Shown here piece after piece: positions 1 to 58,481 of a DNA stretch of 58,481 bases. Source of the DNA: a virus (lineage: Duplodnaviria > Caudoviricetes); IMG/VR virus record IMGVR_UViG_3300030233_000054, positions 1-58,481 of that record, one strand, 5' to 3'. The stretch's first letter is position 1, and the number at the start of each line of letters is the position of its first letter. The notes under the pieces were generated by a model, which made no database searches, was not told the origin of the DNA, and saw only the letters and a program-made list of their open reading frames with translations. Both the position numbers and the translations under genes were made by a program.

Positions 1-100
1 CGATCTTACGGAGATCCAGGTTCTCGTGTTGGCGAAGGAAACCGCACATGCGGTCCTTGGCTGCCTTAAGTTCTTTGTGGCCGGTAAAATTCATCGTCAT
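1..100 (-). CDS. 5' part of hypothetical early protein, truncated by window start (MTMNFTGHKELKAAKDRMCGFLRQHENLDLRKI...)
   Basis: Hand translation; ATG at 98-100 lies just downstream of the 123..302 gene and the frame stays open to base 1. Confidence 0.5.
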   Translation of the reverse strand, partial: MTMNFTGHKELKAAKDRMCGFLRQHENLDLRKI

Positions 101-122
101 CGTTCCATCCCTCGGTTGTTGG

Positions 123-302
123 TTAATTCAGAGCTGGCTCCTGCTTGGCCTTTTTTTGCTTGGCTTCCACGCGCTCGCAGTCCTTTTTCATCACAAACCG
201 GATGTGGGCCGCCTTCGAGCGCCCCATTTCCGCCGCGACCTTCTCTATCCGCTCGTTCAATTCGCTGGTGGCGTGGAAGCCAATCATTTTTTTGTCGCTC
301 AT
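123..302 (-). CDS. Ribbon-helix-helix (Arc/CopG-like) DNA-binding protein
   Basis: MSDKKMIGFHATSELNERIEKVAAEMGRSKAAHIRFVM fits the strand-helix-G-x-S-helix pattern; start taken at ATG 302. Confidence 0.7.
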   Translation of the reverse strand: MSDKKMIGFHATSELNERIEKVAAEMGRSKAAHIRFVMKKDCERVEAKQKKAKQEPALN

Positions 303-303
303 G

Positions 304-340
304 ATGCGATCCAATGTAATGTACATCGCATTAGAGTCAA
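304..340 (-). promoter_or_regulatory. Sigma70-like promoter TTGACT-N16-TACATT overlapped by inverted repeat ATGCGAT-N14-ATCGCAT (candidate operator)
   Basis: Read directly from the sequence; lies between two divergent RHH genes. Confidence 0.55.
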
Positions 341-389
341 ATGTATTTTTAATCTTTTTAAAGGTGGGGTATGGTCCTGCCGATTGCGT

Positions 390-722
390 ATGTCAAAAGA
401 CAAGGTTCCCACTCGCTCCAGCCTCTCCATTCCCCCGGAGATTTACGGTCGCCTCCGCGATGAGGCCGAGCGTTTGGGCTATTCAGCCAACCAACTCACT
501 GCGTCCTTCGTGTCCGCTATGCTAGATATGATCGAAGACGAGGAGCCATCCGTCCCCTGGATTGTGCATGTCGCCAAGGAGAAGCGCGAGTTCGACCAGA
601 AAGCCTCTCCCAAACTCAAGGCAGCAGACGCCGCTCTTACCGGCAAGCGTCAGGAGGCCAAGTACGAGCAGGTAAAACCCAACCTGAAGAGCGCCAAGCT
701 CAACGAAGAGCCCGGCAAGTAG
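390..722 (+). CDS. RHH-type repressor-like protein
   Basis: MSKDKVPTRSSLSIPPEIYGRLRDEAERLGYSANQL; start re-assigned from 48 to ATG 390. Confidence 0.65.
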   Translation: MSKDKVPTRSSLSIPPEIYGRLRDEAERLGYSANQLTASFVSAMLDMIEDEEPSVPWIVHVAKEKREFDQKASPKLKAADAALTGKRQEAKYEQVKPNLKSAKLNEEPGK

Positions 723-879
723 AGTGTTCGACAGGCTGCTCCAAAGCCAGCAGCGCGTGCCTTACCCCCATATCCACGATGTCGTCAGGGTTGATGTCGT
801 GCTTCCTCGCCACCTGTAGCAGCGCCTTGTACAGCTTCCCATCCAGCTTCACCTTCCTGCGTTCGTCCGTCGTTGTCAT
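700..879 (-). CDS. Small RHH-like protein (59 aa, absent from ORF track)
   Basis: Hand translation MTTTDERRKVKLDGKLYKALLQVARKHDINPDDIVDMGVRHALLALEQ...; GAAGGGA purine tract upstream. Confidence 0.55.
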   Translation of the reverse strand: MTTTDERRKVKLDGKLYKALLQVARKHDINPDDIVDMGVRHALLALEQPVEHSTCRALR

Positions 880-1079
880 TTACCCATCCCTTCTTGTTAA
901 GCGCCCCGGCCCGGCAGGCTCTTGGCAAACGCATTCCTTTGACGCTACCAAGTATTTGTGCCTGTCAATCTGATTGCATACAATCTGTGTCTGCTTGACT
1001 ACATCCGTGATTCTGGACTGGCAGCGCGGTTTCATTGGTCCTAGTGTCAGGTGAAATTCCCCTTGGAACAACCTGCTTT

Positions 1080-1099
1080 CGGTATACGCTTGGATACCG
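1080..1099. promoter_or_regulatory. Inverted repeat CGGTAT-N8-ATACCG, candidate operator
   Basis: Seen 15 nt upstream of the 1115 start codon. Confidence 0.35.
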
Positions 1100-1114
1100 T
1101 TGTGAATAACTCCC

Positions 1115-1552
1115 ATGGCCACCTACTCCTACTCCGGCAAACTCCAGACGAAGTGCTCTGACGCCCTTGAGAAAGCCATGCGCAAAGCTGCTCAGGCCCA
1201 GGGCATGGAGCCCAGCGAGTGGCTGCGCCAGTGCGTGGCCACAGCGGTGATTGATCAGGGCATACGCCTGCCGGTGGACTGCCCGGAGAACCCGGCCAAG
1301 GATTCCCCCGAGGGATCGGCCAACCATGTGGTGGACAAGCTCATCGCCAAGGCGCTCCCCCGTGTGCGTGAGGAGCTGGGAGACTACCCGTATCAGGAGC
1401 CCGCCGCCCGGTTCAACGCCCTGATCGCCAAGCTCGAAGAGCTGAACGATCCCAAGCTCTGGAACTACGCGCTGGAAAAGTTCTCCGACCGCACGATGAC
1501 GCCCATGAAACGCCTTCACTACGTGGAGGAGGCGGTGAAGTTCCGGGGCTAA
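1115..1552 (+). CDS. RHH-domain protein with C-terminal extension
   Basis: KLQTKCSDALEKAMRKAAQAQGMEPSEWLRQCV fits the RHH pattern. Confidence 0.6.
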   Translation: MATYSYSGKLQTKCSDALEKAMRKAAQAQGMEPSEWLRQCVATAVIDQGIRLPVDCPENPAKDSPEGSANHVVDKLIAKALPRVREELGDYPYQEPAARFNALIAKLEELNDPKLWNYALEKFSDRTMTPMKRLHYVEEAVKFRG

Positions 1553-1779
1553 GTTTTGGTTTCGCGCCAGTGCCAGATTCGGGTGGCACCCGTTCGATTT
1601 CCGGCATACACCCGGAACATCTTCTTTTCCATGACGCCAGCGTGCACTGCGCGTTGCAGCATTTTCTGCGCGGAAGCTTGAGCCAACCCCCATTCTTCCG
1701 CCCATTGCTGGCTGGTTTTCCAGCCTTTCGGCACGGTTTCTGGCGGGTCCAGTTTCTTGCGGAGTTCATCTAGTTTCAT
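1549..1779 (-). CDS. Small winged-HTH-like protein
   Basis: GWKTSQQWAEEWGLAQASAQKMLQRAV; ATG at 1779 directly follows the phosphoesterase stop. Confidence 0.5.
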   Translation of the reverse strand: MKLDELRKKLDPPETVPKGWKTSQQWAEEWGLAQASAQKMLQRAVHAGVMEKKMFRVYAGNRTGATRIWHWRETKT

Positions 1780-1781
1780 AT

Positions 1782-2759
1782 CTATGCCTTCTGGTTCATC
1801 AACGGCCCGAGCATACTCTGGCCGTTGATGATGGGGTTGTTGATGTGGATGAAATTGCCTTGGGCGCTGAGAATCTGAACGGCATCGCCATGGTTCCAGT
1901 CGGTGGGGCGGGAATGCTGGTAAAGCGGCTGCTTCTTGCACCCGCAGCCCGGGCAGAACGCCGCCCATTCGCCGCCCACCACGCTGGTGGCCGTGGCGTA
2001 GCCCGCCGTGTGCTTGTGGCCGTAGACGATATTTCCGCCCACGTCTTGGGCCATTTGCAGCGGGGCGCTTTTCCCGGTGCGCCAGCCATGGGAGTAGTGG
2101 CATTTCGTCAGCTTCAGCGTGCCGGGAACTTTAACGCCATCATAGCAAACACTCTGGCGATAGTATCTGATGCCGCGATCCTTTAGGTTAAGCAAAAACT
2201 CCGGCGGTTCCCGTTGCCGCATCGCCTCGGCATCGCGCCGGTTCTGCTTGGCCCATTTGACGCACTGGCGCTCGACACGGTACTCGTGGTTGCCCTCCAG
2301 GTAGTGGTACCGCGCCCGTGGTGCCGCCTTCTGGACGGCATCGAGGAAGTGATTCGCCGCCGCTAAGTCCTCTTCGTAGGTGTAATCGGTCTGCGCCACG
2401 TAGCCCAGCGTGTGTTTTTCGTCCAGGAAACCGCCGCAGTCCACGTGGTCGCCCAAAAGGATGATCACGTCCGGGTCAAGCATCTTGATGTCCGCGATAT
2501 AAACCGCCGCCACTACGGGATCAATCATGCATCCGTGCGTGTCCGGGATCATGAACCGCACTTCCTGACGCTTCAAGCTGACCCGCTTGGCGGGCTTGAT
2601 CTGCGCTGGCTTTCTCGCCTTCACGGCCCGCTCCCGGCTCTCGGCCAGGCGAACATTTTCCTTCTCCAAGGCTTTGTTATTTGCCGATAAGGCCTTGATT
2701 TGCCGCTCGTAGTCGGCCATCTTGGTTCGTAGTTGGATGCTGTCGGCCTTCATAGTCAT
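1782..2759 (-). CDS. Calcineurin-like metallophosphoesterase
   Basis: Motifs DTH, GDHVD, GNHE, HG, GHKH; N-terminal coiled coil. Confidence 0.85.
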   Translation of the reverse strand: MTMKADSIQLRTKMADYERQIKALSANNKALEKENVRLAESRERAVKARKPAQIKPAKRVSLKRQEVRFMIPDTHGCMIDPVVAAVYIADIKMLDPDVIILLGDHVDCGGFLDEKHTLGYVAQTDYTYEEDLAAANHFLDAVQKAAPRARYHYLEGNHEYRVERQCVKWAKQNRRDAEAMRQREPPEFLLNLKDRGIRYYRQSVCYDGVKVPGTLKLTKCHYSHGWRTGKSAPLQMAQDVGGNIVYGHKHTAGYATATSVVGGEWAAFCPGCGCKKQPLYQHSRPTDWNHGDAVQILSAQGNFIHINNPIINGQSMLGPLMNQKA

Positions 2760-3007
2760 TCCACGGGCGCGTCTCCGCTGTCGATGTCGAGCGAGGCTTT
2801 CACCGCCCGGGCGACGTCCTCTTTCGTGGCTCGCTGGATTTGAAAGTGATAGTAATTACTGCTCGTGCCGTGCGCCCATTCCACCTCGTACATCACATCT
2901 CCGCCCACCAGGATGCCGGTTACGTGCCCGACCTTGGATCGGTCAATGCGATGCGTGACGGTTTCGCCACGCTTGAATCTCACATCCGCTCGTATTTCGC
3001 TGGCCAT
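2756..3007 (-). CDS. Hypothetical small beta-barrel (SH3-like) protein
   Basis: FKRGETVTHR...GHVTGI...YEVEW; 4-nt overlap with the next gene. Confidence 0.55.
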   Translation of the reverse strand: MASEIRADVRFKRGETVTHRIDRSKVGHVTGILVGGDVMYEVEWAHGTSSNYYHFQIQRATKEDVARAVKASLDIDSGDAPVE

Positions 3008-3061
3008 GGGCAACTCTTCGAAATTATCGAATGGTTCAACTGTTAAGGATTCCTTGACGGT

Positions 3062-4099
3062 TCAGAACACCTTCACCTCGCACACGTCATCGGTCTTCAG
3101 GCCAAGCTCATCGGCAAGTCCGGGCGAAAGGTCCGCCACGCGGTTGGTGCGCTCATGCGGCCCCCAGTCCAGAGGCTTGGCGAAGGCTTTCTTGCCGGTG
3201 CGGGTGTTGGTCACTTCGGCCATTAGTTTGATCAGTTCGCTTTTCGGGATCTTGGTGTAGTCCCAGCGGCAGGCCAGGTACTTGGTGGCGGGGTTCATGC
3301 GCCGCGCCAGACCGGTGGTGCCTTTGGGTTGCTCAGGCAGGAAGTATTCCTCTACCTGTCGCCAGTTCGACGGGAAGACCATCGCCAGGCCCTCGGAGGG
3401 CGTCACACCCGTGTCCTTTGGCCCGCCAAAGGTGGACATCTTGCCCACGGCGTGGAAGCGCGGCTTGTCATCCTTGATCGGAGCGCCTTCTGGAAGCACG
3501 ATGCTGCCGCCTTGGTACTCAGCGAGCAAGTAAGTGAACTCGCGCTTGTCCCATGGCTTGTCCGGGTAAAGGTCAGCCAGAATGCCGTACAACAATTCGC
3601 GGTACTCCCAAAACTGATAGGAGGTCTGGCATCCCCAACTGGAGGTGGAGGACTTGCTGCCATAGTGGTGGTTGATGCCAAACCACCCGTCTTCCTGCCA
3701 ATGCGACTTACGTCCGTCCGGCCCGTCCGGGTCGCGCAACACCTGCACGGTTTCAGCCTGCCGAAAGGCCTTGTACTGGCCCTTGTGGTAACCGGGGCGG
3801 TACTTCCAGATGCCCGGAGCCAGCACGGCGTAAGGCTTGCCCAGTGCCCGGTTCCAGCCCCAGCGGCTCGGATCGACATTGGCATTGAACGCCCGGTGAA
3901 TCTCCGGCGTCACCACAAACCAGGCGTCATCGTAAATGCCAGCATCGTTCTTGCCTGTCAGGCCCATGCTGTCGCGGAAGTAACCGCGCACGCCCAGCAC
4001 CACCACGCCTTCGGCTTGCAGGTTGATGCCCGCCTTCTCCAGCACATAGTGAGTGTGGATGGCGCTCTGTTGGGGGCGGCTCGATGGATGCTTTCTCAT
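3062..4099 (-). CDS. Putative endolysin: YkuD-like Cys peptidase domain plus RlpA-like DPBB domain
   Basis: GINHH...SWGCQT His/Cys motif; C-terminal DWGP...RVADLSPGLADELG RlpA-like signature. Confidence 0.7.
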   Translation of the reverse strand: MRKHPSSRPQQSAIHTHYVLEKAGINLQAEGVVVLGVRGYFRDSMGLTGKNDAGIYDDAWFVVTPEIHRAFNANVDPSRWGWNRALGKPYAVLAPGIWKYRPGYHKGQYKAFRQAETVQVLRDPDGPDGRKSHWQEDGWFGINHHYGSKSSTSSWGCQTSYQFWEYRELLYGILADLYPDKPWDKREFTYLLAEYQGGSIVLPEGAPIKDDKPRFHAVGKMSTFGGPKDTGVTPSEGLAMVFPSNWRQVEEYFLPEQPKGTTGLARRMNPATKYLACRWDYTKIPKSELIKLMAEVTNTRTGKKAFAKPLDWGPHERTNRVADLSPGLADELGLKTDDVCEVKVF

Positions 4100-4102
4100 A
4101 AC

Positions 4103-4846
4103 TTATCGTCTCCGGTCGCGCACGGGCTTGACCTTTGGCTTGGATTCCGTGCGGTAATACTTACGGATGGTTTCTTCCTCGGGTTCGCCGTACAGCGTGG
4201 CTTCCCAGCGGCAGGCAAAAAGGGTGTCTTCTCTGGGTTGTTCAGCCACGTCGTCCAGCGCTAGCTGCGGGTGAATCAGGTACACGCCCTTGTTGCCAAG
4301 CACGCCGAGGCCTTCCAGTTCCGGCATCTGGTTGTAGACTTCGCAAGAAAGCTCGGAGCAAAACCAGCGGTTGCGGGCGTTCATTTTATCGCCCAGCCAG
4401 TTGGCTGCCGCTCCGCCGTCCCTCTTGGTCCAGGCCCGTCCGGCAATCGTGTTCTGGATCGCCAGGGCAAAGATGCTGTGCCAATCGTATTTCTCGCCGA
4501 TGTACTCCTCGGCCTGACGTACAATACGGTTGCCGAGATCCAACGTGTAGTTGGCGGGCCGGGTGAAGAACACTCGCTTGCCAGGCTTCCAGGTCAGAAT
4601 CTCTGCCAGGTCACCATGGTGAACGCCTTGGCCAATATGGCTCTCCACCGTCTCGCCGTTGTATCCGACAATGCCCATGTGGCTCGCCCTCCAGTCCGTG
4701 CCGTACTCCCGCTCCTCGTCGTCTTCCGGGCGCGTGAAGTGACCGATCAGCCGCGTGACCACGCCGGGCGTGTACGTGTAGAGAGCATCACCCGGCAGCG
4801 GCAGGGGGCTTTTGTAGTTGCGGCTCTCTTCTTCGGCAGTGCTCAT
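4103..4846 (-). CDS. Permuted papain-like amidase (YaeF/YiiX, C92-like)
   Basis: PGD...SHMGIV...GEKYD...WFCSEL with His preceding Cys. Confidence 0.75.
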   Translation of the reverse strand: MSTAEEESRNYKSPLPLPGDALYTYTPGVVTRLIGHFTRPEDDEEREYGTDWRASHMGIVGYNGETVESHIGQGVHHGDLAEILTWKPGKRVFFTRPANYTLDLGNRIVRQAEEYIGEKYDWHSIFALAIQNTIAGRAWTKRDGGAAANWLGDKMNARNRWFCSELSCEVYNQMPELEGLGVLGNKGVYLIHPQLALDDVAEQPREDTLFACRWEATLYGEPEEETIRKYYRTESKPKVKPVRDRRR

Positions 4847-5415
4847 CGCGGCAGCAAGATGGTTTTGGCAGCGGTCCCGACGGTCTTCCCGGCGGCTTCT
4901 CCACCGGCCTTCAGGCCCTTCTCTAGCCGGTTGCCTTGGGCGTCGATCACCTCAGGGTCCGGCGCGGCACGCAGCTTGTCAGCCGTGAAGCTACCGCCGC
5001 CGGGCAGCGTGATCTTCACGCCCTCGGCGTTCACGATTTTATTGGACTGGTAGCTGCCTTCAGCCAAGTTGATGTTGGTCCCGTCCGTGGCGCATCCAGC
5101 CAAGGCAAGCAGGCAAAGAAGGCCGCCGATCATCGCCGCGCCGCCTGTGGAAACCGGGGGCTTTGGGCCGTCAGCCTCTTTCTCCACAAGCTCCGGCAGC
5201 GGGCTCCGCACGAGGAAGGCGCACACACCAATGAAAGCCTGCGCCCCGCCAAGCTTCAATAGATTAAGGAACGGTCCCCACTCCGCTAGATTGAAGGCGT
5301 GCGGGTCTACCATAGCTCCAGCAATCGCGCCCGCAAAGCCGGTGATCGCGGCGGCGACTAAGCTGTGTAGCCAAACGCGGGGATTCTTGAATGTTTTGAT
5401 GCTCATAATTTCCAT
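4843..5415 (-). CDS. Holin-like membrane protein with internal lipobox (LAGC)
   Basis: Two N-terminal hydrophobic helices, then LLCLLALAGC; located in the lysis cassette. Confidence 0.55.
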   Translation of the reverse strand: MEIMSIKTFKNPRVWLHSLVAAAITGFAGAIAGAMVDPHAFNLAEWGPFLNLLKLGGAQAFIGVCAFLVRSPLPELVEKEADGPKPPVSTGGAAMIGGLLCLLALAGCATDGTNINLAEGSYQSNKIVNAEGVKITLPGGGSFTADKLRAAPDPEVIDAQGNRLEKGLKAGGEAAGKTVGTAAKTILLPR

Positions 5416-5542
5416 TTCTTTTTCCGGGTTTTACGAATGGTTGTGATGCTCGTCTTGAAAAAGTAGATCGCGGCCACAATCAGGATGACGCCTCCCCACA
5501 CCAGCAGATGGTCGCCAAGCCAGGGGTGGACGCCGTGAAGGG

Positions 5543-5902
5543 TCATTGCAGCTGCCTCAGTCGAATGAGTTCCTGCTTTGTTGGGAGCCGGTCTTGAGTT
5601 TCGTAAAAATCAACAATGATCTCGTAATCGGACATGTAGAATCGGTTGGATTGCATATAAAGTTTGATTTCCTCGAACTTCAGGTCGAGTTCTCTGGTGA
5701 ACCATCTTTTCAAGTTCTCCTCTTGCTCTTTTTCGGCGAGCACGTTTTCCGCCGACGCCGCCCGCTCGTAAAAATGCCAACCTGATCCGCTTAACACCAC
5801 AAAGCCACCAATGACGGCGGCTAGCGGGACAACAACATGCCGGTACAAAACCGTATTGGTCGGCCTCGTCTCGGTTTCGATGATGTGCTCTGAATCGCTC
5901 AC
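5543..5902 (-). CDS. Single-TM membrane protein (lysis cassette)
   Basis: Hydrophobic VVVPLAAVIGGFVVLSG followed by a charged helical tail. Confidence 0.55.
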   Translation of the reverse strand: MSDSEHIIETETRPTNTVLYRHVVVPLAAVIGGFVVLSGSGWHFYERAASAENVLAEKEQEENLKRWFTRELDLKFEEIKLYMQSNRFYMSDYEIIVDFYETQDRLPTKQELIRLRQLQ

Positions 5903-5941
5903 TTAGTTTTCTGGGCTTTGAAGGCGTCGTCGCTCATTGGC

Positions 5942-6292
5942 TTAAATCTCCGGCTCAGGACGGAGGGATTCGAGTTGTTCGGGGGTGATTTCGGTGACGT
6001 CGGCGAGGCGGTCGTCTTCGCCGAGGGTAAGGGCGGCTTCAATGGCTTCGCTCCAAAAAGCGGGGCCGAAGGCGAAGGTGCCGTCTGTCAGCGCGACAGC
6101 GGTGGCGGTGCTGGGCAGCTCCATGGCGCGCAGGCGGGTATGGGCGGTGTCGTCCCAACCGGCGCAGAGGCAGCGGACGGTGCGCGGGCCGTCCGGTGCG
6201 TCGTGGCCGTAGTCATCGCGCAAACCGGGCACATCCGCCAAGAGACTGGCCGGAAATTTGTAAATGCGGGGGGTGTCAGAAAATCCGTTCAT
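5942..6292 (-). CDS. Hypothetical protein
   Basis: Fills the gap after the 6295 gene; natural composition. Confidence 0.55.
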   Translation of the reverse strand: MNGFSDTPRIYKFPASLLADVPGLRDDYGHDAPDGPRTVRCLCAGWDDTAHTRLRAMELPSTATAVALTDGTFAFGPAFWSEAIEAALTLGEDDRLADVTEITPEQLESLRPEPEI

Positions 6293-6294
6293 GA

Positions 6295-7137
6295 TTAGAG
6301 GGCGTTGAGCCAATCTGTCAGCCACTCGCGCTGCGCGGTGGTGATCGTCGTCTCAACAAAAATGTACCCGCGCACCGTCGCGTTTAGGCCGGCCGAAAAC
6401 TCGACGTCATCGGCAGTGTCGAACCTAGAGGTTTCGGGATCACCGCCGGACAGTGTCAGTGCTGACGCCGTTTTGTTGATCCACAGATTACGGCCCGCGC
6501 CGTCCAACCATTGCGCGACAATTGTTTGATCGGCAGTCGTGGGCGTGGGAGTGGTCTGAACGTATAATTCCGCGCCGGTGGCCGTGCCGTCAGTGCTGCG
6601 CGCCAGCAGCAGGGGGTCTCCCGTTGATGTGCCTCTATAATTCAGGAGCACACTGCGCTGGTTGCCGGTAGGGTTGTATTGACTGACGATGGTTTCAATA
6701 GTTGTGGGAGTCGCGCTGGCGAAGGCCAGCCGGGTAAACACGGTTAAATCAACGGCCCCGCCGAGGAAATCCGAAACCGCTGCTGACTGGCTGCTCGCGC
6801 TCGCGAACGTGACGCCATCCGCTCCCCACGTCGGGGAGTTGACCAGGGTTATGTTGTTGGAGGTGAGGCCGCCGAAGCCGATGACGGCGCTGCCGGTGCC
6901 GGTGTTGTACGCGCTCTTGAGGAGGTAGGCGCGGGTGCTGGACCAGAGGCCTTGCTGGCCCAAATAGATGCGGAGCTGGACCGTGCGAGCCAGCGGTGTG
7001 GCCGACGGAGCGGACCCGCCCCAGGACCGGACTTCGCGCCAGTAGGCGGCGGTAGACGCGTCAATGCCGAGGCCCTGAGCCGGAGCGGACGCGGCCAGGC
7101 CCAGTGTGATGAGGAAGACAGTTAAGAGATGCTTCAT
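6295..7137 (-). CDS. Concanavalin/LamG-like fibre or adhesin protein with N-terminal signal peptide
   Basis: MKHLLTVFLITLGLAASAPA|QG; LVNSPTWGADGVTF beta-rich body; start re-assigned to 7137. Confidence 0.55.
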   Translation of the reverse strand: MKHLLTVFLITLGLAASAPAQGLGIDASTAAYWREVRSWGGSAPSATPLARTVQLRIYLGQQGLWSSTRAYLLKSAYNTGTGSAVIGFGGLTSNNITLVNSPTWGADGVTFASASSQSAAVSDFLGGAVDLTVFTRLAFASATPTTIETIVSQYNPTGNQRSVLLNYRGTSTGDPLLLARSTDGTATGAELYVQTTPTPTTADQTIVAQWLDGAGRNLWINKTASALTLSGGDPETSRFDTADDVEFSAGLNATVRGYIFVETTITTAQREWLTDWLNAL

Positions 7138-7141
7138 GGTG

Positions 7142-7993
7142 CTAGCCGAGGTCGGGGACGATGCCGGTGATGACGATTTGCGTGCCGTCGTAGACAAAGA
7201 GGATCAGGTCCACGTCGTCTTCGCCGGTGGAGATATCCACGGTGCCTCCACCACCGAAAGCGGAAACCGCCGGTGAGGCACCGGACGACTGAAGAATCAC
7301 GTCGCGGGCGGTGGAATCTTGGGTGACATAGAGTTGATAGACCTTGCCCACCTGCAGGTTGATCATCGTGAGCGTGACGTCGCCCGTGGCGTCCTCCAGG
7401 TCGATGGGGGCATGGCCGCTGTTGAGCCAGTCAATGTTCGTCGCGGTTACCGGCGAGTTATCAGACACATCGGCCTCGGCAAAGAGGTTGGCCTTGGCAT
7501 CACTCACCGCGCCGTCTTCGATGGCGTCCTCGACAACGTCACCATTGCCGAACGTCACACTCGATGCGCCGGAGAGGTCAACGGCGCCAACCGGATCGAG
7601 CGCCTCCGCCGAATTGATGGCACCAACGATGTCGCCATCTTCCAAATCCAGCTGCGTCCGCATGGCCGCGTAATCCGCCGCGCCGAGCAGGCTCTGTATA
7701 TTCGCGCTTGGAGTGATGGCGCTGTCCGTTAGAAAGACGTGGCCGGTCGCATCGGGAATTGTGACGGTCCTATCTGCGGTCGGATCAGTAACGGTGAGCG
7801 TCGTTTCAAAGTCGTTGGCCGTGGTGCCTTCAAAACGGATGATAACGCCATCCCCAAGGTCGAGGTCGCCCGTCATGGTGCCGCCTCCAGTGGAAAGCGA
7901 CGTGTTGCTCGTCGTCGGGAAGGTTGGTTGCCCGTAAAGGCAAAGTGCCGCAATTGCGGAGATAAACAAAATTGGGAGGAGCGTATTTTTCAT
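7142..7993 (-). CDS. Tail-fibre-like protein with N-terminal signal-like sequence
   Basis: GGTMTGDL and FEGTTANDFETTLTVTDPTADRTVTIPDATG fibre motifs; N-terminus MKNTLLPILFISAIAALCLYG. Confidence 0.6.
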   Translation of the reverse strand: MKNTLLPILFISAIAALCLYGQPTFPTTSNTSLSTGGGTMTGDLDLGDGVIIRFEGTTANDFETTLTVTDPTADRTVTIPDATGHVFLTDSAITPSANIQSLLGAADYAAMRTQLDLEDGDIVGAINSAEALDPVGAVDLSGASSVTFGNGDVVEDAIEDGAVSDAKANLFAEADVSDNSPVTATNIDWLNSGHAPIDLEDATGDVTLTMINLQVGKVYQLYVTQDSTARDVILQSSGASPAVSAFGGGGTVDISTGEDDVDLILFVYDGTQIVITGIVPDLG

Positions 7994-8000
7994 AGAAAGG

Positions 8001-8291
8001 CTACCAATTGTTAGGGTTTCTACGGATCGTGGTGTACTCAACCGTCACCTGCGAAGTGCTGTCGTCGGTGCGTTTGATGGAGACTTCCTTCGCGTTCTTC
8101 TGGATTGAATAGCCGCGCCCAAGCCCGTTCTCTAAAACATGTTCGGTTGTTCCAGGCGCGATGCGAATATCCAAGCTCTGGCCGCTCCGGTTGTTGATGT
8201 AGACTTCATCGCACACTTCATCAGCAAGGGAGACGAACACCGTCCCGCTGGCGGAAGTCTGAATGGTCTTGAGCTTGGTGGTCGTCTTCAT
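8001..8291 (-). CDS. Small beta-rich structural protein
   Basis: Tight operon packing; VYINNRSG beta-strand pattern. Confidence 0.55.
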   Translation of the reverse strand: MKTTTKLKTIQTSASGTVFVSLADEVCDEVYINNRSGQSLDIRIAPGTTEHVLENGLGRGYSIQKNAKEVSIKRTDDSTSQVTVEYTTIRRNPNNW

Positions 8292-8294
8292 GGG

Positions 8295-8729
8295 TTAGGC
8301 TTCTCCTGGGCCAAGGGCGATTTCAGGGTTTCCTTGGGCGTTGTCGTCGATGAAAAGGGTGTGCCATTCGCCGCTGGTCTTGTTCTTGAGTTGCAGGAAA
8401 TCGCCGTCTTCATCGCTCTTGATTCGCAGTGCGCTATCAGCCCCGGCTGTCAAGCTGGCAATCGAAAGGTTGGTGAGGTTTGTTCCGCTGGCGGCGGGTA
8501 AAGTTGCCGGAAACCTGCCGTCAGGAAGCGTTCCGCTCGCCAGATTGCTGGCGTTGAGATCCGAAGACGGCGTGAGCAGGACTTGAATGTTCCCGTCATC
8601 GTCAATAACCCACCGCGCATGCAGTGCCACGCACGGGACTTCGTACGTGTCCACCACCGCCCGCAGCTTTTCGACAACGAAAGTCGTAAGCTTCCGGGCT
8701 TTGTAAAGCGTGTCGAGCAGGTTGGCCAC
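8295..8729 (-). CDS. Fibre-like structural protein
   Basis: LNASNLASGTLPDGRFPATLPAASGTNLTNL fibre-type repeat. Confidence 0.55.
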   Translation of the reverse strand: MANLLDTLYKARKLTTFVVEKLRAVVDTYEVPCVALHARWVIDDDGNIQVLLTPSSDLNASNLASGTLPDGRFPATLPAASGTNLTNLSIASLTAGADSALRIKSDEDGDFLQLKNKTSGEWHTLFIDDNAQGNPEIALGPGEA

Positions 8730-8730
8730 A

Positions 8731-9297
8731 TTAGGAGGTCGGGTGCAGGTAGCCCAGGACGATGGCGGTGCCGGTCAGTTCCGTGGCGGTCGCGCCAGTA
8801 ACGTCCAAGGTCAGGGGAGCGGCGCTCGTGCAAAGAACAACGCCCGAGGTTTCCAGAGCAAAGGCGGTATAGGTGTCGGCCACGGGCGAAGTGCCGGTGG
8901 AAAGGTCGGCGGAAATGTCGCCCGTACCGTTGGTAAGTTTGACGGTCGCCCCGCCGCTCACGGTGTCCTCGGTGTCGTACCGGAGGAAGGCGGCAACGAC
9001 ATACAGCTCGTAGCCAGCCGGGGGCGTGTAGATGACGGTTTCGGCGGTCGCCTCCAGGTCCACGGAGGCCGTCGCCTTCAGTGGAAGCTCCAACAGCACG
9101 CGAGCGGCGTCTGCATCGGCGGCGTTGCCCAGCAGACCGCCAAGCGTACTTACTTCCGGATGGGGCGTGCCATCGGCTTTGGCGATGCGGTGAGCGACCG
9201 CCGCTACAACGGTGGGCTCGGTTTCAGTAAATTCTGCGTTCTTCCAAAAGGGCGTGTTCTGGAGCGCCTGGCGTGCTTTCTCGACTAGATTGCTCAT
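8731..9297 (-). CDS. Putative virion decoration protein
   Basis: T/A/G-rich beta-sandwich-like sequence; 14-bp motif upstream. Confidence 0.5.
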   Translation of the reverse strand: MSNLVEKARQALQNTPFWKNAEFTETEPTVVAAVAHRIAKADGTPHPEVSTLGGLLGNAADADAARVLLELPLKATASVDLEATAETVIYTPPAGYELYVVAAFLRYDTEDTVSGGATVKLTNGTGDISADLSTGTSPVADTYTAFALETSGVVLCTSAAPLTLDVTGATATELTGTAIVLGYLHPTS

Positions 9298-9348
9298 GGT
9301 GGGATGGGTTGCCTTTCTCGATGTGTCTTTACCTTGGGGTGTTATATG

Positions 9349-9362
9349 TTATTTGTCAATAC
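9349..9362 (-). promoter_or_regulatory. GTATTGACAAATAA motif copy 1
   Basis: Exact 14-mer, 51 nt before ATG 9297. Confidence 0.75.
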
Positions 9363-9679
9363 TGCTCTGAAGGTTTTCCGTAGAGGCTTGGCTTGTCTTC
9401 CTCCCCGTCTTTGTTCGCTTCGGCCTGCTTGCGGAATTTCGACTCCAGATCGGAGAGAACTCCCCGCATAGACCGGCGCTCTTTCCACACGGCGCGGGCC
9501 ACCGGCAGGTCGTGATCCTTGCACTGGCCAACCTGGTCAAGCGCCTCCTCTTCCCGGCCCTGCATCTGCTCCAGGAACCACTGGAAATCCTCGCTGGATT
9601 CCAGCTCCTTGATGACGCCAAGGGCTCGGTGCGCCTCACGGCGTTTCTCTATCCGGCGTTCGTATTCCTCGGGCGTCAT
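9356..9679 (-). CDS. Small coiled-coil protein downstream of portal
   Basis: 4-nt overlap with portal stop; helical composition. Confidence 0.65.
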   Translation of the reverse strand: MTPEEYERRIEKRREAHRALGVIKELESSEDFQWFLEQMQGREEEALDQVGQCKDHDLPVARAVWKERRSMRGVLSDLESKFRKQAEANKDGEEDKPSLYGKPSEQY

Positions 9680-11910
9680 ACGGCAGGGGGAAGTTGTTCT
9701 TCAACGGCTTGCTCAGGAGGCAAAGCGCCCGCCTCTTCTGGGGGCATTGGCATCTGGATGTCGGAAACCTTCAGTAGACGGTCCTCGGCGTCCTGCACGT
9801 CCAGCGCCTTGAGCCGGTCCACATAGATCTTGCGCTCCCCTTCCAGTGCGTTGGGGTCAATGCCCATCTGAAGGCTCTGCATGACGTTCGCCTTCCACGC
9901 GCTGATGATCTGCGCGGCGGCGTCGTAGTTTTGCAGCACCTTCTGGTTGTGGCGGCGCGTCAGCAACAGCTTGACGTTCATCTCCAGATCAGCCACCTCG
10001 TCGGCCCGGAGCGATCCGGTCTTGCGCACGTCGCCCTCGGTGTACTCAAAGTCCTCCACCGCGTCCATGTACCGGAAGTCCAGGGACACAAGGCCCATCA
10101 GCATTCGCGTCAGGTCGCGCTCGAACACGAAGATGCGGGCCTGCCCAAGGCTCTCCGCCATTTGCAGGTTCGCGTTCACGCCGGTTGCCGTGTCGGAGGA
10201 AGGAAGGTCCACGGCCTGCGCTTGGCTTTCGGAGAGTACGCCCATGTCCAGATTGAGACTCTGCCTCATCATCTCCATTTGATTCACCAGATCGTCCGTG
10301 GGCTCGTAGATCGGTTGCGGCTTAACGACATCATCCATGTTCGTCTGCGAGTCCTTGACCGCCAGCACCTTATTGGAGCCTGGGGATAACTCGTCAGGCG
10401 GGTCCTGAAGGTTGCCCGGCTTCCAAAGCAGAATGCTTCCCGAGGTTGAATTGCGGAAGCACACCAGATTGTAGTCGTACTCGATCTTGTTCTGCTTCGC
10501 CTCGTGCGTCTCGAAGTCCCCCTCCCCGTACCAGACGCCGGGCAACTCGACATGGCGGGTGGGGTAGAAGGGACGTTCGGCGTTCTCGTACATCGCCCCC
10601 ACGTAGTTCCAGTACAGCGGCACGCCGCCCTGGGCTTCCGGCCCGTCGAGGAGCAGCGTCACGAAAACGTCTTCATCGTAGCCGTCCTCGTCCGCGTCGA
10701 AGTGAATGCAGACATCCGCCAGCGTGGCCTTGCGCACGCTGTTCACCGGAAGGTCGCTGCCGCTGTCGGCCTCGTCGTCCATCTCGGGGGCGGGATTAGC
10801 GCTCTCATCATCCGCGCTGATGAAGATTTCCTTCACCTTGTCGTAGATCGCCGTGAAGATGCCCTTGTTCTTCTGCGGCATCATAGTCTTGAGCTGCACC
10901 GGGTCGCGGTGGTAGCGGTTGGCGACTTCAGTCAGGGAAAGCTCGTAGGTGTGGAAAACGATGTCCGCGCTCTGAAGGTCGCGGGCCTTGAGCGGAGCGC
11001 CGAAACTTCCCAGTTCCAGCAGAGAGGCGTGCGCCCCACGGTCGCAGACTGTCCGGCGCTTAACCATCCTGCGTTCGTAGCGCACCGAGCCGAGGTCGCT
11101 CAGAATCTCCGGGCCTTCCTCGGTCATTTCACCCACCTCTACAAGCATGCCATCCATCAAGCCGATGCGGTGATCGTTCTTGGCAACAGCCAGTACGGGG
11201 GGGAGTTGTTCGTCCGCTTCTTCCGGCAAGTCCGCCCGGCGTTCGATCTCCTCAGGATGCGGAATCCAATCGTGCACGGTCACCGGCTCGCCACCGGCCA
11301 TCACCGTCACGCCGTTCTCGTCCACCGCCACGTCCTCGGGAGACTCGTAGCGCTTGACGGTCTGCCCGTGCCAAATTTTGATGACCGCCTCCCCGTGAAT
11401 CCGGCGCATGAGGCTCGCCATCACGCATTCGTCCTTGGTGTTGAGCTGGTCGAACTTATAGCGGGCGCGGTGCTGGATGCGGGCAGCCACGTCATCGTCC
11501 GCCTCGCCCCGTGGCTCCACCTCCATCCACGGCTCCATGCTGAAAATCTGATCGAAGTCGCGGGAGTAGCCGTACTGCACGCCGCGCTTCACATCATTCA
11601 GGGTGAAGTTGCAGAACTGGAAGACGGGCTCCATCTCGCCCTCTTTGGCCGCTTTCTCGCGCCATGCCCAGTCATCCTTGTATTGTTGCCAGTAGCGGTA
11701 GCGCTTCTGCATCCAGCCGCCGTAGCTCTCGGGGCGGATGCTCCAGCCCATCTCTTGACGTACTTCCTGAATGCGCTTAATGCAGCGGTCCTTGAGCAGA
11801 ATCAGCCGGTCGCGGGACATGCCGAGCAACGCGCTCTCGGCCATCGGACCTGAAAGGCTCAGCTTCGGCGGCGCTTCTTCCAGGTTCTCACTGCGGTCAA
11901 ATATGTCCAT
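9676..11910 (-). CDS. Portal protein (P22/N4-like)
   Basis: 744 aa, acidic; PRGEADDDVA, WYGEGD and TATGVN patterns seen in podoviral portals. Confidence 0.8.
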   Translation of the reverse strand: MDIFDRSENLEEAPPKLSLSGPMAESALLGMSRDRLILLKDRCIKRIQEVRQEMGWSIRPESYGGWMQKRYRYWQQYKDDWAWREKAAKEGEMEPVFQFCNFTLNDVKRGVQYGYSRDFDQIFSMEPWMEVEPRGEADDDVAARIQHRARYKFDQLNTKDECVMASLMRRIHGEAVIKIWHGQTVKRYESPEDVAVDENGVTVMAGGEPVTVHDWIPHPEEIERRADLPEEADEQLPPVLAVAKNDHRIGLMDGMLVEVGEMTEEGPEILSDLGSVRYERRMVKRRTVCDRGAHASLLELGSFGAPLKARDLQSADIVFHTYELSLTEVANRYHRDPVQLKTMMPQKNKGIFTAIYDKVKEIFISADDESANPAPEMDDEADSGSDLPVNSVRKATLADVCIHFDADEDGYDEDVFVTLLLDGPEAQGGVPLYWNYVGAMYENAERPFYPTRHVELPGVWYGEGDFETHEAKQNKIEYDYNLVCFRNSTSGSILLWKPGNLQDPPDELSPGSNKVLAVKDSQTNMDDVVKPQPIYEPTDDLVNQMEMMRQSLNLDMGVLSESQAQAVDLPSSDTATGVNANLQMAESLGQARIFVFERDLTRMLMGLVSLDFRYMDAVEDFEYTEGDVRKTGSLRADEVADLEMNVKLLLTRRHNQKVLQNYDAAAQIISAWKANVMQSLQMGIDPNALEGERKIYVDRLKALDVQDAEDRLLKVSDIQMPMPPEEAGALPPEQAVEEQLPPAV

Positions 11911-11915
11911 ATGCT

Positions 11916-11929
11916 TTATTTGTCAATAC
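11916..11929 (-). promoter_or_regulatory. GTATTGACAAATAA motif copy 2
   Basis: Exact, 5 nt before portal ATG. Confidence 0.75.
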
Positions 11930-11963
11930 CGCATATGGTGCCGCAAGGCAAGGGTGGATTTGG

Positions 11964-12146
11964 CTAGGAGGAAATGGAATGAGAGCCCTGCTCTTTAAAG
12001 GCGCGGAAGCCATCACTAACTCGAAGACGCTCCGGTGACTGTGCCCAAGCTTCTTCCGAGCTTTGCGGACGCCTCTTGGAAATCGCCGCCGCCGTTCGGA
12101 GCTTCACCTCTTCCCACTTGCGGGGGTCTGTTTCGATGTGGGGCAT
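11964..12146 (-). CDS. Hypothetical small protein
   Basis: 60-aa ORF, plausible composition. Confidence 0.35.
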   Translation of the reverse strand: MPHIETDPRKWEEVKLRTAAAISKRRPQSSEEAWAQSPERLRVSDGFRAFKEQGSHSISS

Positions 12147-12190
12147 AGAAATGGATTGCGCAGAGACTACATTCCGTCTTGCCTTGTGGC

Positions 12191-12424
12191 ATGGATGACG
12201 GGATTTACGAGCTGGTCTTTATGACGGAGTGCGGGCAAGGACTGGTCGGGGAAATGTACGTATGCGAGAATGTCCCGCACTTGATCCTGGAATGGGAGTA
12301 CGCAGAAGATGGGCAATCTGTGAAGCGGGGATTGGTTCTCGATCCGGCTCATCTCCAGAAGATTTCGGAGAAGCAGTACAATTACACGCAACCCTTGCCT
12401 GTACCTCCTCCGGAAACGTCTTGA
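12191..12424 (+). CDS. Hypothetical small acidic protein
   Basis: MDDGIYELVFMTE... natural-looking beta-rich sequence. Confidence 0.5.
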   Translation: MDDGIYELVFMTECGQGLVGEMYVCENVPHLILEWEYAEDGQSVKRGLVLDPAHLQKISEKQYNYTQPLPVPPPETS

Positions 12425-12488
12425 GTAGGCGATGCCATTCCTCGCTGCCAGGCTTTACCCGTCGCATCATGGCTGGTCGTGTCGGCAT
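12219..12488 (-). CDS. Hypothetical protein, possibly leaderless
   Basis: Extended -10 TGA-TACACT 6 nt before ATG 12488; overlaps the previous gene antisense. Confidence 0.35.
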   Translation of the reverse strand: MPTRPAMMRRVKPGSEEWHRLLKTFPEEVQARVACNCTASPKSSGDEPDREPIPASQIAHLLRTPIPGSSAGHSRIRTFPRPVLARTPS

Positions 12489-12535
12489 TACCCAAGTGTA
12501 TCATGGGGCCGGAAGAAAAAAAGTGAATTTTCTTG

Positions 12536-12564
12536 TTGCATCAATTAGTACCTTGTACTAGTTT
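12536..12564 (+). promoter_or_regulatory. Sigma70-like promoter TTGCAT-N17-TAGTTT
   Basis: Seen upstream of the plus-strand HTH/replication module, A/T tract upstream. Confidence 0.55.
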
Positions 12565-12663
12565 CTCACCAAGAAGCGGGCCGGTCGATGCGCTAACATC
12601 TTCCGGCCCTCGGTCAGAACCATTAACCCTTCAGATTAAAATGACCCCAACCATCAGTGTACA

Positions 12664-12876
12664 ATGCAGCAATTCAGCGAATTCCTCAAGCAAACAAGAA
12701 AACGTTACGGACTTACCCAAGACGAAGCGGCAATCGAATGGGAGATCCCGCTCGACACGCTACGGAGTTGGGAGCAGGGACGGCGAGCACCTAAACCCTA
12801 CGCGGAAAAAGCTCTTAAGGAGATCATCGCGCTCCGCCTTGCTAGCCTTGGCAAAGCGCCTCTGTCGGGAAGCTGA
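12664..12876 (+). CDS. XRE-family HTH regulator
   Basis: LKQTRKRYGLTQDEAA...TLRSWEQGRRAP. Confidence 0.85.
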   Translation: MQQFSEFLKQTRKRYGLTQDEAAIEWEIPLDTLRSWEQGRRAPKPYAEKALKEIIALRLASLGKAPLSGS

Positions 12877-12952
12877 CGTAGATTACGACCAGTTCCTTTA
12901 TTTGTGCTTACATCATGGAATAGTCGCCTTAACTTCAGTGGATGAATAACCG

Positions 12953-13915
12953 ATGCGCATACGAACCATCAAACCTGAGTTCTGGCGGCATCCCGTCATG
13001 GGTAGGCTTCCAGACGATGTGAAAACCATGGCGCTCGGCCTACTGAATTACGCCGATGACCATGGGTACTTCGAGGCAGACCCAATGCTTGTCAGGGCGC
13101 AGTTACGACCATTCGACGATGAATCGACGACGACTCAGCGATTGCTCGATGAGTGCTCGCGCGTGGGTTGGATTGAGTTGAAAATGCACGAAAAAAGAGG
13201 CTTGTTAGGTCATGTTGTGAATTTCAGTTCCCATCAAGTTGTTGATCGCGCAAAACCTTCTAAATTAGAAACTTACTGGGTCGACGAACAATCGACGACA
13301 GATCGAAGACTCGTCACTGATCCCTCACCGCTGGAACAAGGGAACAGGGAACAAGGGAACAGGGAAGGGATTGTTAAGGGAAACGATGATGGCGCAGGCA
13401 AGCTGCGCCCAGCGTCACGGAAGAAAGTTCAGCTCGCTGACGCGGACTGGGTGGAGGAGCTGTCCCAAGAGGAGGCCTGCCGGGGAATTGATGTCCCGCG
13501 AGAACTCGCCAAAATGCAGGCTTGGTGCAAGCAGAACGGCAAGCACCCAACCCGGCGTAGATTCACGAACTGGCTCAACCGGGCGGATAGAACGATTCAG
13601 GAAGTGCCCGTAAAGGCCCCTGGCGTTCGTCCTGACGCGCTGAAGAGCGTTCTCACGCACTACCGCTTCCAAAAGATCCTCGACACGCTCAAAAGCGAAA
13701 ATTCGGAAGACGATGAGTTAATCAAGAAATCGTGGTGCCACGTCTATGATTTGGCTTCATCGCTGAACGTGATGGATGAGCTTGTCAAGCACATGAAGGC
13801 CAACATCCCCACGAAACACTTGGACCGCCTGAGACAACTACGATCTGAGATTACGCCAGAGCAAAAAGAAAAATACCTCGACCCGTGCGGGCTTTACAAT
13901 AGGGACCGGAAATGA
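12953..13915 (+). CDS. Phage replication initiator / replisome organiser
   Basis: MRIRTIKPEFW...GLLNYADDHG...NFSSHQ N-terminus, EQGNREQGNRE linker, FTNWLNRA. Confidence 0.75.
   Translation: MRIRTIKPEFWRHPVMGRLPDDVKTMALGLLNYADDHGYFEADPMLVRAQLRPFDDESTTTQRLLDECSRVGWIELKMHEKRGLLGHVVNFSSHQVVDRAKPSKLETYWVDEQSTTDRRLVTDPSPLEQGNREQGNREGIVKGNDDGAGKLRPASRKKVQLADADWVEELSQEEACRGIDVPRELAKMQAWCKQNGKHPTRRRFTNWLNRADRTIQEVPVKAPGVRPDALKSVLTHYRFQKILDTLKSENSEDDELIKKSWCHVYDLASSLNVMDELVKHMKANIPTKHLDRLRQLRSEITPEQKEKYLDPCGLYNRDRK
13281..13366 (+). repeat. Iteron-like TCGACGA repeats and GGAACA(A)G tandem array inside initiator gene
   Basis: TCGACGA at 13124, 13281, 13292; GGAACAAGGGAACAGGGAACAAGGGAACAGGGAA at about 13333-13366. 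Confidence 0.45.
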
Positions 13916-14145
13916 ACGACTGGATTGAAATTGCGATTAAACGCTATCGAACGAACGCAAAACGGCGCGGCGAGATCGTGGATGAGCCTTCTGCCGAACT
14001 GTGCCTGATCGACTGCAATTTTCTTTTTGTAGTCAATTCTCACCGGCTTCTGGATGTGTATGAGATTCGCGGGGAAAGGATGCGGCGCATCCCGGAGTGC
14101 TATCACCAAGAACTGTACGACCACCACTACCTAGGGAAGGAGTAG
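13912..14145 (+). CDS. Hypothetical protein
   Basis: ATGA overlap with initiator stop. Confidence 0.55.
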   Translation: MNDWIEIAIKRYRTNAKRRGEIVDEPSAELCLIDCNFLFVVNSHRLLDVYEIRGERMRRIPECYHQELYDHHYLGKE

Positions 14146-14156
14146 CCGATAGCTAC

Positions 14157-17100
14157 TCAGTGGCTATCGGTGGCCGCCTGCAGGTACGCCCGGTTTAGGC
14201 TGTCGATAATCCGCTTTTCGCGCTGGTCCAGCGAGTCCAGGATTTCTTTCTTCTTGGCGTCGTCCAGCTTGGAAGCGCTGACCTGCTCCCGGCGTTCACG
14301 CACGCCTTTTAAAGCCTTCTTGGCATTCTTCGCTTGATCGCTCAGGCGCAGCAACGCGCTCTTGCTTTCGCGAATTTCTTGAACACGGTCGGCGTTGCCG
14401 GATTTCCTGTGCTGCTTGTACTGCCTGCTGATATCCTCGATCTCGCGGACGCGATCATAGAACAGGCGCTTGTCCATCCAAGTAGGCTTGGCACCCACCA
14501 CCGTCCGCAAGACGGGCACCTCGTTGTACTCCAGCGGTTCGCCGTCAAAGAGCTTGGAGGCGAGATTTGGAACGCGGATCAGCCATTCCCGGCCAGCCGA
14601 GCCCGTGAGTTGGCCAAACATGTAATCCCACACGTGCGGGCTGTAACTGAACGAGCCCTTGGCGAAGTCGTCTCCCCCGGTAAGCTGGTTGAGCTTCCGA
14701 CTCAAGGCAACGCTCATGGGCGAAGCGCTGGGATAGTACTGCTCGCTGGGAGGGCGGGTATCGTACGAGTTCTCCGGGTAGATGGGACGGTCGGCAAAGT
14801 CCCGGTTGCGGTACAGGTCCACAATCGGATCGAAAAGAGTTGGCGCGAGGAAATTGCCCAGGCTGTTCACGCCGCCAAACGGATTCGTTGCCTCTGCCGC
14901 AGTCGTGAGCGTGCCCATGGAAGCCTCCAGCGGCGTCTTCTTCCCGCGTGTCAGGGCACTAAGGTTGCGCCCCGCGTCCGTGAAGACGTTGTAGCCGTAC
15001 GGCAGCGGGATCTTCGCGTAGTCCCCGTTGGGCAGCATGAAGATCATGTTCCGGCTTTTCTCGTACTCGGGGATCTTGTCGTAAACCAGCTCCCCATCTT
15101 CATCTTCAGGAGAGAGGAATGAATTAAGCAGATCCAGCGCAAAGCCTTGAGCGACGATGGCGTAGACCACTTGCCGGACGCGTTTGTTCTTCAGGTTGTT
15201 GTAGATTACCAGATTCCCCTGTACCGAAGCGTTGAAGAACAGATAGAACGCGTTCATCGTCGGCCCAAGCGAGCCGCGCTTGTTGAAGTCCACTGTCAAG
15301 TTGCGGGCAACGCTGGCCGCTTCGGCGGGTGACATGCCTAGATGCTTGCGGGCATTCACGTAGGTAGAGAGGCGGACAGCATTGTCCACCGCCTGGTTGC
15401 CGCGCTCAACCAGATTCATGATGCCGCGAATAGAGCGCATCGAGATCGCGCCCGGCGTGTTCTTGCGCAGAGCCAACTCCCGGTTGAAGTTTTTGGCCTG
15501 GTTCTGCACATCGTCGATTTTGAAGAACGAAACCTTGCCGCCAGCCTTGGCGTACTCGCGGAAATGCTTTTGCCACTCGGTGGCCTCCTTGCCCTTCAAG
15601 CCATCGTACGCGCCGCGCAGCGCCTTCGGGTAGTCGCGCACCACATCCTTGAAGAACTTGGCCTTGCCGTACTTCTGGAGATGAACGCTCGCGGTCTGGA
15701 AGTCCCGCAGCGCATTACGCACCACGAAGTCGAGCGAGTAGCTGGTATTGAGCGCTGACAGTAGCCGGTTGAAATGCCCCGCCAGCTTAGCGAGCCCGGT
15801 CAGTTTTTCGGCATCCAGGTTGGAGAGGGCCTTCGCCACGCGCTCGTCTTTAATCAGGATGGTGACCGGCTTGCCGTCCACCTTCAGCTTGATGGAATTG
15901 CTTCCCACCAACCGCTGCGCCTGCTTGGTCAGCTTGTACTCGACAAGGCCGGTAGCCTTACTGAAGACAGGCCGAACGGCCACCGGATCAATGGCCCAGT
16001 AGTCGTCATTCGGGTTGTTCTTCACCAGCTCGTGGAACTGTAAGGCGACCTGGTTCTTATGCGAGCGAACCGCCGCCTCTTCCGCTACCATGAAGGCGTG
16101 CGCCAGCAAGTCCGTCGCCCGGCTCTTCCGGCCAAGCGCCATCTCGCTTTCCTTGCCCCGGATGTTGAAACCCGCCCCCTGCTTGGGGTTTCCGGGCTCA
16201 GTTCCGTCCGCCGCCTCATCCAGCCCGCGCAATGGGATGTAGTGCTTGTACTGGCTCCAAGCTTCAAATTCTTCCGGCGCGAGAAGCTGCCCTTCCTTGC
16301 GCTTCCGCATGGAGAACTTGGCCAGTCCATCCATCAGCTCGCCAATCTGCTTGAAGGTATCTCCTTTGTCTCCGCTCTCGGAATCCTTGATGATAGCTTT
16401 TGCCTCGGCAGTCAACATGCCAGAGCCGCCATCAAGGAACGCGGGATTGCGCTGGGCGATTACATGGTTGCGCTCAATGGCATGGCGGGCATAGAGGTAG
16501 TCTTCCACCTCGTCCAACGTCAGGTTGTTTGCCGTCATCAGGTCGATGACCGGCTCCTTGTACTTCCATTTGATTTGATCCAGCGCCTCGCCTGCCTTAC
16601 CGCTGTAAAGCGACTGTCCAAGATAGGGGTTCTCACTCTCCTTGAGCGGCCTGCCTAGTCCGTTCTCAATCGCTTCCTGCACACGCTTGAGCGGCAGGAA
16701 GCGGTCGGCAAACATGGAGAGCAGGCGGTCAGCCTCCGCTTTGATGGCTTGCCCCTTCCCTTCGAGGTCGCTGCGCAATTTCTGCGTCCAACCTTGATTA
16801 GTTTCGAGCAGGTCTTGCATCATGCCGGGGTCCGCGTAGCCGTCGAAGTCCCCCATGCGCGAAAGCGAGCGCGCATATCTGATGTCGCCATTGTGCGGAT
16901 CGAACGTCCCTTGATTCCCTGTAGCGCTCTTGATCTGATTCGGCTCAAACACCGCGATAGTGGGAGCGCCCTCTTCAGTCAACCGGATGCCGTCGTAGCC
17001 AAGTTGGCGGATCATGCCGACGCGGGTTTCAATTTCCGGCCAGCTATCCTCCGGGTTTCTGCGCATGGCTTTAATATCGCTCTCAGCGAAGCCTTTGGCC

Positions 17101-20100
17101 TGTGCCGCATCCTTCGCGTCTCCGCCCTCCAGGTATGCCTTGGCCGCGTTGTCAATGTATTCTTTAGCGTCCTGTTCGCTGAACGGATCGAAGGGCTTTT
17201 GAGAATTGAGGTAAACCGGAAGGACGTTGCCGCCACGATGGAAGTTTGGCGGTCCTTTACGGTCGCTTGATTCGTTCGCATACTTCTCCGTGATCTTGGG
17301 ATCTGGAGTGAAGAAAATTAACGGCTGCTGGCGCTTGTACTCGGGAGCGTTCGACTCTTCCGCCTCTACGCGGTTGAGTCCGTCGCCGTAATAGGAGGGC
17401 TCAAACGCTTCAATGCCGACACGGTTGGTGCCATGGTAGACCACCTGGGGATTACCTTCTACATCCACCACTTTGCTGTCGCCAAACCAGTTCTTGAACT
17501 CAGGGTTGCCGGTTTGGGCCGCAGCGAGGGGGCGGGCAAATTTCTGATCTCCCCGCAAAATGGCTTCGGCTTCCCGAATAACCTCATCCAGAAGCGGACT
17601 TGCCGCCTTGGGAGACAGGGCGATGCGCTTCAGTTCTTCGATGGCCGCTTGAACCCATTGAACAACGCGATTGTACGCCTTCTGCGCAATGCCTTCGGTG
17701 GTCGATCCTGAATTGCGAAGCTGGATCGCCATCCTGCCAATCTCAAACATCGCCTGGAATGGGTTCGCATCGAATGCCTCGACAACTCGCGGGAGGTCAG
17801 CCTCCTTCATGGGCAGTAGATTCCTGGGCTGGTAATAAATATTGAAGGCGTCTATCAGTGCCTTTTTGCCCTCCTCGGTCGAGGCAAGCTCGGCAAGCAT
17901 TTTTTGGCTTTCTGCTTGCGCATATTCAAATGTGGACATTCCCTTGGGCGCTTTCCTATCCAGCGCCTTGGCCCACGCCCCGTGGATAAGCTCCTCCTGA
18001 AGCACGGCCTCAACATGCTCTTGGGAGATGGGGACTTTCGAGTTAGCGAAATAGCCTTCTGCGAGATACAGGGCGTTCTCAGACATGCGGTACATCGCAA
18101 AGTCATTGAAGCCAGCGCTTTTCGCCTCAGCATCAGACAAGACGTTAATCTTGACTCCGAGCGAATTGAATCCCGGAGACATCTGCTTCAACGCGCTTCG
18201 GACTACCCGAAGATTGCTGTCCGAATGTTTTCCGCCTCCGCCTTGGACGGGGTCAGATCGCTTGGATGCGAAGAGCTGTAGTCGGACTCCCGTCCCGCTT
18301 CCGGCAAAAGATTCTGCGGCTTCTTGTGTGGCGGGGGCATCACTGGCGCTTCCTGGAAGGTTTGTGGTGTCGCGCTCATTGGAAATAGTATCATCTTCCC
18401 GCTTGCCGGTGTCAAGACGACGTGCAAACAACATGGGCTTGATGTCGCGCTCGGTATAGCCCCGGTTCCTCAGCCGGTTGCGCATGATCTGCCGGGCGGT
18501 CTTCAGTTGGTTGGAGATGAACTGATTGCTGGCGCCAAGTTCCTGAGCCAGTTCCTGCTGTGTTTTGCCCTCGGCAATACCCTTGAGGATCGCCCGCTTT
18601 CTGGGGTTCTGAATCTTCTCCAGCTCCTCGGCTGCCACACGCGAAAGCTCGTTCAACTGCGCTTCCTCAGCCGACGTGCGCACGCCTTCGTCCGGCACCT
18701 GGTCCTTGAAGGATTCCTCGGCATCGTCGTACAGCGCCACGTCGAGCAGCGCCCGCTCCGGGTTCTTGCTGGAGCTGCGGAAGAGCGACTTTAGCCGGTT
18801 GCGCACGGCGGTTTGGGCGTACGGCACAAAGTCGCCGGCATCCGGCGTGTAGACGCCAGCCGCATCCATCAGCGCCTGTATCGCCTCCTGATTCACGTCC
18901 TGCGGATCGGTGGCGGGAATGTTGCGGAAAGACTTGGCGATACGCTCCGCGTTCGGAATGGTTTCCTCCACCATCCGGCTGATCACCGCCTGGGCGTTCT
19001 CGATGAGCCGATTCTGATTCGCATTCGGCTCAGCGTCTGATCCTTTCAGGCGCTCGCGAACGCGCAGACGGCGGCGCAGAGCGATCTTCTCCGGGCCGCT
19101 CAGCTCGACCTTTTCAACCGGGGGCTTGGTGCTTAGGGGGCGGGCGGATTTTTGCTCTCCAGCATCTTTTTCTGCCATTCCGGCATCGACCTCTCCCATG
19201 ACGGCATTGGAAGCGCTCCCTCCTTCTCCTTGGCCCTGGCCGTCACCACGCGCTCGATCACGTACAGGAGCATTTCCGTCTTGTCCTTCGGCTTCTCCTG
19301 AAGGTGATTGACTAACATCTCGTCTTCCATCCCAATCAGGAAGTCGTTCGCCCAAAACACTTCTTTCGCCACCATTTGCTCCGCTTCGGTTAAGCGAAAC
19401 TCGTCCCATGTCTTTGACAGGAGAAGTAGATGTGCGATCAGTAGACCCGTCTTGCTGTCCTTGTCCATCTCGCTCCAGAGGTAATTCGCCATCGCTTTGA
19501 TGCTCTCGCTGTCGGTCGGCTCGAAGACTTCTCGCGGCTTTTTGAGTGCCGCCATTGTCTGTCGCGCTTTCTTCGGTACTTCTGGGTACATTTTCATCGT
19601 AGTATTCTTTGGTAATGACTCCATCAGCAAGAAGCTCATCAAATAGCTCTTGCTTGGTTTTGTTGGACGGTACTTCTTTAGTATCGCTTTCTTCTTCGGT
19701 TTTTTCAATCAGCCTTCTGGAAATCAGGATCTCCGTGTGGCCCTCAAGCAAGTACGACAGGTAAAGATGGTTCCTGTCCATGATCTTGAGGTTTTCGTCT
19801 ACCGGGACAAATTCTGGCTCCTTGCCTTCAGCCGCACGCTTGCGGATTTCTGCTCGCGTTCTAGGTATATGCTTGGCGTCAATGAAATCCTGATTTCGAG
19901 TGATCGTGTTGATGGGCAACTTCTGGACAATATGTAGGACGCCAACTGGTGTTCTACGCACAAAACCACCGGATGGTAAATCCTGTCGCTCTTCCGCCTC
20001 CAACCCCTTCCCGATCTCCAACGCCTCCGCATCATGGGAGGTATCAACTTTCGGGCGGTCCTTCCCGTACTTCGGAACGGCGGTGGGATTCTTCGGATCA

Positions 20101-23100
20101 ATGAAGACGCCTGGGACAATCTCCTTCAGCCCGGCTAGTTCTGGCTGTAGTCCCCGCTCAGGATCTTTTGCACCAGCTCCTCGCTGGTCTGCGCCTTCAC
20201 CCGGCTCTTGGCGTGCTTGATCAGCCGCGCCGTCTCCAGAAACGCCACGCTGTTCTTGTTCGCCCACCATGTCGCGTCCTGAGTCTGCGCGAGCGTCAGA
20301 TCGGCGGGCTCGATCAGGAACGTCACGATCAGCTCCATCCAGCTTCTTTCTGGGCAGCTTGGCGGCGTCTCCGGGTTTTCGTTGTCCGGTTTCATCATCC
20401 TTGGCAGTAGACTGTGCGGTGTCATCATCGCGTTGTCCACTACGGGATTTGGGCTTCGTTCCCAATGGGGATTTTGTGCCACTATCTTTGATCAGGGATT
20501 CAACCTGGTCAACGATGGCCTGCACTTCTTGGGGAAGCTTGCCTTCAAACAGTTCGCGGAGGCGCTGGACAAAAGCACGCAGGTAGTTGGCAAATCCTTG
20601 GGGGACCTTGCCGCGCTTCAGCAGCTCAATGTAATTGGCTGCCGCTTCAGTGCTGCCCTCAAGCCGGGCCTGCACAGCGGCGCGGACGGCTTCCGAGAAG
20701 ATATCCGCGTCGCTCAGTCCCTTCGGGCGCTGCTTTCCCTTGCTTTGGATGAAGCGCTTCCCGGCCTCCGGGTCGTTCACGTAATTCGAGATGACGGCCT
20801 CCAGAAACTCCGGGTTCGCCCGGCGCAGTCCATCGACCTGAGATCGAACATAGCCCTTCAGCGATCTGCCGGACTTCTTTGCCTGGGCGACGGTGACTTG
20901 ATTCTCAATCGCGTGCACCACCTCTTCCAGGGCGACCTGCTCCACATAGGCGTCGAATTGCTCCGGCGTGGGGGCAAAGTCAAGTTGACCGGCCATCACC
21001 TCGTCATTGTCGGAAACAACGATTTGATTGGACTGCGGGTCAAAGCCAAACGGGCCATCGCCTCGGGTCTTGGTTGCGGCCACTTGGGGGGCTACGCCGA
21101 TCTGTTTCAAGATGGGCGCGTACTTGCTCACGGCGGCATTGAGCTTCGCCCGCACGCCCTCGGCATCCACCGTTCCACGTGGAACAACTGTATAATTTCC
21201 ATTGGCTTCCGTTACCTTCACCCACCCGGCTGATTCCAACTGTTTCCAGTCGTTTAGTTCCTCCGGGCTGGTGACGGTAATCGGCTTGCCTCCGGCCTGG
21301 CGCAGCGCAGCGCCAAAGGTTGTCCCGTCCTCGCGGGTATCGGCAAGGCTTACCGGGGGGAGTCCCTCGGATTCTCCGGCAACCTGCTGAACAGCTTCGC
21401 CGCCCTGTCCGTCTGGCGCTGCATCCATTGCAGGTACGTCCTCGGCTGCTTCGGCTTCTTGGGTGGCCAGTTCTTCTTGGGCATTAGCTCGGTCCTCGTT
21501 GATGGCGCGGGTGTTCTCGGCAAAGCGGAGAGCAGTCGGGGCCACGTTGCGTAGGCGGTTGAGCCCGGCATCTGTCAGCACCACCTGCCCGTCCTTGCCG
21601 CGTTCGGCCAGCGGTTGGCCGGTAGTGGCGTCCACGGTGCCTGTGAGCTGCGCCGCTTCGGTTTCGGTGAGTTGCTGCCCGGAATGGGCTCGTGTGGCCA
21701 ACAGGACGGCGGTACGAGCTTCCGCGTCCTGCTCCGGGGTGGCGTCCACCGCTGGACTGGTGACGCCGTAAATCTCCTGTGCCGCAGCACTGGCAAGTCC
21801 AAGGTCGGCCTGGGCTTCGGTGGTGACCTGCCCCGCTTCAACCAGACGCCCCATGGCCACACTGCGCTGAGGCAGCACGGCGGCATTGTTGCCCTTAGCC
21901 TTCTCTTCGGCCTGCTTCATGACAGCGTCCGCCTCCAGCATGGCCTGTCCGGTCATCTGCACGGCGGATTCGATCTCACCCAGGCGCTCCGGCCCGACGA
22001 GTTGCGCCGTGGTCTGCACCACTTCATTGCCGCCCGGATTCTTGAGGGTGGTGACAGCGGCGGCCACATCCGTCATGCGAGGCAGGATGTTCAAGCCTTG
22101 GGCTTCGTAGTGCGCCCGGAGCTTCTTGCTCATCTCCTTGAGGTTGGCGTGCTTGGCGTCCCGCATGTTGCCCGCCACGCCGGGAATGCTGAACGCGAGC
22201 GCCGCCCACAGGCTGCCCTTCAGGATGTCCTCGAAATTCTCACTGGCACGCTCACCACGGATCGAGGCTTCCAGCATCTCGCTGACCGTCTCCCCAGTGA
22301 AAGCCCCGGCACCTTGCAGCATCGTCCGCATGATCGGGCGGCGGGTCAGGTCCACCATGTTGCCGATCTTGCGCTCAAGTTGGTTGCCGGCACCCTCGAC
22401 GGCGCGAAGCGTCAGGGCGTTTCCGGTGATGCTCATGACGCGGTTGAGGAATCCCATGTCCGCCCGGTTCTCGCTGAAGGACTGCCCCGCTCCAAAGAGG
22501 CCGTAGCCGCCCAGGTTGCCGATCTCGGATGCCAGCCCTTTTCCCTTGCCTTTGCCGAGCGCCCTACTCACCGCACGGCCAACGCCCATCTTGGCGGCGG
22601 GCTGGCCGATCAGCGCCCGCCCCAGGTTGCGGCTGATGATGAACGCGCCCACCGATCCGAACACTTGCCCGGCCAAGGCGCTTTCCTTGTACTGGTCGCT
22701 GGAGAGAAGTTGCAGGATCTCGCTGCGCAAGGCAGTGCGCATGGCCACCTGCTGGGGATCGTTCTCGTCAATCGCGACATTAAACCCGCCTTCACCCAGC
22801 AGCATGAGCAGGGAACTGTTGAAGTTTTCCATGGTGGCGTAAGCCTGGCCCTTCACGCCGCCTTCCTTCATCACGTTGACGAAATTCTGTAGGCTCTTCA
22901 GGTTCTTGCGGCCAGAGCGGCGCACCTTGACATCCATCGGCGTGGTGTCGCCCTTGACGTGGAAATTGATGTCGCCAAACCCGCCCCACCCCTTAGGTAC
23001 GATGTCCTGCCCCTCGGCAAGCTGCTGCTGGTACTGGTCCGCCTTGAGAAGAGCTTGAGCGGCAGACTCGCCTTTGAGGCTGCCAATGAGTTCCGTTGCT

Positions 23101-24902
23101 TCGTTTGCTTTCGCCTGCCGCTCAATATCTTCACTCCGCACGCCAAGGGCGACACGGAAAAACTCTCCCGGCCCCGTCAGGGCGAAGTCCAAGCTGGAGC
23201 TGATCTTCTCCCAAAAGCCTGCTTTGGGATCGTTGTGGACCTGGGCGCGGCGCTGGTGGCTGTCCTTGATCCGCTGCTGGGCATCCCGGTAATTCTGCCC
23301 GTCGCTGTCGTAGTTAAAGACGCCCATCTCCGAGCGGTTGGCCTGCTGGTATTCTTCCAGCCGGGCAGCAAGCTGACGGGCACCTTCAGCTTTGGCTTGC
23401 TCGATACCCTCCATCACCTCGCCCGTGGCGCTCTCCAAATCCTGGCGGAAGTTGAGGATGTCCCCGACGCGGGCCATGCCCGGAACTAGTTCGTCAATGC
23501 GCTCGTCAATCTCCTCGCGTTGAATTTCGTCGAAGATCGGCTCACCCGGCTTTGGATCGACCTGCCGTGCCTCGTCGCCAAGGATGCGGTACGCCTCCTG
23601 GATGTTCTCGTAGGCGTTCTGAATCTCACTCTCCATGGGCTCGTCGCGCTGGCGCTGGAACTCAATGCGGCGGCGTCCCTCTTCCAAAAGCGTGCGGGCG
23701 TACTGCTTGTCCTTTTTCGCGTGGTAGCCTCGGCGTCCGGCCTCGACTCGCGACGGGTCTTTGCCTTCAGCCTTCGCCCGCTCGCGTTCCTCGGGGGAAA
23801 GCGTGAGGTGATCTTCCAGCGCCTGTTCACGCCGCTCATCAGCGGACGGCGGCGCGTTCTGCGCCATCTGCTGGGGAGCTGGCCGGGACGGCATACGCAG
23901 GGGATTCTCGATGTAATCCACCTTCGCCTGCTTGGCTCCGATCTCGGCCCGCTTTAGTTCGCGGTACTTGGCCTCATCATCATCGTGGGCGGCGCTGAGT
24001 TCGTTGCGCTGGGTGAGCAGGGCTTCACGGGCCTTGAGGAGCTTCTTCTTTTCTGCATGCGCCTGGCGCTCTTCCTCGGTGATCGGATCGTACTCGGTCA
24101 GCTTGTCCAGTTCCTTCAGGCGGGAATCTGACGCCTTCAACTTGTCCTCGACTTCGCGCAGGGCATCGCTCGACTCGCCGCGCTTCAGGTACTGCTGCTG
24201 TCGCGCCAGCTCGGCCTTGTCCTCGGCAGCGGAAAGCATGTCTTTTCTACGGCCAATAGCAGGCTTGATGATCGCCTCCTGCTCGCGCTTGAGGATGTCC
24301 TGCTCCAGCTCCGCGTTCGCGGGCTTGCGGGCAGTCAACGGGTTGGTGATGTCCGCCACGGCCTGTTGCGTCACGTCCTTGAGCGGCAGGGTCTTGATGC
24401 GTGTGCCCTTGGTGTCGATGGGCGTCTGCACGATCTGCCCGGCGTCGTTCAGTTCGCGCTTGCCCCGGTACGGGTCGATCTTCTGGATCTTTCCCCGGTC
24501 GTCACGCTTCTTAATGTACGCCGGACCAATCGGAGGCTGCTCGACGCCAAGTTCCTTCGGCTCGTACTTCAGGCTGCCGTCTTGGTGGCGGTCGGCAATG
24601 GGCGTTGTCACCACCCCGTCAACAGTCGGGTTGTACTCGGAGCGCTCCTTGAAGCTGACGCCGGTTTCGCGGTACTGGCGAATCTGGTTGCGGATGCGGG
24701 CTTGTTCCTTGAGCTTGAGCAGACGGGCGCGTTCAGCCTTTTCCTTAGCAAGCTGCTTCTCGCGCTCCTTGCGCTGCGCCTCCATCCTGCGGGCAAGGGC
24801 TTCCTGCTCCTGCTCTCGCTGGCGCTGCAACCGCTGCTCATTCGCAACCGCGCTGGATGCTACACGGCGATTGTAACGGTCAAGTGGGGTGTTAAGAGCC
24901 AT
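14157..24902 (-). CDS. Giant polyvalent (probably virion-ejected) protein: coiled coil, two zincin-like EExxH domains, ParB-like, sigma70-like, ADP-ribosyltransferase and LPD38-like domains
   Basis: 3581 aa; LEEVVHAIE and QEELIHGAW; FKNWFGDSKVVD..GNPQVVYHGT...GYDGI...FEPNQIKSATGN; C-terminal YAKIPLPYG...NRDFADRPIYPE. Confidence 0.85.
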   Translation of the reverse strand: MALNTPLDRYNRRVASSAVANEQRLQRQREQEQEALARRMEAQRKEREKQLAKEKAERARLLKLKEQARIRNQIRQYRETGVSFKERSEYNPTVDGVVTTPIADRHQDGSLKYEPKELGVEQPPIGPAYIKKRDDRGKIQKIDPYRGKRELNDAGQIVQTPIDTKGTRIKTLPLKDVTQQAVADITNPLTARKPANAELEQDILKREQEAIIKPAIGRRKDMLSAAEDKAELARQQQYLKRGESSDALREVEDKLKASDSRLKELDKLTEYDPITEEERQAHAEKKKLLKAREALLTQRNELSAAHDDDEAKYRELKRAEIGAKQAKVDYIENPLRMPSRPAPQQMAQNAPPSADERREQALEDHLTLSPEERERAKAEGKDPSRVEAGRRGYHAKKDKQYARTLLEEGRRRIEFQRQRDEPMESEIQNAYENIQEAYRILGDEARQVDPKPGEPIFDEIQREEIDERIDELVPGMARVGDILNFRQDLESATGEVMEGIEQAKAEGARQLAARLEEYQQANRSEMGVFNYDSDGQNYRDAQQRIKDSHQRRAQVHNDPKAGFWEKISSSLDFALTGPGEFFRVALGVRSEDIERQAKANEATELIGSLKGESAAQALLKADQYQQQLAEGQDIVPKGWGGFGDINFHVKGDTTPMDVKVRRSGRKNLKSLQNFVNVMKEGGVKGQAYATMENFNSSLLMLLGEGGFNVAIDENDPQQVAMRTALRSEILQLLSSDQYKESALAGQVFGSVGAFIISRNLGRALIGQPAAKMGVGRAVSRALGKGKGKGLASEIGNLGGYGLFGAGQSFSENRADMGFLNRVMSITGNALTLRAVEGAGNQLERKIGNMVDLTRRPIMRTMLQGAGAFTGETVSEMLEASIRGERASENFEDILKGSLWAALAFSIPGVAGNMRDAKHANLKEMSKKLRAHYEAQGLNILPRMTDVAAAVTTLKNPGGNEVVQTTAQLVGPERLGEIESAVQMTGQAMLEADAVMKQAEEKAKGNNAAVLPQRSVAMGRLVEAGQVTTEAQADLGLASAAAQEIYGVTSPAVDATPEQDAEARTAVLLATRAHSGQQLTETEAAQLTGTVDATTGQPLAERGKDGQVVLTDAGLNRLRNVAPTALRFAENTRAINEDRANAQEELATQEAEAAEDVPAMDAAPDGQGGEAVQQVAGESEGLPPVSLADTREDGTTFGAALRQAGGKPITVTSPEELNDWKQLESAGWVKVTEANGNYTVVPRGTVDAEGVRAKLNAAVSKYAPILKQIGVAPQVAATKTRGDGPFGFDPQSNQIVVSDNDEVMAGQLDFAPTPEQFDAYVEQVALEEVVHAIENQVTVAQAKKSGRSLKGYVRSQVDGLRRANPEFLEAVISNYVNDPEAGKRFIQSKGKQRPKGLSDADIFSEAVRAAVQARLEGSTEAAANYIELLKRGKVPQGFANYLRAFVQRLRELFEGKLPQEVQAIVDQVESLIKDSGTKSPLGTKPKSRSGQRDDDTAQSTAKDDETGQRKPGDAAKLPRKKLDGADRDVPDRARRSDARADSGRDMVGEQEQRGVSGDGAADQARQEPGEGADQRGAGAKDPERGLQPELAGLKEIVPGVFIDPKNPTAVPKYGKDRPKVDTSHDAEALEIGKGLEAEERQDLPSGGFVRRTPVGVLHIVQKLPINTITRNQDFIDAKHIPRTRAEIRKRAAEGKEPEFVPVDENLKIMDRNHLYLSYLLEGHTEILISRRLIEKTEEESDTKEVPSNKTKQELFDELLADGVITKEYYDENVPRSTEESATDNGGTQKAARSLRADRQREHQSDGELPLERDGQGQQDGSTDRTSTSPVKDMGRVSLNRSGANGGERSVLGERLPDWDGRRDVSQSPSGEAEGQDGNAPVRDRARGDGQGQGEGGSASNAVMGEVDAGMAEKDAGEQKSARPLSTKPPVEKVELSGPEKIALRRRLRVRERLKGSDAEPNANQNRLIENAQAVISRMVEETIPNAERIAKSFRNIPATDPQDVNQEAIQALMDAAGVYTPDAGDFVPYAQTAVRNRLKSLFRSSSKNPERALLDVALYDDAEESFKDQVPDEGVRTSAEEAQLNELSRVAAEELEKIQNPRKRAILKGIAEGKTQQELAQELGASNQFISNQLKTARQIMRNRLRNRGYTERDIKPMLFARRLDTGKREDDTISNERDTTNLPGSASDAPATQEAAESFAGSGTGVRLQLFASKRSDPVQGGGGKHSDSNLRVVRSALKQMSPGFNSLGVKINVLSDAEAKSAGFNDFAMYRMSENALYLAEGYFANSKVPISQEHVEAVLQEELIHGAWAKALDRKAPKGMSTFEYAQAESQKMLAELASTEEGKKALIDAFNIYYQPRNLLPMKEADLPRVVEAFDANPFQAMFEIGRMAIQLRNSGSTTEGIAQKAYNRVVQWVQAAIEELKRIALSPKAASPLLDEVIREAEAILRGDQKFARPLAAAQTGNPEFKNWFGDSKVVDVEGNPQVVYHGTNRVGIEAFEPSYYGDGLNRVEAEESNAPEYKRQQPLIFFTPDPKITEKYANESSDRKGPPNFHRGGNVLPVYLNSQKPFDPFSEQDAKEYIDNAAKAYLEGGDAKDAAQAKGFAESDIKAMRRNPEDSWPEIETRVGMIRQLGYDGIRLTEEGAPTIAVFEPNQIKSATGNQGTFDPHNGDIRYARSLSRMGDFDGYADPGMMQDLLETNQGWTQKLRSDLEGKGQAIKAEADRLLSMFADRFLPLKRVQEAIENGLGRPLKESENPYLGQSLYSGKAGEALDQIKWKYKEPVIDLMTANNLTLDEVEDYLYARHAIERNHVIAQRNPAFLDGGSGMLTAEAKAIIKDSESGDKGDTFKQIGELMDGLAKFSMRKRKEGQLLAPEEFEAWSQYKHYIPLRGLDEAADGTEPGNPKQGAGFNIRGKESEMALGRKSRATDLLAHAFMVAEEAAVRSHKNQVALQFHELVKNNPNDDYWAIDPVAVRPVFSKATGLVEYKLTKQAQRLVGSNSIKLKVDGKPVTILIKDERVAKALSNLDAEKLTGLAKLAGHFNRLLSALNTSYSLDFVVRNALRDFQTASVHLQKYGKAKFFKDVVRDYPKALRGAYDGLKGKEATEWQKHFREYAKAGGKVSFFKIDDVQNQAKNFNRELALRKNTPGAISMRSIRGIMNLVERGNQAVDNAVRLSTYVNARKHLGMSPAEAASVARNLTVDFNKRGSLGPTMNAFYLFFNASVQGNLVIYNNLKNKRVRQVVYAIVAQGFALDLLNSFLSPEDEDGELVYDKIPEYEKSRNMIFMLPNGDYAKIPLPYGYNVFTDAGRNLSALTRGKKTPLEASMGTLTTAAEATNPFGGVNSLGNFLAPTLFDPIVDLYRNRDFADRPIYPENSYDTRPPSEQYYPSASPMSVALSRKLNQLTGGDDFAKGSFSYSPHVWDYMFGQLTGSAGREWLIRVPNLASKLFDGEPLEYNEVPVLRTVVGAKPTWMDKRLFYDRVREIEDISRQYKQHRKSGNADRVQEIRESKSALLRLSDQAKNAKKALKGVRERREQVSASKLDDAKKKEILDSLDQREKRIIDSLNRAYLQAATDSH
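18203..18379 (-). CDS. Nested +1-frame small protein (58 aa) inside giant gene
   Basis: MSATPQTFQEAPVMPPPHKK...ENIRTAIFG; consensus-like promoter 7 nt upstream. Confidence 0.55.
   Translation of the reverse strand: MSATPQTFQEAPVMPPPHKKPQNLLPEAGRESDYSSSHPSDLTPSKAEAENIRTAIFG
18387..18415 (-). promoter_or_regulatory. Intragenic sigma70 promoter TTGACA-N17-GATACT
   Basis: -35 at 18410-18415, -10 at 18387-18392, ATG at 18379. Confidence 0.7.
19133..19597 (-). CDS. Nested +1-frame helical protein (about 154 aa) inside giant gene
   Basis: Amphipathic globular sequence where the main frame is R/G/D/Q/S low complexity; start uncertain. Confidence 0.6.
   Translation of the reverse strand: MKMYPEVPKKARQTMAALKKPREVFEPTDSESIKAMANYLWSEMDKDSKTGLLIAHLLLLSKTWDEFRLTEAEQMVAKEVFWANDFLIGMEDEMLVNHLQEKPKDKTEMLLYVIERVVTARAKEKEGALPMPSWERSMPEWQKKMLESKNPPAP
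20135..20428 (-). CDS. Nested +1-frame protein (about 97 aa) inside giant gene
   Basis: SWMELIVTFLIEPADLTLAQTQDATWWANKNSVAFLETARLIK... globular where the main frame is low complexity; start uncertain. Confidence 0.55.
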   Translation of the reverse strand: MMTPHSLLPRMMKPDNENPETPPSCPERSWMELIVTFLIEPADLTLAQTQDATWWANKNSVAFLETARLIKHAKSRVKAQTSEELVQKILSGDYSQN

Positions 24903-24908
24903 GTCCGG

Positions 24909-25388
24909 CTAGTAGGCAAAGGCGAGCTTTTTTTTCTTTTCCTCGACAGGGCGAGCCCACGCCGGGCGCAGGTCAACGCTGGCCTGAAAGGCGGGCTTGT
25001 CGGTCGGGCGCTTGGTCACGTTCTTGAGCGGGGAACCTGGTTTGTTTTTCGGGAACCGGCCTGACGGGGTGAGGGGATTCTTAGCCTTATTCTTCAACAG
25101 TCCGCCATCCATATTCGAGGCGTATCCGCTGGGGACCGACTTCGGCTTATCTTCCTTGGGAGGCTTGGGGGCCATCTGGCGCTTGGTCCGGGCTAAGCTG
25201 GGGCGAACGTCAATCTGTTTTGGCCTTGAAAAGCGCGTGTCCAGGCTACCGCTGCTCTGACCGCCCGAGGTGAAGGTGCGCGGGAACGGGCTCTGTGCGC
25301 CGCGCTGAGAGCGCTGGTAGGGATTGGCGGCAGAGGTGACGCGGCGGGTGGTCAGGGGGTTCTCGATTTCAAGAGGCTTGCGACGCAT
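24909..25388 (-). CDS. Basic K/R/P-rich protein (possible internal virion protein)
   Basis: Directly upstream of giant gene; 14-bp motif upstream. Confidence 0.55.
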   Translation of the reverse strand: MRRKPLEIENPLTTRRVTSAANPYQRSQRGAQSPFPRTFTSGGQSSGSLDTRFSRPKQIDVRPSLARTKRQMAPKPPKEDKPKSVPSGYASNMDGGLLKNKAKNPLTPSGRFPKNKPGSPLKNVTKRPTDKPAFQASVDLRPAWARPVEEKKKKLAFAY

Positions 25389-25412
25389 ACGGGTAGGATG
25401 GACTTCTAAGGG

Positions 25413-25426
25413 TTATTTGTCAATAC
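25413..25426 (-). promoter_or_regulatory. GTATTGACAAATAA motif copy 3
   Basis: Exact, 24 nt before ATG 25388 (TTGACA-N17-CATCCT-N6-ATG). Confidence 0.75.
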
Positions 25427-25429
25427 CGC

Positions 25430-25672
25430 CTACCACTTGCCAATCGGGCACTTCGATGTCCCCAGGCACACCTTGAGCGCCGTGCATCCGCACTCCCGGC
25501 ATTCCCCAAGCTGAAGGTTGCCGTCCGGGTCCCAGTGCTCGCAGGCGCTGCACACCTCCATGCGCCGGTCCCGCGTCTCCTGATCTGCGATGGGGAGGCC
25601 CTGCTTAATCCAGTGCCTTACCGCTCCAGCCAAGCGCTGCGCCTTTTGCTGAACCGTAAGAGCTTCAGGCAT
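25430..25672 (-). CDS. Small Cys-rich zinc-binding protein
   Basis: RMEVCSACEHW...CRECGC...CPIGKW. Confidence 0.65.
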   Translation of the reverse strand: MPEALTVQQKAQRLAGAVRHWIKQGLPIADQETRDRRMEVCSACEHWDPDGNLQLGECRECGCTALKVCLGTSKCPIGKW

Positions 25673-26582
25673 TTTGCCCTGCGATCTCTTCCCGGATTTC
25701 CTCGGTAGCAATTACGATGTCCTGAATCCAGCGCTCCGTGCCGGAGCCGTAGGTTTCCGCCACTCTCGCCCCCGGAATTTGATTGGCTCGACCAATGATG
25801 AAGTCCACCGCGTCCCGCACATCGGCGTCTGACATGGATCCGGAGTTGTCGATGGAGAAAGACATCCACCAGTCTTGGCCATCGCCGAGACTAAGCGCCG
25901 TCACTCCTTGGTTGAATTGCGACTGCAAGGCTCGTGTAGAGGCTGGCCTTGTAAAAATGCGTTCGTAAACGACTTCATCCGGCCCTGGTAGGACCGCCCC
26001 AAACGGGCCGCCTGCGAATGTTGGTCCAAGCTGGAAAAGCACAACGTAGCGGTTGGGCACATCCGCCATAGCAGCGGCATAGGCCCCGATGTCTTCCTGC
26101 CGCAGGGCCTCGTCGCCAAAGTAGGTACTGGATTCATCAATGAAGGCGAAGTGCAAAAGCTTGCCGATAGGTCCGCTATCCACCGCGCCAGCGCACCCAA
26201 GGTTCCCGCTGCCGGGAGGCGTCTCCCCCTCCCCCAAGCTGCCGCTGTACGCCGTCGTCAAACACATGAAGCCGCTTAAGCATGACTGGTAGGAGGCTCC
26301 AGCCGACACCTCAAGAGACTGCCGGTGACCCGCCGTCTGAATGATCTCCCCGCGTTTCCACTCACCCGCGATGGCCTGCCCGTTAATCAACACTTCCCCG
26401 TTCAGGATGAGATCGCACCCCGCCACGAGCTGGGCAGGCTCCGGCACGCCAGCCATGGTGATGCTGCCCCCTTTGCGCCCCAAGTCGGACAGGTCCAAAA
26501 CCGACATGGCCCGGCACTCCGGCCATCCCATGAGCGGGATGCGCTGCCAGTAGTCTGAGTATTGGCCTTCGCGGGAGGGCAT
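25665..26582 (-). CDS. Tail-region protein with vWA/MIDAS-like motif
   Basis: FSIDNSGSM (DxSxS); start taken at ATG 26582. Confidence 0.5.
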   Translation of the reverse strand: MPSREGQYSDYWQRIPLMGWPECRAMSVLDLSDLGRKGGSITMAGVPEPAQLVAGCDLILNGEVLINGQAIAGEWKRGEIIQTAGHRQSLEVSAGASYQSCLSGFMCLTTAYSGSLGEGETPPGSGNLGCAGAVDSGPIGKLLHFAFIDESSTYFGDEALRQEDIGAYAAAMADVPNRYVVLFQLGPTFAGGPFGAVLPGPDEVVYERIFTRPASTRALQSQFNQGVTALSLGDGQDWWMSFSIDNSGSMSDADVRDAVDFIIGRANQIPGARVAETYGSGTERWIQDIVIATEEIREEIAGQNA

Positions 26583-26592
26583 GGATTTATTC

Positions 26593-26622
26593 TGTGACAA
26601 ATACTAGGTACTTATTGTCACA
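26593..26622. repeat. Inverted repeat TGTGACAA-N14-TTGTCACA
   Basis: Seen in an AT-rich intergenic gap. Confidence 0.65.
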
Positions 26623-26649
26623 ATGTTATGGTTTGTCTCTGGGGAAGGT

Positions 26650-27882
26650 TTACAGCGCGGCGGTCGTCACGGTGGTGCCGGTCGCCCCGGTCACCTTCAG
26701 GATGCGGTTCAGGAACGGATCGGTGATCGTGATGGGCTCGATGCCGGGGTTGCGCGTCAGATGCAAGGTGAGTTGGTTGCTGCGCTTGGTCAGGCGCAGG
26801 TCAATGTCGCCGTAGATCGGGAACTTCTGCCACGGGCTTTCAGAGAGGTTCGGATTGTTGAGCAACGCCCACAGCTCCGTCTCATACTTCCGCATTTCAG
26901 CGCTCAGCGAGGAAGACGGCAGGGTGTAGTACGGGAAATTCTCCTCTCCAGGCTCCGACCATGTGTAGTTGGTGAAGTTCGGATACCAACAGTTGTTGTA
27001 CTCAACAGTCGGATTCAATCCAAAGTTCTGAATGATATACCCCCATCGGCAATCCGAGATCGAAGAGCGCGATGTCGGGATGGCTTCGGTTTTCGCCTCC
27101 CACCTTCCAGGAGCGCTGTAAGTTTGCCTCTCAAGGGCGATCAGTTCCCGGCAGATCGCCGTCTCAAGCTGCACCGTGTAGGGCACAATCGCCTCGTTGT
27201 ACTCCCCGTATTCGTCGTTCACGTCGCACGCCCGTTTGATGTAGAGCGCCATGCTCACATTGAAGTTGATGGAGGCTGGGAACTTGAAGGCCCGCGCCGT
27301 GTAGGTCTGCCCGTCCGGCCCGATGATGCTGGTGCTTGGCTCGGAGTTGGCGACGACATCCACACGGTCGCTTTCGATCTTTATGGAAAAACCGCAGCGA
27401 TACCCCCGTGTTTCGCTTTCATCTGTCAGCAGGATTTCCGCCCGGCGCTCGGTCTTGAATTTTCCGCACCACGAGTTGTCATGGTAGAGGTTGGGCGTCT
27501 CAATCCGGCCATAGTTCCCGGATTTGACGGTGTATTGCTTTGAGGCTGCCCGGCTGTACGCCCCGCAGTCATCGCAATTGTTGAAATCCGTACGGTTGCC
27601 TGCCGTGTTGTTGGGCCAGTGCTGGCTGAACTCCCAGCCATTAACCACAATTTCCGTGCCATCGCCTTCTTCTTCCTCAGTGTTGGGGCGATCTGCGTTA
27701 TTCAAGGTGGCGGCAAGATCCAGAGACTGCGCGAAATTAGCTACCCCGTCCACCTGTACGTCTTTGTCGCCCGTGGTTGGCCAGACGATATTCGCGTCCG
27801 TGGGGCAGTTGTCCGTCCAGTTGCTGGCCGGGCTCGCGCTGCCGCTGATCGGCGCTCCGTGATTGACGATGCGGCAGCTCAT
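26650..27882 (-). CDS. Tail-region protein, Cys/Asn-rich
   Basis: 410-aa ORF coupled to upstream gene. Confidence 0.55.
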   Translation of the reverse strand: MSCRIVNHGAPISGSASPASNWTDNCPTDANIVWPTTGDKDVQVDGVANFAQSLDLAATLNNADRPNTEEEEGDGTEIVVNGWEFSQHWPNNTAGNRTDFNNCDDCGAYSRAASKQYTVKSGNYGRIETPNLYHDNSWCGKFKTERRAEILLTDESETRGYRCGFSIKIESDRVDVVANSEPSTSIIGPDGQTYTARAFKFPASINFNVSMALYIKRACDVNDEYGEYNEAIVPYTVQLETAICRELIALERQTYSAPGRWEAKTEAIPTSRSSISDCRWGYIIQNFGLNPTVEYNNCWYPNFTNYTWSEPGEENFPYYTLPSSSLSAEMRKYETELWALLNNPNLSESPWQKFPIYGDIDLRLTKRSNQLTLHLTRNPGIEPITITDPFLNRILKVTGATGTTVTTAAL

Positions 27883-28526
27883 GATGTCAGTTGCTCCGTG
27901 TTGGCCTTACGCCGCCAGCGCTGGCCGATACTGCCCACGGTGCCGCTGTCCTGGCCGTTGCTTTGAAAGAGCACCCATGCGCCAATCTCTGGCGCAATGC
28001 TGAGAATGACGATGGGGCGCGCAAACCCTCTCGCGGTGACGGTGGCTGTCCCTGCCAATAGCAGGATACGCGATGGTCGCGCCGATCCACCGCCGCGCAT
28101 AACTGCTGCGCCGGAAAGCGTTGGATTCTTACGTAGGCTACCAGTCAAGCTAAAGCCCGCCTGCGTTGATTCCATTGCGGGCTGTCGGCTAAAGTTTGGG
28201 TTTGCCGACCCGCCCGCGCTGAATTGAATAGAGCCCCGCAATCCGCCTGAGAAACCCGGAGATGCGGAGCCACTCATTCGCATAGTGGCCCTACCTCTCA
28301 ATGATGGGTTTAGACGAAGCGTTCCAGAAAGTGAAAACTCGCCAACCAAATCTGGGTAGGCGATCTGTGGATCAATGTAGCCGCTAGAGGTAAGCGTTCC
28401 ACTTACTGAGAACTCGCCTACGGTAACCGAGTTGAGTACCTCGGTATCCATCGTGAGGATCTTGGATGGTGTGGCGCTTCCGCCGCCATCCAAAGTTGCA
28501 CTGCCCGTGAGGAGTTTTTCAGCCAT
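27879..28526 (-). CDS. G/S/T-rich fibre-like protein
   Basis: Repeats GEFSVSGTL / GEFSLSGTL / AGFSLTGSL. Confidence 0.5.
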   Translation of the reverse strand: MAEKLLTGSATLDGGGSATPSKILTMDTEVLNSVTVGEFSVSGTLTSSGYIDPQIAYPDLVGEFSLSGTLRLNPSLRGRATMRMSGSASPGFSGGLRGSIQFSAGGSANPNFSRQPAMESTQAGFSLTGSLRKNPTLSGAAVMRGGGSARPSRILLLAGTATVTARGFARPIVILSIAPEIGAWVLFQSNGQDSGTVGSIGQRWRRKANTEQLTS

Positions 28527-28529
28527 GGC

Positions 28530-29342
28530 TTACGCGGCGGCGATTGTCATTGCGCCTGCATTGAATTTAGGTTCGTCCGTGTTATTGCAGGCCACGGATG
28601 AGTCGAGGTTAGACCAGAACAGGAGGTTCCCGCTTGTCGAGGCGTCGAAGAGCGCAAACATCACAGCTGTTCCCCAGTCGGCGGTAGCAGTCGGGAAGGT
28701 GATCGCATTCGTGTTGGCAGTCGCTCCACTGGAAACGGCATCCCATTCGTCGTTGTCGGTGGCGACTCCCACGCGAGCGTAGCTCCCCACGGCGGTAGAG
28801 AACTCGCTGATCGCGCCAGCCTCCGTGAAGGCCCCAGTCGGCCCGAGTGCGACGTAGACGTTGGCCGGAGCGCTGTACGCGCTCCCACGAAAAATGTGGT
28901 TCAGCAGGGCGTGGGACAGGTAGGTGGAAATCTCGTTTTTTAAATCCCAAATCAAAGAGCCTGCAGCAAAGCGAATAATGTCGCCGTTGCCAACGCTCGG
29001 GTCCGGGCTGAAATTGAGCCACATGAGAAGGTTGCCGCCCGTCGAGGCGTCAAACAACCCAACTTGATAGACGGTTCCCCAGCTTTCCGAGGACGCCGCA
29101 AAAGCAATCTCGTTGGTATTGGCAGTCGCCCGGCTGGCAGGAGCGTCCCAATTGCCCGTGTTGCACGCCACCTGGACGCGGGCGTAGCCGGAGCCGTTCT
29201 CCTCGGAGCTGACGCCCCCCTCGCCAAAGCCTGAGTAGCTGTTGGAAAGCCCAATCCAGAGGTTGCTGGGGGCGCTGTACGAGCCCTCCCGCAGAACGTA
29301 GTCCAGCAGCAGGGATTCAAAGTAGTCGGTCATTTGTGCCAT
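28530..29342 (-). CDS. Tail/fibre protein made of two tandem homologous domains
   Basis: YARV..ATANTN.I.F..WGT..LFDAST.GNLL.W occurs twice; AGGAG RBS. Confidence 0.7.
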   Translation of the reverse strand: MAQMTDYFESLLLDYVLREGSYSAPSNLWIGLSNSYSGFGEGGVSSEENGSGYARVQVACNTGNWDAPASRATANTNEIAFAASSESWGTVYQVGLFDASTGGNLLMWLNFSPDPSVGNGDIIRFAAGSLIWDLKNEISTYLSHALLNHIFRGSAYSAPANVYVALGPTGAFTEAGAISEFSTAVGSYARVGVATDNDEWDAVSSGATANTNAITFPTATADWGTAVMFALFDASTSGNLLFWSNLDSSVACNNTDEPKFNAGAMTIAAA

Positions 29343-29360
29343 GTCGTTTTCTCCTAAGTG

Positions 29361-29374
29361 TTATTTGTCAATAC
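29361..29374 (-). promoter_or_regulatory. GTATTGACAAATAA motif copy 4
   Basis: Exact, 18 nt before ATG 29342. Confidence 0.75.
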
Positions 29375-29387
29375 CATGTTGTTGTTG

Positions 29388-31913
29388 TTAAAGCGAGCCC
29401 TTATGTGGTTTGTACCAAAGGGAGGCGTCCCGTAAAGCAAAGGGCTTTCCGTCTCCGGTCGCGGCCTGTAGGGTGAAGCGCACCGCCCTGCCCTTGAACA
29501 TGACGATCTGCGTGTGCGGGTTGCGCCGCCCGTAGACTTCGCCGTAGTAGTAGGTCCGCACGTTCCCGTTGTCGTCCTCGATCTTGATGGTGACGTGCCC
29601 GGCGCTACCCTGGACGGTGCTCCACTGAATCTTGTACCACCCCACGAGATCGCCGGGCTGACGGGCGTAGAGCCAGCCGGTTTCCCACTCCATGAGCTGG
29701 CCGTCGAGGATGTACCTGACCGCAGCCGGATCGCCGATGGCATGCGTCTGGATGACGCCGCGCCCGCTGTGCTCGGCATAAGCTGCCGGGATAGAATCTG
29801 CCGACTCGTATAGCGTGACCGCCTCCGTGTTGTCGAACGCCTGGAAGCGGTTGGCCGCGCCTTCGAGATCGACCACCCACAGATTGCCCAGGTCGTCGCA
29901 CCCCACAATCCGGCTGTCGGCATCATTGATGCGGCAGGAGGCGTTGATCTCCGGGAAGTCGAAAGGTCCGGTCAGCTCCTTCTCCTCGAAATCGAAGCAG
30001 AAGCCCTTGTACGTTCCGGCTTGGGTTATCAACCAGAACCACCATTGCCGGTTGAGATAGTCGATCTCGCTGTGTGCCAGACTGCCTTGCGTGGTGTCCG
30101 CGAACTCTTGGAGGTAGTCACCTAAGCCGGGGGCCATGAGCTGGGACACCGGGGCCGCGCTGGAATCGTCGGTATCGGTCGGCTGGCGCATCCGGTAGAG
30201 ATTGAAGTCCCCGCCGATGTAGTATTGCTGCCCGTCCGTCCAGTTGATGGCGCAGCGCTGGTTGATCGCGCCGCTGTGCACAGGAGTTTCCGCCGTGCCA
30301 GCCGTCAGCCAATCCACCGGCACGAGTCGGGCCTTGCGCTTGGTGTAGGCCACGAGCTGGTTGCGGTAGCTGGAGATGGCCGTCAGGCGGTCGCTGGGGT
30401 CGTCGCTGGGGATGGTGACGTAATTCTGCGTCTCCGTGTTCTCGGGGAAAAGCGCCTCGCTCGGGTCAAACTCGCGGGTGTAGTGCAGGCGCAACGGGTG
30501 GGCCTGGTCGCCAATCGACCAAATACGGCCGTAGGCAAAGGTGAATTGCGTGGCGGGCCTCGGCATCTTCATCTCGGCATTCAGCTCCGTGCCGTCATTG
30601 AGCAGGCTCGGGGCAATGAGATAGGTGCCGTCCTCGTTCGGGACTTCCAGGGCGAGCTTGAATGCCCGATAGCCACGGGTGGCAAAGCCGTCTGTCGCCA
30701 CCGTCTCGCCTGCCGAGTAATTGAAGGTCTGGCCGTCGTATGCCCACCCCTGCCCCTGCTCCTGCACGGTGTAGGCCGAGACATAGATGCGGATGGCGTC
30801 AAACTCGCTGGCTCCGGGCCGGAGATCGTCTTTAGTCACCGTGACGCGCATCCGTTGTGCCCCCACTTCCTTGCAGGTGAAGATTGGGCTCGGGGCGGAT
30901 TCAAAGCCGATGTTGCGGGAGTCGCGCCGAAAGTAGGTCGTCACTACATCGACCTGGGGGGATTTAAAGACATCGCTCTCGTCAAAGCTGGTGATGCCTC
31001 CTTCCAGCCGTGCGCCAGAGAACAAGGTCACCTCATCCCGGTCTTCCAGTAGGGTAGCGTTGACAATGCCCGCCGCGTTGGGATCGGTCTGGATGAAGTT
31101 CACCATCTGCTCGTTGGTGGGCAGGGTGGCAGGCACGATCGCAGTGTATTCGTAGGGCTCTGCCCACGTCCCCTTGCCTTCCAGAAGGCTGTCAAAGTAA
31201 TCCACGCCGCCTTGGGCGACGTTCACCACCACATTGTTGCCGTTGGCTCGTTCGTACGTCTCCTCGTTGACGGGATCGAAGCCGGGCTCCAGCGCCTGGT
31301 ACAGGATGCCGTCATAGGTGAAGCTGGCGTCATGCGCTTCCAGCGTGCTCACATCCGTGGCGGTCGCTTGGGGAAAGAGGGGGCGCACATGGTCGCCCAT
31401 ACGGCGAATCGTGCCCTCCTGAGCATCCCATACCAGATTGGCGTCACAGCCATTGCCCATCACCACAAGGCCCATGATGGTGTTGCCTCCCCACCGCAGG
31501 CCGGTTTGCAGCTTTTTCCACAGCACGCAGAACTCGGCCCCGTCCAGGGTCAGGGTGGGCTTGGCCGTCACGCTCAAGGCATCGGCATCCGCGCCGCCGT
31601 AGAACACGCCCATGCACTTGGCTCTCACGGTGTCATAGAAGACAAGGAACTGATGCCCCTCGTTGCTGACCTTGAGCAGAACGGTTTTGTCTGCCGTGGT
31701 CAGGCTCAGGCCGTCCAGGTACTCGGAAAGCGGCGTGGTGCCCCACAGGCGCAGCGCGGGGGGCGGCGTGGCCAGCCCTCCCAGCGGGCGCAACACGGCA
31801 TTGCGGGCAGAGAGGAGCGTCCCCGGCTTCTGGTCCGTGGTGTCGCGCTGAAGGCTCACGCCCTTGAACTCGCGGATATGGACCGGGGCTAGCTGCATTT
31901 GCGCTCCTCCCAT
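29388..31913 (-). CDS. Tail nozzle / tubular protein B-like (beta-propeller)
   Basis: 841 aa; FKGV..ARN N-terminus, repeated blade-like patterns, position after adaptor. Confidence 0.65.
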   Translation of the reverse strand: MGGAQMQLAPVHIREFKGVSLQRDTTDQKPGTLLSARNAVLRPLGGLATPPPALRLWGTTPLSEYLDGLSLTTADKTVLLKVSNEGHQFLVFYDTVRAKCMGVFYGGADADALSVTAKPTLTLDGAEFCVLWKKLQTGLRWGGNTIMGLVVMGNGCDANLVWDAQEGTIRRMGDHVRPLFPQATATDVSTLEAHDASFTYDGILYQALEPGFDPVNEETYERANGNNVVVNVAQGGVDYFDSLLEGKGTWAEPYEYTAIVPATLPTNEQMVNFIQTDPNAAGIVNATLLEDRDEVTLFSGARLEGGITSFDESDVFKSPQVDVVTTYFRRDSRNIGFESAPSPIFTCKEVGAQRMRVTVTKDDLRPGASEFDAIRIYVSAYTVQEQGQGWAYDGQTFNYSAGETVATDGFATRGYRAFKLALEVPNEDGTYLIAPSLLNDGTELNAEMKMPRPATQFTFAYGRIWSIGDQAHPLRLHYTREFDPSEALFPENTETQNYVTIPSDDPSDRLTAISSYRNQLVAYTKRKARLVPVDWLTAGTAETPVHSGAINQRCAINWTDGQQYYIGGDFNLYRMRQPTDTDDSSAAPVSQLMAPGLGDYLQEFADTTQGSLAHSEIDYLNRQWWFWLITQAGTYKGFCFDFEEKELTGPFDFPEINASCRINDADSRIVGCDDLGNLWVVDLEGAANRFQAFDNTEAVTLYESADSIPAAYAEHSGRGVIQTHAIGDPAAVRYILDGQLMEWETGWLYARQPGDLVGWYKIQWSTVQGSAGHVTIKIEDDNGNVRTYYYGEVYGRRNPHTQIVMFKGRAVRFTLQAATGDGKPFALRDASLWYKPHKGSL

Positions 31914-32179
31914 TCCTTAATTTCCATAGTGAAGCGTTTTTCTGCCGTCCAAAATGCTTTGCTGTTGAAGTCGGCGGTTTCATTGTCACCAACAGCCAGC
32001 GCGTGGTTGTAGTTTTCTCTCGCCGCTCTCATCTGTTCGTTCCAGAAACGAAGGCGTTTTACGTGCTCCATCTGCGCATCGAATCGCTTGCTTAAGACAT
32101 AGTCGATGATTCGACGGACAGTGATCGCGATTGCGACGGCAACACCAAACCCGAGGAAGAAAGCTATATCAGCGCTCAT
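31889..32179 (-). CDS. Small protein with N-terminal TM helix
   Basis: IAFFLGFGVAVAIAITV. Confidence 0.5.
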   Translation of the reverse strand: MSADIAFFLGFGVAVAIAITVRRIIDYVLSKRFDAQMEHVKRLRFWNEQMRAARENYNHALAVGDNETADFNSKAFWTAEKRFTMEIKEWEERKCS

Positions 32180-32415
32180 GTAGCCTCCTTGGTTTCAAAG
32201 TGCGGTATCTTGGGAGCAGGGTCTTTGGTGAGCCGGGCGGCAATGTTGTCCCAGGCCTCGCTTTTTCGGAAGATTACCCAGCGGTTGGAGTTGTGTGGAT
32301 ACCGGCACTCCAAGCGGCAGGTGTTGCCATTCGGGGCGTTGTCCACCTCCCGAGTACGAAACACGAGGTCCGGGCGCTTCTGCTGCGCGTACTGATGGAC
32401 CTCCACCGCCGTCAT
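32176..32415 (-). CDS. Hypothetical protein
   Basis: 4-nt overlaps on both sides. Confidence 0.55.
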   Translation of the reverse strand: MTAVEVHQYAQQKRPDLVFRTREVDNAPNGNTCRLECRYPHNSNRWVIFRKSEAWDNIAARLTKDPAPKIPHFETKEAT

Positions 32416-32765
32416 TCACCCGCCTCCTTCTGCTGAAGGATGATCTCGGCTTTCTCGACATCCGGGGTGAAGAACGGCACATCCGTCCAAAGATCCGCGT
32501 TCTCGTCCAGTTCCTTGCGCATCAGCGGCAGGATGACCGTGGCCGGAAGCAGGATGGCGGGAATCTCGCGCTCGTCTTGCCATCCATTCTCCGGGCTCAG
32601 GGAGTAGGCGATCTCCACGCTCTGGCCAATCGGGTGATTGTAGAGCCGGTTCATCACCGTGTCCCAGGCCCGGCGAAGTTGCAGCCAATGCTCTTGCGTG
32701 GCATCCTCCGGCTGGAGAATCCCGGCGTCAGACATCAAGTGTTTAATCAGGTCGCAAAGTTTCAT
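32412..32765 (-). CDS. Hypothetical (possible head-completion) protein
   Basis: Helical; operon packing. Confidence 0.55.
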   Translation of the reverse strand: MKLCDLIKHLMSDAGILQPEDATQEHWLQLRRAWDTVMNRLYNHPIGQSVEIAYSLSPENGWQDEREIPAILLPATVILPLMRKELDENADLWTDVPFFTPDVEKAEIILQQKEAGE

Positions 32766-32768
32766 TGG

Positions 32769-33668
32769 CTATAATCCCGGTACGGTTTGCGTGCATCGCG
32801 CTTTTTGCGGCTCCATGTGTTCGAGTTGCAGCATCGCCCGCTCGTAGTCCTCGCGCAGGCGCGGCACCACGTCGTCGTTGTTGAAGTGCGGGAAGCGGGT
32901 CAGTCCGTAGCGGAAGATCGGCAGGAAAACGGTTTCGACCATGCCGCTGGGCAGGTCGGGGGAAATCACCTCGCTGGAGAGATCGGCCACCGCGTACCGG
33001 GCTGGGATCGCCTCGCCTTGCAGCTTGAGCAGGTACGGGCCGTCAGGGAACGGCCAGACGCGCAGGATCACGTCGTTGTTGTGGTACTCGATCAGGTAGC
33101 GCTCCGGCTCCTGATTGGCCACGTCGTTTTCGTAATAGGCCACCTCCTGATACTCAGCAAAGCTCGTGAATGGCGTGAGCTTGGAATCCCGGTGGTACTC
33201 GTCGTCCGCCGGGTGAATGTGAACGTCGGTCAGGCCAAAGTAATTAGGCAGCTTGATCGTGTCGCCCACGATGGTCGCCGTCGCGCCGGTCACACTCGGG
33301 CCCATGAACGGATCACGCAGGGTAGCGCCCACGCCGGAGCTGTCAGCGGCCAAGATGGTGTTCCACTGCGTGCTGCCCTGGATGTAGATGCTACTGCCCT
33401 CCATCGCGGTGGTGATCGCGCCCCCGGTGTCCGCCGTGAACTGGGTGGCGTACTGGTTGATGGCCTTGCCGGAAAGCGTGCTCGGGCCAGGAAGGAGCAG
33501 GCCGCTATGCCTCAGTCGCACCCAGCGCGGGCCGTCCGTGTAGATCTTCTGAAGCGCCGCGTTGATCTCCTGGGCAATCCAGGACAAAAGGAAGCTCTCC
33601 GGGCTGCCGGTGGCCCCGTCGTCTCCGAACCATTGCAGGCCGTCGTCCCGGATATCCTTCAGGGTCAT
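32769..33668 (-). CDS. Head-tail adaptor / tubular protein A-like
   Basis: MTLKDIRD...EINAALQKI...PERY...LRVWPFPD pattern. Confidence 0.65.
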   Translation of the reverse strand: MTLKDIRDDGLQWFGDDGATGSPESFLLSWIAQEINAALQKIYTDGPRWVRLRHSGLLLPGPSTLSGKAINQYATQFTADTGGAITTAMEGSSIYIQGSTQWNTILAADSSGVGATLRDPFMGPSVTGATATIVGDTIKLPNYFGLTDVHIHPADDEYHRDSKLTPFTSFAEYQEVAYYENDVANQEPERYLIEYHNNDVILRVWPFPDGPYLLKLQGEAIPARYAVADLSSEVISPDLPSGMVETVFLPIFRYGLTRFPHFNNDDVVPRLREDYERAMLQLEHMEPQKARCTQTVPGL

Positions 33669-33681
33669 GGCGTTCTCAGGT

Positions 33682-34176
33682 TTAGACGCAAGTCGCCGCG
33701 TCGATGGCTTCTCGCAGTTCTTCCGTCTTCATACTGCGGATGGTCGGGTAGTGGCCATTGGCAACGCCAACCGCCTTGGCTTCCTTGCGCAGGTCAGCAA
33801 TGGGTTTGCTGTCGCTGGGCTTCTCCAGATTGGAAAGCGCGTTGTTCAGGCCCTCGGGCTCGCCATCGGCAAGAGCCGCGCCAGGGCCGATCTCCGGCCC
33901 AAAGGTTTCAGGTTCCTCCACCTGCTCCGCAAACGGCACCAGCTTGTACGGGTAGCCTGCCTGCTTGGAGTTGAAAATTTCTTCCGCTGCCTCGTTGAAT
34001 CGGTTGGCCGGAATGATGTAGCGCTCATCGCCGGACTTCTTCCGGTCCCACAGGAGCGCGTGCTGCTTGTATTTCGGCAGGTAGTCAAACTGCCATTCGG
34101 CGTGCTTGAAGCCCTGCATCCGGACAGTCTGCTTGTCGCCCTGCCAGTTGGTGATGAAAATGCGGTATCGCAGCAT
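33682..34176 (-). CDS. Hypothetical protein with C-terminal Rho-N/HeH-like motif
   Basis: IADLRKEAKAVGV...MKTEELREAI. Confidence 0.55.
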   Translation of the reverse strand: MLRYRIFITNWQGDKQTVRMQGFKHAEWQFDYLPKYKQHALLWDRKKSGDERYIIPANRFNEAAEEIFNSKQAGYPYKLVPFAEQVEEPETFGPEIGPGAALADGEPEGLNNALSNLEKPSDSKPIADLRKEAKAVGVANGHYPTIRSMKTEELREAIDAATCV

Positions 34177-34199
34177 GGTACTGTCTTTCTCTCGGTTGC

Positions 34200-34230
34200 G
34201 CGGGCCAGAGGGTTTGAACCTCCGGCCCGC
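34200..34230 (-). other. tRNA-minihelix-like hairpin (12-bp stem, TTCAAAC loop)
   Basis: GCGGGCCGGAGG-TTCAAAC-CCTCTGGCCCGC, no U tract after it. Confidence 0.55.
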
Positions 34231-34281
34231 TAGGATGACGATGTCTAAGTTCCCCGGTGATGAGCCGGGAAAGGGTTTGCG

Positions 34282-35748
34282 TTAGGCGTTGTAGGTCTTG
34301 AAGTCCACGGGGAGGAAGCCGTCGTCCACCGCATGCTCAATGTAGATGGCATTCGGGGCAAAGTCTTCCGCCGTGTACTTGCAGGCACCGATGCCCATGA
34401 CCGACACGTTCTGGACAGCCTTGTCCAGGGTGCCGTTCGTGGAGTACGAGACCAAGCGGTTCCAGTCAGCGCCGATGCCGAAGAGCGAGCTTTCCGCGCC
34501 GAGCACGTAGGTGCCGCCGTGGCGGATGCCGTTCTCGGTGATCGGAACGATGGTCGCGCCTTGGACAGCGGCGTTCGTGTTCTTGCCGCTGGCGTTCCAG
34601 GTGATGCCCGCGAGGGAGGTCACCTGATCGCCGGTGGCGGAAGCGCCCAGGCGCTCGATCATCACCAGTTGGTGCTTCGAGTTGGTTTCGTAGCTGAACA
34701 CCATGAAGGTGCCGTCCGGGTTCACGATGGCCGCATAGCGGGTGTCGTCGCTCGGGCTCGGGGGGCTGTTGTCCACCTTGAGCGGGTAGTTGTCGAACGT
34801 CTCAAAGTAGTTCGGCTGCGGGTCTTGGCTACTGTCGTAGCTTTTGCCGCCACCGACCACGTTGACCTTGCTCGTGCCCGCCGTGATGGCGACGCCGAGG
34901 TGGGCAATCGGGAGGTTCGGGGCACCGACCGGGCTGCGGCCCAGGACGCGAACCGGCTCGAATCCGAGGATGCCGATGCCGTTCCAGTCGGAATAGCCGC
35001 CCTTGAAGAGGCGATTGGCCTCCCCGCGAGCGCCAGCTTCCTGCTGGGCGTTCAGGTACTGAGGGCTGTCCACGAACGCCTGAAGGCCGGACTTGGTGCC
35101 AACCGCCAGGTACTGTTCGATCTGCGTACCGTGCTTGTCGATGGTGATGCTCATGGGGCGAGCGCCGTTGCCAGCGAGGGCGTTGGACGCCTTGCGGATC
35201 AGACCGGCACTCAGGGTGTCGCCTGCCTCAAGGTCAGCCTGGGCCTTGCCGTCCGGGCGCAGCGTGGTCATGGCGTTGGCCAGCGCGGCTTCCCTCAGGT
35301 GGTACAGCACGCGGAACTGGTGGTAGCGGGCAACGCGGTCGCCAAGCTGGGCCATCAGCATCGTCATGCCGCCTTCCTTGCCGTAGGTGGTGAAGATCGA
35401 GCGGTAGTAGCTCATGCCGACAGAGAAGCGCACGAGATCGACCTTCACGCTGAACGTGCGGTCAACCGGGTTCTCTTCCTTGCCTTCAATGTCGCCCTCG
35501 CCCACCTGCTCCGGTCCGCCCAGGGCGTCCGCAGTCGGGAAGTGCATGGTCTGTGCGCTGGTCTTCTTCCAGTCGCGCTTTTTGAGGACAGCCTTGTTGC
35601 TGCCGGGTTCGCCGGTGAGATGTTTGAAGATGTTCTGACCTTCAAACCGGCGCTTGATCATCTCGGAGTAAAGGACGGGCTGGTTCGCCGCACTGCGTGC
35701 GATGATGTCCGCCATTGCCTCCACGGCGATGGTTTTTCTGTTAGCCAT
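34282..35748 (-). CDS. Major capsid protein (N4-gp56/DUF4043-like)
   Basis: 488 aa; GEGDIEGKEE, RGEANRLFKGG..WNGI; AGGAG RBS; follows scaffold. Confidence 0.8.
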   Translation of the reverse strand: MANRKTIAVEAMADIIARSAANQPVLYSEMIKRRFEGQNIFKHLTGEPGSNKAVLKKRDWKKTSAQTMHFPTADALGGPEQVGEGDIEGKEENPVDRTFSVKVDLVRFSVGMSYYRSIFTTYGKEGGMTMLMAQLGDRVARYHQFRVLYHLREAALANAMTTLRPDGKAQADLEAGDTLSAGLIRKASNALAGNGARPMSITIDKHGTQIEQYLAVGTKSGLQAFVDSPQYLNAQQEAGARGEANRLFKGGYSDWNGIGILGFEPVRVLGRSPVGAPNLPIAHLGVAITAGTSKVNVVGGGKSYDSSQDPQPNYFETFDNYPLKVDNSPPSPSDDTRYAAIVNPDGTFMVFSYETNSKHQLVMIERLGASATGDQVTSLAGITWNASGKNTNAAVQGATIVPITENGIRHGGTYVLGAESSLFGIGADWNRLVSYSTNGTLDKAVQNVSVMGIGACKYTAEDFAPNAIYIEHAVDDGFLPVDFKTYNA

Positions 35749-35792
35749 TGGTTTGTTCTCCTATGAAGTTGAGTTGGTTTGGAGACGCACCG

Positions 35793-35806
35793 TTATTTGT
35801 CAATAC
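35793..35806 (-). promoter_or_regulatory. GTATTGACAAATAA motif copy 5
   Basis: Exact, 44 nt before capsid ATG. Confidence 0.75.
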
Positions 35807-35825
35807 TCTGAGATGGAAGAAGGGG

Positions 35826-36968
35826 TCAGGCGGCGTTCGAGGCCGGAAAGCCCGTCTCAAAGAACTTGTCCACGCCCTTGGCAGCGGCCAGCTCCAGCAC
35901 CTTTTCCTGATCATCCGGGCTCAGGTCATTGAGCAAATCCAACGGATTGTCGGGGATTTCGATGTTGGTTGATGGTTGCGGCTGGTTGCCTTCGCCCACG
36001 GGGGGCGGAGTCAACTTCTTCGGAGGGGTGGGCTGGGAAATGTCCTGAGGATTCTTCTTGGGAAGCGGGGCGGGATCGGTCGCGGGCTTGACGTTCAGGC
36101 GGCGGGCGGCGCGGGTGATGGCCACCTCAACGCCTTCATCGCTTTCGGCGACGGCTTGAGACAGCTTCTCGAACTCTTCCTGAGCGGCCATCTGCATCTC
36201 GCTGCCTTCCTTCCAGGCATCCGGGTACTGCTTTTGCAGCGGGCCAAGGATCTCGGCGCGGCGGACTTTGGCGGCTTCTTGGGCACGTTCAGCTTCACGC
36301 TCGGCGCGGAACTTCGATTCCGCACGGGCTTCAGCCAGTTGCGCCTTCAGGTCGCCAATCTGGCGCTCCAGCTTCCGGGCTCCGGCGTCGTCGCCGGAGT
36401 CGTAGGCTTCGTCCGCTTTGCTCTCGGTGTCCTTGATCTGCGCTTCCAGGTCGCTGATGGGATCGGCCTCGGGCTCCGTTTCGCTCTCGGCTTCCGCCTG
36501 AGTGCTGGGGGCCTGGTTCATCCTGGTGTAGTATTCCCGAAGCGAAAGGCCATTAGCACGGGCGGCAGCCACATCGGCAGCCTCCTGCTCGTCCTTCACG
36601 CGGAAGCGCTTGGAGAAAGGGGAATCGGGCTCCTCCTCCTGCTCTTCCTTAGCCTCGGGCTCCTCCTGCTTCGCCTTCTCGGGCTCGGCAGCGGGCTCGT
36701 CGGCCTCGCTCTCGGGTTCTGGGGTGGACCGATTCGCCGGGGTTTCCGGTTCCTCTTCGTAGCCAAGCTCGCGTCGGGACTGCTCCTCGACTCGCGCTGA
36801 GTAAGCTTCCAGTTCCTCGTCGGTTGCGGTTTCGGGGTTGAAATCAACGCCCGCACCATCCGAAGGGTTACGCGCAGCAGTTGCCTCCGGGCTGGTGCCC
36901 GGGGTTTCTGCGCCCGTCGCCTGCGCTGCTTGAGCGGCTTCCGCCTGCTCGGTAATCACAGTTTCCAT
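35826..36968 (-). CDS. Capsid scaffolding protein
   Basis: Highly acidic E/A/P-rich coiled coil directly upstream of capsid gene. Confidence 0.75.
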   Translation of the reverse strand: METVITEQAEAAQAAQATGAETPGTSPEATAARNPSDGAGVDFNPETATDEELEAYSARVEEQSRRELGYEEEPETPANRSTPEPESEADEPAAEPEKAKQEEPEAKEEQEEEPDSPFSKRFRVKDEQEAADVAAARANGLSLREYYTRMNQAPSTQAEAESETEPEADPISDLEAQIKDTESKADEAYDSGDDAGARKLERQIGDLKAQLAEARAESKFRAEREAERAQEAAKVRRAEILGPLQKQYPDAWKEGSEMQMAAQEEFEKLSQAVAESDEGVEVAITRAARRLNVKPATDPAPLPKKNPQDISQPTPPKKLTPPPVGEGNQPQPSTNIEIPDNPLDLLNDLSPDDQEKVLELAAAKGVDKFFETGFPASNAA

Positions 36969-36993
36969 GCCTGATTACTAACGCTTTATCATG

Positions 36994-37007
36994 TTATTTG
37001 TCAATAC
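36994..37007 (-). promoter_or_regulatory. GTATTGACAAATAA motif copy 6 (degenerate tandem copy at 37015-37028)
   Basis: Exact, 25 nt before scaffold ATG. Confidence 0.75.
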
Positions 37008-37033
37008 CTTGCGATTATTCGTCAATTTTCCCG

Positions 37034-37062
37034 TTGACATGCGAAGCGCTTGGCATGACTAT
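37034..37062 (+). promoter_or_regulatory. Divergent sigma70-like promoter TTGACA-N17-GACTAT
   Basis: 8 nt before ATG 37071. Confidence 0.45.
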
Positions 37063-37070
37063 TTATCCCG

Positions 37071-37253
37071 ATGAACCCGAAAGAGATGGGGCGCAAAGGT
37101 GGTCGCGCTAAATCTGAGAAAAAAACTGCCGCCGCGAGACGTAATGCACAGCTACGTTGGAAGCGTCGGCGCAAAAAAGGATGGCGCAACAACGCCAGTA
37201 ATCAAAACCCAAGGGATGACGATGACAGAAACCAAACGAAAGATACGGCATAG
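37071..37253 (+). CDS. Small basic KGG-motif protein
   Basis: MGRKGGRAKSEKKTAAARRN. Confidence 0.55.
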   Translation: MNPKEMGRKGGRAKSEKKTAAARRNAQLRWKRRRKKGWRNNASNQNPRDDDDRNQTKDTA

Positions 37254-37809
37254 CGAGAAGGCACAAGCCAATTCCCGCGCCTGGAACGCCAAGACCCGGA
37301 AAGACCCGGAGTTCCGCGATGCCGAAGCCGAGCGCAAACGCGCCTGGTACGAGAAGAACAAGGAGCGGGAGCAGGCCAAGCGCCGCGCCCGTAAGCGCTT
37401 TCACGATCTGGAGGCCCAGCAGTTCCTGGTGGTCGCCCCGTTCACGGGCCGTAAGCCCCGTGGTGTGCCGGACAATGAAGACCCGTTGACCATCCTCAAC
37501 CGGATCACCCAAAGCGAAGAGTCGCGCTTCAACCTCCATGGCCGCACATGGAAGGGGCAGTTCGTCCGTTTTACCGCAATGACGCGCCCCCAGGTGGATC
37601 AGGTCTTCTACCACGACAAGGACGGCATGCTCTGCACCCGCAACGTCTTGGAGCAGGTCGCCTACCTCATGGAGTTCGAGGCCCAGGACCTACGCAAAGA
37701 GAAGTTGTACACCACGCTGGCCAAGAAATACGTCATCGTCCGACGTGAAGCCGTGCTCGATGCCGGGATGCTGCGGACGATGCTCAAGCAGGTGGGGGGA
37801 TCGAAATGA
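37216..37809 (+). CDS. Hypothetical basic, probable DNA-binding protein
   Basis: ERKRAWYEKNKEREQAKRRAR; start re-assigned to ATG 37216. Confidence 0.65.
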   Translation: MTMTETKRKIRHSEKAQANSRAWNAKTRKDPEFRDAEAERKRAWYEKNKEREQAKRRARKRFHDLEAQQFLVVAPFTGRKPRGVPDNEDPLTILNRITQSEESRFNLHGRTWKGQFVRFTAMTRPQVDQVFYHDKDGMLCTRNVLEQVAYLMEFEAQDLRKEKLYTTLAKKYVIVRREAVLDAGMLRTMLKQVGGSK

Positions 37810-38105
37810 ACTTAGGAGATACGCCAACTCAACTTACTGGTCACTGGCGCGTTGTTCCATATTCCAATCTAGGAGGCCTCGTATTCCGCATTAATGTCGT
37901 GTGGATGAGCGGCGAAAATGCTATTGTGCGCGATTGGTTTCCCATGGATCACTTGGGCGTGTATAACGGCAACCTAGAATCTAGCTTAGAGAGCGATCCT
38001 GAGATTAGAAATTTCTACAACTGGGGAATTAAAATCCTCAAGGCTAAACTGAAGTGCCACATGAGGGACCAGCGTGGCATCGAACTAGTGGAGGGGTCGA
38101 AATGA
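37806..38105 (+). CDS. Hypothetical protein (paralogue A)
   Basis: ATGA coupling; similarity to next gene. Confidence 0.6.
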   Translation: MNLGDTPTQLTGHWRVVPYSNLGGLVFRINVVWMSGENAIVRDWFPMDHLGVYNGNLESSLESDPEIRNFYNWGIKILKAKLKCHMRDQRGIELVEGSK

Positions 38106-38389
38106 GTTACATAGAAGATCGTCTATTGGAGATGACCAGAAACTCTGAACTCCCGATTTCCGTTGAAGGAGAATGGAAGGTTCTTAAGTATAAATGTGAT
38201 TTTGAACCATGGGTTCAAGTTTGCTTTCTCCTGCCTTCAGGCGAGCCTGTTGCGCGCCTTCCTTTGGAGGCCCCTCAAGAGGTTTCCAAGAAAACACTAT
38301 TGCGCATAGGGAAAAGAAAACTCACAGAGCATATGCGCGGGTTTGGCGTTGAATTAGTGGAGAAAAACAAACAGGTGGAGGGGAAATGA
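38102..38389 (+). CDS. Hypothetical protein (paralogue B)
   Basis: GGAGG RBS, ATGA coupling. Confidence 0.6.
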   Translation: MSYIEDRLLEMTRNSELPISVEGEWKVLKYKCDFEPWVQVCFLLPSGEPVARLPLEAPQEVSKKTLLRIGKRKLTEHMRGFGVELVEKNKQVEGK

Positions 38390-38658
38390 GCGAGCGCATA
38401 ACATTGCGGCATCAACTCAATTCGCGGCCCTCGGTTAAAGACTTCCAAAGCCTTCGTGTCGAAATGATGAGACAAGGTTACTACCCGAAACTATGGCGTA
38501 TGTCCGAAGAGGTGCTCAAGCAAACCAACTCGCTATATCGCCGCCCAAACTCAAAGCCCAACTCCGATCACGCTTTTGAATTTCTCGGGTGTCCTATTGA
38601 GGAATGTGATCTTGGGGATGTTGTTGAGCTGGTAGGTGGATTGGAGGCGATGGAATGA
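38386..38658 (+). CDS. Hypothetical protein
   Basis: GGAGG RBS, ATGA coupling. Confidence 0.6.
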   Translation: MSERITLRHQLNSRPSVKDFQSLRVEMMRQGYYPKLWRMSEEVLKQTNSLYRRPNSKPNSDHAFEFLGCPIEECDLGDVVELVGGLEAME

Positions 38659-39035
38659 TTGACATGGACCCATTCTTGGAAGCCAAGGTGAAGCAGCGCC
38701 TAGACGACTTCGCGGAAGAACTTCAATCCCTTGGATTCCGAGCCGCGCACCCTGACGACGGATGGGTGGACCGCGAGAACAACATCGTCCAGTTCGCCTA
38801 CCCGCAGTTGATGCTAACCCTGAGAGCGGGCGATAAAGTGGCTCTTGGATGGGCGGACAAATACCGGACGGTGTACCTGGTGGAGAAGCTGCCGAAACGC
38901 ATGTTCGACATCAACGATCCCAATAGGTGGCGCTTTACAACCACCCCTTCCCCGAACTCCCGGCCCTCTGCTGCCTCAGGCGCTCCAGCACAGCATCACG
39001 CTTCCGGCGCACCTTGTACTCGGTCGGCGTCTTGA
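38655..39035 (+). CDS. Hypothetical protein (AAHPDDGWVDR motif)
   Basis: GGAGG RBS; 3' end overlaps terL tail. Confidence 0.6.
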   Translation: MIDMDPFLEAKVKQRLDDFAEELQSLGFRAAHPDDGWVDRENNIVQFAYPQLMLTLRAGDKVALGWADKYRTVYLVEKLPKRMFDINDPNRWRFTTTPSPNSRPSAASGAPAQHHASGAPCTRSAS

Positions 39036-40845
39036 GCCCTTCAAAGGCCAGCGCGTCGGCGAATACCTCGTCATCGTGACGGCCATCCGCATGCTTCCAA
39101 GTGCCGTCCTCGTGCTGCACAAAAGTCTTGTACTGGCCGATAGCGAACGGATCGGGATTAATCATCTCCTGATCGCGCACGGCGGTTTGCAGAGGGGAAA
39201 GCAACGGCATTCGCGTGGCCACATTTGTGTTGTACCCCTCCTCCAGCCTTGGCTTGCTGGTGTTCGGGTTGACGATCTTGCGGTGGTAGAGATTGAGTTC
39301 CCGCATCTTGGCTTGCTGGATGAGCATACCGCCTGCGGTCCCCGGTCTTTCGATCACCACAATGCACCCGCCAAAGTACAGACTCAGCAACTCCATGTCC
39401 TCGCCGCATATATCGGGATTCACGCGGTTCACCGGCACCATGGACGCCACCCGTTGCCTGGGGACATGTATACCGTCTTCATTCGTGAACGCATCGCGCC
39501 AGACTGCAAGGCCGTGGGCGTCCTGCTCCGCTCCCTCGCCGTCGCTCTTGCCCTCGGCCCCATCCACGCCCATGGCGTACCACCCGCCCTCTACCGGATG
39601 CTGGAAGATCTGGAAGCGCCCGGCCTGCTTGTCTAGGGTGAAGAGCACTTCCCCGTTCTCCTGCTTGGTCAGATTGCCAATGTCCGGCGTCGTCGCCCCG
39701 GCGTAGCGCTCTAGCTGGATGATGCCGTCAGCGTCGAATACGGGACGGCCAGAGGCGAGGAAGCAACTCACAGGGTCGCGGGGGTGCTCTTGGTCAAAGT
39801 CGCCCTTGTTCCCGTTGAACTCGGTGCTGATCATCATGCGCCGCCAAGCGAGCTGCTGCCAGAGGTTGGCGTTGTCGATCTCCTTACCGAGGCGCTGCTG
39901 CCCCTTGAGCGGGCCGGTTTCGATCTCGCTGGCGTAGCGGTCGATCAACTGGCGCTCGTCATCGTCCAGCGTCTCCTGAATCTTCTCCTGCTGCGACTGG
40001 CTGAACTTCTCAGCCGGAATCATGGAGCCATCGAACTCGTACCATGGCGCAAACACCCTGATGTACTGATGTTCCGGGGCTAGCTCATCAACGGACTGGG
40101 GAAGATCGCTCTCCCACTGCTTCCAATACTTGACGCCTCCCGGGCACTCGTCAGCATGCGGCCACCGTGCGGACATAAAGCGCTCGAAAAACGCCCCGTG
40201 CGCCCCGTTGGGTGTGCTCTCCTCCCCCACGAAATGAAAACCCTGCTTCGGCAGAGCGCCCTGCATGGACTGGAGGGTTTCGCTGGCGTCCAGAGCGCCG
40301 CCTGTGGGCCAGCGACCACACTCCGTGGCGTGGTAAGCCTGCAATCGGTTGGATCGGGCGGACTCTGGCTCTCCCGCTGTGTAGAATGCCCCGAGCCGGG
40401 AGTTGTGCGCCCAGTGCATCCGGTCGTTAACGTCCTTGGTGATCTTCGTGCCCCACGGGAACTTGTCGCGCTGCGCCAGGAGTTTGACGATTTGGAAAAC
40501 GTTGATGCTTGATTCCTGCTTGTTCCCGATCTGACCAGCGTTGGTCTTAAAGTTCATCAGGTGGTGGTAAAGGATCGCCGCAATGGTCGAGCTGCCGCCG
40601 CGCCCACGGGGTTTGAGCAACTGCAACCGGCAGGCCAACCGTTTGGCTAGCCGCGCCCGGTAAACCGCAAAGGCCCGTCGCTGGAGCACGTTGGGAACAA
40701 TCTGGATTTCCTCGCGCGTGGCCTCATCCAGGAAGTGGGCGAAGTGCTTGCACCACCACTCCACGTCGCTCCTGCCCCGCTGGTACTCCTCTAAGGAGAG
40801 CGGGAAGATCGTCTTTAGGAACGCGGCTTCGTCTTCGGGCGTCAT
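38935..40845 (-). CDS. terL: Terminase large subunit
   Basis: LLKPRGRGGSS Walker A, HATECG Walker B, ESTPNG motif, MGVDGAEG nuclease, HDDEVFA. Confidence 0.9.
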   Translation of the reverse strand: MTPEDEAAFLKTIFPLSLEEYQRGRSDVEWWCKHFAHFLDEATREEIQIVPNVLQRRAFAVYRARLAKRLACRLQLLKPRGRGGSSTIAAILYHHLMNFKTNAGQIGNKQESSINVFQIVKLLAQRDKFPWGTKITKDVNDRMHWAHNSRLGAFYTAGEPESARSNRLQAYHATECGRWPTGGALDASETLQSMQGALPKQGFHFVGEESTPNGAHGAFFERFMSARWPHADECPGGVKYWKQWESDLPQSVDELAPEHQYIRVFAPWYEFDGSMIPAEKFSQSQQEKIQETLDDDERQLIDRYASEIETGPLKGQQRLGKEIDNANLWQQLAWRRMMISTEFNGNKGDFDQEHPRDPVSCFLASGRPVFDADGIIQLERYAGATTPDIGNLTKQENGEVLFTLDKQAGRFQIFQHPVEGGWYAMGVDGAEGKSDGEGAEQDAHGLAVWRDAFTNEDGIHVPRQRVASMVPVNRVNPDICGEDMELLSLYFGGCIVVIERPGTAGGMLIQQAKMRELNLYHRKIVNPNTSKPRLEEGYNTNVATRMPLLSPLQTAVRDQEMINPDPFAIGQYKTFVQHEDGTWKHADGRHDDEVFADALAFEGLKTPTEYKVRRKRDAVLERLRQQRAGSSGKGWL

Positions 40846-41165
40846 TTATTTGTCAATACCTTGTGGGGAGAACAAAGCACCCTCTGGTCCCGGCCCGGCC
40901 ACCTGTGGGCCTGTGTCTGCTGCCAGTCTAGGGGCGCAGAGTGGTCAGGCAACCGGTTGTGCCGCCCGCGAATGTCGTAGGACGCCCCGTCTATCTCGGT
41001 GTAGACATGGCCCTCGACCGCTGCGTACCAAGCGCGAGCCTGTGGAAAGAGAGCCCGCAGCATGAGTGAGAGCGTCACGCACTGCCCCTCCATGAACAGC
41101 GGCACCATAACGTCAGGATGGCCGTTGCGAAGAGCGGCTAGGGCGTTGTCTGCGGGGGTGTTCAT
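40842..41165 (-). CDS. Hypothetical protein (GxC...H...YDIRG, papain-fold-like)
   Basis: EGQC...GHVYTEIDGASYDIRG. Confidence 0.55.
   Translation of the reverse strand: MNTPADNALAALRNGHPDVMVPLFMEGQCVTLSLMLRALFPQARAWYAAVEGHVYTEIDGASYDIRGRHNRLPDHSAPLDWQQTQAHRWPGRDQRVLCSPHKVLTNK
40846..40859 (-). promoter_or_regulatory. GTATTGACAAATAA motif copy 7
   Basis: Exact, abuts terL ATG, inside the upstream CDS. Confidence 0.7.
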
Positions 41166-41299
41166 TTCTTAAATCGTTTCGGGTATTTCCGTTTCCCGCA
41201 TGTCGGGCATTTACTCCCATCGCTCACGATTCCTCGATCACAACTCGGACACCACGAGCGTGCCTTGCGAGGGGTTAGTTTTCGTTCTCGATTGGTCAC
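41162..41299 (-). CDS. Small zinc-ribbon protein
   Basis: WCPSCD...KCPTCG; GTG start. Confidence 0.55.
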   Translation of the reverse strand: MTNRERKLTPRKARSWCPSCDRGIVSDGSKCPTCGKRKYPKRFKK

Positions 41300-41556
41300 A
41301 CCCGCAACCCCTTCCTCGTTTCTGCGGCGCGATCCACGCCGTGAAAGAGTAGCCACACCCCCAACGCTGTCTGGCACGCCCATCCAGCGAAAATAGTTAT
41401 AAGCACGTGTGAGAATATGTTTCTATGCGGCACCATCTTGATGGGCTCCGCATGGATGCGACGCGCTCCAATAAGCTTGCAAATCTCATCCAGGTTCTCC
41501 CCCGTCCACTGGGCGCACTTCGCCTCAGCCGGGGCCGTCTTGTAGGTCTTGATCAT
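41296..41556 (-). CDS. Hypothetical protein
   Basis: AQWTGENLDEI; GGAGG RBS. Confidence 0.55.
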   Translation of the reverse strand: MIKTYKTAPAEAKCAQWTGENLDEICKLIGARRIHAEPIKMVPHRNIFSHVLITIFAGWACQTALGVWLLFHGVDRAAETRKGLRV

Positions 41557-41978
41557 GATTCGCCTCCTTGATTTTTGAATTCGATGAGTGTTTTCGTTAG
41601 ATCTTCATGGCCTTTTAATCGCATGTGTTCCAGCAAGCCTTGACTGGCGCTGAACGTGTGCGCCCGAAATTGGCCGATCCGCCCCTCTTTGCGGTTCAAC
41701 TCGCGGGTCGCCTCGAAGGTGTTGTAAGGGAGTAGCACACAGAGTTTACCGTCCACCATCGCAAGAAAGTCTTCACTTCTTGCTTTCGTGCCATTGAGCA
41801 CGACGGTGCCCTCTTCCGCGTCTATCTCGAAGGTTTCCTCAGTGAGTTTTTTCCACTCGCTCAAAAACCATTTAGGCCAATCAGCGGCTGGTATGCGCTG
41901 AAGCCTCACGATCTCTTTGACTGTGATGAAGTGGCTCGGTCTATTGGCCGCCTCTTGCTCTTCAACTGCTGCATTCAT
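41553..41978 (-). CDS. Hypothetical protein
   Basis: Starts inside direct repeat copy 1. Confidence 0.6.
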   Translation of the reverse strand: MNAAVEEQEAANRPSHFITVKEIVRLQRIPAADWPKWFLSEWKKLTEETFEIDAEEGTVVLNGTKARSEDFLAMVDGKLCVLLPYNTFEATRELNRKEGRIGQFRAHTFSASQGLLEHMRLKGHEDLTKTLIEFKNQGGES

Positions 41979-42076
41979 CGTCTATCCCTTTCTTGTTTGA
42001 TTCCGCCTGACTCCCCGTAGGAAACGCCAAGCCTCTTTGCTAGGTGTCTAGCCCGCCTCTCTGGCGAGCCCGTCTT
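41966..42076. repeat. 111-bp direct repeat, copy 1
   Basis: Identical by eye to 42416..42526. Confidence 0.9.
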
Positions 42077-42091
42077 GTAGGTCTCGATCAT
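41975..42091 (-). CDS. 38-aa chimeric ORF MIETYKTGSPERRARHLAKRLGVS...
   Basis: Hand translation; 5' end matches the 41556 gene, 3' end matches the 42571 gene. Confidence 0.4.
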   Translation of the reverse strand: MIETYKTGSPERRARHLAKRLGVSYGESGGIKQERDRR

Positions 42092-42101
42092 CGCGAATCC
42101 T

Positions 42102-42428
42102 CTAGCTCCGTCCGAATGTCCGTAAATGTTTCATGTTTCGATCTATAATCGCTGATTTGAGGTTGTTGATGGATCTCATCGCTTGCGAAAGCTCCGCCTG
42201 CACGTCGGATTTAAGCGGTTGTAAAGTGTGAATTTGATTGAGAAGCGTAGCTGCGGATGTTGCCAATTTCTCTTGACACTCCATTGCTGCGTACATGGTA
42301 GCGTTTTCTTGCTGAGCTAAAGATCGCTGCCGCGCCCTCAAGTCCTGCAATTCCATGTCGTCTACAGCGGTCTTACCCTCAAGATCGCGCAGAATCTTTT
42401 TCAAAGTGTCGGAGTCTGCTGCATTCAT
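42102..42428 (-). CDS. Coiled-coil hypothetical protein
   Basis: Starts inside repeat copy 2. Confidence 0.55.
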   Translation of the reverse strand: MNAADSDTLKKILRDLEGKTAVDDMELQDLRARQRSLAQQENATMYAAMECQEKLATSAATLLNQIHTLQPLKSDVQAELSQAMRSINNLKSAIIDRNMKHLRTFGRS

Positions 42429-42526
42429 CGTCTATCCCTTTCTTGTTTGATTCCGCCTGACTCCCCGTAGGAAACGCCAAGCCTCTTTGCTAGGTGTCTA
42501 GCCCGCCTCTCTGGCGAGCCCGTCTT
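42416..42526. repeat. 111-bp direct repeat, copy 2
   Basis: 450 bp from copy 1. Confidence 0.9.
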
Positions 42527-42571
42527 CACTTGCCGCGCACCCTTGTTGTTGTGGTGACGGCGAAATTTCAT
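42425..42571 (-). CDS. 48-aa basic protein MKFRRHHNNKGARQVKTG...
   Basis: Hand translation; TGATG coupling to terS stop and ATGA coupling to next gene. Confidence 0.5.
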   Translation of the reverse strand: MKFRRHHNNKGARQVKTGSPERRARHLAKRLGVSYGESGGIKQERDRR

Positions 42572-43083
42572 CAGTTGCTCCGCGCCGCCACCGCCTCCTT
42601 GGTTTTTTCCCAGGCGTCCATCGTCATGTGGTTGGTCACGTCAATTTCAATCCGTTTGGCCGCGTCCAGGCCCAGGAGGTCAGCCGTCCGCTTCATGAGC
42701 TTCAGCATCTTGTCGGCGGCGTTCATCCGGGCATCGTACTCCTTCACGGTCTGCACGATGTCACCCTTCTCGTTCTCCTCGGAGATATTGATATGATCGG
42801 CCGCCAGGTAGCGCATCAACTGCTCGCGGATCGTGTCCAGGTCCTCCAACTGCTCGGAAAGGTACTGCTCACAAAGCTCATTGGCCTGCGTGCGGACACG
42901 CTCGCGCACCTCGTGGATGTCGCCGGAGATCGTCGGCGCGGACACGCCGAGCCTCTTGGCAATCTTGCGGATGGGCATGCCTTCTTCGACACGGAGACGC
43001 CAAGCCTCAGCCTGTCGCTCGATTCTCTTTTCTACTTCGCCGGAGATGCGTCGGCCTCTGCCATTTGTTACGTTGCTGGCCAT
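42571..43083 (-). CDS. terS: Terminase small subunit (HTH)
   Basis: GMPIRKIAKRLGVSAPTI HTH, RTADLLGLDA, upstream of terL; start re-assigned to 43083. Confidence 0.7.
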   Translation of the reverse strand: MASNVTNGRGRRISGEVEKRIERQAEAWRLRVEEGMPIRKIAKRLGVSAPTISGDIHEVRERVRTQANELCEQYLSEQLEDLDTIREQLMRYLAADHINISEENEKGDIVQTVKEYDARMNAADKMLKLMKRTADLLGLDAAKRIEIDVTNHMTMDAWEKTKEAVAARSN

Positions 43084-43126
43084 AATTAGATTCAATGCGT
43101 TAAAGACACTCTCTGGTAACTGTGTG

Positions 43127-43140
43127 CTATTTGTCAATTC
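43127..43140 (-). promoter_or_regulatory. Variant motif GAATTGACAAATAG
   Basis: 12/14 match, 43 nt before terS ATG. Confidence 0.6.
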
Positions 43141-43407
43141 TTTTTGCGGACTGCCAATACTTTCTTCTTGCATTGTGCTTGACGGGTTTGGTTATACTCA
43201 TCGCGCTGTCGCGCTCCTGACACACTGAAGGTCGCCTCCAAGGCGTCGCTTCTCCCGTATGCAAGACGTGGAAAGCTTAGGTTATGTCCGGAGACGGCAG
43301 GCATTGCCCGGATGGGCAGACACAACATCCTGATCAGGGGCGGGGCCGCTCGGCACGCTATCGCCGGGTGGCCCTGCTTGGTTTTAATCCCGTCGATTTC
43401 GATGGGT

Positions 43408-43731
43408 TTAACCTCCCGCAACGGTCTTCACTCTGGCAATCAGGTTCCCGTCGCCATCGGTCATGTCCAGACTGGGATCGTACATCACGAAGCCATTCTC
43501 AAAGATGTACGCATTCACCTTCAAGCCCACTGTCTGCGCGGCCTGCTCAGCATCCTTGTATATCCGTAGTCGGCGCATCGTTTCCCAAATGTCTTGGCTC
43601 ACGTGGATGCATGCCGGGTTTTCGCCGTGGCAATGCCGGTGGTGGTCGATGGCTTCGAGGAGGATGGGCGCGTAGCCGTCAAACCTCTCTTTTGCCGCCA
43701 GCTCCTCGGGTGTTTCGGGCGCGGTGCTCAT
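43408..43731 (-). CDS. Hypothetical protein
   Basis: Coupled to dnaB stop. Confidence 0.6.
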   Translation of the reverse strand: MSTAPETPEELAAKERFDGYAPILLEAIDHHRHCHGENPACIHVSQDIWETMRRLRIYKDAEQAAQTVGLKVNAYIFENGFVMYDPSLDMTDGDGNLIARVKTVAGG

Positions 43732-45137
43732 CGCCAGTCTGCCCTTTCCGGTTCCGCGCCCTCCTGGCCGGAGTGATGGACGGGTGAGCGTCCATCCTCC
43801 ACTTGGCTAAAGCGCATGTGGGCGAGATCGGCAACCAGCGGAATGATCGGCTCCGGCCCGTTGCGGTTTTTCGTGAATGTCAACACCCGTGCACGCGGGT
43901 TGCCGGGGTCTTCGCCGGGGTCGAGACGCATCACCACGTCCGCGTCGTTTTCCCAGTCCTCAGCCTCTCGGGTGGTGCCGTCCTTGTTGATCTGCGAAAG
44001 CAGTAGCACTGGCACGTCCAGTTCCTTCGAGATGCGCTTGATCCCCCGGCTGATGGCGGCGCACTCGTTCTGGCGCGTGCGGCCTCTTTGGCGCTCCTCG
44101 TCCGGGGCTTTGATGAGCTGGGCGTAGTCGATGACCAGCATTCCTAAGCCGTGGTCGCGCTTCCATCGCCGGGCGCGGCTCAACATCTGCGCCACCGTGA
44201 TGTCGAACTGATCATCCATCATGATCGGGTAGGTGAACCCTCCCCCGGCCACATCTTCCAACATCAGGCGCTCTTGGGCACCCACATTGCCATTGCGCAG
44301 GCTCAGGCCGTCTATGCCGTACTCGTTCGATATCAGGCGCTTCACCAACTCGTCCTTGCGCATCTCAAGGCTGAAGACGCCCACCGTGTGCCCTGGGCTC
44401 TTGTAGTTCTTCAGCTCCTCATCCCATTGGAGCTTCGCGGCCTCAAGGGCAAAGAACAAAGCGAAGGCGGTCTTGCCGGTGCCTCGCCGGGCGCTGATCA
44501 CGTAAACACCCGGATGCCAGCCGGTGGTGGTCTCGTCCAATCTCCTGATGCTGCTCTGGATGCCGGTCACCTCGCGGTTGGCGGGCGTGTCAAGGATCTT
44601 GCGGGCGACCTGCGGAGCCACGTCCTTGGCCCATTCCGCGCTGCGCCCACGGTCGGCTGCCGCCGCCACGTCGTAGACCTTCTTCTCGGCAAGTTGCAGG
44701 ATGTTGGGCACGCTGTCCTGCTGGTCTTGGATTGCCTGGGCAATGTCGGCGCAGGCGTCTTGCAGTTTCCGCAGGAGCGATTTGCTTTTGACGATCTCGA
44801 TGTAACTCCCGACGTTCAGGTGCGTCGTGAAGCTGTTCATGATCTCGGCCACATACCCAAGCCCTCCCACCGCCTCGTCCTGCTTCTTGTCCTTAAGGTG
44901 CTGGCTGAGGATGGGCATGTCGATGGCTGATCCCTTGTCCTGTAGCTCGCAGAGGGCGGTGAACATGATCTGATGGGAAGGCACAAAGAAATCCTTGGCC
45001 GTCAGCGTCTCCCTCGCCTCATCCATCACGGCGTCAGGACGCACCATCATGGAGCCGAGAACGCATCTCTCGCCCTCGGCTGAGTACAAGGGCTGGTTGA
45101 GGATGGCGACGGTATTGCCGCGCTCGTGGTCGTTCAT
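43728..45137 (-). CDS. dnaB: Replicative DNA helicase DnaB
   Basis: ARRGTGKT, FSLEM, VIDYAQL, LLSQIN, ENDADVV, KNRNGP. Confidence 0.92.
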   Translation of the reverse strand: MNDHERGNTVAILNQPLYSAEGERCVLGSMMVRPDAVMDEARETLTAKDFFVPSHQIMFTALCELQDKGSAIDMPILSQHLKDKKQDEAVGGLGYVAEIMNSFTTHLNVGSYIEIVKSKSLLRKLQDACADIAQAIQDQQDSVPNILQLAEKKVYDVAAAADRGRSAEWAKDVAPQVARKILDTPANREVTGIQSSIRRLDETTTGWHPGVYVISARRGTGKTAFALFFALEAAKLQWDEELKNYKSPGHTVGVFSLEMRKDELVKRLISNEYGIDGLSLRNGNVGAQERLMLEDVAGGGFTYPIMMDDQFDITVAQMLSRARRWKRDHGLGMLVIDYAQLIKAPDEERQRGRTRQNECAAISRGIKRISKELDVPVLLLSQINKDGTTREAEDWENDADVVMRLDPGEDPGNPRARVLTFTKNRNGPEPIIPLVADLAHMRFSQVEDGRSPVHHSGQEGAEPERADWR

Positions 45138-45733
45138 GCTGTCTCCTTCGCGGTCGCCTTGGTGCTGGCATGAATCTCCCTCAAAATGGCGCTCTGTCGC
45201 TCCGGCATGGCCGCTTCCAACTCTGCCCACCGGGCGATGATCTTTGGCCAAGCTGTATTTGGGTGAACGTCGGCTACCTTATGCATCTTATCGCGCCATC
45301 CAAACCGCTCCACCAGCCGTAGGCACCGGCCCAGATCGTCCGCATCCAGGGGCGTAAATCCATCGTCGATGGCCATTGCCCTTCGCTGAGCCGAGCTAGG
45401 CTCCGCGAGAACCGAAAAAATGCACTCGGAACTCTTTCCTACATCTAATCCGTACCACCAAGCGCTCTCCGGGTCTAAACCCTTAAGTTTTTTCTCGATC
45501 TCAGCCCGCCAACGGGAAAGCCCAGCCTTCGTCCCAATCGTAAGAATAGTATCCGGACGGGAAGTCAACTTGAGATGTCGGCTTATCCCCGCGTCCATCA
45601 GCGATCCTTTGGGGAATAGGCCCGCGCTTTCGCTTAATGAGGTCAGTGGAAGGCCGAGGCCGTCAATGCCCTCCATCGTCCAGCCATGCGCCCATCTCAA
45701 AATGGCGTACTCCGGTTTGTTGTCTTGATTCAT
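45134..45733 (-). CDS. Hypothetical protein
   Basis: DVGKSS...PLDADDLGRCLRL; coupled overlaps. Confidence 0.65.
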   Translation of the reverse strand: MNQDNKPEYAILRWAHGWTMEGIDGLGLPLTSLSESAGLFPKGSLMDAGISRHLKLTSRPDTILTIGTKAGLSRWRAEIEKKLKGLDPESAWWYGLDVGKSSECIFSVLAEPSSAQRRAMAIDDGFTPLDADDLGRCLRLVERFGWRDKMHKVADVHPNTAWPKIIARWAELEAAMPERQSAILREIHASTKATAKETA

Positions 45734-46686
45734 AATTCACTTCCTCCTTCGGTTGATAATGTCTTGACCCGCTCCCAGTGCTTCGGCTCGCAGTTTGCCT
45801 TGATGTCCGCCTCCAATTCGCTTTCCCGGCCTGTGGCTTTACCGTGGATGTTTTGCCACATCCGCAGGCAAATGCCGTCATCCGCTGGATTTTCATCTCT
45901 GAGGAGCTGGAGGAGCTTATCGCGGTGGAACCCTGCCCATGGGGCCGGTAACGCGCTGGCGGTTCCGCTGCGGCTCACGGCGGGCCTTTCTGGTTCGTCT
46001 TCCCATCGCCGATCCATCAGCCAATTGCGCGGTGCCGCGATGTACCGGGCTTCGGTCTTTTCCCGCATCACCTCGGCAGCGTAGCGCTTGGCTCCGTCAA
46101 TCATCACCTGGGGATCGTACCCGGCGCTGACGCACTCATGCCATGCCCTCATGGCCTGGGCTTGGTTCTTCTGCTTGGGGTAGGCTCGCCAGAAGTGATC
46201 AAAACCACTCGCCTCCCCCTTTGAGGGGGTAGGGGGTGTTATTTCCTTCTTTTCCTTCTTACTATATATATTGGCTCTTTGGTGGTCGGTTGGTGGTCGC
46301 TCTCTGGCCGGTTCGCGGTCTGGTTGCTGGTCGGTTAGTGGCTCTTCTTCGGTTTTCTGCATGTTGTATCTATCGTAATTACAGATACATAAGACGGTTA
46401 TTCCCTGGTCTTTTTCGAGGCCCACCATCTGGTCTTGTTTGAGGTTTTGAATAAACCCCTTCACCTTAGACCGTGACCAGCTCCACCGGTCAGACAGGAA
46501 GCGCTCAGAGGCGACAATCCCACCACGTGGAACCTCGACAAGGGAGCCTGAAACCAACTGCTTTGTGGGCACATAGGCCGCAAGCTGTAGCAAGTCAATC
46601 CAGGCTTCCGCCATGCTGTAGGACCGCTTCTCCTTCCAGAGCCAGTGTCCAAACAGCGATCTGTAAATTTTCAAATATCCAGCCAT
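45730..46686 (-). CDS. Phage replication initiator (lambda O-like)
   Basis: GYLKIYRSL..HWLW..AWIDLL..A, wHTH, FDHFWRAYPK, WL..RRWED; TGGTCG-like repeats and A/T tract at about 46240-46340. Confidence 0.8.
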   Translation of the reverse strand: MAGYLKIYRSLFGHWLWKEKRSYSMAEAWIDLLQLAAYVPTKQLVSGSLVEVPRGGIVASERFLSDRWSWSRSKVKGFIQNLKQDQMVGLEKDQGITVLCICNYDRYNMQKTEEEPLTDQQPDREPARERPPTDHQRANIYSKKEKKEITPPTPSKGEASGFDHFWRAYPKQKNQAQAMRAWHECVSAGYDPQVMIDGAKRYAAEVMREKTEARYIAAPRNWLMDRRWEDEPERPAVSRSGTASALPAPWAGFHRDKLLQLLRDENPADDGICLRMWQNIHGKATGRESELEADIKANCEPKHWERVKTLSTEGGSEL

Positions 46687-46693
46687 TTACGTC

Positions 46694-47071
46694 TCAATTT
46701 TTAAAGGCCCGCGTGTAACGGTGTGCCTTGTTTTGCTTACTCGGAACCCATTGTATATCCAGAAGTTGATTTCGCTTTTTGATTGCTGCGCGGGCACGTT
46801 GAATATCCGGAAGGTTGTTTCGGATCGCCGCCCAGCTATCCGAGAAGACAATTATCAATGTGCCCGGGTAAAATCGCTTTGCGTACTCGACTGCCTGTAA
46901 TATGGCATAAGCCTCGTTCTCCTCCGTGTGGGGGTTGCCTGGTAAATACCCGCGCCTCACCAATCCTCCGTTGACATCAGCCACAGCCCACACCCAATGC
47001 GGAGCCCCACCTGCGTCAGCATAGAACACCTCTTGGTGAGTGGGCTTGTTTTCTAGTAAGTGCGCTTTCAT
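46694..47071 (-). CDS. RNase H-like protein
   Basis: YADAG...NEAYAI...FSDS...WVPSKQNKAH. Confidence 0.7.
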   Translation of the reverse strand: MKAHLLENKPTHQEVFYADAGGAPHWVWAVADVNGGLVRRGYLPGNPHTEENEAYAILQAVEYAKRFYPGTLIIVFSDSWAAIRNNLPDIQRARAAIKKRNQLLDIQWVPSKQNKAHRYTRAFKN

Positions 47072-47075
47072 CGCA

Positions 47076-47516
47076 TCACCACGGGATTTCATCATCCTCC
47101 GGCAGCGGGTCCGGCTCCTGGCGCTGGGTGGCGTTCTCATGCTGCGGATCGGTTCGCGGGCGCACATGCTCTCCGTTCTTCATCGCCGCTGATGGAAGGA
47201 ACTGCACGCGGTCAGCACGGACCTTCAGCTTGCTGCGCTTCTGTCCGTCCTGGGTTTCCCACTGCTCAAACTTCAAACTGCCCTCGATGAAGACGCTACG
47301 TCCCTTGGCGAGATACTGCTTGCAGGTTTCGGCCTGGCGTCCCCACACCTCGATGTCCACATAGGTCACCTCCTCGCGGGATTCGCCGTTGCCGTCCTTG
47401 TACTGCCGGTTGATCGCAATGCCCAGGTCGCCAATGGCGGTGCCCTTAGGGGTGTACCGCACATCGGGATCTCGCGTGAGATTGCCCATCAGGAATACTC
47501 GGTTCAAATCTGCCAT
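47076..47516 (-). CDS. ssb: Single-stranded DNA-binding protein
   Basis: LNRVFLMGNLTRDPDVRYT...DDEIPW. Confidence 0.95.
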   Translation of the reverse strand: MADLNRVFLMGNLTRDPDVRYTPKGTAIGDLGIAINRQYKDGNGESREEVTYVDIEVWGRQAETCKQYLAKGRSVFIEGSLKFEQWETQDGQKRSKLKVRADRVQFLPSAAMKNGEHVRPRTDPQHENATQRQEPDPLPEDDEIPW

Positions 47517-47682
47517 GTTACTTGTTCTCCTTTTCTATGTCCGCCATTTCTTGAATGACGTGTTTGAGTTTGGTTTTCACGCGACCGGCTTTCCGCGTGG
47601 TGATTTCTTGGTGCTTCGCGCATTTATCCATCAGCGATATGCAGGCATAGATGATGTTGGCGACGGTGGTGAACATGAGGCT

Positions 47683-47940
47683 CTACTGTTTCAGCTTCTT
47701 TGCCGCGTAGCGAAGGGCCATCATGACATTGAACGGGTTAGGCATCTTCGACGTGTCGCCGCTTTTGCAGCCTTCCGCTATCGCGTCTGCCATGGCCTCG
47801 AAGCCCTTGGATGCATCCAGGGGCTCTTCCTTCCCTTCAATCGGCAGGCGGCCGTACTGCCAGCGGTACAGTTCCACCTCAGCCCAATTTTCTTCTGGAT
47901 CGGGCACATCCATGGTTTTTCCGTTAATTTCCATCTGCAT
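47683..47940 (-). CDS. Hypothetical protein
   Basis: AGGAG RBS. Confidence 0.55.
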   Translation of the reverse strand: MQMEINGKTMDVPDPEENWAEVELYRWQYGRLPIEGKEEPLDASKGFEAMADAIAEGCKSGDTSKMPNPFNVMMALRYAAKKLKQ

Positions 47941-47969
47941 TTCTTTCTCCTTGTTCGATGTTGTCTCTA

Positions 47970-48266
47970 TTACTTCTTCCTGATCTGATTTCTGGCCGCA
48001 GAAAGCGCTTCATCGTAAAGCATCTCGGGATCTTCACTTTGCAGTTTGCGGGCAAGGGCGCGGATACGCCCCCATTCGTCCTTGTATTCAGAGCTGGCAA
48101 CTTCGCCGAAAATAGCCCGGTGCAGTTCCGTGGCAGCCCACTCCAAGCCTTTCGCCTTTCCTTCAAAACTCCGGCGGGCATGCGAGCAAGTTGTCTTAGC
48201 GGCGCAGTCGTGCGCGTCGGCTGCCTCCATCTCGAAATCCCTTAGTAGCTGTTCGTATTTATCCAT
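47970..48266 (-). CDS. Hypothetical protein
   Basis: AGGAG RBS before ATG 48266. Confidence 0.55.
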   Translation of the reverse strand: MDKYEQLLRDFEMEAADAHDCAAKTTCSHARRSFEGKAKGLEWAATELHRAIFGEVASSEYKDEWGRIRALARKLQSEDPEMLYDEALSAARNQIRKK

Positions 48267-48291
48267 GATTCTCCTTGTTGATTGTTCGTGC

Positions 48292-48636
48292 TCAGGCGGC
48301 GCTGTTCGTGGGGATTTCAATCTCCTTGATTTCTTCCTCAAGGCACGTCGGGCAGAGGGGAACACCCTCATTGTCCGCCTTCATTTCACCCATCGGCAGG
48401 CGCTTGTTGCAGGACTCGCATTGCTCGGCCCCCTCTTCGTCGATCAACGCCCCCAGGCTGTTGATGCATTTCGAGTATGCCTTGATTTCGCCGTACCGTT
48501 GTTGCTTGGTAAGTTGACCACGCTCCTCATCTTGAAGAACATCCAGTTCAGCCTTCTCGTTGATCCACTTTGCCCGGAGGGCGATTAAGCTTTCAGTTTC
48601 CATTCCTTCTCCTTGTTGTTCATTCACTGCACTCAA
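48292..48636 (-). CDS. Zinc-finger hypothetical protein
   Basis: CESC...CPTC. Confidence 0.55.
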   Translation of the reverse strand: MSAVNEQQGEGMETESLIALRAKWINEKAELDVLQDEERGQLTKQQRYGEIKAYSKCINSLGALIDEEGAEQCESCNKRLPMGEMKADNEGVPLCPTCLEEEIKEIEIPTNSAA

Positions 48637-48776
48637 GCCGATTTGTCTTTCAAAAATCGGCGATTTTGATACTCAATCTCCCGCGTGTTTTACCGGATGC
48701 GCGGCCCCCGGTGGGTCAAATCTTGGGGTCTAGGTTGCATCGGGCATCACCTCCTTTCGCACAGGTAAAGATTCGC

Positions 48777-49097
48777 TTACTTGGCGTGAGTTCCCTCCAC
48801 CCCACGCGCCTCACGCTTGGCGGTGCGGCTGTTCAGGATGTCGAGGGCGGCTTGCAGGTGCTCGGCGGCTTTGGCGTTCTCCTCACAGGCAAACTTGCTG
48901 GCCTGGTAGTAGTCGATCCGGTCCTTCACCGCCTTGATCACGTTCTCAACAAACGCGCCGTTCGGTTCCTTACGTTCCTCACCACGGCCAAGCGGGCCGT
49001 TCTGCCAACTGATGGCAAAGCCGGGGCCATAAGTGCTGCCGCCTGCGGGGTTACCATTGGCGTCGTTCCAGTGTTCGGATTGGATGGGTGTTTCCAT
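48777..49097 (-). CDS. Tad1/Acb2-family anti-defence nucleotide sponge
   Basis: ISWQNGP...NGAFVENVI...DRIDYYQ..KFACEENA.A..HLQAAL..L..RT..R..RGVEGT; AGGAG RBS. Confidence 0.75.
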   Translation of the reverse strand: METPIQSEHWNDANGNPAGGSTYGPGFAISWQNGPLGRGEERKEPNGAFVENVIKAVKDRIDYYQASKFACEENAKAAEHLQAALDILNSRTAKREARGVEGTHAK

Positions 49098-49119
49098 GTG
49101 GTTCTCCTTTGGTTTTGGG

Positions 49120-49617
49120 TTATCCCTTCGGCGTCCATGCCTTCAGGGTAGAGTCGTTTTTTGCGTAAAGCGGGTGGAAGGGACTGCCGTCCTCGTTTTC
49201 CTTGATGCAGTAGAGATTTGTTCCAGCGGCCTTCAGGATGCTGCACACCACATGCACGCGCCCCTGGTGCTTCCCGTCCTTACCCCAAGCCGCTACAATC
49301 TGAGGGGACCGGCTTGCCCAATCTCGCAAGATGGCGTCATTCTCCGGGCCGATAAGATCGGGCGCTGCCTTCATGTCCTTCGGCTTGGTAGATCGGTAGG
49401 CGAAGAGATTGAGCATCGCGAATCCCGTGTAACCCCACTTGCCGCTAAGGGTCTTCACCCGCTTCAGCGTATTATCTAAGTGGAACTCATCTGCCGTGCT
49501 TGGATTGAGCCCGATCCACGGCAGGATCTTCAACTCCTGCGCGAATAGGCCGTCATCCCATGTGTGAATGAGGGCGTATCTATACTTTCGGCAATCGCTG
49601 AATTTACATTTATTCAT
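49120..49617 (-). CDS. DUF1643-like protein
   Basis: YRYAL..W, IGLNPSTAD, NLFAYRSTKP, AAWG, HPLY. Confidence 0.85.
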   Translation of the reverse strand: MNKCKFSDCRKYRYALIHTWDDGLFAQELKILPWIGLNPSTADEFHLDNTLKRVKTLSGKWGYTGFAMLNLFAYRSTKPKDMKAAPDLIGPENDAILRDWASRSPQIVAAWGKDGKHQGRVHVVCSILKAAGTNLYCIKENEDGSPFHPLYAKNDSTLKAWTPKG

Positions 49618-50072
49618 GGCTTAAACTCCTGAAGCACCCACTCCCCCTTCTTCCGCTGCGCCGCGATGAACTGGTAGTAGGGATAGAGCCGGGCGGCGGT
49701 CTTGATCTTCACCAGCGCGTCATCGCGCCAGAAGCCCTTCACCTCCCACATCACCAAGCGGGCACCGTCCTCGGCCAGCGTCGTGAAGTCGGGCGTGTAG
49801 CGGCACCGCTCGGCCAGCTTCAACGTGTGCGTCTGCGTGCCGATCCAGGCTCCGGGCGGCAGCGTGGCCTGCAAGTGGGCGAGGAAAGCCCTCTCCGTCT
49901 TGTTCAGCCGGGCCACATCCGCCTGCACCTGGGGCGCGGTCGTGAACGTCCGGGGCGCTTGGGGCGGGCCGGGATTCTTCCCGCCGTCCGCCTTCGCCTG
50001 GGCCTTCCCGTAGCTGCCATCCGGCTGCTTCGTCAGGCCCATCCGCTGCAAGTCTGCTTCCGTCCAGTTCAT
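49614..50072 (-). CDS. PD-(D/E)XK endonuclease (DUF1064-like)
   Basis: YTPDF...EVKGF. Confidence 0.8.
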   Translation of the reverse strand: MNWTEADLQRMGLTKQPDGSYGKAQAKADGGKNPGPPQAPRTFTTAPQVQADVARLNKTERAFLAHLQATLPPGAWIGTQTHTLKLAERCRYTPDFTTLAEDGARLVMWEVKGFWRDDALVKIKTAARLYPYYQFIAAQRKKGEWVLQEFKP

Positions 50073-50212
50073 ATCTTTTTCGAGATGACGTAACGGCAGC
50101 GCTTGCAGGTGAAGTGCTTGCTTCCGTTAAACTCCCAGTCGTTTCCTCTGGATTTGTGCCCAAGCAATCGACAGAAGAACTGACGCACCCTGCTCCAAAA
50201 ATCCTCTCTCAT
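50069..50212 (-). CDS. Small zinc-binding protein
   Basis: Hand translation FCRLLGHK...CKRC; coupled overlaps. Confidence 0.5.
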   Translation of the reverse strand: MREDFWSRVRQFFCRLLGHKSRGNDWEFNGSKHFTCKRCRYVISKKI

Positions 50213-50604
50213 TTCGCCACCGCCTTCCCGCCGCAATCAATCACGCCAATGTGCTTGTAAACCGTGTGGACGCTGTCGTCTTCCAGATCCGCGTATTGAG
50301 CTTCGTAGGCGTGGCGCTGCAACTCTCCTGAATGCTCATTCCACACGTTAAAACCGAGTATATTCACCCTCTCCGGCACGATGTGTGTTTGCTCATGGCA
50401 GGGGCCACCCTCAAGCAGGGCAACAACATTCACCTGCTCCGACCCTTCGGCTATCACCTCGCCACCAAGCATTCCGTCATACTTTCCGTTTTCGCTTAAC
50501 GACTTCATGCGCTCGATGGCGTCGGCCTCACTGGTCGCGTGAATAGTCGCGCTCCACTGACTGCCGTCGTGCGGGTAGATGAATATATGCGGTTTAAACA
50601 CCAT
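50209..50604 (-). CDS. Hypothetical protein
   Basis: GGAGG RBS before ATG 50604. Confidence 0.55.
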   Translation of the reverse strand: MVFKPHIFIYPHDGSQWSATIHATSEADAIERMKSLSENGKYDGMLGGEVIAEGSEQVNVVALLEGGPCHEQTHIVPERVNILGFNVWNEHSGELQRHAYEAQYADLEDDSVHTVYKHIGVIDCGGKAVAK

Positions 50605-51346
50605 CGCCGCCTCCGCAATCAATCCACACGTCCGTGCCGGGGAGCTTGCGCTGCCAGTTAGACATTTCATCAAACTCAATCCAACTAGCACCGTTGGCTA
50701 GATTTATCTCTAAGCGGATGCCTTTATGGCAAACGCCGATTACTGACGCCCACTCAATAACCCACCCCCACGTCTTACTTCTCACCACCGTCCCTGGCGG
50801 GAAGTCAGAAGGCCCGGGCGGCATGGGCGCTGGCGCGGATTCGGCCTCTTCCATCATCTCCCGCACGTCGTTGAGTGTATGGGAGGATTCCTTCCCCGGC
50901 ATCGGCTCGATGGTTCTGAATGTGTAATCGCAGTCTGCCGGGAAGTCAGACTTCAAGGGAATCCATTCCCTTAGTAGGTTATCCCAAAGTTCATATTTCC
51001 GGGCGAATTTAATTTCCCGTTTTAATGTAAGGCGGTATCTCTTATCTACTTCGACCTGCTCAGGAGTCAGCCGCGCTCCGTTCTCAAGGTCTTCAACGCG
51101 GCACCCCCACTCGTCTGCCCAGGGCTTCCAGAGGGCGTTGAAGTCGTCGGCGGATGTCCATTCTCGAACGATTCTGGCGGCAGGTTCCGCTGGGTAGGGT
51201 CGCCCATCGAGTCCATAGATATAGTGTGATTCTTCGTCTCTAAGCCTCCATGCGTCAGCATGATGATGCACTAAAGTCAGGATTGCTTTTTGCCCATCAT
51301 CGCGCAAGTACGCTCCGGGCCCGGTGATTTTGAACGGTTCGCTCAT
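50594..51346 (-). CDS. Hypothetical protein
   Basis: KITGPGAYLRDDG; GGAG RBS. Confidence 0.6.
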   Translation of the reverse strand: MSEPFKITGPGAYLRDDGQKAILTLVHHHADAWRLRDEESHYIYGLDGRPYPAEPAARIVREWTSADDFNALWKPWADEWGCRVEDLENGARLTPEQVEVDKRYRLTLKREIKFARKYELWDNLLREWIPLKSDFPADCDYTFRTIEPMPGKESSHTLNDVREMMEEAESAPAPMPPGPSDFPPGTVVRSKTWGWVIEWASVIGVCHKGIRLEINLANGASWIEFDEMSNWQRKLPGTDVWIDCGGGDGV

Positions 51347-51368
51347 GTGATTCTCCGTGGTGGGTGGG

Positions 51369-51533
51369 TTAAATGTGGTATTCAGGTTCCGGCAATTTCG
51401 GGACCAGCTTGGGTTTCCAGAGTTCCAGCGCCTTCTGCAAAAGCTCATAGTCTTCTTCCCTAATGCCGAGCGGAACGGACGCCTGTAGGCCGTCGCCAAC
51501 GGGAATATAGAGCCAGCGCGGTTTCGTGCTCAT
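51369..51533 (-). CDS. Hypothetical small protein
   Basis: Operon packing. Confidence 0.5.
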   Translation of the reverse strand: MSTKPRWLYIPVGDGLQASVPLGIREEDYELLQKALELWKPKLVPKLPEPEYHI

Positions 51534-51534
51534 G

Positions 51535-51804
51535 TCAGTTAACCTTTGCCTTTCTCGCGGCGCTGCGCGCATGAAGCTTTTCCCTGAGAACTTCTCTCGC
51601 CAGCCCGCTTGCAATGGGTGCTACGCGGTAAGCGGTCCATCCGCAGTTGACGCCGGTAAACGTGGATTCTGATTTGGCGATGTAGCGCAGCTTGCGAATG
51701 CTTTGGCGATACAGCCATGCGTAGTAATCCTGGTAGGCCCTGCGTAGCGGTTCGATGTGCTTCTCTGCACGTTTCACGCGACGTTGTTCATTTTTTTCAG
51801 TCAT
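51535..51804 (-). CDS. Hypothetical basic protein
   Basis: GGAG upstream. Confidence 0.5.
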   Translation of the reverse strand: MTEKNEQRRVKRAEKHIEPLRRAYQDYYAWLYRQSIRKLRYIAKSESTFTGVNCGWTAYRVAPIASGLAREVLREKLHARSAARKAKVN

Positions 51805-51848
51805 CTCTCGTTCTCCCCCGGCTTCAGCGCCGGGTTTTGGGGTTGGGG

Positions 51849-52049
51849 TTATATTTCCGTGCGGGCCAACAAATCTGTATTAGCGGCTATTTTTGCTGTT
51901 GATAGATACCTAACGCTGTCGATCTTCCCGTCTACTCCGTAGAGATAGCACCGCCCGCGCTTCTGGATTTCGTACATCGGCTTGTCGCCTACATAGCCTT
52001 TCCAAAGGTCGTGTGTTTTCTTTTCCCATTTGATCTTCTTCATCCTCAC
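51849..52049 (-). CDS. Hypothetical small protein
   Basis: Coupled overlap. Confidence 0.45.
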   Translation of the reverse strand: MRMKKIKWEKKTHDLWKGYVGDKPMYEIQKRGRCYLYGVDGKIDSVRYLSTAKIAANTDLLARTEI

Positions 52050-52321
52050 TCCTGCATGTTGATGCAGCCCTCGGTTTCGGTGTATTCGATGAACTCCACG
52101 TCACAATATGGAACCTTGGAGATGAAAGCTTTCACGCCGCAGCACGGGCATTTCTCTGACCACAATTCCAAACCGCGATAGATTTTATTCACCCAGCAAA
52201 TGGTCCCTGGAGGTAGTATCTGGACGCCATTCTTCAGTGAGCACTTGAGGATTACATGCCGCCCCACCATGTCTCTCTTGAGCTTGGGCGCGGGGACGAT
52301 CTTGTATGGTTTCTCCGCCAT
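52046..52321 (-). CDS. Hypothetical protein with CxxC
   Basis: CPCCG; start at ATG 52321. Confidence 0.5.
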   Translation of the reverse strand: MAEKPYKIVPAPKLKRDMVGRHVILKCSLKNGVQILPPGTICWVNKIYRGLELWSEKCPCCGVKAFISKVPYCDVEFIEYTETEGCINMQE

Positions 52322-52322
52322 C

Positions 52323-52574
52323 TCACTCCCCCGCGCTCGCGGCCTCCTGGGTGGGTGCTTCGATGTCATCGGCAGGAGCGAAGTGCCTGCGGGCGTCGAA
52401 GCTGGCGTAGTACTCCGGCCCGTCGCTGATAACTTCCAGCGGCACCATGTCGTCGTGAGCGTGCGCAATGGCGATTTCCTTGGCATGCTCTAAGTCACGA
52501 GCGCTCTTCACTCGAATGGTTCGTGTGTAGTCCACGGGGCCAAGCGTGATGATATAGTTTCCGGTAGTCTTCAT
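52323..52574 (-). CDS. Hypothetical protein
   Basis: IRVKSARDLEHAKEIA; GAGG RBS. Confidence 0.55.
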   Translation of the reverse strand: MKTTGNYIITLGPVDYTRTIRVKSARDLEHAKEIAIAHAHDDMVPLEVISDGPEYYASFDARRHFAPADDIEAPTQEAASAGE

Positions 52575-52897
52575 TTCCTCACTGCCTTTCTGCTGATAGA
52601 ATTTTCCGCGAGAGATTGAGGTTTATTCACCCCGGAATACCCGAGTTTCTTAAGTTCTATATCGTAACCCTTACCCTCCTTGAGTTCGGGCCTTTCGCCT
52701 GACTTGTGTCGATTACATGCGGGGGTCCAGTATGCAATGCCGCATTGCCACCAAAGCATGTCTCCCTCTCCAATACATCTGGACTTGTCGTTTTTTTCGA
52801 CATAGATAGCGCACTGAGATGTAAATTGGGTTTCTTTGCAGTTCACCCACACTTTATCCTCAAGTTGAATGACTCCGATTACTTCGCCTCCGACCAT
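52571..52897 (-). CDS. Hypothetical protein
   Basis: MVGGEVI...GDMLWWQ; AGGAG RBS. Confidence 0.6.
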   Translation of the reverse strand: MVGGEVIGVIQLEDKVWVNCKETQFTSQCAIYVEKNDKSRCIGEGDMLWWQCGIAYWTPACNRHKSGERPELKEGKGYDIELKKLGYSGVNKPQSLAENSISRKAVRK

Positions 52898-53157
52898 GGT
52901 TTCTCCTTTGTTTTTCTGCTGATAGAAGTCGCCGCCGTGGTCGAAACCTTCGCGCCCCGGACGATGACCGTGATGTGTTTCTCGATGATGATTTCCTCCA
53001 CCTCCCCGTTGATGTTGGCCAGCACCGCGAGATCGTTGTCTGCGGGCGGCGGCGTCACGTGCGTGCAGGAGCACAGCAGGAGCGAGATCGCCAGCGCCCA
53101 AAGCGCGACAAAGGCCAGCGTCCACACGGCCTTCCAAGATGGGTTCGGAGGGGTCAT
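52879..53157 (-). CDS. Putative small lipoprotein
   Basis: Hydrophobic signal ending LLCSC; GGAGG RBS. Confidence 0.5.
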   Translation of the reverse strand: MTPPNPSWKAVWTLAFVALWALAISLLLCSCTHVTPPPADNDLAVLANINGEVEEIIIEKHITVIVRGAKVSTTAATSISRKTKEKPWSEAK

Positions 53158-53510
53158 GCCGCCTCCTTCATCTCAGCCGGAAGCCCGACAAACTCCACAG
53201 CCAGCGTGTCGTTCAGATACCAAACCATGGCCATCCCGTTGTAATGGCGGAACGTGATCTCGAACTTCCCCAGGTCACAGCGCACGCCTTCGATCAACTT
53301 GCGCTGCTTCTTGTTCTTGGGCAGGAATACGATTTCCTTCCACGCTTCGATGTGCAGGCAGTCCAGATCCTGGACGCGGGCGACCGTCTCCTTGTTCTTG
53401 ATGCTGGGTGATGGCTTGCGGTGGATGGTGATGCCCTCCCGCTCCAAGCGGTCGAGAGCGGCCATCACCACGCCGTAGCCCTGATAGATGCTGCGTTGTT
53501 CTTCAGTCAT
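53154..53510 (-). CDS. Hypothetical protein
   Basis: GGAG RBS before ATG 53510. Confidence 0.55.
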   Translation of the reverse strand: MTEEQRSIYQGYGVVMAALDRLEREGITIHRKPSPSIKNKETVARVQDLDCLHIEAWKEIVFLPKNKKQRKLIEGVRCDLGKFEITFRHYNGMAMVWYLNDTLAVEFVGLPAEMKEAA

Positions 53511-54120
53511 GATTCTTCTCCGGTTGCTCCACGCCTCCCCACTGCTCGGCCATCGCATCGGCAATGCCCTGATAGGTAATGGCCCGCGCTTTCCAGCGAT
53601 CCTTCGACGGGGCAAGCTTGTTCTGCCCGGAGGGGGTTTGGTTGTCCCAGTGCCCGCATTCCGGCTTGGTTAGAATCTTGGTGGGCACAAGCGGCGGGAG
53701 ATTCTTCAGCCACAGGCAGGTGGCCTTGCTCTCGGGGTGCCCGAACTGCCACGGCTGAATGGTCTGATCTGGCTTGCGCACACGGGTGGAAATGCAGCCG
53801 ATGGGATTCTCCAAGGCGATGCGCTCCACTGGCGCGTTGAGCAGGGCGACAACGAACTTCAGCGCCTGCTTGGTCTGCACTTCCCGGCCCGGTCGCCGCT
53901 TGTTCCAGTGCAGGCCGGACGAGCACAGGTAAGTACATGGCGGGTGGGCGATAAGGAGGCTCCACCCCCCCCCCGCTATGGCGTCAAGACAGTCGCCCTG
54001 GATGTGGTGACACGAGCCATCAACGGCGGGAAGCAGGTCACAGGACCACGCATCATGCCCCTTGCGGCGGAACGCTTCGCGCACCACGCCGGAGAACTCG
54101 CACGCGACGAGAACCCTCAT
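53503..54120 (-). CDS. DNA cytosine methyltransferase-like protein
   Basis: MRVLVACEFSG, AWSCDL, AHPPC, ENP, GIADAMAEQW. Confidence 0.8.
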   Translation of the reverse strand: MRVLVACEFSGVVREAFRRKGHDAWSCDLLPAVDGSCHHIQGDCLDAIAGGGWSLLIAHPPCTYLCSSGLHWNKRRPGREVQTKQALKFVVALLNAPVERIALENPIGCISTRVRKPDQTIQPWQFGHPESKATCLWLKNLPPLVPTKILTKPECGHWDNQTPSGQNKLAPSKDRWKARAITYQGIADAMAEQWGGVEQPEKNHD

Positions 54121-54132
54121 CGGGAGCCTACC

Positions 54133-54309
54133 TTGCTACGCTCTTGCTCCGTTACATCCGCAAGTCCTTGACTCCCAAGGGTACGGGCGGAGGGAATCGA
54201 ACCCTCGTTTAATGCATCCCGGTAATAATCTCGGCCAATCTCGGCTTTCCCGAGGTGAACAGCCACAATCGCAACCGAAAGGCTTGTGAGGTTTGCTACG
54301 TTTGCTACG
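54133..54309. mobile_element. attP region: tRNA 3'-end core (54180..54208, minus strand) flanked by TTGCTACG arm-type repeats
   Basis: Minus strand ACGAGGGTTCGATTCCCTCCGCCCGTACC = T-arm plus acceptor 3' strand, tRNA-Gly-like; TTGCTACG at 54133, 54293, 54302 and TTGCTCCG at 54144. Confidence 0.75.
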
Positions 54310-54317
54310 TTGCCCCC

Positions 54318-55394
54318 ATGGCTTCCCTGATGAAGCGGGGTGATTCCCCGTACTGGTGGATTCGGCACAAGGATAAGCAAGGCAAGTGGGTCCAGTCCAG
54401 CACGGGCTTGCGCCGCGATGACCAGAACGACACCGCCAAAGCCCACGATGTGCTGGCGAAGATCCAGAAGCGCGAGGCTGCCAACAGCGCCCGGCAGGCA
54501 CCCGCAGCCTGGAGCCGGTGGGTGATTCCGTACCTGGAGCGCCACAGCAAGTCCGAAAAGACGCTGCTCGCGTACAAGGCCCGCTGGAAATGGCTTCACA
54601 TGTGGCTCTCTGAGGAAGGCATTCACTTTCCCCGAGCTGTCCGTTACAAGCATGCCTTGGCCTACGTGGAATGGCGCTCCACCTACGTAAAGCGCACCGG
54701 GCGATCCGTCAGCCGGAACACAGCCATCACGGAAATCAAGCTCTTGGCCTTTATCATGAACGAGGCGGTGCGGCTGGAGTTTGCGGAGAACAATCCCCTC
54801 GCCCATCTCGACATCCCCAGGTCGAAGCCCAAAGAGAAGCCGGAGATATTTGACGATGAAATTGCCGTCATCCGCAGGGAGTTGGAGAACGAGAAATGGG
54901 GCGACTGGATGCGCCTCTGTTTCGAGGTCGGGCTGAACACCGGGCTGCGCCTCAGTGAATGCCGCCTGGAGATGAATAAAGTAGATCTCAACGCGAAGAC
55001 GATCACCGTCAAACCCAAGGGCGGGGAGAAGCGTACCTTCAGCATCCCGATCCCCGAGGCCATCCTGCCCATTTTGGAGGAAGCCAAGGCCAGCGGCAGA
55101 AGCCATCTCTTTGACTTCCCCTTCCAGCCTTCCAGGAAGTGGCAGCATTTCTTTCATATGTGCGGGTTGGATCATCTGACGTTTCATTCGTTGCGGGTTA
55201 CCTATGCTACGCGGCTCTTTCGAGCAGGTGTTCGGCGCGAGGCGGCAATGCGTTTGATGAATCACGCTGATGAGTTGGTTCATCGGATTTACACGCGGCT
55301 TGGAGCTGATGACGTTCGGGCTGACGCTGCATTAGTTGCGCAGTTAATCCCTCGTGCCAGCGGAGACGCCAAGCGTCGAAATCCGAAGGCATGA
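54318..55394 (+). CDS. int: Tyrosine integrase
   Basis: TGLRLSE, KGG, FHSLRVTYAT, LMNH, IY; start re-assigned to MASL. Confidence 0.92.
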   Translation: MASLMKRGDSPYWWIRHKDKQGKWVQSSTGLRRDDQNDTAKAHDVLAKIQKREAANSARQAPAAWSRWVIPYLERHSKSEKTLLAYKARWKWLHMWLSEEGIHFPRAVRYKHALAYVEWRSTYVKRTGRSVSRNTAITEIKLLAFIMNEAVRLEFAENNPLAHLDIPRSKPKEKPEIFDDEIAVIRRELENEKWGDWMRLCFEVGLNTGLRLSECRLEMNKVDLNAKTITVKPKGGEKRTFSIPIPEAILPILEEAKASGRSHLFDFPFQPSRKWQHFFHMCGLDHLTFHSLRVTYATRLFRAGVRREAAMRLMNHADELVHRIYTRLGADDVRADAALVAQLIPRASGDAKRRNPKA

Positions 55395-55551
55395 AGACTT
55401 TGGTTCCAGGGACAAACGGGAAGTCAGGGCGTTCAGCGATCTCGCGCATGATTGTCAGGCTGATGTTGTAGGCCAGCGAGGCTTGGCGCAGATCCATGGC
55501 TCGGTTCTCCCGGCGCAGTTGGTTGGCGTATTTGGCTTTTGCTCCGCTCAT
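55207..55551 (-). CDS. Probable excisionase-like HTH protein
   Basis: MDLRQASLAYNIS...PDFP...FDAW; convergent with int. Confidence 0.5.
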   Translation of the reverse strand: MSGAKAKYANQLRRENRAMDLRQASLAYNISLTIMREIAERPDFPFVPGTKVFMPSDFDAWRLRWHEGLTAQLMQRQPERHQLQAACKSDEPTHQRDSSNALPPRAEHLLERAA

Positions 55552-55928
55552 GACTTCTCCTTCCTCTCGGCCATAGCGATGGCGGTGGAAGCCTTTTCGA
55601 AAGCGGCATCAGCGATGTGCGCAAACTCTAGCTCGACCAGAAAGTTTTCAAACACTCCTTGCGCAGCCTTCAACGCCTCCAGCATCTCAGCGTTCTGCCC
55701 CCGCAGTCGCGCCAGTTCCTTCTGCATCTGCGGAATCGCGGCAATCTCCTCCGCGTGCTCACGCTGGATCTGGAGAGCCTTGTCATCAGGCAGCCCAAGC
55801 TTGCCCGTCAGATACCCCCAGCCCCGCATCTGGCAGATCATGAAGTCGTCGCCGTCCGATGTCCGCTTGAACACGTATTGCCCCTCCGGGCACACATGCC
55901 GGTCCCCAGGCTTCACTTCCGTGCTCAT
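55548..55928 (-). CDS. Hypothetical protein
   Basis: MRGWGYLTG...EMLEALK; GGAG RBS. Confidence 0.6.
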   Translation of the reverse strand: MSTEVKPGDRHVCPEGQYVFKRTSDGDDFMICQMRGWGYLTGKLGLPDDKALQIQREHAEEIAAIPQMQKELARLRGQNAEMLEALKAAQGVFENFLVELEFAHIADAAFEKASTAIAMAERKEKS

Positions 55929-56689
55929 TTTGACTCCTCCTCGGCCTTGGCGACAGCGCAGGCAGACTTCCGATCCCACATGCCCTTGGCGGCGGCATTC
56001 ACGGTTCGGGTAGCCTGTAAGGCAGCGGAATGCAACACCTCGTTCATCTTCTCTTTCGCCTCGCGCTCCCGCCAATCCCGCTCCATGCGGATGCGGTGGT
56101 AGCAGCCCCAGTAACCTGGGCCGTCTACCTGACTGTCGAAGTGTTCCGGGTTGTCCATGAGCCGGGAGCGCTTCACGTCCGCCATCATGAAGGCCACGTC
56201 TTCGGCCTCCAGTTCTGGCCCGGTGTAGCCGTGCTTTGCCCGCAGGTGCGCCGTCCAGAGAAACGCGGTCTTGGTGAAGTCATCCAGGGGGTGGCCGTAA
56301 GACGCCTGCCGGTCCCCGAAGATCAGCTCATTGGCTCGCAGAAGCGGGTTGGCTTCCTCGTGCTCTTGGATCGGCTCCGGCAGCGGCTTGAGCGTGTAGG
56401 CGTCCAGGCACGGCAGCCCCAGCGTCCGGGCAAGGCCATGCTCTACCTTCGCTCCCCGTGACCGCTCCCACCCCTTGAGGAAAGCGACCGCTTTGGATCG
56501 GCTGAGCATATTGACCGCCAGCGCCATGTATGCTTCCCAGGTCTTGGATTCGTCGGCTCCGTTCTCGGCGGGGTTGAGAACCCGATGGCCTTGCAGGCGC
56601 AGCTCACGCGCCACACGGTTGAACTCGGGGTGGTTCCACTCCGGGTAGCCCGTCATCGGGCCAGCGAGATAGATGGTTGTCGGGGTCAT
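55925..56689 (-). CDS. DUF4406-like (nucleoside deoxyribosyltransferase-like) plus DUF6378-like fusion
   Basis: IYLAGPMTG...LNPAE...GWERSRGA..E; GDRQASYGHP.DDF...D..GY. Confidence 0.75.
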   Translation of the reverse strand: MTPTTIYLAGPMTGYPEWNHPEFNRVARELRLQGHRVLNPAENGADESKTWEAYMALAVNMLSRSKAVAFLKGWERSRGAKVEHGLARTLGLPCLDAYTLKPLPEPIQEHEEANPLLRANELIFGDRQASYGHPLDDFTKTAFLWTAHLRAKHGYTGPELEAEDVAFMMADVKRSRLMDNPEHFDSQVDGPGYWGCYHRIRMERDWREREAKEKMNEVLHSAALQATRTVNAAAKGMWDRKSACAVAKAEEESK

Positions 56690-56694
56690 TTCGA

Positions 56695-56922
56695 TTATCC
56701 TGTGAATGCTTCTAGTTCGAGTTGAGGAAGAGTTACCTGTGCCTCCAGTTGATTAACGACTTGCTGCTTGGTGTAGCCGACCGTACCGGCCAGCAGCTTC
56801 CCGAAGGCCGCTTGCTCGCCATATTCGTTTTTCATCCAAAGCCACTTCTCCCAGGCGGCTTCCGTGACGTGCGGCGGGATGTCGCGCTCGTCGCCAAATT
56901 CGATGTGGTCAGCGATGGTCAC
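56695..56922 (-). CDS. Hypothetical protein
   Basis: GTGA coupling, GGAGG RBS. Confidence 0.5.
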   Translation of the reverse strand: MTIADHIEFGDERDIPPHVTEAAWEKWLWMKNEYGEQAAFGKLLAGTVGYTKQQVVNQLEAQVTLPQLELEAFTG

Positions 56923-58160
56923 GCGGCCTCCTGCATTTCCGGTTGCGGTTGGTCGGTGATGGCGGGCGCCCACTCCTGCCCGTCTTTGATCTTGTCCTTG
57001 GGCGTGATCGTCGGAGCGTTCTCGCTGGTGTTCACCAGCCCGGCGCGGGCCATCACGTTCACGAACGCTTCCTTGCCCAAGGCCTTCGCACCCTTTTTGT
57101 TGCCCTCCTGCTCGGCGTAGGCATTGATGTAGGCCTTCTCCAAGTCGCCCAGCCTGGGCGTGCAGCACTCGGCAAACTGCTCCGTCGTCAGCACCGGGCT
57201 GACCGCCTTGTAGACCTCGGCGGGTGTGCCTTCCAGGTTGCGGCGCACTGCGCCACGCTTTAGGCCCATGCCTTCCAGATACTCAGGGTCTTCCATCAAG
57301 CGCGACTTGATGAGCGCCTGCCCTTTCTTGGCCAGCCTCTCGGCCAGCTTGAGCGTCTCGTACTGCCTAACCCGCTCGGCAGGCGAAAGATCGTCGATGG
57401 TCAGCGCTGTGTCCTGCGCCACGATCTGGCGGCACGTCTTCTGTGCCACTTGGCAGATTCCCGCCGCCTTGCAGAACCGGCACTGCTCCGGGCCGGGATT
57501 CAGGTCGCCAGCGGCTTCCGGGGTCTGGATGTAGGCCAGGCGGCGACGCAGCCGCTCATCCGAGTAACGGAGCGCAGCCATGTCGTACTCGCAGGGCTGA
57601 ATGGAGCGCGACACCCACGGCTGCGTGATGGTAACCATCACGTTCTCCAGTCCATAGTGCTGCTTGCTCAATACAGCCAGGGTGCGCAGTTGCTCGTTCG
57701 CGCTGGAATGCGGCTCCTCATGCCGCCCGGTCTTGAAGTCGATGAGCAGGCCCCTCTTGCCGCTGGTCACCAGCGTGTCGAATTGCCCGCTCAAGATCTT
57801 GTCCAGCCCGTCATGCAGCCAGCGGCGCTCTTCCACGCGGATGGTGGGCGGCTCGCTGGCGTACAGCTCTTCCCATTGGGCGATGTGCTGGCGGGCGTCC
57901 TTCAGGCACATCACAGCGGTTTCCACTTCGGTTTCGGCGTTCAGCTCGATGAGCGCGGTATCCTCCGGCTTGCTGCCGCTCAGGATGCTGGTCACCGCCT
58001 CGTGAATCCGCGTCCCGCTCTTGGCGTCCTCGGCGTCGCCGTCATGCACGGCCAGTCCCGCCGCCACGGCCCGCTGTTCGGCCTGCCACGCTCCCGCGCA
58101 GAGGAAGTATCGCGGCATCGCGCTTGCGCTGGGTTTACCTTCTCGAATGTAGGTGGTCAT
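56919..58160 (-). CDS. Cas4-like PD-(D/E)XK exonuclease (DUF2800-like)
   Basis: SAS...C, GTRIHE, GQFD, IDFKTG, EQL, CRFCKA...C. Confidence 0.8.
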   Translation of the reverse strand: MTTYIREGKPSASAMPRYFLCAGAWQAEQRAVAAGLAVHDGDAEDAKSGTRIHEAVTSILSGSKPEDTALIELNAETEVETAVMCLKDARQHIAQWEELYASEPPTIRVEERRWLHDGLDKILSGQFDTLVTSGKRGLLIDFKTGRHEEPHSSANEQLRTLAVLSKQHYGLENVMVTITQPWVSRSIQPCEYDMAALRYSDERLRRRLAYIQTPEAAGDLNPGPEQCRFCKAAGICQVAQKTCRQIVAQDTALTIDDLSPAERVRQYETLKLAERLAKKGQALIKSRLMEDPEYLEGMGLKRGAVRRNLEGTPAEVYKAVSPVLTTEQFAECCTPRLGDLEKAYINAYAEQEGNKKGAKALGKEAFVNVMARAGLVNTSENAPTITPKDKIKDGQEWAPAITDQPQPEMQEAA

Positions 58161-58481
58161 TTGCGGACCACCTTTACTTTGTAAGCCGGGGCGTCGAACT
58201 TCGCGCTGCCGTCGACCCGCACGTCCCCGCCAACCTCGGTCAGGGCCGGGGCGTCGAGCTTCGCGCTGCCGTCGACCAGCACGTACCCGCCAACCTCGGT
58301 CAGGGCCGGGGCGTCGAGCTTCGCGCTGCCGTCGACCAGCACGTACCCGCCAACCTTTTGGAGGGCGTCGAACTTCGCGCTGCCGTAGACCAGCACGTCC
58401 CCGTCAACCTTTTGGAGGGCGTCGAACTTCGCGCTGCCGTAGACCAGCACGTCCCCGTCAACCTTTTGGAGGGCGTCGAAC
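58157..58481 (-). CDS. 3' part of beta-solenoid repeat protein, truncated by window end
   Basis: 18/20-aa repeats GSAK(F/L)DA(PA)L(QK/TE)V(D/G)G(D/Y)VLV. Confidence 0.7.
   Translation of the reverse strand, partial: FDALQKVDGDVLVYGSAKFDALQKVDGDVLVYGSAKFDALQKVGGYVLVDGSAKLDAPALTEVGGYVLVDGSAKLDAPALTEVGGDVRVDGSAKFDAPAYKVKVVRK
58185..58481. repeat. Tandem 60-bp and 54-bp coding repeats
   Basis: Near-identical units visible directly; array runs off the window end. Confidence 0.9.

Follow-up and report, generated by a model that had tools for sequence, protein, structure and literature searches.

This locus raises the question of whether the hydrophilic linkers of a giant phage gene are in fact small genes read in the wrong frame. 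The window, i.e., the whole stretch of DNA analyzed (58,481 nucleotides), is a complete phage genome of 58 kb, and its giant gene (10.7 kb; Table 1) was claimed in a preliminary description to hold three same-strand +1 open reading frames (ORFs). All three (termed X1, X2, and X3 herein) are present, with ATGs at 20428, 19597, and 18379 as described; they lie wholly inside the giant gene and are intact from ATG to stop, and the main frame is R/G/D/Q-rich exactly at these places. For X1, the ATG at 20428, which would give a protein of ∼97 amino acids, does exist, but it is less likely to be the start than the ATG at 20398, being 10 rare-codon codons further upstream. We consider X1 and X2, and probably X3, to be genuine small +1 genes inside the giant gene, the linkers of which would be their overprint, with a probability of about two in three.

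Table 1. Giant gene, cargo domains, nested ORFs, and promoter-like sites in the window
Feature	Position	Strand	Details	Basis
Giant polyvalent virion gene	14157..24902	-	3581 aa; single unbroken main frame through all three nested ORFs	ORF list and translation
LPD38 domain	14511..15086	-	aa 3273-3464; inside conserved C-terminal ∼850 aa	Pfam, E 1.1e-40
ART-PolyVal (ADP-ribosyltransferase) cargo domain	16902..17465	-	aa 2480-2667	Pfam, E 1.2e-21
X3, candidate nested +1 ORF	18203..18379	-	58 aa, Pro-rich; ATG 18379, TAG 18203-18205; linker, main-frame aa 2180-2227	
Promoter-like TTGACA-17-GATACT (candidate)	18387..18415	-	ends 7 nt before X3 ATG	Consensus scan
Sigma-factor-like cargo module	18456..18953	-	main-frame aa 1984-2149; between X2 and X3	phrog_1740, E 2.9e-6
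X2, nested +1 ORF	19133..19597	-	154 aa; ATG 19597 (another ATG 19591), TAA 19133-19135; linker, main-frame aa 1771-1915	
Promoter-like TTGAAA-17-GATACT (candidate)	19680..19708	-	∼80 nt upstream of X2 ATG	Consensus scan
X1, nested +1 ORF	20135..20398	-	87 aa; ATG 20398 (second ATG 20395), TAG 20135-20137; linker, main-frame aa 1506-1588	

The giant protein carries several unrelated cargo domains (ART-PolyVal, LPD38, and Sigma70_r2), polyvalent-specific ones among them, and is by this criterion a polyvalent protein of the phage type. The conserved C-terminal ∼850 amino acids, which are the defining part of this giant-gene family, match phrog_14770, phrog_616, and phrog_10691, as well as giant genes in 344 phage records. 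Amino acids 1 to 2720, compared with related loci, gave matches confined to residues 2310 to 2683, around the ART domain, and no relatives of the middle region of the window were found in viral, metagenome, and genome scans. Each nested ORF had been said to abut a cargo domain. The sigma neighbor stands, with phrog_1740 and, in Pfam, Sigma70_r2 (E 1.2e-6, above Pfam's cut-off; Sigma70_r4 gave E 0.007), but the labels "zincin" and "ParB-like" were not confirmed by Pfam. With its ART-PolyVal and LPD38 domains, the giant gene is of the type that Iyer et al. (2017, PMC5512222) described as polyvalent from phages and conjugative elements, where LPD38 is classed as phage specific. The terms "frameshift," "overlapping," "linker," and "low-complexity" have 0 occurrences in the main text of that paper, and the polyvalent architecture as described there is without nested genes, which the giant genes considered here appear to contain.

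By length alone, the +1 ORFs are not beyond chance. The +1 frame of the giant gene has 100 stops in 3581 codons, a count from which ∼0.5 runs of at least 191 codons are expected by simple arithmetic; the stop-to-stop runs measure 118 codons for X1 (20135..20491), 191 for X2 (19133..19708), and 88 for X3 (18203..18469), next to further open runs of 155, 113, 110, and 108 codons. Given the main-frame protein, an open +1 frame is unremarkable for X1 (P = 0.61) and X3 (P = 0.93) and unlikely for X2 (P = 0.0185). These values bear on the reading that there is no second gene, the linkers being spacers of low complexity and rare codons (pause sites for translation between domains, for instance) and the +1 ORFs a product of chance in a GC-rich genome. 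ORF lengths within chance, an openness of X1 and X3 that is expected from linker composition, and the abundance of long shadow ORFs in the giant gene (antisense runs reach 445 codons) all fit this reading, which we nevertheless regard as very improbable and which the tests run here have largely refuted: rare codons alone do not give a gene-like +1 score, the +1 excess persists when both the main protein and its codon usage are kept, the +1 products have a normal protein composition, an ATG and a stop delimit each signal, and +2 segments are absent from 74 related giant genes.

The coding signature on which this assessment is based was followed by frame-specific codon usage and GC3, as the preliminary description had suggested, and a switch to +1 was found at X1 to X3 and limited to these three stretches of the giant gene. 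Main-frame GC3 falls to 0.29 at amino acids 1801 to 1900 and to 0.46 at 1501 to 1600, compared with 0.77 in 16 other genes. The maximal segments of +1-minus-main codon log-odds, which coincide with the linkers of Table 1, score 67.4 for X2 (19157..19591), 35.3 for X1 (20138..20386), and 16.2 for X3 (18221..18364), and in 16 control genes the scores were ≤10.7 in either alternative frame. Each signal sets in 0 to 5 codons past a +1 ATG and ends 0 to 7 codons ahead of the +1 stop; a fourth +1 ORF (19799..20125) was without coding signal. Against synonymous resamples with an unchanged main-frame protein, X1, X2, and X3 had +1 codon scores higher by 5.4, 7.1, and 4.8 standard deviations (SD), respectively; the range in four control stretches taken from the giant gene was −0.3 to 2.2 SD. 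In the strictest permutation, which keeps the main-frame protein and the local codon usage, z was 2.5 for X1 (P = 0.0013), 4.0 for X2, and 1.7 for X3 (P = 0.043). The +1 signature thus exceeds what the host frame imposes for X1 and X2 and is marginal for X3. The hydrophobic fractions of the nested products are 0.28 (X1), 0.33 (X2), and 0.15 (X3), versus 0.27 in real genes and 0.08 and 0.12 in the linkers of X1 and X2. The idea that the R/G/D/Q-rich main frame is the off-frame reading of real genes was supported for X1 and X2, where +1 codon usage is genome typical, and marginally for X3, which, Pro-rich as it is, is also the least globular, as had been noted, and is the weakest of the three.

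Codon usage serves as a criterion for the older frame of an overlapping pair. Main-frame synonymous usage deviates by −6.2 (X1), −11.4 (X2), and −4.4 (X3) SD, with −2.6 to 1.4 SD in the controls, and given the +1 proteins, 1.5 to 6 main-frame stops are expected and 0 observed (P = 0.10 for the 67-codon core of X1 or 0.007 for its 118 codons, 0.003 for X2, and 0.19 for X3). Because the main-frame synonymous sites are 4 to 11 SD worse than expected and yet the main frame is stop-free, the small genes look like the older frame and the linker like the overprint. This reverses the direction originally proposed, in which nested genes had been overprinted on linkers, and supports the view of the main frame over the nested ORFs as a rare-codon, hydrophilic read-through kept stop-free. 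The giant ORF would thread each small gene in that gene's −1 phase, which, in a genome with GC-rich third positions, should read as hydrophilic sequence rich in G, R, D, E, and Q and poor in stops. The read-through would therefore do no more than link the cargo modules flexibly, and selection on it would merely keep it open.

The embedded spanin genes of phage lysis cassettes offer one precedent: Rz1, in the +1 frame, is a small gene wholly within the larger same-strand phage gene Rz, and both are translated. They form a single pair per genome with both products functional in lysis, whereas the giant gene would hold several nested genes in 10 kb, over which its own frame gives a tether of low complexity, and their products are unrelated to spanins. 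Overprinted genes of viruses are the subject of the review PMC8227390. Viral pairs such as phiX174 A/B and D/E are likewise one DNA stretch in two frames; codon usage is typical of the genome in one of them, while the other departs from it and encodes a disordered product. In classic overprinting, however, the new frame is a new stand-alone protein; in the giant gene, the new frame would be a connector fusing modules and the older frame would be hidden.

The preliminary description had also proposed a search of phage proteins for relatives of the nested products, but tblastn against phages returned nothing for X1, X2, or X3, viral, metagenome, and genome scans were likewise empty, and neither Pfam nor PHROG gave a family match; X2 had 0 matches among 1.84 billion representatives, and its AlphaFold2 model, made from X2 alone, was poor (pLDDT 45). 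No clear Shine-Dalgarno site precedes the ATGs of X1 to X3, as is the case for most genes of this phage. A promoter consensus scan of 17800 to 20800 gave 3 sites, compared with 0.7 ± 0.7 in shuffles; such matches carry no functional evidence. Present-day expression of X1 to X3, its mode of initiation, and any function are matters that we infer: each small protein would most likely be a separate product, translated from its own ATG by internal initiation on the giant-gene mRNA or from transcripts of internal promoters, and would probably work together with the cargo module next to it.

Related giant genes were surveyed for the same arrangement, as had been proposed. An internal +1 segment scoring at least 15 occurs in 16 of the 30 related giant genes with a GC3 of at least 0.66 and in the +2 frame in 0/30; none of all 74 related giant genes has such a +2 segment. 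Ruegeria phage 45A6 and Ralstonia phage NK-7 show the +1 arrangement in their giant genes, and all 34 non-self tblastn matches of nested products fall in the +1 frame of the matched giant ORF. These nested genes are open at 29 to 66% protein identity in phages of Alpha-, Beta-, and Gammaproteobacteria. One nested product, L094, matches positions 2094 to 2169 of the 2185 in phrog_938 (E 2.5e-15), a region that forms, in frame, the C-terminal domain in a different family of giant proteins; L094-type sequences can therefore be ordinary in-frame domains elsewhere. This match, together with the orphan status of X1 to X3 in all searches, would suit a reading of the +1 stretches as former genes or former in-frame domains, engulfed or put out of frame not long ago and silent now, with a codon signature that has yet to fade and only the main-frame linker of consequence. 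Such relics are an unlikely explanation, as X1 to X3 run intact from ATG to stop, the openness of X2 is improbable given the main protein, and the nested genes of the relatives have stayed open at the identities given above, with purifying selection in +1.

That selection was traced in two families, in no examined record of which the nested gene is annotated. Family A is a gene of ∼120 amino acids nested in +1 with the motif M-[HYF]-Q-x-P...WN...IAE. It turned up on 21 viral contigs, and Ruegeria, Serratia, Klebsiella, and Vibrio phages have it as well. In 19/21 contigs, the surrounding ORF has 1419 to ∼2130 codons and spans the whole available locus, the remaining 2 being interrupted by contig ends, and there were 0 free-standing copies; in Serratia phage Parlo, Klebsiella phage ZX1, and two Vibrio phages (GC3 0.39), an annotated giant CDS holds it in +1. 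AlphaFold2 gave a confident fold from 15 family A sequences (pLDDT 91.6, pTM 0.84). Amino acid identity was higher in +1 than in the main frame in 15/15 pairs, a comparison biased toward +1 since the alignments of this family and of N1 (see below) were built on the +1 proteins; pN was below pS in +1 in 15/15 pairs and above pS in the main frame in 13/15. The ORFs of the window share the arrangement of family A rather than membership of it: local tblastn of X1 to X3 against family A gave no matches, and hhalign of X2 and X1 against family A member A4 gave probabilities of 0.7% and 0.4%, respectively.

Programmed-frameshift isoforms, such as lambda G/GT and dnaX, are similar in that a second frame inside a gene leads to an alternative product, and a +1 ribosomal shift before each stretch, followed by the stop in +1, would yield truncated giant proteins ending in X1, X2, or X3. 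Programmed frameshifting is the subject of the review PMC5009743. The 30 to 37 codons over which the +1 frame is open upstream of each window ATG leave room for a shift site, and the homology of the L094 product to a C-terminal domain that a different giant family reads in frame points the same way. We nonetheless judge frameshifting to be quite unlikely, as the coding signal of the window ORFs begins at the ATGs and not upstream. In the six family A members examined, moreover, the ATG is conserved with GGAG, GGGAG, or GAGGAG upstream (6/6), and the upstream +1 stop lies 1 to 30 codons away (1, 4, or 6 codons in three of them); in the four GenBank phages with an annotated giant CDS, it lies 2 to 4 codons away. 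With a near upstream +1 stop and a Shine-Dalgarno-like site in front of the ATG, initiation fits and shifting does not; an own ATG and Shine-Dalgarno site right after a +1 stop set the nested genes of the relatives apart from frameshift isoforms.

The second family, N1, comprises 40 records of Ralstonia and Burkholderia phages and has AGGAGG 6 nt upstream of the ATG. The dN/dS comparison suggested in the preliminary description favored the nested frame in 7/7 close N1 pairs (0.30 to 0.53 in +1 versus 0.88 to 1.47 in the main frame), with a shift of the variable sites away from position 3 ([0,0,21]) and toward position 1 ([14,7,1]) of the main frame, but not in three saturated Ralstonia-versus-Burkholderia pairs (dN/dS of 1.19 to 1.61 versus 0.81 to 1.15; amino acid identities of 42, 36, and 39 versus 34, 39, and 40, in the same order of frames). 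Overall, these sequence comparisons support purifying selection in the +1 frame of the nested genes of related giant genes. The same architecture recurs in independent isolates, with 40 records of N1 and 6 of family A, which also counts against an assembly or sequencing artifact, in which paired indel errors would shift true in-frame domains out of frame. Homopolymer runs (A5-6 and C5) do lie near the borders of X2, but six compensating errors would be needed, the wrong frame would have to be open by chance (P ∼ 0.003 for X2 alone), and the identical 3581-aa protein is recorded from 2 contigs, so that we see next to no chance of such an error.

For the giant polyvalent virion genes of podophages with alpha-, beta-, and gammaproteobacterial hosts, we propose, at about even odds, that one ORF has been threaded in −1 phase through pre-existing small genes that are still functional. 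The products of these genes would serve the neighboring cargo as dedicated regulators, chaperones, or inhibitors, and the same genes, read off frame, would supply the linker that enables the polyprotein. If true, family A, N1, and X1 to X3 would represent a class of conserved nested genes that has stayed hidden, being missing from all annotations examined. Toxin-immunity and anti-sigma/sigma pairs are comparable in that a small gene stands beside an enzymatic or regulatory module, and X2 might be thought of as an anti-sigma factor, but it showed no similarity to a known anti-sigma family in Pfam or PHROG, and no similarity of nested products to immunity or anti-sigma families was found by sequence, profile, or fold. 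The suggested role of X1 to X3 as early effectors likewise found no backing in family matches. The suggestion that the nested genes travel with their domains may hold by analogy with the relatives, where the downstream module of family A is a helicase, not a toxin, in 9/10 loci.

Three small open reading frames (ORFs), termed X1, X2, and X3 herein, were reported in a preliminary description to lie inside the giant polyvalent virion gene of this genome (58,481 bp being the entire genome on record, phage-like, with ∼58% G+C). The giant gene is a single unbroken ORF of 3581 codons at 14157..24902 on the minus strand, and the three ORFs do exist within it, on the same strand and at offset +1 from its own (main) frame, with ATGs where they had been placed. 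Over the 3581 codons, the +1 frame of the giant gene meets 100 stops, which leave open stretches of 191, 155, 118, 113, 110, 108 codons and so on; arithmetic on the stop count makes a 191-codon run roughly a coin-flip event for so long a gene, and ORF length by itself is not beyond chance. The opposite strand also has long antisense runs free of stops over this gene (445, 316, 269, and more codons); these are the usual shadow ORFs that GC-rich third positions produce.

The coding signal was assessed with a codon model trained on the 16 other long genes of this phage, whose GC contents at codon positions 1, 2, and 3 are 0.62, 0.43, and 0.77. At amino acids (aa) 1801-1900 of the giant protein, the corresponding values are 0.74, 0.57, and 0.29, which is the genome's own pattern displaced by one base. 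The best-scoring frame turns from main to +1 at aa ∼1501-1580, ∼1761-1900, and ∼2181-2220. With the largest segment found in either alternative frame of 16 control genes as the null (10.7), the frame-by-frame check of codon usage and GC content at the third codon position (GC3) gave a +1 signal in all three stretches, with maximal +1-minus-main segments of 67.4 over X2 (aa 1771-1915, 19157..19591), 35.3 over X1 (aa 1506-1588, 20138..20386), and 16.2 over X3 (aa 2180-2227, 18221..18364). An isolated 40-codon +1 window was also seen at aa 1141, with a segment score of 7.5, below the null. The segments begin at, or 4 to 5 codons past, the +1 ATG (19591/19597 for X2, 20398 for X1, and 18379 for X3) and end 0 to 7 codons ahead of the +1 stop. 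For X1, the start at 20428 chosen originally fits less well than 20398, because ten rare codons come after 20428. A fourth +1 ORF between X1 and X2 (19799..20125, minus strand, 108 codons) was rejected as a chance ORF, with short segments scoring ≤10.0. This ORF overlies a folded main-frame module at aa 1593-1700.

Features of the giant gene, its nested ORFs, and candidate expression signals
Feature	Location	Strand	Evidence or remark
X1, stop to stop	20135..20491	-	+1 frame
X2, stop to stop	19133..19708	-	+1 frame
X3, stop to stop	18203..18469	-	+1 frame
Sigma-like module	main frame, after X2 and before X3	-	phrog_1740; Sigma70_r2 E 1.2e-6, above Pfam's cut-off
ART-PolyVal	giant-gene aa 2480-2667	-	Pfam E 1.2e-21
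LPD38	giant-gene aa 3273-3464	-	Pfam E 1.1e-40
C-terminal ∼850 aa	end of giant protein	-	matches giant-protein PHROGs
Promoter-like TTGACA-17-GATACT	ends 7 nt before X3 ATG	-	consensus match only
Promoter-like TTGAAA-17-GATACT	∼80 nt before X2 ATG	-	consensus match only
TATTGACAAATAA copies	9349-9361, 11916-11928, 25413-25425, 29361-29373, 35793-35805, 36994-37006, 40846-40858	-

The signal was then set against what the main-frame protein alone would impose. When that protein was held fixed and synonymous codons were redrawn from genome usage, the +1 codon score lay 5.4, 7.1, and 4.8 standard deviations (SD) above expectation for X1, X2, and X3, respectively, and main-frame synonymous usage lay 6.2, 11.4, and 4.4 SD below it; four control stretches of the same gene gave −0.3 to 2.2 SD and −2.6 to 1.4 SD for the two measures. 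In a second test, which kept both the protein and the local codon usage and permuted synonymous codons among sites of the same amino acid (3000 permutations), the +1 score of X2 was reached by none (z = 4.0), and those of X1 (z = 2.5, P = 0.0013) and X3 (z = 1.7, P = 0.043) were also raised. The products of X1 and X2 are of ordinary protein composition (hydrophobic fractions of 0.28 and 0.33 versus 0.27 in real genes), whereas the main-frame linkers over them have hydrophobic fractions of 0.08 and 0.12, 32 to 42% charged residues, and 16% glycine; the X3 product is proline rich, with a hydrophobic fraction of 0.15.

The main frame, read as the −1 phase of the +1 proteins, would be expected to contain 1.5 to 6 stops and contains none; the probability of this is 0.10 (67-codon core) or 0.007 (118 codons) for X1, 0.003 for X2, and 0.19 for X3. 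Compensating sequencing errors, which could shift a gene out of frame and back, are argued against by this stop-free main frame and also by the identical 3581-aa protein recorded from two contigs. Selection for reading through the giant gene is also shown by this stop-free main frame. Conversely, given the main-frame protein, an open +1 frame is unlikely over X2 (P = 0.0185) and unremarkable over X1 (0.61) and X3 (0.93). In the window, two frames are thus shown to be constrained at once, the +1 frame as protein and the main frame only as an open, hydrophilic reading. As candidate nested genes, we rate X1 and X2 strong and X3 marginal. In overlapping gene pairs, the frame with genome-typical codon usage is usually taken as the older one. 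Here this is the +1 frame, so by the usual criterion the small genes came first and the linker reading was printed over them, the reverse of the direction first proposed, in which the small genes were overprinted on the linkers. The first interpretation is thus supported in part.

Relatives of X1 to X3 were sought widely. Their products matched nothing in Pfam or PHROGs and nothing in 50,697 phage records (tblastn), and the DNA at 17800-20800 had no match among phages (blastn). With the 191-aa X2 frame as query, phmmer gave no match among 1.84 billion representatives, a library of predicted proteins that would lack most nested ORFs. No related loci were found for the middle of the main frame, X2, or X1 in viral contigs, for X2 or the sigma-like module in metagenome contigs, or for the sigma-like module in genome contigs; a word-index homologue search returned only the query for giant-protein aa 1250-2450 and nothing for X1. 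The X2 recognition value in the ESM Atlas (1071) was uninformative, an AlphaFold2 model of X2 from a single sequence without alignment (pLDDT 45) was uninformative either way, and a co-fold of X2 with the sigma-like module, scoring 0.00 without controls, speaks neither for nor against binding.

Sequences related to the C-terminal 853 aa of the giant protein occur in 344 GenBank phage records (Vibrio, Stx-converting/Escherichia, Ralstonia, Burkholderia, Ruegeria, and others) and are encoded by at least 558 stretches of IMG/VR viral contigs. Within aa 1-2720, the sole stretch shared with any locus compared is aa 2310-2683, around the ART domain (local tblastn, all loci). Six giant genes were scanned first, each with its own codon model: +1 segments scored 25.4 and 16.4 in Ruegeria phage 45A6 and 62.4 and 22.1 in Ralstonia phage NK-7, and the four giant genes with a GC3 of ≤0.56 had no segment above 7. 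The survey of +1 ORFs was then extended to 80 IMG/VR loci, with six of <1500 giant-gene codons left out and five segments in the first 180 codons of the ORF as recorded set aside. An internal +1 segment scoring ≥15 was found in 16 of the 30 loci with a GC3 of ≥0.66 and in 2 of the 44 with lower GC3, and a +2 segment in none of either group (0/30 and 0/44). All high-GC3 +1 segments were stop free except one, which consists of two consecutive ORFs. The nearest ATG lies ≤6 codons from the onset of the signal in 13 of 24 extracted candidates.

When 31 nested products were compared with all loci (local tblastn), 10 queries had non-self matches (34 rows), every one of them in frame +1 of the matched giant ORF; X1 to X3 and 18 other products had none. 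The product nested at L094:1734-2045 matches positions 2094-2169 of 2185 in phrog_938 (E 2.5e-15), a giant "endolysin" family in which the L094-like sequence is an in-frame C-terminal domain, so that members of one sequence family are in-frame terminal domains in one giant lineage and lie nested out of frame in another. Another nested product (L038) matches DUF7626 (2e-7) and RepB_primase_C (6e-6), and a third (L020) has a weak TnpV match (0.002, below cut-off).

Why +1 is favored was considered from three sides. A relic of an ATGA/TAATG start/stop overlap with the downstream module is not supported, the overlapping main-frame codon being ATG or GTG at 0 of 20 nested stops (X1 to X3, 15 loci of the nested family A described below, 45A6, and NK-7). 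Off-frame stop densities differ little (0.028 versus 0.034 per codon), and composition differs only moderately, too little to explain the phase bias.

Two nested families could be followed across phages. The first, N1, is a 107-aa +1 ORF in NK-7, preceded by AGGAGG, 6 nt, and then the ATG; it is kept from ATG to stop both in five more Ralstonia phages and in Burkholderia phages Bcep22, JC1, and DC1, the latter at ∼67% DNA identity. Among the six Ralstonia phages, variable sites by main-frame codon position number 0, 0, and 21 in the flanking domain and 14, 7, and 1 inside N1 (aa 1375-1424), that is, they fall at the third position of the +1 frame. Nei-Gojobori dN/dS was 0.30 to 0.53 in the +1 frame versus 0.88 to 1.47 in the main frame in seven of seven close pairs; three Ralstonia-versus-Burkholderia pairs were saturated and nondiscriminating (+1, 1.19 to 1.61; main, 0.81 to 1.15). 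N1 was found by tblastn in 40 GenBank records (31 Ralstonia and 9 Burkholderia), and under each match only the giant coding sequence (CDS) is annotated.

The second, family A, encodes a ∼120-aa product (M-[HYF]-Q-x-P..WN.IAE..L.T.WA..MFPLP...AYL.V.P.LWE) and occupies the +1 frame of the giant gene in 45A6 and in five IMG/VR loci. A profile scan found it in 21 viral contigs at 29 to 100% identity to the query; in 19 of these, the ORF in the −1 phase (1419 to ∼2130 codons) covers both the nested gene and the entire recorded locus, two more are truncated at contig ends, and in no contig does the gene stand alone. Six members were examined: all share the ATG, with a GGAG-type site in the 22 nt before it, and this ATG lies 1, 4, 6, 11, 21, or 30 codons past the upstream +1 stop. 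In an alignment made on the +1 proteins, which favors +1, amino acid identity was higher in +1 than in the main frame in 15/15 pairs (e.g., 52/120 versus 34/120), and pN was below pS in 15/15 pairs in +1 and above it in 13/15 in the main frame. Six GenBank records contain family A (45A6, Serratia phage Parlo [two], Klebsiella phage ZX1, and two Vibrio phages), all with only the giant CDS annotated. Parlo, ZX1, and the Vibrio phages likewise have it in the +1 frame of that CDS, with its ATG 2 to 4 codons past a +1 stop, at a main-frame GC3 of only 0.65, 0.63, and 0.39 and 0.39, respectively; the chance of the open run from local +1 stop density is 2e-3, 2e-2, and 1e-3 and 2e-3.

An AlphaFold2 model from 15 family A sequences is compact and all-helical (mean pLDDT 91.6, pTM 0.84). 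Foldseek searches of PDB and BFVD with this model gave nothing at E ≤0.001, a sequence profile search of PDB gave nothing credible, and hhalign found no relation of X1 or X2 to the family. A domain scan of the 500 main-frame residues that follow the nested gene, run on 10 of the 21 loci, showed a ResIII/SNF2 helicase domain in nine (starting within ∼55 residues in six), so that family A travels with the helicase module. The tenth locus (L096:3366-4865) has LAGLIDADG_3 (E 3e-11) and Hom_end (E 4e-8) in place of the helicase; an intein or homing endonuclease may have entered that module. At four loci (L105 to L107 and L023, ∼3450-3770), with L106 being one of the nine, ART-PolyVal stands directly after family A and the helicase comes next; there, cargo modules are inserted between family A and its usual neighbor.

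In the relatives, nested genes are shown to be conserved and under purifying selection in +1, with start signals of their own immediately past a +1 stop, and at least one family folds. More broadly, +1 genes nested in giant virion genes form a class that recurs, is conserved, and has gone unannotated, which gives the finding more interest than the window would have by itself. Some giant genes hold three or more nested genes, as indicated by L028, with a strong +1 segment (84.1) in its first 168 codons as recorded, at the cut 5′ end of the locus, and by L087, where a +1 segment of 60.7 (main aa 815-1006) is two consecutive nested ORFs, one a family A member.

Embedded genes are known in phages. 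For nested genes in DarB-like or polyvalent giant genes, no description was found in the literature covered, which leaves out most subscription journals. The main text of the founding polyvalent-protein paper (PMC5512222) does not use "frameshift," "overlapping," "linker," or "low-complexity." In the JC1 paper, an embedded Rz1 is described in Bcep22-like phages and the DarB-like gp69 is treated as one gene. If the nested genes are expressed, each annotation of these widespread phages, which include therapy or biocontrol candidates against Burkholderia, Ralstonia, Serratia, Klebsiella, and Vibrio, misses one to several genes per genome. R/G/D-rich low-complexity "linkers" in giant proteins would then be a searchable flag for hidden genes. 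A new route of gene fusion would also follow, in which a polyprotein is assembled across intervening genes without deleting them, possible because a gene read in its −1 phase usually gives hydrophilic sequence with few stops.

How the nested genes might be expressed can be outlined. The giant-gene mRNA would be translated in two ways: ribosomes starting at 24902 would read through to give the tethered polyprotein, and those starting at internal ATGs would make the small proteins. The most economical guess, since nested genes adjoin cargo (the helicase for family A, the sigma-like module for X2 and X3), is that their products are putative partners, regulators, or assembly factors of that cargo; the constant position of nested proteins beside defined cargo would offer a direct handle on the control or assembly of injected anti-defense cargo. 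The "zincin" and "ParB-like" labels previously given to other neighbors found no Pfam support at E up to 1. Most of 28 genes examined, the giant gene included, have no recognizable Shine-Dalgarno sequence upstream, so its absence before X1 to X3 carries little weight. A 13-base motif, TATTGACAAATAA, occurs in 7 exact copies and in 10 with ≤2 mismatches (0.38 expected by chance), all on the gene strand. The copies lie 0 to 51 nt upstream of ATG starts, with none inside the giant gene; one precedes the gene for a 159-aa protein immediately upstream of the giant gene. The motif is probably an expression signal, for instance a phage-specific promoter.
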